A stretch of DNA of 63,823 nt, counting the filler, from Collodictyon triciliatum (taxonomy: Eukaryota): the NCBI GenBank assembly GCA_043381765.1. It is 11 parts of 11 records of this genome, joined end to end, with 100 filler letters (N's around TTAATTAATTAA, not from the genome) between each part and the next. Parts side by side here need not be neighbours in the genome. Positions count along the whole stretch, not along the records: positions 10,857 to 16,933 come from JBHJMP010004726.1; 10 more parts are not named here. One strand, given 5' to 3'. A model generated the notes under the pieces. That model made no database searches. It had not been told where the DNA came from and saw nothing but the letters and a program-made list of their open reading frames with translations. The translations under genes and the position numbers were made by a program. Each line of letters begins with the position of its first letter. Position 1 is the stretch's first letter. This document shows positions 1 to 63,823 of this stretch, one piece after another.

Positions 1-12199: not shown

Positions 12200-13035
12200 T
12201 ATGCCTTCGACAATAATTTTTATACAAGTCATATTTTTGATACCATTCCTCTTGCTCTATTGGAACGATACTTACTCAGTCGAAGGACTGGATCAAATAT
12301 CAGACCGCAAATGACAGCAAATCACAATAAGAAAAACGATTTAGTTGATGGGCTTCCTCTACATGCTCCTTCCATATCTTTACTGGTGGTCAGGGATGCT
12401 GATGTTCTTTATGGGGGTGTACGGTATCTACGGCGCTCTTTTTCATACTCGCAGATGGACTCGAATTGTAGGGGGCATTCTCAAGTTTTAATTGTGACAA
12501 AGAATGACACTTCATACTTTTGCGAACATAATGTTTTGCTTCACATTCCGTTTTTTGCATGTTAATTATTCTCGCAGTATATCGGTTTATCTTCGGTATT
12601 CTTCATCCTGAGACTTGTGGAGCTCGCTGCAGATTTTCCAAATGAGAAGGACAAGCTAGGAGATGCAACAGTAGTTTTTGCATTGTTGATGGAGGTATAT
12701 GGTTTATACATATCCTGAATTTACCAAGAGAAAAAATACCTTTTATATTCTTATTTGTGGCTCTCCATTAAATATTTTACTTAATTCGCTCTATTTATGG
12801 TGCACAGCTCATGAGTTTCGGTCTTGGTGTCTTTATTCTGTTCAACAGCGATGGTATTGCACAATTGACGCTGGCTGTTATGTCATTATTTTAAAATTGA
12901 ACCCCTCGTTCGATTTGATGCTCACTTTATTGTATCAGGCGAGACTCACGAGTACACAATCCTGGATCGTCCATTCCATTCAGGAAGTTCGCTGTTCAGG
13001 ACTAGTGAGGGCCACAACACAAAAACATTCGTCTA
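12200..13035 (+). CDS. Small multi-pass membrane protein, about 4 TM segments
   Basis: In-phase exons GMLMFFMGVYGIYGALFHTRRW|YIGLSSVFFILRLVEL..VVFALLME|LMSFGLGVFILF..|..KTFV*. The first exon is uncertain. Confidence 0.5.
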
Positions 13036-13621
13036 AACAGAAGAAGAAAAAGCGAAAGTATTAAGATAAAAGGATTTCAAAGAAAATAATTTATTTCTTT
13101 ATTCCATGACTCTGTCATCTGGTTATGATGATTTTGGGTCAAAAGTCGGATAGATGAAGAGAATGAAGGAAATGAAAAGGGAAACCCCCAAATCACGAGA
13201 TACGACCACACTTCAAAAACCATCAAGCATATTCCCTTGATCAGCGCATATTTACCATTTATCATCCATTTGTTCCATACTTCCAGACATAGATTTTTTG
13301 GGAACGTTCCCTTATGCGGAAATAGAATAGAGAGTGTTCCCAATCGCTGGCGCACCTGAAGAAACTTGCTTTGTTGTTTAATTGCTATGCCACAATAGAA
13401 TATTCTTTTCCACGCGGATATACATGAATGACAAATGGCCAAAGTGGCGGAAGCAGCAAAGCATTCTGCTTTAATAGTCAGCTCTTTCTTATTCAACTGG
13501 ACGCCTGAGTAACAACCTTAGCAGTCAACATCTTTCAGAGCAGGAGACTCATCAATCTATGCACTGCGCAGTGTTGCGAAAGGCCCACGGAATCCCGCTT
13601 TGTTGAAGTTGCAAACCTGCC

Positions 13622-15976
13622 ATGAAGTTTGGGAAGCAATTAACGCTCAAGGCGCTTCCATCCTGGCTGCAGCATTATCTCGACTATGCAGCTCTCAAAA
13701 AGACAATACGAATCCCCTCGCAAGAGAGTCCGCGCAAAGGTGAAGCTCTTGTCTCCGATCAGGAGGCTGCAGATGCTTTCAAAGAGAAGTTTGCACTCGA
13801 GCTACGCAAGGTCACAGAGTTTTACACAGAGACTTACCAAAGTCAGAAGGGCAAGTACCACGATTTGCAGAAGGTGAGCTTCATCAATTTGTTTACACTG
13901 AAGTCCGCATGATTCAAAACTGTTGTATTATGATGCTTTGTTTGTAGTCACCAGAGTCCATGGACGAGAAAGACCTGAAGCAATGGACTGATCAATTGTC
14001 CGATATTTGTCAAACATGCGAGTCCCTTATCCACTACTCCCAATTAAACTTTGTTGGGTTTACAAAGATTCTGAAAAAATCTGACAAGAGATTTCCGGAA
14101 TCCCTCAGGTTTTTTCTTCTTATTGCATCTTTTCGGCTTCAGAATTTATTTTTTTGTCGCTTTAGAAATATATCTTTGAATTTTTAAAAGACAGATTTGA
14201 TTTTGCCATCGACATTTTTTTATTTTCTTCCTAACCTGCATTGATCTTTCCCAAAAAAAAAAGGCCCATATTAGGAGATACTCTCAAGTTATCCCCAATA
14301 AGCGATGTTAGTGAGCTCGAAAAAATTATTACCGAGGCAAAACAGGTGTTTTCTCTACTCTACCTTACCCCATGAGAATCCTGGAAGTTCTTCTCTTTCG
14401 TTTTTTCTTTCAATGTGTGCAAATAGGGAACTTATTTTTTCATTACTTCTGTATTGTTATTTTTTTAACTAAAAGAAAATTCTCTAATTCTTTTGAAACT
14501 TAGATATGGGTACAACATCAACCGCCGCAAACAGAAACAGGCACCTCTGAGCCTCTGGAAGGAATACCTGGTTGGTCGAGTGAAATTCCCATTGTCTCGT
14601 CTTTAGATTTGGACTCTCTTCCTACGAGCAAAGTGACAAGATTATGGGTTGCTATTGGCGTGAATGGATTATCCGAACCTATTCAAGTCCCTGTCGTTGT
14701 TGCAAAAGTAAAGTATATCACTTGCATGCATAAAAAAAAACATGGGATTATCACTATTCTGAAATCCTGAGAGCCATCTTTCGTTGGTATTAGGGATATA
14801 GATTTGGACCTATCTTCGGGATAACTGCGGCGCTGCATGGAAATGAACTTAATGGAATCCCTTTGATTCATAGACTGTTTCGTGAATTGGATTGTTCAAC
14901 CCTCACTGGTACTGTTGTTGCCGTCCTTGTTGCAAACAGCCCGGGATATCTGCGTGCGCAAAGGGGATACAGCGACGGTTCGGATTTGAATAGGTTAATG
15001 CCTGGAAAACCGAATGGTACTTCTGCTCAGGTATATCAATAATGCCTATCTTCTTTCCCATATTAGATGATTCACATACCTTGCACAACTTCATTTATCC
15101 TACGATTCATAGTTGTGATGTCGATGCTATATTTTCCAGGTCTATGCATACAATCTCATGGAAAGAATCATTCGTAAGTTCAATGTTCTGGTAGACTTAC
15201 ATACTGCGAGCACAGGGCGAGTGAATTCATTATATGTCCGAGCAAATATGAACGACCCTATTACTCGCCGAATGGCTATTCTCCAGCACCCTCAGGTATT
15301 CAAAAGTTTCAAAAGATTTTGAAACTACTTACTTCATTTACTTTGCTCGAAAAAAATGCGAAAGCTATCTCGTCACGCATCAGCGTGGTCAACATAACCT
15401 AAATTTCATCATTCGTCTTTCGTTTGCCCTTGTCTTTTATTTTTCGTTTTTCGTTCTTCCATAGTCGAAGCACCAGTAATTTCAATAATGTATAAAACTA
15501 TATAGATTATTGTCCACAATACTGGACCAGATGGCTCGTTGCGTGGGGCCGCGTGTGAAAGGAGTATTGCTTCTATCACTGTGGAGATTGGAGACCCGCA
15601 AACATTCCAAAAGCGATTTATCAAGTATGCTCTCTTGGGTGTAGAAAATATCCTTTGTAGCTTTAACATGGTTCCTCGTGAAGCAGAAAAACCTGATTAT
15701 GAGCCTGTTGTATGCACTCGCTCTTATTGGCGGTTCTCTGACACTGGGGGAATTTTGACTGTCTTGCCAGAAGTGAACACATGGGTTCGCAAAGACGAAG
15801 TTTTTGCTCAGATTCATTCCATCTTTGGAGACCTAGTGCAAGAGTATAAGGCCAGTGAAGACTCCATAGTCATCGGAAAGTCTGTCAATCCCGTTTGCCA
15901 GTCGGGCGATCGTATAATTCATTTTGGTGTTGTTGGCTCTGATTTCCATGCAAAGTCCAACGACGGGCACTTATGA
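13622..15976 (+). CDS. SPX domain fused to succinylglutamate desuccinylase/aspartoacylase (AstE/AspA, M14) domain; 7 exons: 13622-13873, 13948-14108, 14264-14345, 14504-14707, 14794-15030, 15140-15295, 15506-15976 (520 aa)
   Basis: SPX motifs MKFGKQL, YLDYAALKK, ELRKVTEFY, YSQLNFVGFTKILKKSDK. M14 motifs AALHGNELNG, DLNRLMPG, LVDLHTAS, ITVEIG. All six introns are GT-AG and preserve frame (1563 nt total). Confidence 0.9.
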
Positions 15977-16831
15977 TTCGGGGCAGCAAGCCTACTGAAT
16001 CGGGATTGAATGCTTTGCCCACTCCTTTCTATTTCCTCAATAGCTTTTTTCTTTGTTTCTCAAACATTTTTGAGAGTCTCGCCATAACGTTGTTACTTGT
16101 TTGATGCGAACCCTATCTTTATTCGATGGAAAATGAATAAACGGATGAAATGATTGGTTGGTTTAACAAAGCCATAGATGAGAATTTTTCTGCTTTATTT
16201 TATTTTTGGCGGTCGGTCGCTGCTGGACAGAACTAACAAAAAAAAAGTTTGTTGAAGCATATCTGGATTACATTTGTATTTAGTTATAAGACTAATTAAT
16301 TACATATTTCTGTTACTTAATGCTTAGAATCGTGGTGTGTTATTGTGAAGTGTAACTGAAGTATTTACAACACACGAACATAGCACTCTCTTTAACCGCA
16401 TATGACAAAAGTGGACACATCAGCCTTAATCTCATGACCGAGTTATGGGAACTCTAAATTGCTCAAAACATGAAATATCCATGGAAAATATACACAAAAG
16501 TACAAAAGTGCAATCTGTAGTGCGCCGGTTATTGTTTCGTGATGTCATAGTGTGGCTTACATGGTGTGTCACGCAATGATTGGCTCCTGTTTTCCCCATC
16601 CCTTCCAGGTTTGGGGATTTTCGGCGGGCAGTTAGTTTTCCTGGCGATCTTTTCCCTTCGGGTATTTAAGCAGACCGCCCTGGGCTAGTGTGTCGCGGCT
16701 CACAAATCAGAGCGAAAACGACCAGAGTTGGATGGTTGGAATCAGTCGTGTCCATCGCTGGTGACATGGAAGCACTCCAAAAGAGAGTGGAAAGCAATAT
16801 TTGTGTGGGGCCGTCATAGGATGCGGGTGAC

Positions 16832-16933
16832 AGTTTTAGTTTTAGTTTTAGTTTTAGTTTTAGTTTTAGTTTTAGTTTTAGTTTTAGTTTTAGTTTTAGT
16901 TTTAGTTTTAGTTTTAGTTTTAGTTTTAGTTTT
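16832..16933. repeat. (TTTTAG)n microsatellite at a contig end
   Basis: Directly visible. Confidence 0.9.
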
Positions 16934-18345
16934 NNNNNNNNNNNNNNNNNNNNNNNNNNNNNNNNNNNNNNNNNNNNTTAATTAATTAANNNNNNNNNNN
17001 NNNNNNNNNNNNNNNNNNNNNNNNNNNNNNNNNTCTTTTTCTTTTCTCTTTTTCTTTTCTCTTTTTCTTTTCTCTTTTTCTTTTCTCTTTTTCTTTTCTC
17101 TTTTTCTTTTCTCTTTTTCTTTTCTCTTTTTCCTTCCTGTAGTGTAGTCAGCCAAGAAACACCTCTAATCCCCGTTTTTCCATCTGGCGCGATTTACTCC
17201 CTTACTTTTGCATAATATGACCTTGTGAAGCTTCAATTTAATAAACTGAGATTTATGAATCCTGTAGATTTGGGAGCATGGTGAAAAGACATAGAAGACC
17301 CCCAAGCAAGGGGGGAAATACATATATGTATATTGTAATGGCGATAGCGTTCGCACAAAAGCTTATTTCTGGTATGTCTGCGAGCCTTGGGTGCACAACT
17401 AAAAGAATCCACATTTCGGCAGACTCTACTTTCCACATCTCCACCTACTTTGGATACGTGACTGATGGTTGAATGAACGATTGTTGAGAAACACCCAACG
17501 ACCAAGATTTTTATAACAAAAAAACCAAAAGATTCCACAAATAGATAATATGCTATACATTTTTGGAATATATATTATATAGCATTTATTTCCGATTAAA
17601 ATATATTAAATTCTTCTGTACACAAAAATTGATTACAGAAAATATATAATAGACAAATAGTGTAAAAGTTATTTATAAAAGGACGCATTTCCAATTTCGT
17701 GCATAATTCATCGAGTATATATAGTGGTTGAGGGTGCGATTGTCATTCAATGGCAATCCCTTGTGTGCGAACACATATCACAAACTTCTGTGGTACGTTC
17801 CAGAAGCACGGCCAGTCGCGATGAGTTTCTCATGGGGCTGCGCCTCGTGCGTCAGTCCCATCCGGCCATATTCGCTTGTGCTTTTTCGATGGAAACTCGT
17901 TGCGCACGTTTTTTTTTCAGCCAGTATTTCCCAAATATCTAATTTTCTAGAAAGACCTTTGTCTGATTCTATGCGTGTCCATTCGAGAGAAATTCAAATA
18001 AAAGGGAAAAAGAATGCCCTGATATTAAAAATAGAACAAGAGCAAAGCAAATTCGATAGCTCATCACTCAAATTGTTCGCTATATATCAAAACACGCCCA
18101 TATCAACCTTATCTGATCAAAGTAAAAAAAAATAATTGAAGAGGTGGAGAAAGGCCTTCGCAGGCTCTTGGAAAACATGATATATCATGTATTAAACATA
18201 GAGCTGATAATTCGCTCTTTCTTACTCCTGTCATCACAACAAGGCTATGACAACACGAACATTAATCACTAAACTACTTTGTTATTCTTGATATTGTTCC
18301 CCTTGTTTTGGTGCTTCCACACAGATAAATCCTACACGGTTGTGA

Positions 18346-19483
18346 ATGGATCCATTTGATTCTCTCCCGAAGCCAGAGCATGGCCTGACCAGCGAGATCT
18401 TTGCTGAGTTTGAGGAAACCATCAGTCTCTTTCTTGATAAAGAGCGCGATACTCAATTCCCCGAGCTGGACGACGCTCCTTTTCTTCCGTATCAACCCAG
18501 TAAGAACATCTACAGTAATGCTTGGACCCTCAAGCATTAAGTTCGAATGGATGTTCAATCTATTATATATTACATGGTACCGTCATCAGTCTGCCAACTC
18601 ATAGCAAGCCTATAGTTGATGCTAGATTGTCATTTATATTTAGGTATATATATTTTTACTTTAATTAAACTCAACCTCTCCTTTTTTTTCTTTCCTTTTT
18701 TTATTCGGATATGTTTCTCTGATAGATTTTCCGGCATCTGATTTCTCTTTTGTCGACGAAAATCGACTTGGCTTTTCATTCCCGGGTGGTGAGGGCACTC
18801 AACCACGCACCGCACTTGAGTACAGGACAAATACCCACGCCTCTCCATCCTGCTCTGCGAGTAGTATTACAAAGAGGAAAGTGTATGGTACATCTTCGAT
18901 GGAGTCTAAGAAAAGAATGTTGGGTCAGCATGAAAACTATCCTGACCACACACTGGAGCAAGGAAGTGAGGACCTTAGTTGTGAAGAAGACCAGGACGAC
19001 CAAGAGGGACATGATGACCAAGAACGCCAAACAGGAAGTTCAGAGGACTACACGTATCCTATCAGTAACGATGAAACAGATGAGTTTGCGTCAACAACCT
19101 CAACCTCGAAGGCTGGGCATAACCGAATCCCTAGTGAGGTGCGACAACGCATTGTCCAACTACGCATGAAAAACTTTAGTCTTCGCGAGATAGCTAAGCG
19201 TGTGCAATGCACTTTGTCAGCTGTTCAGTACACTGTGAAGAAATATTCTTGCTATCAAACTGTTGAAGACTTACCAAAATGTGGACGCACACCGCTTCTT
19301 CAATCCATCTCTGACGAGCTTCTCTTTAGCGCCTATGAGTCTACCTCTGCCAAAACCAATCGTGAGAGATTGAAATTGACTGCAGCACTCATGGCAGATT
19401 ATCTCGGCCGTGCTCCCTCTCATAAGACGATTTATAAGGAGATGTGCCGCAGAAAAAAGAAGATTGAATCGCCGGATGCCTGA
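18346..19483 (+). CDS. Acidic/low-complexity protein with a C-terminal Tc1/paired-like bipartite helix-turn-helix; exons 18346-18499 and 18726-19483
   Basis: Intron GTAAGA...ATAG joins the ORFs in frame. The C-terminus IPSEVRQRIVQLRMKNFSLREIAKRVQCTLSAVQYTVKKY..TVEDLPKCGRTP..LTAALMADYLGRAPSHKTIYKEM resembles the Tc1 transposase DNA-binding region. No DDE domain follows. Confidence 0.7.
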
Positions 19484-19589
19484 GGCATCCCACCATCCTG
19501 GGTGGATGGTTTGATGGCGACGCCATGAAACATATCAAAGACGATAGGGGTTGGACTACTTTATATATTTTTCCTGTTTTTTTTTTGTT

Positions 19590-19643
<54 letters not shown>

Positions 19644-22126
19644 GATTTTGTAATCTTCTCTTTGTCTTTTCTACGGATGAAAAGAGAGATTGAATGAATT
19701 TCAATCTTTAAAGAAGATTATTAAGAAATCTTGAAAAATTGCTTTTAATATTTTCTTTTTCCTTACAATTATCTCTTCTTTTTTTTTCTTTATCATTGGA
19801 ACCCGTTGATTCTCTTCTTACACAATCACAAAGTCATTTTCGTTATTGGTGTCGAGAAGACAAGAGGCAACAGGAGAATCCCTCGCTCAGAGCGACCAGA
19901 CTTGGTGCTCAAAAAAATTATCACTAAACACGTCTCAAGCCTCGTGTTGTGGTACCTGACCTTATTCACCATCGAGCAGAAGTAGAAGTGAAACTGATAC
20001 TGATGTTCTAGACCACATCTTTTTCTTTTTTTTTTTCTGGTGTATCATCAAGGAAAGTAAAAGGAATCATAGCCGTGGTGGGTGCTCTCATGCTAATGTT
20101 TGATCTACTCATCTTGTTGGCAACCTCTTGGTTCATAATCTAGCAGATGCCACTCCAGCATGAAGCAAAGTCCTCTCTTCGGAGGAAGGAGGAAGGAAAA
20201 GAGAAAGGCTCATTACACTTTTCCAATTGTGATTCAATGACTATGTACTGAAGCCCTCGCCCAAGACAGATTTACAAGGCTCTCACATCTGTTTTTCTCA
20301 CACGAGCCATTGTCCACTTAGCCCTCTGCCCAGATGTTTGTGCAGAGTTGAACGCTTCTTTCTCCCCATTATATTTCTTTCATTCAACGTTTTCACCTAC
20401 ATACTCAATCTTTCTCAAAAATCTGCTCCATATTCTATCAACTTTATATTTTTCATCTTTTTTTACTTGACCTTTTTTTAAGAAAAAATAGTAAATAATC
20501 CTGTTGAGGTGCTTGGGTGTCGATGACACTTTTTCAATACCCATCTCATCCCAAGGAAAACAGTCCACTGACCAAAAGAACCCCCCATATCGCTCCTTTG
20601 ATTACCACACCTTTTTATATTTTTTCGCTTCTTTTTTTCTTTTTCTTTTCTATTTCTTTTTCTTTTTCTTTTTCTTTATCTTTATCTTTATCTTTATCTT
20701 AATCTTTTTCTCCTTTTTTTTTTTTTTTTTTTTTTGCAATATCTTCGGTGACAACTGATTTCTTTTTCTACGACCTCGCATTGCGTCCTGACGGCTGTGA
20801 CAATGGGTGCCCTGTGCACGACGCATTGCCGTAAATCTCTTTCGTTGGAATATATTCCGCACATTCCAGTCTATATGTTTCTTTTCTCTCCATATTCTGC
20901 TCCACTCACTTTTTTTTTTAAAAAAAAAAACAATAATTTACTGTCGAAACAGTTGCTTGATGTTGTGACTTCGAGCGGCCTGGTCATCTACGAGTCACCA
21001 ATAAAAACACCCAACGCACAGTACGCCCATGAGCCTCTTCGCGGGATGCCTCTATGTCTTTGAACATGGTGTGATGGGAGTTTTGGGGGAATTCTCCAGA
21101 GTGGTTTTTGTTTGGGTGGCTCGGAATAAGATAAATTAAAACCCATATCCATCGCACTGAGAAAGTTGAGAGGGAAAATAAAAAAAAAAATCACAATAAT
21201 CAAGAAAAAGTATGTTTTGCCAAGAAGGAATCACACCGGGAAAGAAAAAAAGCCGCGTTCCCTGAGAAATGATTACATTATTAAACTGGCGTTCTTTCCT
21301 TCTTCTCTCAACCCGCCGCATTCTGAAGCCGGAAAAAAAAACACGCAAGAGATCGAAAAGAGCAATGCTGATTAGGACGAGACCGGCGCCATAGCCCTGC
21401 CTCATGGAATGCCTACTGACCGTACGCAAAACGAGAAGGCCAACAAAGCCGATCCAAATAGCGGAAAGGACACTTTACCACATCCCTTTACAACACAGGT
21501 TTATGCACCGAGGCACACACACGATCAAGACGACAGCCGCCACCGACCCGTGAGTACAACAACCTACTAAGATGGATCGAGCTCCTATGTTGGAGCAAGG
21601 TAGAGGCCAAGTAATAGTCTTTTGCACATGGAGCATGAGCATGCAATACACAATGAGGACAACTCCGTGACATGGGCAACTCCAACGCCCCTAGCATGCT
21701 ATCACAGAGAGATCTCAAAACATACAATATTCCAACCCATAGAACAATAAAACAAATGTCATCTTTTATTCTTTGGTATAAAGGATTATGTGTAAAATGA
21801 AGAATCAAGTCAAACATCTCTCGATGAAGTGGGTTAAAACAATTACGTAAAAAACAGTGGATAATTTTTATATCGTTTGAAATGATTGAGGTATTTTAAT
21901 GATGGCTTTTTATGATGCCGATGATGTTTTAAAAAGCGTGAATATCGAATGGCATGTTAATATAAATAGAAAAAACTATATAGTTCTTTTTGGCGGAGCG
22001 AGGAGATAAGCAAAAGGGTCATTCCATCACGTCCTGTCAGCATGAGCGACGATAAGTTTCCAAATACTTTGGTAAAAAAATAAGAAAAGTGGCTGCAATA
22101 TAAGGGGCAAGATGAAGCAAAAAAAA

Positions 22127-22333
22127 ATGGCGAGGGAGAGAAAAAGCAGTCTTGCAAAAGTCAAGAGGCAAAATGAGACGCCTAAAGAAATGGAGGAAGA
22201 CTGGCAAAGATGCGGGTTTACGGTAGGCAAAGACGGTAAAGGGAGATACTCAAGAAAAGAGATGAAAGGCTCCATGCCTAAGCGATTCGCGCAAGAAATC
22301 GAAGATAACTGGAGACACCTGAAAAAAGGCTGA
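22127..22333 (+). CDS. Possible small basic protein (68 aa)
   Basis: ATG-initiated ORF MARERKSSLAK...NWRHLKKG* in an AT-rich background. No family recognised. Confidence 0.3.
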   Translation: MARERKSSLAKVKRQNETPKEMEEDWQRCGFTVGKDGKGRYSRKEMKGSMPKRFAQEIEDNWRHLKKG

Positions 22334-23384
22334 AAGGCCTCAAGCTCTAGCCACCAACTCACGGGTAGCAAGATAAGTGTGAATATAATGCTCAGTATTA
22401 GTTGCTCTGATTCATTTATCCTTTTTTCTTTTCTTTTTCTTTTCTTTTTCTTTTCTTTTTCTTTTTCTTTTTCTTTTTCTTTTTCTTTTTCTTTTTCTTT
22501 TTCTTTTTCTTTTCTTTTTCTTTTCTTTTTCTTTTTCTTTTTTCTTTTCTGTTTCTTTTTCTTCTTTTTCTTCTTTTTTTTCCATCTATCATTCCCGTTG
22601 CAAACCCGAGTGTTCTCACTAGTCACTAATTAAAAAACTTTGAGTGTTTGTCTGCCACAAAGCGCATATTTTGAAAGTCGGTAGATGCTTAATTTTACAT
22701 TAATTGATTTTGTGCAGTTCAATATATAATTGACTGATTGACAAAAGTTTTATCAAAATTGAAAAATCGGTAGTTTTCTAGAGGAAAAAGTAAAACAAAG
22801 ACTTTCAAATGAAGAAAATAAAACATCTTGAGTCTGAGAGTCTAAAGTCTGTAAAACCTCACTATCGAAATGTGAAAACATCTCTAAAGTCGGTTGTAAA
22901 GAATGCGGATTACTATTATAAAATCAACGGCACCGTTTTATTGTGTCATAATTTGGTTACCGATACTCATCTGTTTGCAAGATGTTACATATTGAAATCA
23001 CAACCACTTCCAACAATCGATGAAACGTTTGTTTGTTTTTTGTGCGCTTTCAAGACAGTCGAAATAGTTTCACAAGATAGACCCGCAAGTTAAAAAAAAA
23101 AAAAAACAGNNNNNNNNNNNNNNNNNNNNNNNNNNNNNNNNNNNNNNNNNNNNTTAATTAATTAANNNNNNNNNNNNNNNNNNNNNNNNNNNNNNNNNNN
23201 NNNNNNNNNTCTATTTCTATTCTATTTCTATTCTATTTCTATTCTATTTCTATTCTATTTCTATTCTATTTCTATTCTATTTCTATTCTATTTCTATTCT
23301 ATTTCTATCTCTATTTCTATCTCTATTTCTATCTCTATTATTTTATTAATATGTTTTTATTTCCTTTACCATTTGCCCATGAAG

Positions 23385-25651
23385 CACTGATGCATCGCTA
23401 TCCTCGTTGCGATGGTCATCTCCTGCCTCAGCACGCCATCGTTTATTCTTGCATAAAGCACCTCGTGTTAAAGTGTACAAAAACGGTGACGATCTGAGCC
23501 CTGATAAGTGGTTAATATATTCCTTGGCAAGTAACTTCGGACAGGTATGTATTTTTCACATCTGAAACCTAATATTAAATTTTGATTTTGGGTAACGTAA
23601 ATATTGAGTTTCATATACCAATTGAAGAGATAAATTTGATGATGGAGTATTTACTCCATGATTTATGATTAACAAATAATAATAATAACGCGACCACCTT
23701 TTATTAGATCCTAGCTGATGTGGCTATTCTATTTTCAATGCCTCAGAAAGCGAGAGAGCTATACTCGAAGGATGGGGATATGCTGACGTCCTGTGATCAA
23801 TTTACAGATGGAATGATTGTAATCGCCTCTTTTGGTGAAAAATTTAACTATAAAAAATATTTAAGCCAAGGTACGATGAGAATGCAGATGACCAATTGTT
23901 GAAGTTATCGATATGATACATTTCAGTTCAAAAAAACAATAGATTTGACGAGTATAAATAGATAAATACATTCTATGTATGCGTATTTTCATTCAACTGC
24001 GATATAAATTCTTTTTTATTGCTCAAAATTTGCACGACACAAACTTCATTCTATCGCAGATGATTTTAACCAACTTCCTCGAGTGTGCAAATACTGTCAT
24101 CACTTCTTCTCTCCTGGAGACAACAAGTCAAAGAGTTGCTCATATCATGCTTTGGATTACTTTAAGGGATTTTGGGTGTGTTGTGGACAAGAAAGTCGCT
24201 CTGCACGGGGATGCAAACTCGGATATCATACGGATCCTAAGGTGATTATCCGTTATAAAACATCATGTAAATGAATGTTTTATTGCCCTCTCATATATCA
24301 TGTTTTCAGATTAGTTACTGATATTTTGAAATATTTTTACATCATACTAATCAGTACGATGAAGACCTAAACACAGTAAGCTCAAAAAAGTGTGTTTATT
24401 TGTACTTGAATGGATTTTTAATTGACGGGAAAGGAATTGCAGTAGAAATACCATCAAAGCTGGAGGTGGTAAGAGACTTTAAACCTGCATGGCAGTTCTA
24501 TCATTCCTTGTAAGACATGTGACATAATCATGAAAATCGAAAATGGGCCGAATTTTTTAGTAACAAATCTTAGCTCATTGAAAACTGTAGCAGAAAACTG
24601 AACCTTCCATCTTTACCGACTCATATTTTCACTGATAAAGGTTAATTTCATTCTTTTCCTGATGTATAACTTTTTTTAAGAGAAAATAAAGAATTTAACA
24701 TCATACCAAAAGCTGGCCAGCTTGAAAACATATACATTTCACAAGGACTTCAAATATCACGAGTCAATCAGCTGGTGGATGGTATGAACATAATTGTTTC
24801 CACCGGTGACCGATTCCGATGGAGTCTATATCTTAGCCAGGGTATCACACAACATCATAAAATTATGATTTTTTTGCACGTTGTTTATCAGAAGAACCGA
24901 ATCTAGTAGGAATGATACAGTTGTAGTTTTTTTTTGTTTTTTGTTTTTTTACATATTTTATTTGGAATGCGTGCTTCTTTTAAAAAAAATTGTCTTTCAA
25001 AAGACGATTTAAAAGTTCTACCCAGAATATGCTCCAGATGCAAATCCAACTATACCGCAGAATTCAATCTCCCAACTTCGTGTCACTTCCATTCGGACAT
25101 ATTTCATTCAACAAAAGGGGTATGTAAATCGAATAGCATAAGTACGTATCAGTGAATATTTTTGCATTGAAAATAATATATATATATATCCCAGTTGAAA
25201 ACCTTCCTATAGCATTTCTACTCACGATAAATAAATGTCCGAAACTCCACAAAATGGAATATCATTAGTACATATCCTTTTTATTTAGGTTATCGCTTGA
25301 TGCCCCAATTTAATTAACATCATTAATTCGCAAAAAAAAAGCTTACTGAAGAAATCCTTCATAATTTTATATGTACTTTATTTCTTTATCTGTGAACCAG
25401 ATTAATTTAGGTTGTTTAATTTATTTCAATAATACCTTTCTTATCACCCTTTTTCTCATGAACCCCACCTGCAGTTCAAAAAGTAAAGTGATTTGAGTAT
25501 GTGTTCACAAAAGTAATCATATAATATATGCATATGACTTTTTAAACTTAACCACCGGACTGGATATGTTGTCGTAAAAGAAACAACAAAGGGAAGCAGG
25601 CAACAGGTTGTCAAACGACATACCACTTTGATACTCGGTTTATACAACAAG
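23385..25651 (+). CDS. Protein with tandem [doublecortin-like domain + Btk-type zinc finger] modules; partial
   Basis: Module 1: RVKVYKNGD..FGQ|ILADVAILF..ARELYSKDG..IVIASFGEKF, then CKYC..NKSKSCSYH..GFWVCC..ARGCKLGYH. Module 2: ..GLQISRVNQLVDGMNIIVSTGDRF, then CSRC..CHFH..KG|DWICC..ATGCQTTYH. Confidence 0.65.
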
Positions 25652-25705
25652 GTTTTAAATTACACCTTTTTTGTTTTAGTTTTCGTTTTTCTTTTATTTA
25701 TTTAC

Positions 25706-25752
<47 letters not shown>

Positions 25753-26814
25753 CTTATTTATTTATTTATTTTTATAATAAAAAAGAATAAGCGTTTGCCT
25801 TATTTCTGTCTATCGTGACTTAATCATCTTTATCTACGCACAACAGCGCACAAATTGTCCTTGTTTGAATTATTAAAATGAAACCCTTTTTACCAACCTA
25901 ACCCAGAACCGCTTGCAACAACAACGCTGATTCACGAGCTTGAATAGTTCGGCTACGGAAGGGCGTCTTCTGGGCTCGCTTGCTCGTCCTCCTTTTTGCT
26001 TGATTCGAAGCCACATTCCTTCATCATATCTAATTCTCCCGGCTTTTTGGGCGTCTCCTGCAGATTCAATCTTTTGAGGTTGGGTGGATTGTTTTTCTGT
26101 CCGGAATAATCCAAAAAGTCCTCGCATAGCAGATTACAAATAGATTACATTCAAATAAAACGATGGAACAGAAGAAAGAAGGAAGGAAGGAAGAATAAAC
26201 GATCAAACATAAGTATAAAGCGATCTAAGTCAGAGGGCCATCAAGAACTAGCAAAGAGAACCTTCTCAAAGGGGAGCTCCTTCGGTCTAGAGGCTGCGTT
26301 GTACTGCGGTTGACCTGTCCTGAGCTCGGCTTTTTTTTTCCTTTTTATATTCTTGAGGAGTTTTTTTTCCTACGTTTCATCATAGGTCGTGGTTACTTCG
26401 TCGATCTTCGTAAACGAACAAGGAGACAAACGCAATAAAAGAAGATGGGTACCGTTTTCTCTTTCCTTTTCCTTTTTCTTTTTCTTTTTCTTTTTCTTTT
26501 TTCTTTTCTTTTTCTTTTTCTTTTTCTTTTTTCTTTTCTTTTTCTTTTCTTTTTCTTTTCTTTTTCTTTTCTTTTTCTTTTCTTTTGCATCCCTTTATCT
26601 ATCTCTCCTTTATCAAATGGTTTATTTATGCGAGCTCAAAAACATGTGCACATACATTTTCTTTTTCAGTCTGACATTGCGATGCAGGATATGTTGCAAT
26701 GAACCCCTGAATGTTTTTATTTTGTGCTAAACGGCGCTTCACTAACTATCATTTTCTTATTGTTATTAATATCCTGTAATTGCGTATCCCCGCTGCTTTT
26801 GAATGTTCATATAG

Positions 26815-29142
26815 ACCAATCATGCACCAAAGAAGAAGGAGAAACTCAGGTTTTTTTGTTCTATGATTCTTTCTGTACGAATAATAGATAGCTAAGTCAT
26901 TATTTGCGTATCACTAGCCACTCAAGACTCCTGCTCTAAAGTCACCACCTATCTGTATTCGATGTCGTGATAAAGTGTCTAATATTCTGGTTATTCGTTC
27001 TGCATATTGCAGGTCTGAGCACTAATCATTTCCATTAGTGTTTTATTTACTGAATGTAATTATTCACTGAACGGAAATTATTCACTTACGAATCTACAAA
27101 ATGTACTTAGCTCAAATGATTTTTGCTGAAAGAGCTTTCATCAATAAGGAAATTTTAATGGTTCTTTAAATCTTCTTATGTGCTTGATTAATTAAAAAGG
27201 CATTCGCATTTATCAATAGGGAGTGCTTTGACAATTTTTTTGAACACCGATTCAAGATTAATTTGACCCGAGCCCGCACATCCGAGGATAAACGACAACA
27301 ACTAAGAATTCTGATTGCGTTGAGTGGCGGGCCTTCCTCTAGGTATATTTATATGTATTACTAACAGTATTTTCACCCTAATGTCACGTATAAAAATAAT
27401 CGTTCGAACGAATGTAGTTTTCTCTTTCATCGTATGTATCATTTGTAATTATTACTATTATTATTACTATTATTATTACTATTATTATTACTATTATTAT
27501 TACTATTATTATTACTATTATTATTACTATTATTATGAATATTATTATGAATATTATTATGAATATTCCCTTTCATCGGCTGTGTAGCTATCCTGAAAAA
27601 ATTCCTCCAGCGATTCGCTCTCTCTTTTTTTTTCTTTACATTTATTTAACTGTGCCACAAATTCCAGAGCCATTCTTCATCTGCTTCATCAGATGGTGTT
27701 TGCAACAAGAAAGAAAATCTTCGTGACGTTTGCAGCCGCATTTATCGACGAAGGAAGTTTACTAGATCTCACTGACTTTGAGGTGCAAAAGAACAAATCT
27801 ATAAAACATAATATATTTTTTTATGTTTGTGTAATATTCCAAATTAAAAGTATTTTATGCTTTGATAGAGAGAGGAGAATCGAAGACAAATTGCCGAACT
27901 TTGCAATTCATACAAGGACAAAATCCCACTTTTTTTACATAATCTTGAAGATGTTTTCAAAGGCATCTCTCCAGAAATTGCCAATTTGAATGAAACTACT
28001 GCAGAGACTCCGGAGCCGACACGTATTTACGTTTAAAAATACCTGATGATCAAATTTATCTTTTTTTTTCTTTTGTGCTTTTACTTCCACTTGCATAATG
28101 AATATGGATTCCTTCCTACAGACGATGTTGACACAAAAAAAGTTTTAAAAGAGTTGATGAATGGAATACCGTCACAAACCTCAAAGTTGGTGTTTATTAG
28201 CATATCCCAATATGATTCACGAAACTATGCTCTTGTGTTTATATATAAACTGTCTCACAAAAATATAGAGAGGATATTCTCCTTTACTTGCGAAACCAAC
28301 TTCTTTATCGTATAGCTGCCGAAAACGGGTGATTAATTCAAAAAGATAAATTAAGAGAGTCCACTCCCTGCATTTTTTTTTGAATTCATGAAAGCAAATT
28401 ACTCGCAGTGACTGTATAATCTGAATTTATTATGTTTATATAATACTAAAATGAAACTGCCAATGTGGAATTAAATAATGAAACATCCGGCTTGTATTGT
28501 AAAATTCTACAGGTTTGAATGTGTTATGAGAGGTGAATCTGCTACTCGACTCGCCATCCGTACGATATCAGCTACCTGCAAAGGAAGAGGGTTTGCATTG
28601 CCGTTGGAAGTAGGACATTCAGACACACGCTATTCAGGTTTGTAACTCACAGCAGATTTCATCTACTTCTATTATTTGTAATCATACCTAATGAATTTAC
28701 CTCGTCATTTGTGATGAAAACTATCATTCTGTAAAGCACATCCAAGTTGATATACCCCCTATCTATATTTTTTTTCATGTAGTTTTTTTTATTCTTCCTT
28801 TTTAATGGAGTTGTTGAATGTGACTACAATTCAGTATCCCTCTCAAATATGTGCCAATCAAAAGGTGTCAATTTTGTTCAGCCACTTCGTGATTTTCTTG
28901 ATAAAGAAATCATATACTACAATCGCATTCATAATCTCCAAACGGTGTTTATCCCTACTCTTGGAACTAAGGTTCTTTATTAAAACTTTTACCTCTCGTT
29001 TTTCCGGATTAATATCTGATCATTGATTTCGATGCGGGTTTCCATTTTGCCAATACAGCTTAGCATGAAAGCAAAAGAAAAAATTCTCAACCTTTTAACC
29101 TTCAGAAATCTGCAAAGTCGAGTATGAATCTTTTGGCTGAAG
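26815..29142 (+). CDS. CTU2: Cytoplasmic tRNA 2-thiolation protein 2; start uncertain, 3'-truncated at the linker
   Basis: CIRC..AYC|RECFDNFFEHRF, ILIALSGGPSS, FIDEG, GESATRLAIRTISATCKGRGFALP and QPLRDFLDKEIIYY. Confidence 0.88.
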
Positions 29143-29456
29143 GTCTACTCGCTTATTTTTTTTTCTGCCTTTGTCTCTTTTCTAATTTTTATCTTCTTTT
29201 TATCTTCTTTTTATCTTCTTTTTATCTTCTTTTTATCTTCTTTTTATCTTCTTTTTATCTTCTTTTTATCTTCTTTTTATCTTCTNNNNNNNNNNNNNNN
29301 NNNNNNNNNNNNNNNNNNNNNNNNNNNNNTTAATTAATTAANNNNNNNNNNNNNNNNNNNNNNNNNNNNNNNNNNNNNNNNNNNNCCTTTTTCCTTTTTT
29401 TTTCTTTTCCTTTTTTCTTTTCCTTTTTCTTTTCCTTTTTTCTTTTTCCGTTTGGA

Positions 29457-32400
29457 TTATGCATAGCGATATGTGCATAAGACGTGTTGTTTCGTGTGAT
29501 CATTTGAGTTTTCTGAGCGGATCACAAAGCACGTTTTGTCGCGCGGCTGCAAAGTTTCTTTGCCTTTGCACACCTTTTGATGATACCAAATCGCGCCGTC
29601 AAGCGGGAAAGATAACTCCATACCGGGATAAACCCACGAAAGTACCACCCTCTACTAACGGATACTTCTGATTAAGACTAAATTCTTATAAAATATTGAA
29701 ATATTCGGTGAAAACTGACTGTGGTGCTTCTTTATATGGAAGGCGTTGAAAAGTAACGGAATCCATAACAGAAAGCAGAAAGTATTTGAGATTAGGTAAG
29801 AAGTTAAAATAATCTATATGATTTATACATATTGTTGTTTTTCTGAGTATAATATATGCGCGCAAGTATTTTGGTCACACAAAATCCAAAATTAAGTCTA
29901 TTTGATATAATTTCCAGAAATGTAATGAGCAGCAACGCATCTTTGTAGCCTCTTCGATGTTAATGCCGCATTGTATATTTATTTTCCGTTTGCTCTCTGC
30001 CTTGGTTCCAACTTCCAATCGACAAGCTGCAATCTTGGGTTGCGCAGATTTATCAAGAGCCAAGAGATCTCTGCACCTGAATAGAGCGAAGTAATGGTAT
30101 AAACAACAATACTCAAGGCAAGGAACACAGATTTGTCATGGAGTATTTGCGGATTCAGACTTGAGTAAACCTGGTGGAGCAGATACTTTGTTTTGTATAG
30201 CTGGTGGTTGAGCTCCAAGTCTCCAGTTCCTTGATTCTCCATATTCCCAATTAAATCGTGAATTTTATGGCACACAATGGAAAACTAATGGTTGATGCAA
30301 ATTAAAAATGTGTTAATATAATTTGTGCGGGGGGTCGCTTGCGCTATAGTGAAATTGATATTGCAATGCCACAGGCGGATGTTCGATAATAATAGAAGGA
30401 ATCACATCATTAATATTTCCTGTTGACGAAGGGGGGATACTTGAAACAAAACCAGAGACATTGGACATTGAAGACAGTGAAAACTGAATGACATATCTCT
30501 CGAATGTGTCCCTCAGCCTAGTTTAAACATATAATTTCACGACGATAAGCATAACGGAAGAAATCTGAATCGCCGGTTTACTGAAAATTCACATCGATAG
30601 CCAGCGGAAAAATTCACAAATACATTATATACTTTTCAAAATATTGTAAAACGCTCGATGGAATAGAGCGGCTCGACTCTTTTCTCATAAAACTTGTCTG
30701 ATGGGTGTTCGTTGGTGCTTGGGTCTCTGAAAATAAAACAACAGGGTTAATACAGTAAGATTTTTTTTTTATTTGTTGTTGTAGCCCTATAAAAACACAA
30801 GGATATCGTGGGAAAAGGGTTACTTGGAGAAGAAGAGGAAGAATGTAGGGTATTGTGATTTGCAGGTGTTGTTGTGGCGGGTACGAAAATGCGCGGATTA
30901 TGGGCTTTTCTTGCATCTAAATCGAATTATTTTTGAAATGAAAACACGTAGTAAAGAAAATTAAAATAAAAAGGGTTATTAACAAAATGAACTACTCACT
31001 TCGATTTAGTTCATTTTGAAAATGCAAAATAATTGGACTATCTTGTTTTTTGGAAGGAGCCTATATATTCGATTTCTATTTAGAAAATAATTCCAGGATA
31101 TCATTCTCTTCATATTTGATTAAAATGTGAAGGGGCTATGTCCCTTTCTGTGTGTATGTCAACTGATAAAAAAAAGCATACTGATGAGATTTCAGCTGTA
31201 GAAAACCCTTCTGGATTACTTGAAGAAGTTGAGGATATGGTTTTAGTATTCCCTCAAAGAGCAAATTGAATCGAAAAAAAACCATACATCATATAGTTAC
31301 ATAGTTTCTCGTGAATATAAAGGAATTGAAGAAGCTTGGTAATGTTTGGCAGGGCTGCATTATTCTTAATTTTCCCGAAATATCTATTTTTAAAAGATAT
31401 CGTGGACATCATTTAAAAAAAGAAAAGAGGCGACTTGTGGGGTTTCGGATCAAAACACAGAGCCACATCAAATATTTCTCTATCTGTTATTGTTATTATT
31501 AATTAGAAACCCTCACATTATAAACGTGTTGTATGCTTCGTAATGACGATTCTCGGTTTGCAGCTCAGATATCAATTTCTGGATGACACGTTGCCTTTGA
31601 ATAGGCTCCTAATTTTTTTATGCAAATTTTATGATACACAACCTGGATTGGGAAAATAAGAAAGTAAAAGAGTGGTTATGGGGTTGCATGATACCTCACA
31701 AATCGAACGGAAATCAATATCCACTTCGCGAATTAAATCGTCCACAGGTGTTGTCAAACTGGGTGAAGTTAGACAAGCATTTAATATTTTGAACGAGTAC
31801 ACAATCAATATATCAATTTCAAAATGTTAAAGTGATCATATTCATGACTATATTTTGTCCTAAATAATATAGAAACATCTTCAAAAAATTATACGTAGCA
31901 ATTTCAATTCCGGGTGCAGTATCGACGTTATAAATAGCCGGGTTCTCTACCTGGACGGGAGTATTTCATCACATCTCATCGCAACCAAGACATTAGATAT
32001 AATTTTTTTGTGTATAAAGGTGTCAAAGTATTAGAAATGTTTAGCGGGAGGGATTTTGGGATATTCACCAACTCCCTCAGTTTTTGTGTCATGGGCTCCG
32101 AGTTTAGTAACGACGCATCAAAAACGCTGTGTGAATGTTCAGGGTTATGCACTTTGGCAAAAATGGTCGTCAATAAAACGGGGAGGGGATAGTCGATTCG
32201 TAAAACTCATACCTTTGGGTGCCCGACCGAGGCCTTGGGTTAGAATTGGTTTCATATAATCTATACGAGAAAGCAGTGGCCATCAGTCCAGCATAAATAC
32301 GATGTGCATACAAGTATAATTCCTTCTAGATATACCTTTCTGGAGTGTTTTTTGACATTTGTACTACTGTTGACGAAAATGATCGGTGGCGTTGTTGAAG

Positions 32401-34960
32401 GGGCCTTGAGGTTTCCTTCGGTGTTCTGAATAAATAGAATTTGTTAAATAATGTGGGTGCAAGAAATGCTTCAGCGAGAAAATATTCGTCTGCTTCATGG
32501 TTGTTCTCAATAATGACTCGTAGTGAAATTGATTGGAGACCATACTTTGATACTGGACTTTGGACATGAATATAGGTATTGACCCGAACGGCTAGTAAAT
32601 ATTAAGTGGATTATTACGCTTCACAGTTTCTTTCTATGCACAACATTAGATATTTTATATGTTAAGACAACGTGAATGGAAAATAAAAGCTCAAAAGCTA
32701 ATCAGCGAGAATTTGTTTGTTTATCTTTGAAAGTCAATCACAATATGGGGGTCTTTTTAAATAAAATATAAAAGGAGAAAACAACCTTCGTTCTCAGCGC
32801 ATTGGACTCTTGGATTAGAAATTACTTGGGATGATTTGGACTCCCGACTTAAAGGAATCGGAACGGACGCGCGTTGTGCTGATTTCATTGTTGATGGCTG
32901 AGGGTGAAATGAGTAGGACTGCGTTGGTTCCATAAGAGGAACAGCATTCATTTCTCGAATAGATGCGATGTCACTAAACTCACTCCCGATATGTGAGCTT
33001 ATAATCGATACAGAGTCATCATCTACAAGGATGATGAGAATGAGTATGACATGTTTATTTTCCTTTCAGATTCATTATTGGAGACCATGGAAAATATTAG
33101 TTTGAAAAAAAACCTTCTCTTTGTTTATTTCGGTTTCGATTTAGCCAATAAATTACCATCAATAGGGAGAAATGACAATGTCTTTGGGTCTATGGGTGCG
33201 CTCCAGCGACTTTGGGAGCTGTCAAGATAGTACAGTTCAGAATAATTTTGAATAGGCATTGAAAAAATATCATCTACACTTGAGAAAAAGAGAAGGAAAA
33301 ATGGTAACATTTGCAAAGTCGGAGTGTTGAAGTACGCAGCATCGTGGATTGAATGAAAAGTGTTTGAATATTCAGCCGGAATAGAGCGCAGCTCTGATTA
33401 TTATTAATTGAAGCCGATTATGATTTTTTTGAAAAAGTCAGTAAAAATAAAAAACTACGGTTATAGGATTTCAGATGACATTTTGTCTTTATATTGGTGA
33501 ATTCGAAAATTACGATGTTCAGGAGTTCGAATGAATGTGTGGTTATCTGATGAGACAACATCCATTTCTTTGATTACTTGGTGCTGACCATATATATTTT
33601 GTTTAAACGATGGGTCAAAAATGAATTGACTATATGATAAAGCATTATATATGTTAAATGGCTGGAGCAAACTCTATTTGGGGCCATAATTATAAAGGGA
33701 AGTGTTTTGATGGAGCCTTTGGTAAATATGTATCTGTACAAGATGAAGCGATTTCATACATGAGAACCATTCTCTAGTGTGGTAACTTTGACTGTATTTC
33801 CGATGGATATTTGACCAGATGAAATTTTTTCACAAAGAGGAGGGTTAACCAGAAACTCATAGGTGTTTCCTTGGTCGTCGGAAAGTCGCACAAAGTAGCT
33901 TAGCTCACTGCCATGGTTCAATATTTGAGAGATATTCGAGTCACTTTAGACGAGGATGTCTCAAGGAATGATTTTGTACCTCAAAAAGCAACCAAAAAAG
34001 CAACCAAAAAAGCAACCAAAAAAGCAACCAAAAAAGCAACCAAAAAAAACAAAAAACAAACAAAAAACAAACAAAAAACAAACAAAAAACAAACAAAAAA
34101 CAAACAAAAAACAAACAAAAAACAAACAAAAAACAAACAAAAAACAGCCAAAAATAAACAAACAAAAAAAGGTAAACAGGCAAACAACAAAGGGAATGCT
34201 GATTAAAAATACATATCAAAGTATCACAATTCTCAACGAGATGACATTCATAAAGTGGAGCGTCCGTGTCTTTGAATCAGAAAGCTCCTTATTCAATCAG
34301 AGCGAAAACAGGAAGCAAAATGAAATTAAATACTACAGTAAAAAAGAAAACCTGTTGGATTCGGATAAGTTGAGGTCGGCGGATATGATATGGACGACCT
34401 ACACTTGTTCACGAGTGAAAGTTGATGCCTGGATGAGCATATGATTGCACAAACAACCGGGTCACGTGTTTTCGGGTGCAATTATACACTCAATGTATGT
34501 ACAGGCACAATAAATCTATTTTAGCGGTTCTCTTGATCTCACCTTGAAAACAGAGTCGGTAAACTGTTTGCTCATCGGCACAACCGGGAAAACCTGCCAA
34601 GAGTACAAAGACGGGGTGTTTTGTTGATCACAGAGCCTATTCCCACAGTAACATAACTTGGCCGCTTTTTTTCTCTCTCCTTCTTTTGCTTTTCCTGTCT
34701 TTCTTTTTCGCATACTTTCCACCGATCAAGCACAAGATGAGTCGCCTCGATGTCATAAGCGGCTTTGCTTTGTCTCTTCGGTCTTCCTCGTTTTCCCAAC
34801 AAGAAACAGCTTTGCAAGAAGCAACAAAACCCACTGCATATTAGCATCCGTAGAATATATACCATATATATTATGCCATACAATCCACCGGAAGATTTTC
34901 CGTACTTTCTAATGCGGGCGAATTCAATGAAAGAGAGGGTCTCAAAGGCAACAGGCGCTT
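29457..34960 (-). CDS. Large multi-exon protein with an N-terminal RPA70N-like OB fold; 3' exons tentative and may include a second gene
   Basis: In-phase exons ..DSVFK|VVHIISADLNLSESNR|LSYFVRLSDDQGNTYEFLVNPPLCEKISSGQISIGNTVKVT resemble the RPA1 N-terminal OB pattern (Y.v.lSDG....f.l...l...i..g.i....vi.v). Many further GT-AG exons follow. Confidence 0.45.
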
Positions 34961-35703
34961 TGTCTCTTTGGGAACAAAAAAATACACCACGGTGACGTAG
35001 TACAAAGCCGTTACAAAGAAAACCCCATATTTGGATATTTTCATTGAATTATTATTCTACTTAGCCGAAAATAGCGACCGTTATTTCCGCAATAAAAAAC
35101 CAAACTGCCAGTTTAGTCCAGTGCGAATGAATGTTTCCTCCATTTTCCATATATGAACTATTTCAATGAATTCACGCAGTCACTCCACCAATTTTTTTGC
35201 AAGTGATTTTGTAATCAAATGCGCTGAAGAGTATTCGTTGCAGTCGGTCTATAAAGGATGAGTGAAGCGCATATTTAATGGCTTCGGCTTGACGAGCAGG
35301 GCGAACTCAAAAAGTCATTTTCCCGTCGGCCGAACGTGCGTGTGAGACAGGAGTTCGTTTCAAAGAACACCACAGCACATTGCAAAAGCAGCCCATTCTC
35401 ACCTGTCGACCCGTGCGTAGAGTTTTCTATATCTGCGTGCAAGTTTTGTTTGTTTGTTTGTNNNNNNNNNNNNNNNNNNNNNNNNNNNNNNNNNNNNNNN
35501 NNNNNTTAATTAATTAANNNNNNNNNNNNNNNNNNNNNNNNNNNNNNNNNNNNNNNNNNNNAATAAAGTATTTATTTTACGATATGCGACATATTCTTTT
35601 ATGCAATAGAAATGGTATGCATGTGTTCCTTTCTTCTTTTTTTTTTTTTTTTACTTCTGGATAATATGTGTGATTAAAATATGTATATACTATAGATATT
35701 TCA

Positions 35704-36757
35704 GTTACCGGGTTGGGTTACATTGCCCCAATTTTTGGTCATTGCAAATTCTCTTGGAGTTCAATTCCAACCCTCTCGTCATATCGAAACATGTTCTATC
35801 ATGAGTATCGAGCGTGGAAATCTTACATCTATTCCTGAATCAATATCTAAATTGTCCAATATTGTTACAGTAAAAAACTTCGTTAGAGGGGTGAGTATAT
35901 ATTTTGCTGCAATTGTATCTCTAAATTTATAAATATCCAACACTGATTTCGATATTGTTTTCCAATTACCCCAGCTTACTTGCTTGCCTGCGATTCAATA
36001 TATGACACAAATGACAAATTTTACGTCCAGATGTTTCGTATGGCTTGATTTTTCAATATTTAAAAAAATGGATATTTATATTGTTCCTTTTCAATTTGTG
36101 GTCTGAGAAATTTAAATTGCACATTTCTTCGAGATGTCGGTTGTCCCTGATGTCATAAGTAACCTACATGTGTTGAAATATCTTGATTTAACTGGAAATA
36201 AGGTTGTATTATAAACACGGAGTATTCCTTATTATAAATAATAATTGGCAATGCAACAAAAATCAACAGAAAGTTAAAAATTATCGAATTATAACAGTTA
36301 TCAGAATTGGCGGTTTGTCTCTCCACTTTATCAGCTTTGGAAACCCTTCGCATTGGAAACAACAATGTATTTTTTCATGAACAATTATTACATATAAAGA
36401 GAAAAACCATCTAAGTAAAGTCTATCCTCGATTAAATTTAAAAACATATATTTAGTTTAGGGAAATCCCAAAAACCGTCAGTTATTTTCAGAACCTTTGC
36501 TACTTTCATCTTGAGGTTAATCCTGTAGGATTAACTTTTATAACGATATAAACAGACTTAGATTTGGAATGAACATTCCATGTTTTGACATTCGTTAATT
36601 TTACTGCTGTATATTCTAATTATACAAACTATGATGAATTCTTCCTCTATTCGATTCCAGGGAACTGTTTTTGTAAAGAAATTATATTAATAATTAGATC
36701 TATGAATTGCCAGAGTTTATAACAGGACTCAAAAGACTACGTGTTCTTGGTATTGAG
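35704..36757 (+). CDS. Leucine-rich-repeat protein, internal fragment
   Basis: LRR units NLTSIPESISKLSNI, LSELAVCLSTLSALETLRIGNN, FREIPKTVSYFQNL and IYELPEFITGLKRLRVLGIE, roughly one per exon. Confidence 0.75.
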
Positions 36758-37157
36758 GTAAGCAAAATTTGAAATTAAGGTAACGAAATATGCGAGACTA
36801 CTTACAAAATAATGAATATATTGATAAAATTTAGGAGGTATGGAAATTTAATTGTTCTTGATTCCTTTCATCGTGTTCATTTCCTACGCTTCTTTTCTTA
36901 TTTCATGAATCCAATTTGGGTGTATTCTTTTTCTTCGTCTTTTTCTTCGTCTTTTTCTTCGTCTTTTTCTTCGTCTTTTTCTTNNNNNNNNNNTTCGTCT
37001 TTTTCTTCGTCTTTTTCTTCGTCTTTTTCTTCGTCTTTTTCTTCGTCTTTTACCATAATATCATATATCTCCCCTTTCATTTTATTTTATCCTCGCACTG
37101 GTGGGTGAAAAAGACATTCTCTTGACCAACCCAATTTGCAATCACCCAAATCGTCAG

Positions 37158-37329
37158 GTCTCTGACAAGCAAACAAGAGGAACTGATCCGCACGTTCGCT
37201 ATTGACAGTGGTTGGGATATGGGTGATGGCGAAGGAGCAAAATCGAATTCCGGTCAAAATGGCTCAAACTCAAAGCAGGGCATAATTGGGAGAGTGAAAA
37301 ACTTTTTCAATGGCCTCTTGAAGAAATAA
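37158..37329 (+). CDS. Terminal exon resembling a DnaJ (class A, organellar-type) C-terminus
   Basis: SLTSKQEELIRTFA...GIIGRVKNFFNGLLKK* matches the DnaJ tail pattern LT..Q.ELL..FA...G....vK..F. Confidence 0.5.
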
Positions 37330-37836
37330 AATAGCAAATGAATCAAGGGAAAAAATAGAATCATGTGTAAGGGATATTAAAGTAGTATGGGTCTTATATA
37401 AATTACGGGTTTTTTAATATCTCTTGCATTCGATTTGTTTTGTTTTTTTGTTTTGTTTTGTTTTGTTTTGTTTTGTTTCATTTTGTTTTGTTTCATTTTG
37501 TTTTGTTTCATTTTGTTTTGTTTCATTTTGTTTTGTTTTGTCTTGTTTTGTTTTGTTAATTTTTTAACTACATTCTTTCGTTTCTGTCATTATTGGTAAA
37601 ATATGAATATCGCTGTTCAGAAAATGGCAAAATGTTGGAAAAAAAAAGTCCTTTTTTCTTCTCCTTGGCAGCCCATTTAATAATATAGTTAGATTTATCA
37701 TTCCCAGACGCCTTTCCTTTTCCTTCTTGGATGCACTTTCTGGAAGAAGGATAGTAGAACGATTGTTAGGTTGTGATTGCGATAACAATTTTCCACAAAC
37801 ACCGACAAAAGCCCCACTCGAATACGGGAGAATCCC

Positions 37837-41490
<3,654 letters not shown>

Positions 41491-41827
41491 AAATTGAAGA
41501 GTGATAAGAACAAATTTAGTTTTGAGAAAATTTTCAGACATCGACTCATGGACAAATCACTTTTATTTTATTTTATTTTATTTTATTTTATTTTATTTTA
41601 TTTTATTTTATTTTATTTTATTTTATTTTATTTTATTTTATTTTATTTTATTTTATTTTATNNNNNNNNNNNNNNNNNNNNNNNNNNNNNNNNNNNNNNN
41701 NNNNNTTAATTAATTAANNNNNNNNNNNNNNNNNNNNNNNNNNNNNNNNNNNNNNNNNNNNGTTTTGTTTTGTTTTGTTTTGTTTTGTTTTGTTTTGTTT
41801 TGTTTTGTTTTGTTTTGTTTTGTTTTG

Positions 41828-41858
<31 letters not shown>

Positions 41859-42404
41859 TCACAGTTAACCATGCAGGCAGGCAGAAACCAGTGGAGTGGG
41901 CGAGGGATTATCATGAATCCTCTAGACAGATGCACATGTAATCATCGAGGATGAACTTTTGCTTTCGCAGACACAAAAGATGCAGTGTCCGGTGCTGGTC
42001 TTAGTTGCGAGAGCGGAAACAAACCAGCCATGTAAATCCATTATCTCTCTGAAAAATGGTCAGCGATATGCCCAGGAAATGCCTTTTGGCTGGAACAAGA
42101 CCACTCTGTTACAGCCTGAATCGCACTCTCAACCTCACAACCCTGAAGCTTTTCAATATTTGTCAATATTAATTCCCAGAGTATTTTTTTTCTCTTTTTT
42201 TTTTCTCTGGTGAAGACACCTTCCTAGACCTGAGTGGAGCGATTTTTGCGCGCTCTCGCCCAACCTGCCTTCCCAATTGCATGAAGCGCCATCAGCACAT
42301 ACACAAACCCAGCCGCTTACGACAACCCTTGTAAACCCGAAACCCCCAGCTTGCTGAATCCGCTCCTGGAGTAGGACGAAAGGTTCTCCCTGACACGATC
42401 GAGA

Positions 42405-45400
42405 ATGAGCTTTGCAAGAATGGATTCCTTGGCTTCGAACATCTTGCCGCCGCAGTGGATCAATGTTCTGAGTCCACCGCAGATGATCAACTTGGCAAAA
42501 AGTACGAATGGAATATGCTTCCTTCTTTTTCTATATGGTTCCTTATCCTGGTTCGTGTAGGAGCCTTACATAGTTCTCATTGGAGTTTCATAACACCATT
42601 TTATTTATACGATTTTATACAGTATATTTTTTCATTTTACACTTTGTTTTTTTGAAGGTATCTTTATAGCTGTTAATTGTATGTACTCTCTGTCTTTGTC
42701 TTTGTCTTTGTCTTTGTCTTTGTCTTTGTCTTTGTCTTTGTCTTTGTCTTTGTCTTTGTCTTTGTCTTTGTCTTTGACTTTGTCTTTGTCTTTGTCTTTG
42801 TCTTTGTCTTTGTCTTTGTCTTTGTCTTTGTCTTTGTCTTTGTCTTTGTCTTTGTCTTTGTCTTTTTCTTTTTCTTTTTCTTTTTCTTTTTCTTTTTCTT
42901 TGTCTTTGTCTTTGTCTTTGTCTTTGTCTTTGTCTTTGTCTTTGTTTTTTGGAGATTTTGACACTGTTTATTGAGCGACACTTCACTTTGAAAGGAAACA
43001 CGGGGCTACCGCTATTGAAAAAGTTTGGCAGAGTCTGTAGAAAATACTGGGTTTTCGTTACTATATGTGTTGGTGTGATTATCGGGGTAAATTACATATT
43101 ATGTTTTAACGCATCTTATAATATGATATAATTATAAAAATTATTATTGCATGGAGATGCTCAATAAATAAATAAACAGAAAAGTAAACATACAAACAAA
43201 CAAATAATTCATTTCCCTTGTATAGGAAACTTATCTTGAACAACTTCCGTCGGATTTATATCGGCGATTATTTGACGAAGCTTTACCTAGTCAGGTTAGT
43301 GACTCACACAAAACAGACAATATTTTATATCATCCAAAGTATCCATGGTTTTGCTGCCGTACGTAAATGTTAAGATTATCTCACAAATGATTCTCAATTG
43401 GCCCAGAACATCAATCTGGTCATGAACCTTGCCATCAAACTTCTTGCTTTGCTTGGGTTGACGAGTATAATGGGTGTTGTGCAGAATTATCTTTCAACTA
43501 AGGTGTTATTTTATTGCTTTAAATTATGTTCGTGATAAGAAACAGAGATGGAAAAGGAACTGTAATACTATTATGCCAATTCGTTCATTCGGTTCATCTA
43601 CACTACTGTGTTTGAGTCTGACAGTAAATTGAATATTATCTTTGCTATCCGTGCATTCACTCACTAATGTCCATGTTTAGGTAAGCGAAGGAGTAGGTCT
43701 TGAATTGCGAGAAAGCCTTTACATTCACCTTTCCAAGATGCCTTTCCATTTCTTCACCATTCTGAAAAATGGAGATTTTGTATCACTATTCAACAATGAG
43801 CTTGTTACTGCCACAAATGCCATCGGTTCAACAATACCACGCGCAATTCACAATATATCAGCCGCTATTCTCGGCTTCCGAACTTTGTACATCATCGAAC
43901 CCTCTTTTGCATTGATGATGTTCCTGATAATTCCCATTTTCCAGATTCCTGTAAGTTTTTGTCTATCAAGGATAATATTTTTGTTTCTTAATTAAAGCAA
44001 TTAGACCCATAAATCCACTCTGTCTGTATTTTTGAAAAGCAATAATATGCAATAGAATATAAATCAAATGCTTCCGGTTCAATTTTCAAAGCTAATTAAA
44101 CTTTCATATAGTCTCGTTATTTCGGTGAAAAACTTAAGGAAATTAGGAAACAGGAAATCAATACTCGAGCAGAGCTAAACAACGCTTTGCAAGACCACCT
44201 TTCCGTCCAAGGTCGTTCCTTACTCACCTTTTTTCGTATTATCATCATCTAAATATTTCCAAATCGCCATATAATTTATGCGATTCCCGGTCAATAATGC
44301 GAACCACTAAAGGCAATTTATGACGCCAAAACATACACAGGAATGCTTCTTTCTCGAACATTCGGCAATCATAAATATGGTATTAAAAAGTTTACAGAAG
44401 CCAATAATACTTTAAACGCCATGGGCTTACGGAGAAGTTTGTTTTCAGCAACATTCATGCAAGTTTTGGCATTTTCTGTCAGCATTTGCACTGGTATCAT
44501 CTACACGTTCGGATCTTCTTTTATTTTGAGTGTAAGAGCTACAAATGCCTAGTTTTTTTTAAAAAATAATAATAATGAGAAAGCAGATTATAATTACTAA
44601 CACCTTTTGAAATTAGAAAGGACTAACTATCGGAAAGATAATGGCTTTTGCAAATTCTATGCGTATATTTTGAACTTTTCATTTTGACTTTATATGTTTG
44701 ATATTGTGTCATACATCTCGTCAATAAGAAATATATTCAAATATGATAACGAAAAGAGGATAATGTTTAAGATAACTGAATGTAGTTCTAGGCTGGTTTC
44801 TGAAAAAAATTAAACTAATCAACAGACCGCGTCTATGGGCCACTTACGGAATTGTCCAACATCCAAGTTGATTATCGTTCCATTTCTGTGTGTTTTGCCA
44901 GACTCTTTTCGTATCTCGACCTCCCAACAGAAAGGAATGCAAACGAAGGGACACTGCTGAAGCTTACGGATGTAACTGGTGATATCAAATTTAGTGGGGT
45001 TCATTTCCAATATCCTAGGTCATTGTATGGAGACGGTAAGGAGTCTAACGAATGATTATCATAAAACAGAAATCGACTTAACCATACATTTGTGATTATT
45101 TTCTCTCTTCTTAACAGATATGAAGCTATGTAAATTGCGGTCCATTCTGCATGACATATCCTTTGAAATAAAGGCAGGAGAAAAAGTCGTGATTGTAAGG
45201 AATAAATAAATGCGTAATAATCTCTAACTGAAACTGCCAATTTGAATTACGTTTTTCTCTTTTTTTTTCTTTTTTTATTTATTCTTCCTTTCAATTTTGT
45301 GCAGGATGGTGAAGATGTTGGCTACTACGTTTTTCTCTTATTTCTTTTATTCTGTCTGTACTGACTCGTTCCTTTTACGAGGTTGGTGCCAACGGTGCTG

Positions 45401-46426
45401 GGAAAACGTCTGTGGCCCAGCTATTGGCCCGCTTGTACTTGCCAAACGAGGGTCACATCGAGATAGATGGGCATGATGTTCAAAAAATATCTAGAGACTC
45501 ATATTGCCGTGTTATCGGTTTCCTAAGTCAGGTAACACAATCTCCCCATTCTGTCCTCCTTATTTTCTTCTACTTTCTCTCTGAATGTATGGCAGATGCA
45601 ATCTAATAATCCCAATCATATTTACGTCATTATTGTACAATCAGAAATTTACTCATCATTCTAGGATACATTTTTGCTCAATGACTCGTTGGAGAACAAT
45701 CTTCTTTATGCTAAACCCAAAGCAACTGAAGAGGAGATGGAAAACGCCTGCACGATGGCTGGAATGAAAGATTTACTCGACCGTCTCCCACAAGTCATTT
45801 ACATCTCTATTTTATGTTTTTATTTTATGCACTTATGTATACATTTGCTTATTTGCATTTATTCAGAGACTAAAGACAATTATCGGGGAACGCGCGTTTG
45901 CACTCAGCCTTGGAGAGCGACAAAAGCTAGCCCTGGCGCGCTTTATTCTCCGCGATTACAAAGTCATCATAATGGACGAGTTCAGCTCCAACTTAGACCC
46001 ATCAATCGAAACCGAGGTGTTTTTCTCCCAGTTGATTTTATTTATCATACGAGCACTCATGCACACCATTATCCAATATTTACATCTCCTACGTCCCTAA
46101 CCGTGGGCTTCCTTCTGGAATGACCGCAGACTCAATTCTAAATTATATACATGTGTGGGTCTCTTGCCATATCTTCAATGGTTTCGGTTTGCTTGACAAA
46201 GCTCCACGAGCGCTTCGGGGAGATATTTAAGCACCGAACTATGTTGATGATAAGCCACCGAATCAACACGGCAAAGTGGGCTGACAAAGTCATCGTCATG
46301 GCAGACGGGCGAATTGTTGAGCAAGGCACATACGCCGAGCTGGTCAAGAAAAATGAGCATTTTGTGAAGCTCTTTTCAGGGCACATCGCCATCACTCCGG
46401 ATGAGGGCCATGACGCAACCCAATGA
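42405..46426 (+). CDS. ABCB-type half transporter (TMD-NBD), multi-exon
   Basis: LRESLYIHLSKMPFHFF..GD, GDIKFSGVHFQYP, Walker A GANGAGKTS, signature LSLGERQKLALAR, Walker B IIMDEFSSNLD, H-loop ISHR. The start codon is tentative. Confidence 0.9.
42689..42945. repeat. (TCTTTG)n intronic microsatellite
   Basis: Directly visible. Confidence 0.95.
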
Positions 46427-46798
46427 AAGAGGAAAGAAAAAGAAAAAGAAAAGAAAACCGACCCAAGAGAAATAAACGAACAGTCAGTCTTTCATATAAC
46501 TGAAATATTTAGGTATGATGTTGCACAGACAGCGGAATGCCCCATAGCACATGTCATCTTCAAATGCCGGTTCAATAATTATATTTTCTGTTTTAAGCGC
46601 TGCTTTTCCTTTTGTTTTTGTTTTTTGTTTTTTGTTTTTTGTTTTTTGTTTTTTGTTTTTTCTTTGCTGCGCGGTGCAGGATTTTATGCCAAATGTGGGT
46701 TATTAGTTTGTTGGTTTTGTGTGGATGAGTGCGTATATTACTGCAGATGGATTCAATATGCGATGCAAAGAGATTAATCAAGCCAATCATCAAAGTCG

Positions 46799-47590
46799 TT
46801 AGTCAAAATGCGGAACAGAATGAGTAGGAACAACAGGCCGGTCAGGCTTACACTCGCCATGTTCTGTTCGTGCGGTTGGGGGACACCCGGATAGAGAGGC
46901 ATCTTGTCCGCATGGATATTGTTTACAAAGTCCTGTACAAACAATACGAATGAGGCTGTATGTAACTGTTGGAGTTGATGGTTCCATTTGCTATTAGAAT
47001 GAAAGACGCTCTTTGCATAAAGTACAAACCACTTGGTGAACCCCAGTTATGCTCTTATGAGCAATCACTTTCAGGAAAGGTCGGTCAAAGTATATCCACA
47101 TTAAGGATATTGCATACGCCTAGTAAATATAAATACATAAAAAGGTGTTTTTTTTTTCTTTTCTTGTTATTCTCTAATATTCAACAAGTCTAAACTCCGT
47201 GTATAAACATCTACCTGCCAGATGATTGAGAAGACAAAACTGTTTGCCCATGAAAAACTAGTTTCTGGTCTGTCTTTCTGTGGTCATACACAAAAAAAAA
47301 TCAAGTTTTTATTTGGTTTTTGTTGGACATTTCTTGTTCACTTGCTGATGTGTACTTGTTTTCGTTTTTTAATTTAATGTGTATGTTTTGTGTGTTGTGT
47401 ATGTTGTGTATGTTGTGTATGTTGTGTATGTTGTGTATGTTTTCACGGACATAGCTCAAAGTGGAACCAGCTAAATCAAGGTTGTCGTATGAACATGCAT
47501 GAATTACCTTGATTTCCGAGAGAACCACAAAGCCGATGATGATGTTCAAGAAAAAATCGACTATTCTCATGAATATGGCTGTGCGCATTA
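46799..47590 (-). CDS. Hypothetical small membrane protein
   Basis: Exons with hydrophobic segments IVDFFLNIIIGFVVL and WANSFVFSIIWQ|AYAISLMWIYF, and a Cys-rich tail. Confidence 0.4.
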
Positions 47591-47768
47591 TGTAAAAATG
47601 CAAAAATACACCGAAAGCTATGCCTACTAGTCCTTGAACAAGCGACGCATAACCTGGGACATTCAGGGAACGAAAACGAGGAATTTATCATGCTGGAAAC
47701 AATAATGTCCTTTTTTGAGGCTCTTATGTTTTTTGTTTTTTTGTTTTTTTTTGTTTTTTTTTTTTTTT

Positions 47769-47834
<66 letters not shown>

Positions 47835-48190
47835 NNNNNNNNNNNNNNNNNNNNNNNNNNNNNNNNNNNNNNNNNNNNTTAATTAATTAANNNNNNNNNN
47901 NNNNNNNNNNNNNNNNNNNNNNNNNNNNNNNNNNCAAAATATCAAAAATATCAAAAATATCAAAATATCAAAATATCAAAATATCAAAATATCAAAATAT
48001 CAAAATATCAAAAAAAAAAAACATATCGCCCATGAAATTATACCCATGGCCAACTCTTGACAGTTATCATACGGATATACTCACTGCTCGAATATATTTG
48101 CTGATTATCTAACAGCGGGGACTTTGAGTCCTACTTTACACGACAGGGGTATTTACTAAATCAAATGAATTACCTAAATTGCGGTTATAG

Positions 48191-49113
48191 AGGTGCAAGA
48201 AAGGATCGACGCACTCGAGTCCCAGTTGATCGAATCTGACTCGAATGATATCTTTCAAAAACAGATATCTTCTCTGAAAGAAAAGAAGGCTGGCATACAT
48301 GTTCAAGTTGCTGCTCTTCAAGAGAGGAAAACGTATGAAAGATGAAAAAATTCCAATTATTGGAGCCCAATAACAAGAAACTTCTTAAATACCCGAGGCT
48401 GATGAAATAATGATAACGCATGATTTTGAATGATTATGATTATGATTTATTTTAAAAGATATTAAGCATTCTTTGAATCGAATAAAAGGGTGGAAACAGT
48501 AAAGATGATTGAAAGCAGTAGCCTCAGACATTAAAATGTATTTATATATTCTTTGTAATTTTCCATCTCGCAGAAAGATAGAACAGCAATCCCTTGCCAT
48601 TATCCAGGAAATAGAACGGGTGGAGCAAAAGAGGGAAGAATATGAAGCATACATTGAGTCAACAGATGCCAAAACGGCCCCGTAAGTACTTTCTCAGATA
48701 GCGCGTAGACTTGCGTGATGAGAGCCTTATAACTTTGATACTTGGCAATATATATTTATATTAATCCAAAATGATGAAAAAATAACCATCATATGTATAC
48801 ACAGAACAATATCAATGCTTTATACGAATATTTCTCAAATCCAATGGGACTTGTCTTCGAATCGCGTGAAAGGCTGTATCCTTCTCAATCATGATTCATT
48901 TTTTTCATTCTTGAAGCATTTGATTTTCTGTAATTTATTTCCTCTCTTTGGCAAGTCTGATGTGCATTTTATTTTGCTTAACATACTTTTCTTCAAAAAA
49001 AAGTTGTCTCGAAACCCGAGAATGCAGATGTCATTCTATTTGATTTTGACGAGAAGAAAGATTCATCTCAGCAAATTACGAACCAGCTGTGGGATATGAT
49101 TGCCTCAAAGTGA
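48191..49113 (+). CDS. SPC24: Kinetochore NDC80-complex subunit Spc24; 5'-truncated
   Basis: Coiled coil followed by SMLYTNISQIQWDLSSNRVKG|FVSKP..ILFDFDEKKDSSQQITNQLWDMI*, the Spc24 RWD-domain pattern (LY..i..I.WD....vkG...f.......n.LW..I). Confidence 0.8.
48876..49003 (+). other. U12-type (minor spliceosome) GT-AG intron in SPC24
   Basis: 5' splice site GTATCCTT, branch-like TTGCTTAAC at ~48974-48982, and no pyrimidine tract immediately before the AG. Removing it restores the Spc24 frame. Confidence 0.75.
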
Positions 49114-49403
49114 TACACTTGCAACCAACACAGCACCAGATGTACAAAGAAATGAACTTTCAAGAGAATAAAATAAAAATATTAAAACAGCAAGCAACTC
49201 AAAATAAAGTACAAAATGATTCCGTTTTGTATGCATCCCAATATCGATATTTGCCGCTCAATTTTGGGGCCTTTCCGCTTCACTAACCAACAGAATCCAA
49301 GAAACTGGGTAAACCCCGTAGAAAAATAACTGCAACCAATAGAGGCTGTTTCATCGTCAGAGGCTTACCTGAACTAGCAAGAGGGCAATGTTAGCACCAC
49401 AAT

Positions 49404-50860
49404 ATGACTGCAAAAGGGCCAAGCGAAGAGGATACTTCCATGCAAGGACAAACAGATGCCAGCAAGCTCACCCTGCTCAAGGTTTTCTCTCAACCCACTG
49501 TCGCTCAGAGCGCTGCCATGATTTTTCTGTCACCAGTGGGCACCAATCTTTCACATCAATCATTACGCACAAGAGAGTTCTGCTCACCTAATTCCAGTCT
49601 AGAAAATATGAGCGAGTGCATATTCATAGATAACTGCGATGTTTATGAGGTGCTGACACAAAATAAACATCCAAAACCGAAAGCACCCCAGCATCGTTCT
49701 GTCCAGCTTGTGGTTGTTGCAACGCTCGAAGTATTCTTTTAAAGCTGGAGCAACTCACTATACTATTCCATAGAAGCTTTTGACTGGTTGTTTTTCCAAA
49801 CTATGTAATGAGCGTCTCGCTACTTGTTTTTTTGTTATATTTTAATGTGCGTTTTGATATATTTGCTCCTGTGATGGTTTACGGTCAACTTCTATAATAT
49901 GCTTCGCCTCATCCTTTTCTATAAAATTAATTGAATGTCTTCCTCCTGGAGTCCACATCTCCCACATAAGCGCTCACGATTGATGATAGAGTGAGTAACT
50001 CGCACTTTACGAAATTACTTTTGCTTACATCATACTTAATTCCATTACGTTCATTATTAGAAACAGTTACATTATGACTATATTATTTGTGCTCCATTAT
50101 GGGCGATGATTATGCAATTGTTATTGTCCTGGCACGCCAGTGGAAAACTTACTTCAGAATCTGAGTCACAAATTGATAAAAACATGTGGCATATCCTTTC
50201 TTCCAACAAAACTTCTCTTGAAATGTTTACGCTATTGACACTCATCATTCTATATCACTGCTCAACAAACTATTAACTGGAAATTTTTATGGGTTTGGAA
50301 ATCACGACACGACTGGATGGAAGAGCCATTATTTTCTCGGATGTCTACAATTCGTTGGACTCATATCGAAGTAATTAATTTCAAAACCTCTTTGTGAAGC
50401 ACCCAAGAATTGGATGACATTAGGAAACATATTGAAAACAATAGGTATACTATTCTTTCCGCCCGTGATTACATATTCTGATTTTATTAATTGAATCGCA
50501 ATTACAGCACTAGTTTTAAGTGAACTTGATATTATTTCTTGATCATATCCAGTCATTCACGCTGTTTTTTTTTTATCATGAAGTCGTTGAAAAATCTTAA
50601 AATTATGGTTTTGAAGATGAAACTATGGATGAAAAGGTGAAGGAATGTAAATGCCATTGTGCCAACGAAGCCAATAAATGGTGAATATGGTGGTGTTTGT
50701 AAGAGTCATAAGCATGATTCCCGTCCGAGTTTGATACGTAAAGTTCAACAAGGAGGGAATCAAGATATAGCGTGATCTTTTCATCCTATTCACGTTTTCT
50801 TTACTTTGTATCCATGTGAGAAATTCCATCAGTTTCCCCAGCTCCCATGGCCTTGTAGGT
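49404..50860 (+). CDS. Probable multi-exon hypothetical gene
   Basis: Several short GT-AG bounded open segments such as WKSRHDWMEEPLFSRMSTIRWTHIE. The model is not resolved. Confidence 0.3.
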
Positions 50861-50959
50861 ATGCCAATCAATAGAGTCTTTTGTCATGCTTCAAATTATT
50901 CGTCGCCTCAATCACATGATTCTTAGGATTTTCATTCATTTCTCGATTGAGGTGTGCTC

Positions 50960-53830
50960 ACGAATCATTTTAGCTTTTTCTTGAAAACTACATTTATCAA
51001 GATGACATTCCTTTTGTAACATCTTGGAGGTTCTCACTTCAAATAAAAAAGCACATCATTGGGAATTTATTATATGCGTACCATTTTGTTGTTGCCTTTA
51101 CATCCTTTCTGCTTTAACTGATCAGAATCCCTTTATGATTGATATATATATATATATATTCAACATTGAAAATCGAGCGAAGGAAAAAAAAAACGTACCC
51201 AAAGTCGATGCTATGAGCATTAAAGATTGTGTCATCCTAAGATTCATTTCCTCCCTTTCTTCTTTCAAACATCCATATTCACATCAAGATGATTTCCAAT
51301 ATATTTATCCCTCTTCTACCTAGTTTGTGGGCTCCTGCGTGTAATATAGTTTTAAAATAGTATAAAAACGCCTTTTGTATTAAGGTATGTTTTGTCCAGG
51401 AATTCATTATGATATTATATCTCGCCACCTGCAGAGGTAGTGAAGTCTAGGTTAGCTAAAACCTGTGCCACTGCTAGATTCGTCGCTCATCATGGAAAAT
51501 AATAAAAATAAAAAAATAAAGGACTTTTTCTAACTCCGTTTTCATTCATTGCCATCAGAAAAGAGATAATTCTATCGACTTTAATGTTCATGTTGGTGGC
51601 GTTTGTGTGCTGATTAAGATGTATGTTCCGCGGGTTGATTGCATCCTTGGGTCTCTTTCCAGGGACAGCACGGTTATCAATTCGTCGCACCCATGGTCGG
51701 TTATCTATGTGGGCATATCTTAAAAATCCGCTAAAATATCATATAATGATAAGTATTACACTTGTTTCCCACAGGTTGAGCGATTCAACTTGTGTCAGAC
51801 GAAGAAAATGTCGGATGGAATGGTTGGTTACACCATGACCTCCTATCTCCAAAGTTTTTAATGTTTCATTGAGAAACTCTACGCCTAATTATTATTTTAA
51901 AAAGAAGCATAAATTTAGTGGTATGTAAATGAAAAAAATTCCCAAGTGAAGGACAATTTTGTCTAGTTGTATTCAATTAAAGACTTTTTGTTAATATCCA
52001 AATAATCCAATAATATAGCGTCGGTCAAAATCATATTTACCATCATCAGTTATGTTTGAACATCCAGAAACACTGAGACAATGTAAATTGGGTAATTTTT
52101 TAAGTTGGAATAACCCATAATTACTAACTGAGGTATAGGCAAGACGCACACTTGTCAATCCGTTGATTTTGGATAACGCTGTGGCAGTCTGTATTTTCCA
52201 TGCAACAAATGAGAATCGTATAATGCATCTGATGATATCAATGGTGATAATAATTATTGGTGATAATATTTGTAGTATTATTTCCAAATTTTGCATATAA
52301 CAAACCATATCCCCTGCAGATCCCCGACTAAGGTCTATGAATGTAAGATTTTGCAGACGACTAAGCTCCTCGCCCTCTTCATCTTGCACATTTGTCCCGG
52401 ATAGATTGAGATGGGTCAAGAAAGGGCAATAATCTGCAAGCCATTTATATACATCCCCAGTGATATTCGCATTTAAGGAGAGCACCAGATTTGTTAAACC
52501 CGGAAGTCTCTTCAACAAGTTATAAGCACCCTCGTTGGTCAAGCCAACATTAAAGGACAAATCTATATTTCGGATATTCTCGTGCAAAAAGTCTGCGTGG
52601 TTTTGTTGAAGCCACAACATCGACATGTCTCCAAATCGTGTTTGAGCAACGTTAAGAGTATGAAGTCGCGGTAAAGAAACAAGTAACTGGCATACTGCCT
52701 CATGTCCGATGAGCAAACAAGACACATTCAAATCCTCGATACTTTTCAATCTCATGATAATTTCGATTGTGTTATGAAGAGCCTTGGTTCCATTTATGTT
52801 AAGCTTCACCAAAGATGGGAAATGCTGCAGGTAAGAAAAGGATTCGTCACTAAGTTTCTTGCATCGTCCAAAGCTTAGGGTCTCTACAGGTATTTCTGAA
52901 TCTTTGAAGTTTTGTCTCTTTTAGTGTTCAATTTATACAATAAAATAAATAAACCAATCAAGGGAGTGCCAGTGACAAAGTTGATACGTTATCCTTCTTT
53001 AGCTTAGCATATTTTAACACTGGACATTTATAAGATTCATTCGGGATAATCTCTGTTTACACAAATTATTTGTCTTATGAGCAGTCCATTCGCGAATAGG
53101 TGAACCATATATATATCAACTTTTTTATTTGATTTTTTTGTAAAACAGTTAAATTGAGATGACACAAGCATAGCCTTAATGCCGGTAGAGAACTTCGACT
53201 CACCTATTAACGAGCGCAGTAGATGAGAGACAGCGTCATCTGTCAGCGAAAAGGAGCGGTCCAGTATGATGTGACGAATGTTGCTCCACGTAGAAATGAG
53301 ATACATAAATCCATTCAAGGCACATCCAGAGAGGTCGATATATTCCAAGGGACATCCCAACTACATCAGTTCAAGTTTCCCATACGCACAAGCAAAGTAT
53401 TGTCAGCTCTTTGATTTGTGATGCAGAGACGAACTCAGACAAGATAAACAGATGCTTAGGAAAAAATTAAATAAATAAATGAATAATAATAAATAACAAA
53501 AAGGGAAATCGTTTCAAGACAACCATATATTTAAAAATCCATTTGTGCCCTTATATTTTTTTAAAAGAAAATTAATGATAAAAGATGAGGGTTAGAACCG
53601 GATCGTCAGTCAAAGCTTGAACAAACTGCTCCGTCATTCTGTTTGAGCGGCATAATTGCTGAATGAGTTTTTCCACCAAGTCTGCAGGCAATTGAAGCAG
53701 TTCTGTTCGACAGGCTATGCGGCGGTCTTCGGCGCACACACGAATACAGCATTCAGCCAAAGAAGGGATTCTTCTGGGCATCACTGGCAGTCTGCGCACC
53801 TTGTTATTTGAAGCACTTCGCGTGCCATGT
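50960..53830 (-). CDS. RNI-like/FBXL-type leucine-rich-repeat protein
   Basis: IPSLAECCIRVCA..LLQLPADLVEKL N-terminal motif, then Cys-containing LRRs LEYIDLSGC, LTHLNLSGTNVQD and LHCLSVSGCSNITDDG. Ends are approximate. Confidence 0.8.
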
Positions 53831-54808
53831 CGTGTTTTGTATCAGACCCGGAAATACACACAGTCTTACACGATTACAAGATTTTTTTTATTACTCAATA
53901 TAGAATGATAGGCCTTTTTTTGTTTTTGTTTTTTTTTTGTTTTTTTGTTTTTTTTGTTTTTTTTGTTTTTTTTGTTTTTTTTGTTTTTTTTGTTTTTTTG
54001 TTTTTTTGNNNNNNNNNNNNNNNNNNNNNNNNNNNNNNNNNNNNNNNNNNNNTTAATTAATTAANNNNNNNNNNNNNNNNNNNNNNNNNNNNNNNNNNNN
54101 NNNNNNNNTTTTTGTTTTTGTTTTTGTTGTTTTGTTGTTTTGTTGTTTTGTCGCTCTTGCCTACGTTCTGTGAAAGAGGAACGAGTCACGGCCGAGACCA
54201 CACTGTTAATTTGTGGAAAATATAATCAACATCATAAATTATTGATTATGAGATTTACCTATCTCCTTTAGTGCCATACATAATTAAAATATCAATACAT
54301 ATGTAAGAATTTGATGTAGCGCACCTATGTTCTTCCTGGAACAAGTGGTTGGAGAATGTTTCGAGGAACAAAACGCAAATGGTGATTCGATCTTTTACTT
54401 GATTCAGAATTTGCACGAGAATTATTCGCATTTATATGTTGGCTGTTCGGGTTGTGTTTTACCGCAAAGTTATCAAGTGTAACAACTACTGCGCCTCGCA
54501 AAGGAATTGCTGCGGCGGATTCTAGTACTCGAACAATCTGCCTCTTCGTCTTGCAACCCTGTCATTTGTATATGTGTCCCTTGTCATATAGATTACTCTT
54601 TCATTTCTATGTTTCTGCCTTTTTTGTTTTAGTCTTTTAGTCATTTAGTCATTTAGTCTTTTCCCTTTTCTTACTTCCGAAGAAATTGGCAACATGACTT
54701 TTCTTTAGTTTTCTTATTTATGTTTTTACATTATTATTATTTTTATTATTATTATTCATACGAAACAATAGCAATCTTAAGGAATACAACTCAACTCAAC
54801 CATCGATA

Positions 54809-57083
<2,275 letters not shown>

Positions 57084-57744
57084 GCTGCACACAACTCTCC
57101 TGCGTCGTCCATCTGATTACGTGTCTATACCTAAGCAACCTCACCTACCTCTAATGACTCTTCGCATCAGAACTGCAAGCCCGAGAAGCAAGAAAAAAAA
57201 AAGTACCAGGGAAAGAAAATAATGATGATGAAGAAGAAAAGAATTGTTTATCGACGCAGCGCACAATATCAAGCATGATAGCATACACCCCATTCTATCC
57301 CACAGACACAGTCTTGTATTATCTTATCTTCACCAACCCACCACTCACTCCGATGCACTCTCCCATGAGATTGCAATACTGCCTCGTGATGCAGACCGTG
57401 CCCAACTCTATATCTCCTCTTCCTGTTGTGGGACTGATAACTTGTTATTGGTCTTCAATCGACTCATAAATATATAAAACGTACGAATATGTCTCGCCTC
57501 TCAGTTCGTGGCCTTGTGCCGCATCGTTCTTGACTTATTTAATCATTGTAATCACAGTAGTCTAATGAAACACCATTACAACCTGCGCTGCACAACGAAT
57601 AAGTGCTTCATGGTGTCGGACGGGACAGCTTTAAGCTTGCGATATGACTGTTGGCCGAGGTGTAACAAAAAGAAAATAGAAAAAGCGGAAAGATTAGATT
57701 TATTTTGGGTTTGGCGCGGTTGGGAATTGTTTATTTTGCCCAGA

Positions 57745-60044
57745 CTATGATTTCTTTCCGGCGTTCAGGTATGGCAGTGGCTTCGGATCAGTTCGGCCGA
57801 AGAGGACAAGCGCTAGTTTTTCGCACACAAACGCACCGAAAAAGTCGAGAGAGAGGCGATACAAGATTTCCTCACGGAACTGTGGCGGTGAATATGATTT
57901 AGGGAGAGTGTACAGTGGGGGATGAAGATATAAGCGTTCCCCCATGGATTGAATGTTGATGAACACACCTGGTCGTTGGGATACGGAACCAATGAAAGGA
58001 GCTCCATGATGTCTGTGCTCATATTGGATGCGGCGAGGACGGTGACTAGCCCTGTTCCGACTATCGTGTAGAACATAGGTGGGTTCTCTTGGATGCTTTT
58101 CATGAAGGGGCGGCCCTGTCATTCATGGCAATAATAATTGTTTAAATAGCATATGTAGTCCAGTCGATTTTTTTTTTATCCATCTTACTCTGTAATTGAT
58201 GGCGAAGGTGGAGACTTGCATCGTCATGGAAACCAAAAATACACATGTATTCATGATGTTTGGTTTAAATTCATCTTCAGGTTTCGATTGGAAGTCCCTA
58301 TTTATGGATGAATTTTGATACCAATATTTAAAATAAAAATGAGAGTAAAAACAAAAACAATAGTTGTCTTGTAGGTGAGCGCAGATAAATGATATTGTAT
58401 CAAGATATTTGTAATAATAGAAGTAAAGGGAAGAAGGGGAAAAAAAGGCAAGGGGTGCAGGACAAATGGGGTATGTGTTAATTTACTGTTATCATTATTA
58501 TTCTGAGAGACAATTTTACCCGAGATGGATTCGAGCAAGTTCTACAATTGAGATCAAAGTGTAGAGGTGGAGACCGAACTGTAACATAATCGACGATAGC
58601 ACGTATGCATTGAAAATGTTTGGTGTAGGACGTTCACGGGAAAGTTTCTCTGCTGGCTATGATTTAATATTGATTTCATAATTAGGATAATATAAAAGTG
58701 ACATATCAAAGTAATAAAAAAAAAAACATCATTTAATAATGTAATTCATTTATTTTATTCTATCTTAAGAATGGTCACATTTTTTGAATCAATGCTCATA
58801 AATGATGGGTGGTATATATGTACCTGTGCCCGAGACAAAAACATGAAACACATCGCAATCATCATCCCAGCAAAGGTCGCTTGGCTGATTTACATAGATG
58901 CACAAAACATTATATGAATAATTGCATGGTAGACTAGCTTTCTTCAATCTCGGCTCTTTTATTTATCTCAACTATCTTATACCTATCACCAAGCTTTACA
59001 CCATCCAGATTCAAAACACTCATTGTGTAGGCAGATATCAAACAGTTCAGAGCCAGGATTTTGTACATTTCCAAAGTAGTAACAAGAGTACAACGTCCTT
59101 GACGAATGATATGAGCACCTGTGATAAATTCAGTATCAAATTATGTAAAAAAAAAAAAAAAATTAAGGCAGGAGGAAAGGAGAAATATAATAAACAAGAA
59201 ACAAGAAACAAGAAACAAGAAACAAGAAACAAGAAACAAGAAACAAGAAACAAGAAACAAGAAACAAGAAAATAATAATTAAATCGTACACGATGAAATC
59301 GAAACGGTTTTCGCGATGAAAGGGGATGCAATCGAGGCATCTCCCAAGCGTACGACAGAGGATTCATCCATCTCACTCATCATATCGAGAGCTTTCTTCA
59401 TATTTTCTGCAGCAGATGGTTTTGCGCCAGATAAATTCGAGGATATCCCGCGCTTATCTCCTGTTTGGTTGCTCGTGCTTGCGACCTGAGTCCCTGGAGC
59501 TGCGTTACTTCGAGCCCGAGCTTGTTGGGCTTGCATCTATGGAACAAAGTATGCTGTTATTATATCATTGCTATTTACTTCTGTCTTAATCTAAAAATGC
59601 TCGTAATTCTCAACATATGTTCATATTCAGAAAACAGATTTTGAGTCATTTTTGTGTTCATGAGTATCAAAAAGTGATGTGGTTAGAGTAGTTCATGACG
59701 ACATAATATGAAGGAATATTTTTAATTTCTTGTTGCTCTAATTATGTGTATATATAAAAATATACATATACATACCTCTGCAATTCTTTGTTGCATCGTC
59801 ATCTGGGGCTTTCGTTGGGGCTGTTTGAATGGTTTATTGAGAAGCGCAATTCCTAAAAACAAACACATATCCTGGTTATTTATCCCATTTAAATATTCTA
59901 CAGGTACCACCAAACTTTTCCAACTTTAATAAATAAGTAAACACCTATATGTGCTTGCTTCAGAGCCCCGACATCATTTGTTCCATCACCACACATAAGT
60001 GTGTGAAATCCGAGGTCTTTGAGTCCTTTCAAAACAAATTCCTA
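57745..60044 (-). CDS. ATP13A1: P5A-type ATPase (Spf1/ATP13A1), C-terminal part; 5'-truncated
   Basis: [34 protein letters not shown] and [29 protein letters not shown]. Confidence 0.93.
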
Positions 60045-60083
60045 GTAAAAGAGGGATTCAATAATTTATTTTGGATGCCTTTT

Positions 60084-60177
<94 letters not shown>

Positions 60178-60516
60178 CNNNNNNNNNNNNNNNNNNNNNN
60201 NNNNNNNNNNNNNNNNNNNNNNTTAATTAATTAANNNNNNNNNNNNNNNNNNNNNNNNNNNNNNNNNNNNNNNNNNNNAACAAAAAACAACAAAAAACAA
60301 CAAAAAACAACAAAAAACAACAAAAAACAACAAAAAACAACAAAAAACAACAAAAAACAACAAAAAACAACAAAAAAACAACAAAAAACAAAGCACACGA
60401 ATAAAAGGCACGAAAAGAGCATCACCCTCTGACCCCATCGCAAAACTGCTTGCTTTCTCCACCTGCTTTAACGAGTCTTCGCCAGCAAGAAAAAAAAAAA
60501 AGAAAAGCGATCAAGG

Positions 60517-62569
60517 ATGGGAAACAAACTCTCAGCAGAGCAAAAAGAGCAGCTGCTCCATATCCTCCGCCTGTCCCCGTACCACGAGCCCCACGATGAG
60601 CCCTTGATCTACAGCACACAACTTGCGCTCTGCGATGATGCACTCTCAGCGCTCCCGGCCGGAGTCACGCTCATGACCGATCTGCGGGAGCTGATTGCGT
60701 ATCAGAATCAGTTGAGTAGTCTGCCCACTCAGTTTACTCGACTCAGTCTCCTCTCAAAGCTCTCTCTTGGAAGTAACCATTTCCGCTCGCTTCCGCCGGA
60801 GTTGTTGTCGCTTTCACACCTTGCTTGGCTCTCCATATATGACAACCCCGTGAGTTACCTTGAAAGACAAACAAGATTCCAGATGTGATGATATGTAAAC
60901 GAGAAAAATGGACTTCTGTTATCTCATTTAAATCATTCTATTTGATAACTAAATAAAAAAAAACTAAATAAGTAAAAAGAAAAAGAAAAGAAAGAGTAAG
61001 TAAATGCTGACTATTAGATTGAAAGCTTACCTATCTGGTTGACGGCATTGACGAAACTCAGCTTCTTGCTCATACAAAGTAAAGAGGATAATATCGTAAT
61101 CAAAAGGGCACCCAGGGGCATCACAGCACTCCCATGTTGGACCAATACCGAAACATATGGAAAGATGACAAACGCAGAAGCCTTGAGGACACTCATCCTA
61201 TACGATGAGGACAGACCAGTTAGTCCTGATATCACGGTAAGAGCTTCATCAAGTTCAACCGCATCGTTGGACATGAATGTTCGCCTACAATTCCAATTTT
61301 CCACAAAAAAAAAAAATTATTGCCCCGTATATTTACATACACACACTTGAAAATACATACACTTGTTCACATATTTCCAAATAACATTGGGAAACATATT
61401 CATAGAGAGCGACATCCTTTCCAACTCCCTCAAGCCCTACGCCCAACCACCACGAAACGCTCTCTACAAAGCCCCACAATCCACAGCGGTCCTTTACTAA
61501 TACGCCCTACGCAGACATACTCACTACAGCATTTGAAAGCGCAGAAAACTATCTGGACAAAGGTGGCTTTGGGGTCGTATACAAAGTGTCGCTAAAAGCG
61601 GGCACATTCGCGGTCAAAGTCGTCCGTGACGTATCATTTGGGAAGAATCCAGACGAACCAGACCCCCACAAAGAAGGAGACCTGATGATGGCCCTGAGCC
61701 ACCCAAATGTCCTTAGACTATTTTCATTCGGGAATCGCGGACATGACATGATATTCATCATGGAACTGGCTGATGGTGGAAGTTTGCGCTCCTTGATCAA
61801 TAAAAGCAGGGCGCTGCAGAGACAGCAGGTTCTAGGCTTCGCCATGGACATCATCAAAGGGCTCAAATACCTGGACGACTTTGGGATGCAGCACCGCGAC
61901 ATCAAAACCGACAACATCCTCATCTCCAAGGGGATCGCCAAGCTGTCAGACTTTGGTCTGGCCAAGAGTGGCGTTTCTGTCAACTCTGCGAGCGCATTCA
62001 AAGGTTCGCATCAGTGGGCACCACCGGAGGTCTACGAACTGGGCAAGAGCCAAGGCATTCCCAGCGACATCTTCTCGTACGGCTTGGTCGTGTGGTCCAT
62101 GATGACTGGGCAGTATCCAAACGACGGGAAAACCTTTGCAGAAGTGGGTTCGGACTTGCTACACAGGCGCTTTCTTCCTCTGCCGCCAGACTGCCCCGCG
62201 TTTCTGGCTTGGCTGATGCACCAATGCTGGGAGTACGACTTCACCAAGCGCATTTCGGCCGCTGAGATTAGCACAGCTCTCATGCGAGTCATCGAAAACC
62301 CGCACTATGTCCCAGCATCAAAGTCGCACATCCCCGGAGTCTCGCATACAGGGGCGATTCGAGATATGGACAATACTCAGCTGGTGGCGTACTTGAGAGG
62401 GAAGAATCTGAGCGAAGCTGTTTTGCAGGTCTTTTCAGCCTCCGGTGTTGCTGGCATTGAGTTTGTGGAGATGGACGAGGAGGATTTGTGTAGTCCGCCT
62501 TTCGCGCTGGCAAAGTTCCAGGCAAAGGCCTTGGCTAAGATCATTCGGGAGGACATGACTTCTGTGTAG
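60517..62569 (+). CDS. LRR + TKL-type protein kinase + SAM-like domain; exons 60517-60849, 61018-61237, 61406-62569
   Basis: MGNKLS start; LRRs (NQLSSLPTQFTRLSLLSKLSLGSNHFRSLP); kinase motifs KGGFGVVY, FAVK, HRDIKTDN, DFG, SDIFSYG; C-terminal MDNTQLVAYL..GVAGIEFVEMDEEDL SAM-like pattern. Confidence 0.88.
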
Positions 62570-63109
62570 ATGATTGTGATTTTTGTGCGGGACAGACGAG
62601 CGGCAAGGCTTCTAATTGCTTGCTATTCTGGTTCTTTATTCAATTATTTTTTTTATTTTTAATTCTTATTCTGCCCGCCTTTTGAACGTGATTAAATAAA
62701 TATAAATAAATATTAATCCTCCGTCAAGAACGAAGCCTTCATATTTTTTTCTTTTTCTCGTTGTTTGTCGCGGTGCTCGAAGAATCTTCAAGAAAAGGCA
62801 TTCACAAACCGCTCCGTGTTTAATTGAGAGAAAAGAGGTTTCAGTCTATTCTTCGTTTATTGCCGGTTTGAAACATCAACTTTGCTGACAAAACCCAGAC
62901 TGCTACAAATCCTCACGAAGCGTTCAGCACAAAGCCATAGCCAGCGCAAAAGCTGCTTCTCTATCCATCCCTATTCATAAATATATATACTATAGAATGA
63001 AAAAGAAAAAAAAACCAAGTGCTCATTTGCGTGATGAAAGAAAGGAAAAAAAAAACATAATATATAGGAAGGGCAAAGTCTCGGTGGCTTTGGAGTTGCG
63101 GGCAAAGCG

Positions 63110-63561
63110 ATGAAAGAGATTCCGGGCCTCCTGATCCTCGGGCTGCTTCTCTTTGCTGTCCAGCTCAACATACTCAGCATGTTTGTCTGCCAGTCACCAG
63201 ATCACTCGGCAACAGGTCCGGCAGCATATTTTCCAAGCATAATCAACACAGACAATAGCGGACTAGTAAAAAGATAAAAAAAAATATAATGAAAATAAGA
63301 AAAATAATAATAATAGAATTGTCAGAGTTTTGATAAGGATGCGAGTCAATACTGATGACATCATATTAGCCCCGCTACTCAGCACCAACATCCAGCAGCA
63401 GAAGGCACAAAGTGGCAACAAAAAATGGCCCAGATTTAATCCTGACAAAGACTGCCACGTCATTGAAGGAACAAGCCAGTGTGCTCCGAGACTTTTTATC
63501 ATCGGGACGCCAAAGGGAGGGACAACCACACTGTTCCGTTATCTGAAGATGCATCCGCAGG
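63110..63561 (+). CDS. Type II membrane sulfotransferase (heparan-sulfate O-sulfotransferase/Kil1-like), 5' part
   Basis: N-terminal TM LLILGLLLFAVQLNIL, then the PAPS-binding motif PRLFIIGTPKGGTTTLFRYLKMHPQ ending at a GT donor. Confidence 0.8.
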
Positions 63562-63729
63562 TTTGCTCATAGCACTTGATGATTCTTTCTTTCAGTTTTC
63601 ATAACCGAATATTTCTTATGTTCCATGCTAATCACATTCTGGTCACGAATAATAAGCTGACATATCCATTACGTATCTGTTTCTTTTATCTCATATTTTG
63701 CATCAAAAAATCAAATAAAATGAAAATAA

Positions 63730-63823
63730 GTATGTATGTATGTATGTATGTATGTATGTATGTATGTATGTATGTATGTATGTATGTATGTATGTATGTA
63801 TGTATGTATGTATGTATGTATGT
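63730..63823. repeat. (TATG)n intronic microsatellite
   Basis: Directly visible. Confidence 0.95.

What the first reader, a model, noticed from the sequence alone, without database searches (positions are those of the whole stretch)
13622..15976. SPX phosphate-sensor domain fused to an intact M14 desuccinylase/aspartoacylase: candidate phosphate-regulated amidohydrolase
Seen: seven GT-AG exons within one gap-free contig splice into a 520-aa frame. The SPX domain keeps YLDYAALKK and the lysine cluster KILKKSDK. After a short linker comes an AstE/AspA domain with zinc ligands (HGNE, DLH), DLNR, the catalytic Glu (VEIG) and a C-terminal barrel. Established: SPX domains bind inositol pyrophosphates and are known on EXS, MFS, CitMHS, VTC, RING, ANK and GDPD partners. 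I do not recall a characterised SPX-M14 fusion. Inference: phosphate status could switch a deacylase/peptidase acting on N-acyl amino acids or acidic peptides. The enzyme part looks like the bacterial-type family, so it may have been acquired and placed under a eukaryotic sensor.
Basis: partly seen in the sequence, partly recalled or inferred. Interest (0 to 1): 0.8.

Follow-up and report, generated by a model that had tools for sequence, protein, structure and literature searches.

The report
SPX sensor fused to zinc amidohydrolase
This is a real, expressed eukaryotic gene that joins a phosphate-status sensor (SPX) domain to an intact bacterial-type zinc amidohydrolase; the same fusion is common in early-diverging fungi and several protists, yet its function appears never to have been studied.

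Summary
Seven GT..AG exons (13622-15976, +) splice into a 520-aa frame. Exons 1-2 match Pfam SPX and exons 5-7 match AstE_AspA_cat. One cDNA contig from a related strain joins exon 2 to 3 to 4 to 5 to 6 to 7, so both domains lie on one mRNA.

All six inositol-pyrophosphate-binding residues of the SPX domain are present, as are the zinc ligands and the catalytic Glu.

The architecture is not unique. 90 of the 120 listed homologues carry both Pfam families. They come from chytrids, Kickxellomycotina, Mortierellomycotina, Glomeromycotina, Pneumocystis, plasmodiophorids and Balamuthia. These sequences form one well-supported clade (99/99).

Four targeted full-text searches found no paper that describes the fusion.

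The enzyme half is closest to DoeB-type deacetylases but is not DoeB, AstE or aspartoacylase. Its substrate is unknown, and regulation by phosphate status is inferred, not shown. A bacterial origin is plausible but unresolved.

Two extras emerged:
- A clade-specific C-terminal D-G-H tail.
- A fungal sister family in which a HutD domain takes the place of SPX.

Verdict: a new variant of SPX-controlled effectors, of moderate to high interest.

The parts
13499..13621 (+). 5' UTR. The cDNA 5' end lies at about 13499, and a 15-codon upstream ORF starts at 13559.
   Evidence: The X1 cDNA contig begins at 13499, directly after a template-switch adapter (tables 7-8).
13622..13873 (+). Exon 1 (aa 1-84): the N-terminal SPX helices, holding Y22 and K26 of the phosphate-binding cluster.
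   Evidence: Pfam SPX at E 6.4e-10, 40 bits against a 27.8 cut-off. It aligns from residue 1 to the SPX structure 5ijj with the same numbering.
13874..13947 (+). Intron 1 (74 nt, GT..AG). It is retained in the one cDNA contig that covers it.
   Evidence: Retention gives a stop at codon 97. There are 7 strain differences in its 74 nt.
13948..14108 (+). Exon 2 (aa 85-137): SPX helix alpha-4 with the lysines K124, K127, K128 and K131.
   Evidence: Exon aa 9-48 align to yeast Vtc4 residues 98-137. The four lysines therefore fall on Vtc4 K129, K132, K133 and K136. The roles of those Vtc4 residues come from PMC9911596.
14109..14263 (+). Intron 2 (155 nt).
   Evidence: The joint 14108/14264 is present in cDNA contig X1.
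14264..14345 (+). Exon 3 (aa 138-165): the last SPX helices and a conserved segment of the type 'SE.DE..L.EAKQ'.
   Evidence: No Pfam hit, but it aligns with the fused orthologues. The equivalent region is helical in the orthologue model, residues 138-171.
14346..14503 (+). Intron 3 (158 nt).
   Evidence: The joint 14345/14504 is present in X1. The X3 loose end carries the end of exon 3.
14504..14707 (+). Exon 4 (aa 166-233): a Pro-rich flexible linker, then the first beta-strands of the amidohydrolase domain. It contains no in-frame ATG.
   Evidence: The linker has pLDDT below 50 in the orthologue model, residues 174-187. Bacterial homologues begin aligning here.
14708..14793 (+). Intron 4 (86 nt).
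   Evidence: The joint is present in X1 and X2. X4 reads through the donor site.
14794..15030 (+). Exon 5 (aa 234-312): HGNE (the Zn ligands H248 and E251) and DLNR (R300).
   Evidence: Pfam AstE_AspA_cat at E 7.6e-15. Conservation among fused orthologues is 50-51 of 51.
15031..15139 (+). Intron 5 (109 nt).
   Evidence: The joint is present in X1 and X2.
15140..15295 (+). Exon 6 (aa 313-364): DLHTA, holding the third Zn ligand H333.
   Evidence: Pfam at E 1.3e-3. H333 is kept in 51 of 51 fused orthologues.
15296..15505 (+). Intron 6 (210 nt).
   Evidence: The joint is present in X1.
15506..15976 (+). Exon 7 (aa 365-520 plus the stop): VEIG (catalytic E391), the C-terminal beta domain, and the clade-specific tail ending D-G-H-L.
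   Evidence: Homologues are 50-67% identical over 85-100% of this exon.
15625..15683 (+). Optional 59-nt GT..AG intron inside exon 7. Its removal shifts the frame, ends the protein at aa 407 and drops the beta domain.
   Evidence: The joint is seen in X1 only. X2 covers 15652-16170 unspliced.
15977..16170 (+). 3' UTR, up to the poly(A) site.
   Evidence: The X2 contig ends at 16170, followed by 17 A (table 7).

Best explanation
This is a single nuclear gene of an unidentified eukaryote. In the enzyme-domain tree its protein sits with one from Fonticula alba and two unnamed proteins. It encodes a soluble 520-aa protein with two domains.

The N-terminal SPX domain (about aa 1-170) keeps the complete basic surface that SPX receptors use to bind InsP6 and inositol pyrophosphates: Y22, K26 and K128, plus K124, K127 and K131.

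A flexible Pro-rich linker joins it to an AstE/AspA-type (M14-like) zinc amidohydrolase. This half has the Zn ligands H248, E251 and H333, the arginine of DLNR (R300), the general-base Glu E391 and a C-terminal beta domain.

Most likely reaction (inferred): the enzyme hydrolyses an amide bond in a small N-acyl or iso-linked amino-acid conjugate that carries a free carboxylate. This is what its nearest solved relatives do (DoeB on N-acetyl-diaminobutyrate; also AstE, aspartoacylase and CphZ).

Most likely regulation (inferred): occupancy of the SPX surface by inositol pyrophosphates tunes the activity to cellular phosphate status. This is by analogy with SPX control of VTC, Pho90/91, XPR1 and Gde1-type proteins.

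What is shown and what is not:
- Shown: the gene structure, a single transcript, intact motifs in both halves, membership of a widely distributed eukaryotic clade, and purifying selection.
- Inferred: ligand binding, the regulatory coupling and the substrate class.
For: - Gene model and frame.
- Domains by exon.
- One cDNA contig with 5 of the 6 introns removed links both domains.
- There is no in-frame ATG in exons 3-4 that could start a separate enzyme gene.
- Full-length colinearity with orthologues.
- SPX residues map one-to-one onto yeast Vtc4 Y22/K26/K133 and K129/K132/K136. Mutating these residues lowers InsP6-stimulated polyP synthesis (passages of PMC9911596).
- The same six positions are kept in 42, 45, 46, 45, 49 and 45 of 51 fused orthologues. 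The Zn and catalytic positions are kept in 50-51 of 51.
- The orthologue model (pLDDT 88.4) matches the InsP6-bound SPX structure 5ijj (TM 0.82) and DoeB 6twm (TM 0.82-0.84, E 3e-26).
- There are 8 synonymous and 2 non-synonymous differences against related-strain cDNA.
- The SPX-type sequences form one clade with 99/99 support, spanning fungi, Fonticula, Balamuthia and plasmodiophorids.
Against: - No experiment or expression series links the gene to phosphate.
- The inter-domain arrangement in the model is uncertain (pTM 0.64).
- The enzyme half fails the curated cut-offs of every characterised subfamily: DoeB 64.8 against 402.7 bits, AstE 20.6 against 305.65, aspartoacylase 24.9 against 180 (on orthologue P0014). 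The substrate is therefore open.
- Two ascomycete members of the same clade lack SPX yet keep the enzyme and its tail, so the enzyme can work without the sensor.
- The only cDNA contig that covers intron 1 retains it and also uses a frame-breaking extra intron. Part of the mRNA pool therefore may not encode the full fusion.
- Structure and PDB searches used a 53%-identical orthologue, not the window's own protein.
Confidence: 0.6

Rival explanations
1. The catalytic domain is a peptidase that undoes a bond made by an ATP-grasp ligase. Examples would be trimming glutamate-type tails or a glutathione-like small peptide, rather than deacylating a simple N-acyl amino acid. SPX would then tie that turnover to phosphate status.
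For: In the nearest named bacterial group (Saprospirales, Bacteroidota), the homologue sits directly downstream, on the same strand, of a GshB/RimK-like ATP-grasp ligase in 54 of 71 loci that have enough upstream DNA. It lies with a conserved 485-aa protein of no known family in 45 of 67 loci. SET-domain genes occur upstream in 11 of 52 loci and 2OG-Fe(II) oxygenase genes in 12 of 52. M14 deglutamylases such as CCP5 appear among the weaker fold matches.
Against: The best fold and sequence matches are small-molecule enzymes (DoeB, 3cdx, 3na6, CphZ). No ATP-grasp gene lies in the first 31 kb of the window. The top 120 relatives of the bacterial ligase carry only bacterial or no names. The bacterial group is not shown to be the sister of the eukaryotic clade.
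Confidence: 0.2
2. The SPX domain is not a switch of catalysis. It serves as a docking or localisation module, for example bringing a constitutive hydrolase to other phosphate-signalling proteins or membranes, or it is a relic.
For: Stand-alone members of the same clade exist in Sporothrix and Pestalotiopsis. A sister clade carries HutD instead of SPX. The low-confidence linker and pTM of 0.64 give no fixed domain contact.
Against: The six ligand-binding residues are kept in 42-49 of 51 orthologues across fungi, Amoebozoa and Rhizaria. That argues for a working receptor surface rather than a relic.
Confidence: 0.15
3. It is two neighbouring genes (SPX and deacylase) wrongly merged, or a read-through artefact.
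For: Exons 3 and 4 have no Pfam hit. The one contig that covers intron 1 is imperfectly spliced.
Against: Spliced joints link exon 2 to 3 to 4 in frame on one cDNA contig, and the 3/4 joint is seen in a second study. The linker is conserved in orthologues. 90 of 120 listed homologues show the same architecture. Exons 3-4 hold no in-frame ATG.
Confidence: 0.02

Closest known systems
DoeB/EutE N-acetyl-L-2,4-diaminobutyrate deacetylase (PDB 6twm, 6twl) and uncharacterised relatives 3cdx, 3na6 and 2qj8
   Same: The two-domain fold is the same: TM 0.79-0.84 normalised to the target, and 320 alignment columns against 326 residues for 6twm. The H-x-x-E, (D/N)LNR, D-x-H and T-E-(I/L)-G motifs align.
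   Different: Identity is only 20-22%. The DoeB model scores 64.8 bits against a cut-off of 402.7. There is no ectoine context. The eukaryotic proteins add an N-terminal SPX domain and a C-terminal D-G-H tail.
SPX-enzyme fusions already studied: Vtc4 (SPX plus polyphosphate polymerase) and Gde1 (SPX-ANK-GDPD)
   Same: All have an N-terminal SPX domain with the same ligand-binding residues. The fold matches the Gde1 SPX-InsP6 structure 5ijj at TM 0.82. The logic of sensor plus catalytic output on one chain is the same.
   Different: The output domain here is a zinc amidohydrolase with no evident phosphate-containing substrate. There is no membrane part and there are no ankyrin repeats.
Fungal and amoebozoan HutD(Ves)-AstE/AspA fusions (for example Absidia, Phlyctochytrium, Acanthamoeba)
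   Same: They belong to the same enzyme subfamily, 44-50% identical to the SPX-type orthologue. They are also eukaryotic, and they also carry an N-terminal small-molecule-related domain and a conserved extreme C-terminus.
   Different: They form a separate clade (100/99). They have HutD (PF05962) in place of SPX, and their tail ends [KH]-E-[NE]-Y instead of D-G-H-x.
Saprospirales (Bacteroidota) stand-alone homologues of 320-331 aa
   Same: They are 53-56% identical over exon 7 and colinear over the whole enzyme half.
   Different: They have no SPX and no C-terminal tail. The DLNR arginine is His in 8 of 11 of them. They are encoded in an operon with an ATP-grasp ligase.
AstE, aspartoacylase/ACY3 and CphZ
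   Same: They share the Pfam family PF24827 and an M14-like zinc site. Fold matches are at E 1e-9 to 3e-18.
   Different: They are much more distant (TM 0.54-0.68). The curated models are far below their cut-offs.

Membership tests
SPX domain (Pfam PF03105) | Profile match above the curated cut-off | tested here: met
   Exon 1 scores 40 bits against 27.8. Exon 2 alone scores 26.4 bits. The orthologue P0014 scores 62.5 bits.
SPX domain (Pfam PF03105) | Phosphate-binding cluster (Tyr, Lys, Lys) and lysine surface cluster (three Lys) on helices alpha-2 and alpha-4 | tested here: met
   Y22, K26 and K128, and K124, K127 and K131, align to Vtc4 Y22, K26 and K133, and K129, K132 and K136. They are kept in 42-49 of 51 orthologues.
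SPX domain (Pfam PF03105) | Helical-bundle SPX fold | tested here: met
   Tested on the model of orthologue P0014 only: 5ijj at TM 0.82 over 176 alignment columns.
SPX domain (Pfam PF03105) | Binding of InsP6 / PP-InsPs | not testable with these tools
   This needs ITC or a similar assay on recombinant protein.
AstE/AspA zinc amidohydrolases (Pfam PF24827, M14-like) | Profile match above the curated cut-off | tested here: met
   Exon 5 scores 55.4 bits against 25. The orthologue scores 112.8 bits.
AstE/AspA zinc amidohydrolases (Pfam PF24827, M14-like) | Zn ligands H-x-x-E...H and the catalytic Glu (the roles of these residues are recalled from the aspartoacylase/M14 literature, not from a call) | tested here: met
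   H248, E251, H333 and E391 are present, kept in 50-51 of 51 orthologues, and aligned to the same motifs of DoeB and 3cdx.
AstE/AspA zinc amidohydrolases (Pfam PF24827, M14-like) | Catalytic domain followed by a C-terminal beta domain | tested here: met
   The orthologue model aligns with whole DoeB chains. The window's exon 7 aligns to DoeB model positions 196-321.
DoeB (NCBIfam TIGR02994, equivalog) | Score at or above 402.7 bits | tested here: not met
   The orthologue scores 64.8 bits. The window's exons score 32.3 and 27.4 bits.
AstE succinylglutamate desuccinylase (TIGR03242) | Score at or above 305.65 bits | tested here: not met
   20.6 bits.
Aspartoacylase (NF002601) | Score at or above 180 bits | tested here: not met
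   24.9 bits.
SPX-AstE/AspA fusion clade (database architecture, uncharacterised) | Both domains on one chain, placement inside the 99/99 clade, and the C-terminal D-G-H tail | tested here: met
   The window groups with P0007, P0001 and the Fonticula protein at 98/93 support.

The most novel reading that the evidence does not exclude
The family is an overlooked, ancient output branch of inositol-pyrophosphate signalling. Instead of handling phosphate, it directly gates nitrogen / amino-acid-conjugate metabolism. SPX occupancy, possibly acting through the clade-specific C-terminal D-G-H tail folding onto the zinc site, would switch a deacylase that releases an amino acid from a storage or protective conjugate. 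This would couple P status to N metabolism in fungi, Amoebozoa and Rhizaria.
Probability: 0.25. Interest if true: 0.8.

Novelty: new variant of a known kind. Interest (0 to 1): 0.58.

Why it matters
A conserved SPX-amidohydrolase would extend direct inositol-pyrophosphate control to an enzyme with no obvious phosphate substrate.

The fusion is retained in more than 90 database proteins. These include Pneumocystis and the plasmodiophorids, which I recall to be obligate parasites with reduced genomes.

The fusion gives a ready-made, soluble, single-chain system in which SPX-to-enzyme coupling can be assayed in vitro. It also points to an unknown metabolite whose turnover is tied to phosphate status.

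The window's gene adds a transcript-validated, deeply divergent member, at most about 53% identical over its full length to any database protein (58% to a 421-aa partial one).

Tried and rejected
- Whole-genome search: no genome is held for this window. Paralogues and a partner ligase in the same organism could not be sought.
- Complex prediction (SPX half against enzyme half of the orthologue alignment): the queue was full and the tool was then declared unavailable. Nothing was folded.
- Coordinates of the AlphaFold model are not exposed, so I could not see where the D-G-H tail or the SPX basic surface lies relative to the zinc site.
- Literature, 10 of 10 searches used:
  - 'SPX domain' with 'succinylglutamate desuccinylase', with 'aspartoacylase', 'SPX' with 'AstE_AspA', and 'ATP-grasp' with 'succinylglutamate desuccinylase' each returned 0 papers.
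  - A loose five-term search and a taxon search listed nothing with 'SPX domain'.
  - 'SPX domain' with 'amidohydrolase' gave 6 plant or alga papers that look unrelated by title (listing only).
  - In PMC8401276 (passages read), the SPX proteins of arbuscular mycorrhizal fungi that are listed are the Pho81, Pho87/90/91 and VTC types only.
- The DoeB structure paper could not be fetched by DOI.
- Earlier scan notes: nothing on this genome. A word search gave two unrelated AstE-type findings in bacteria.
- The 485-aa bacterial neighbour: no Pfam or NCBIfam hit. The Atlas gives only weak leads, to ATP-grasp/TTL-like (0.94) and GshA (0.91) clusters.
- Quick tree of all 130 rows: the backbone is unresolved and long branches were flagged. 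It was replaced by a careful tree of 69 rows that I chose. 61 rows were dropped, among them the long-branch rows P0156, P0196, P0257, P0241 and P0188.
- A peroxisomal PTS1 reading of the tail was rejected. The conserved part is D-G-H, while the last residue varies or is absent.
Full report
**1. The observation**

The seven segments are 13622-13873, 13948-14108, 14264-14345, 14504-14707, 14794-15030, 15140-15295 and 15506-15976. All are bounded by GT..AG. They sum to 1563 nt and translate to 520 aa with one terminal stop.

Exon GC is 45% against 32% in the introns. The six quoted motifs each occur once, at aa 19, 124, 248, 297, 331 and 390.

Scanned exon by exon, Pfam gives these hits:
- SPX on exon 1: E 6.4e-10, above the curated cut-off.
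- SPX on exon 2: E 8.7e-6, 26.4 bits, just below the cut-off of 27.8.
- AstE_AspA_cat on exons 5, 6 and 7: E 7.6e-15, 1.3e-3 and 0.09.
- Exons 3 and 4: no hit.

The window contains 22 runs of N, but none lies within the gene.

**2. One gene, one mRNA**

Public run X1 comes from a close relative (95-99% alike). It holds one 1908-nt contig that begins with a template-switch adapter at 13499 and runs to 16156. That contig carries the joints 14108/14264, 14345/14504, 14707/14794, 15030/15140 and 15295/15506.

Further transcript evidence:
- Run X2 repeats two joints and shows a poly(A) tail at 16170.
- A lake-water metatranscriptome contig (X3, another study) carries the exon 3/exon 4 joint as a loose end.

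Results that go against a clean model:
- Intron 1 is retained in the only contig covering it.
- That contig also removes an extra 59 nt (15625-15683, GT..AG) from exon 7.
- X4 reads through the exon 4 donor site.

Retention of intron 1 gives a stop at codon 97. The 59-nt splice ends the protein at aa 407, without the beta domain. These contigs cannot tell isoform proportions.

Intron 1 is nevertheless supported by the frame and by the orthologue alignment. It also shows 7 strain differences in 74 nt, against 4 in the 413 nt of exons 1-2.

Across the CDS, the differences from X1 and X2 are 8 synonymous and 2 non-synonymous.

Exons 3-4 contain no in-frame ATG. The spliced protein is colinear from residue 1 to 520 with fused orthologues of 506-534 aa, including a conserved segment in the linker.

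**3. How common the architecture is**

A search with exon 7 against longer proteins gave 484 hits at E <= 1e-3, of which 120 were listed. By my count of the table, 90 of the 120 carry both PF24827 and PF03105.

Named sources include:
- chytrids (Phlyctochytrium, Chytridium, Synchytrium and others);
- Kickxellomycotina (many Coemansia);
- Mortierellomycotina;
- Glomeromycotina (Ambispora, Geosiphon);
- Basidiobolus, Neoconidiobolus and Massospora;
- four Pneumocystis proteins;
- Plasmodiophora, Spongospora and Balamuthia.

Paulinella was added.

The other 30 listed proteins are 12 bacterial-type stand-alone proteins of 323-331 aa and 18 shorter or differently modelled eukaryotic entries. At least one of the 18 (P0002) shows a weak partial SPX match when rescanned.

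The best full-length identity to the window's protein is about 53%; a 421-aa partial protein reaches 58%. The source organism itself is therefore not in the protein database.

**4. The SPX half**

Exon 1 aligns from residue 1 to the SPX structure 5ijj and to XPR1, with Y22 and K26 at the same numbers.

Exon 2 aligns to yeast Vtc4 residues 98-137. This places K124, K127, K128 and K131 on Vtc4 K129, K132, K133 and K136.

In Vtc4, Y22/K26/K133 form the phosphate-binding cluster and K129/K132/K136 form the lysine surface cluster. Together they contact InsP6, and they are needed for InsP6-stimulated polyphosphate synthesis (passages of PMC9911596).

Among 51 fused orthologues the six positions are kept in 42, 45, 46, 45, 49 and 45.

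An AlphaFold2 model was made of the Basidiobolus orthologue P0014, which is 53% identical to the window's protein. It was used because a spliced sequence could not be handed to the tool. It has mean pLDDT 88.4 and pTM 0.64. Its N-terminal half matches 5ijj with TM 0.82.

**5. The enzyme half**

The same model matches these structures:

| Structure | E-value | TM (to target) |
|---|---|---|
| DoeB/EutE 6twm | 3e-26 | 0.82-0.84 |
| 3na6, 3cdx, 2qj8 | about 1e-25 to 1e-22 | about 0.8 |
| CphZ | about 3e-18 | 0.68 |
| AstE, aminoacylase 3, MpaA and classical M14 carboxypeptidases | 1e-9 to 1e-12 | 0.35-0.62 |

By sequence, 3cdx (E 1.5e-17) and DoeB (about 1e-13) are the nearest solved relatives. 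The HGNE/HGDE, DLNR/NLNR, DLH/DFH and VEIG/TELG motifs align.

The curated NCBIfam models are all far below their cut-offs:
- DoeB: 64.8 against 402.7 bits.
- AstE: 20.6 against 305.65 bits.
- Aspartoacylase: 24.9 against 180 bits.

The protein therefore belongs to the family but to none of its characterised subfamilies.

H248, E251, H333 and E391 are kept in 50-51 of 51 fused orthologues. R300 is kept in 51 of 51, whereas 8 of the 11 bacterial relatives in the alignment have His at that position.

**6. Phylogeny**

phmmer with P0014 against 1.84 billion representatives gave 5404 hits at E <= 1e-3 and 417 at E <= 1e-30.

I scanned 42 of the 150 listed representatives with Pfam; nearly all of these were the ones of about 390 aa or more. 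The result was 6 with SPX plus AstE_AspA_cat, 8 with HutD plus AstE_AspA_cat, and 28 with the enzyme domain alone.

Look-ups show that the HutD forms are fungal or amoebozoan (Absidia, Phlyctochytrium, and Acanthamoeba in one cluster). Related stand-alone forms occur in Rozella, Plasmodiophora, Sporothrix and Pestalotiopsis.

A careful tree was built from 69 rows that I chose out of 130, using IQ-TREE with LG+C20+F+G4 PMSF. It gives:
- one clade of 26 rows at 99/99, containing all 24 SPX-group rows plus the two ascomycete stand-alone proteins;
- the window's protein together with P0007, P0001 and the Fonticula alba protein at 98/93;
- a separate HutD clade at 100/99.

The nodes that tie these clades to the bacterial-type rows have 43-66% bootstrap support.

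The data thus fit a single origin of the SPX fusion, with later loss of SPX in some Ascomycota. The eukaryotic clades are nested among bacterial-type sequences, but neither a donor nor the number of transfers is resolved.

**7. Leads to function**

Bacterial neighbours. Among 80 bacterial loci, almost all of them Saprospirales, the homologue follows a GshB/RimK-like ATP-grasp ligase on the same strand in 54 of 71 loci with enough upstream DNA. It lies with a conserved 485-aa protein of no family in 45 of 67. SET-domain genes lie upstream in 11 of 52 and 2OG-Fe(II) oxygenase genes in 12 of 52. This suggests a ligase/hydrolase pair acting on one amide bond.

No eukaryotic name appeared among the ligase's top 120 relatives. 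No ATP-grasp gene lies in the first 31 kb of the window.

The HutD sister fusion points to N-acyl-glutamate-like small molecules. HutD belongs to histidine-utilisation operons; this is recalled, not tested.

C-terminal tails:
- The SPX-type clade ends in a conserved D-G-H-x tail: 101 of 108 proteins P0001-P0108, and 48-50 of 51 in the alignment.
- The HutD clade ends in [KH]-E-[NE]-Y in 10 of 12.
- None of 24 bacterial-type proteins has either tail.

The conserved part is D-G-H and not the last residue, which argues against a PTS1 signal. Its role is unexplained. An active-site or regulatory tail is possible.

**8. Mechanism proposed**

Shown: a cytosolic-type protein whose N-terminus is itself the first SPX helix, with a complete PP-InsP-binding surface, a flexible linker and a complete zinc amidohydrolase, conserved as a unit across three eukaryotic supergroups.

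Inferred: PP-InsP occupancy of SPX modulates hydrolysis of a small N-acyl or iso-linked amino-acid conjugate.

My estimates:
- About 0.97 that the fusion is real.
- About 0.8 that the SPX domain binds PP-InsPs.
- About 0.5-0.6 that catalysis is regulated by them.
- About 0.6 that the substrate is a small conjugate rather than a peptide or protein tail.

**9. Novelty**

The architecture is catalogued automatically in databases and is widespread, so the window's gene is not unique. Four targeted searches returned no paper that describes it. The library covers only CC-licensed PMC papers and bioRxiv, and supplements were not examined. Subscription papers or InterPro notes may therefore exist that I could not see.

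Relative to described SPX systems it is a new variant: a known sensor with a new class of output.

**10. Not done**

- No genome is held for the organism.
- Model coordinates could not be inspected.
- All structure-based statements rest on a 53%-identical orthologue.

Noticed in passing
window 4579-60278 (22 runs; e.g. 10757-10800 and 10813-10856, 16934-16977 and 16990-17033): Pairs of 44-N runs separated by 12 bases recur about every 6176 bases. There is also one 379-N run (7023-7401) and one 10-N run (36984-36993). The regular spacing looks like masking rather than assembly gaps.
   Followed up: no
window 15625-15683 and 13874-13947: The related-strain cDNA contig uses an extra 59-nt GT..AG intron inside exon 7 (frameshift; the protein ends at aa 407 without the beta domain) and retains intron 1 (stop at codon 97). 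This may be alternative or unproductive splicing that could regulate the dose of the full fusion.
   Followed up: partly
window 13559-13606: A 15-codon upstream ORF lies in the 5' UTR of the gene.
   Followed up: no
window 15962-15973 (last four codons) and the C-termini of P0001-P0108: A conserved extreme C-terminal D-G-H-x tail is specific to the SPX-type clade. It is also kept in the two SPX-less ascomycete members and is absent from bacterial relatives. Its role is unknown.
   Followed up: partly
proteins P0135, P0136, P0139, P0148, P0153, P0173, P0187, P0230, P0266, P0397: A sister family in fungi and Acanthamoeba fuses HutD/Ves (PF05962) to the same amidohydrolase subfamily. It ends in a different conserved tail, [KH]-E-[NE]-Y.
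   Followed up: partly
loci L001-L080, e.g. L012:3544-6981 and L021:2153-6990: Saprospirales operon: a 485-aa protein with no Pfam or NCBIfam family, then a GshB/RimK-like ATP-grasp ligase, then the AstE/AspA-type hydrolase. A SET-domain gene and a 2OG-Fe(II) oxygenase gene sometimes precede them.
   Followed up: partly
window 2209-2940 (+): An ORF with a CYTH (triphosphate tunnel) domain, E 2.9e-12. It is another phosphate-related enzyme family, about 11 kb upstream of the SPX gene. Its gene model was not worked out.
   Followed up: no
window 5454-6502 (-), 113-571 (-), 18665-19480 (+): Exons of a carnitine/choline acyltransferase gene, a PFF1-type vacuolar protease membrane domain, and an ORF with transposase-like HTH domains.
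   Followed up: no
runs X3 and X4: Near-identical fragments of this gene occur in two lake-water metatranscriptomes from different studies. The organism or a close relative is therefore probably a freshwater microbe. Shares were small (0.06-0.08), and only 3 short contigs were laid.
   Followed up: no
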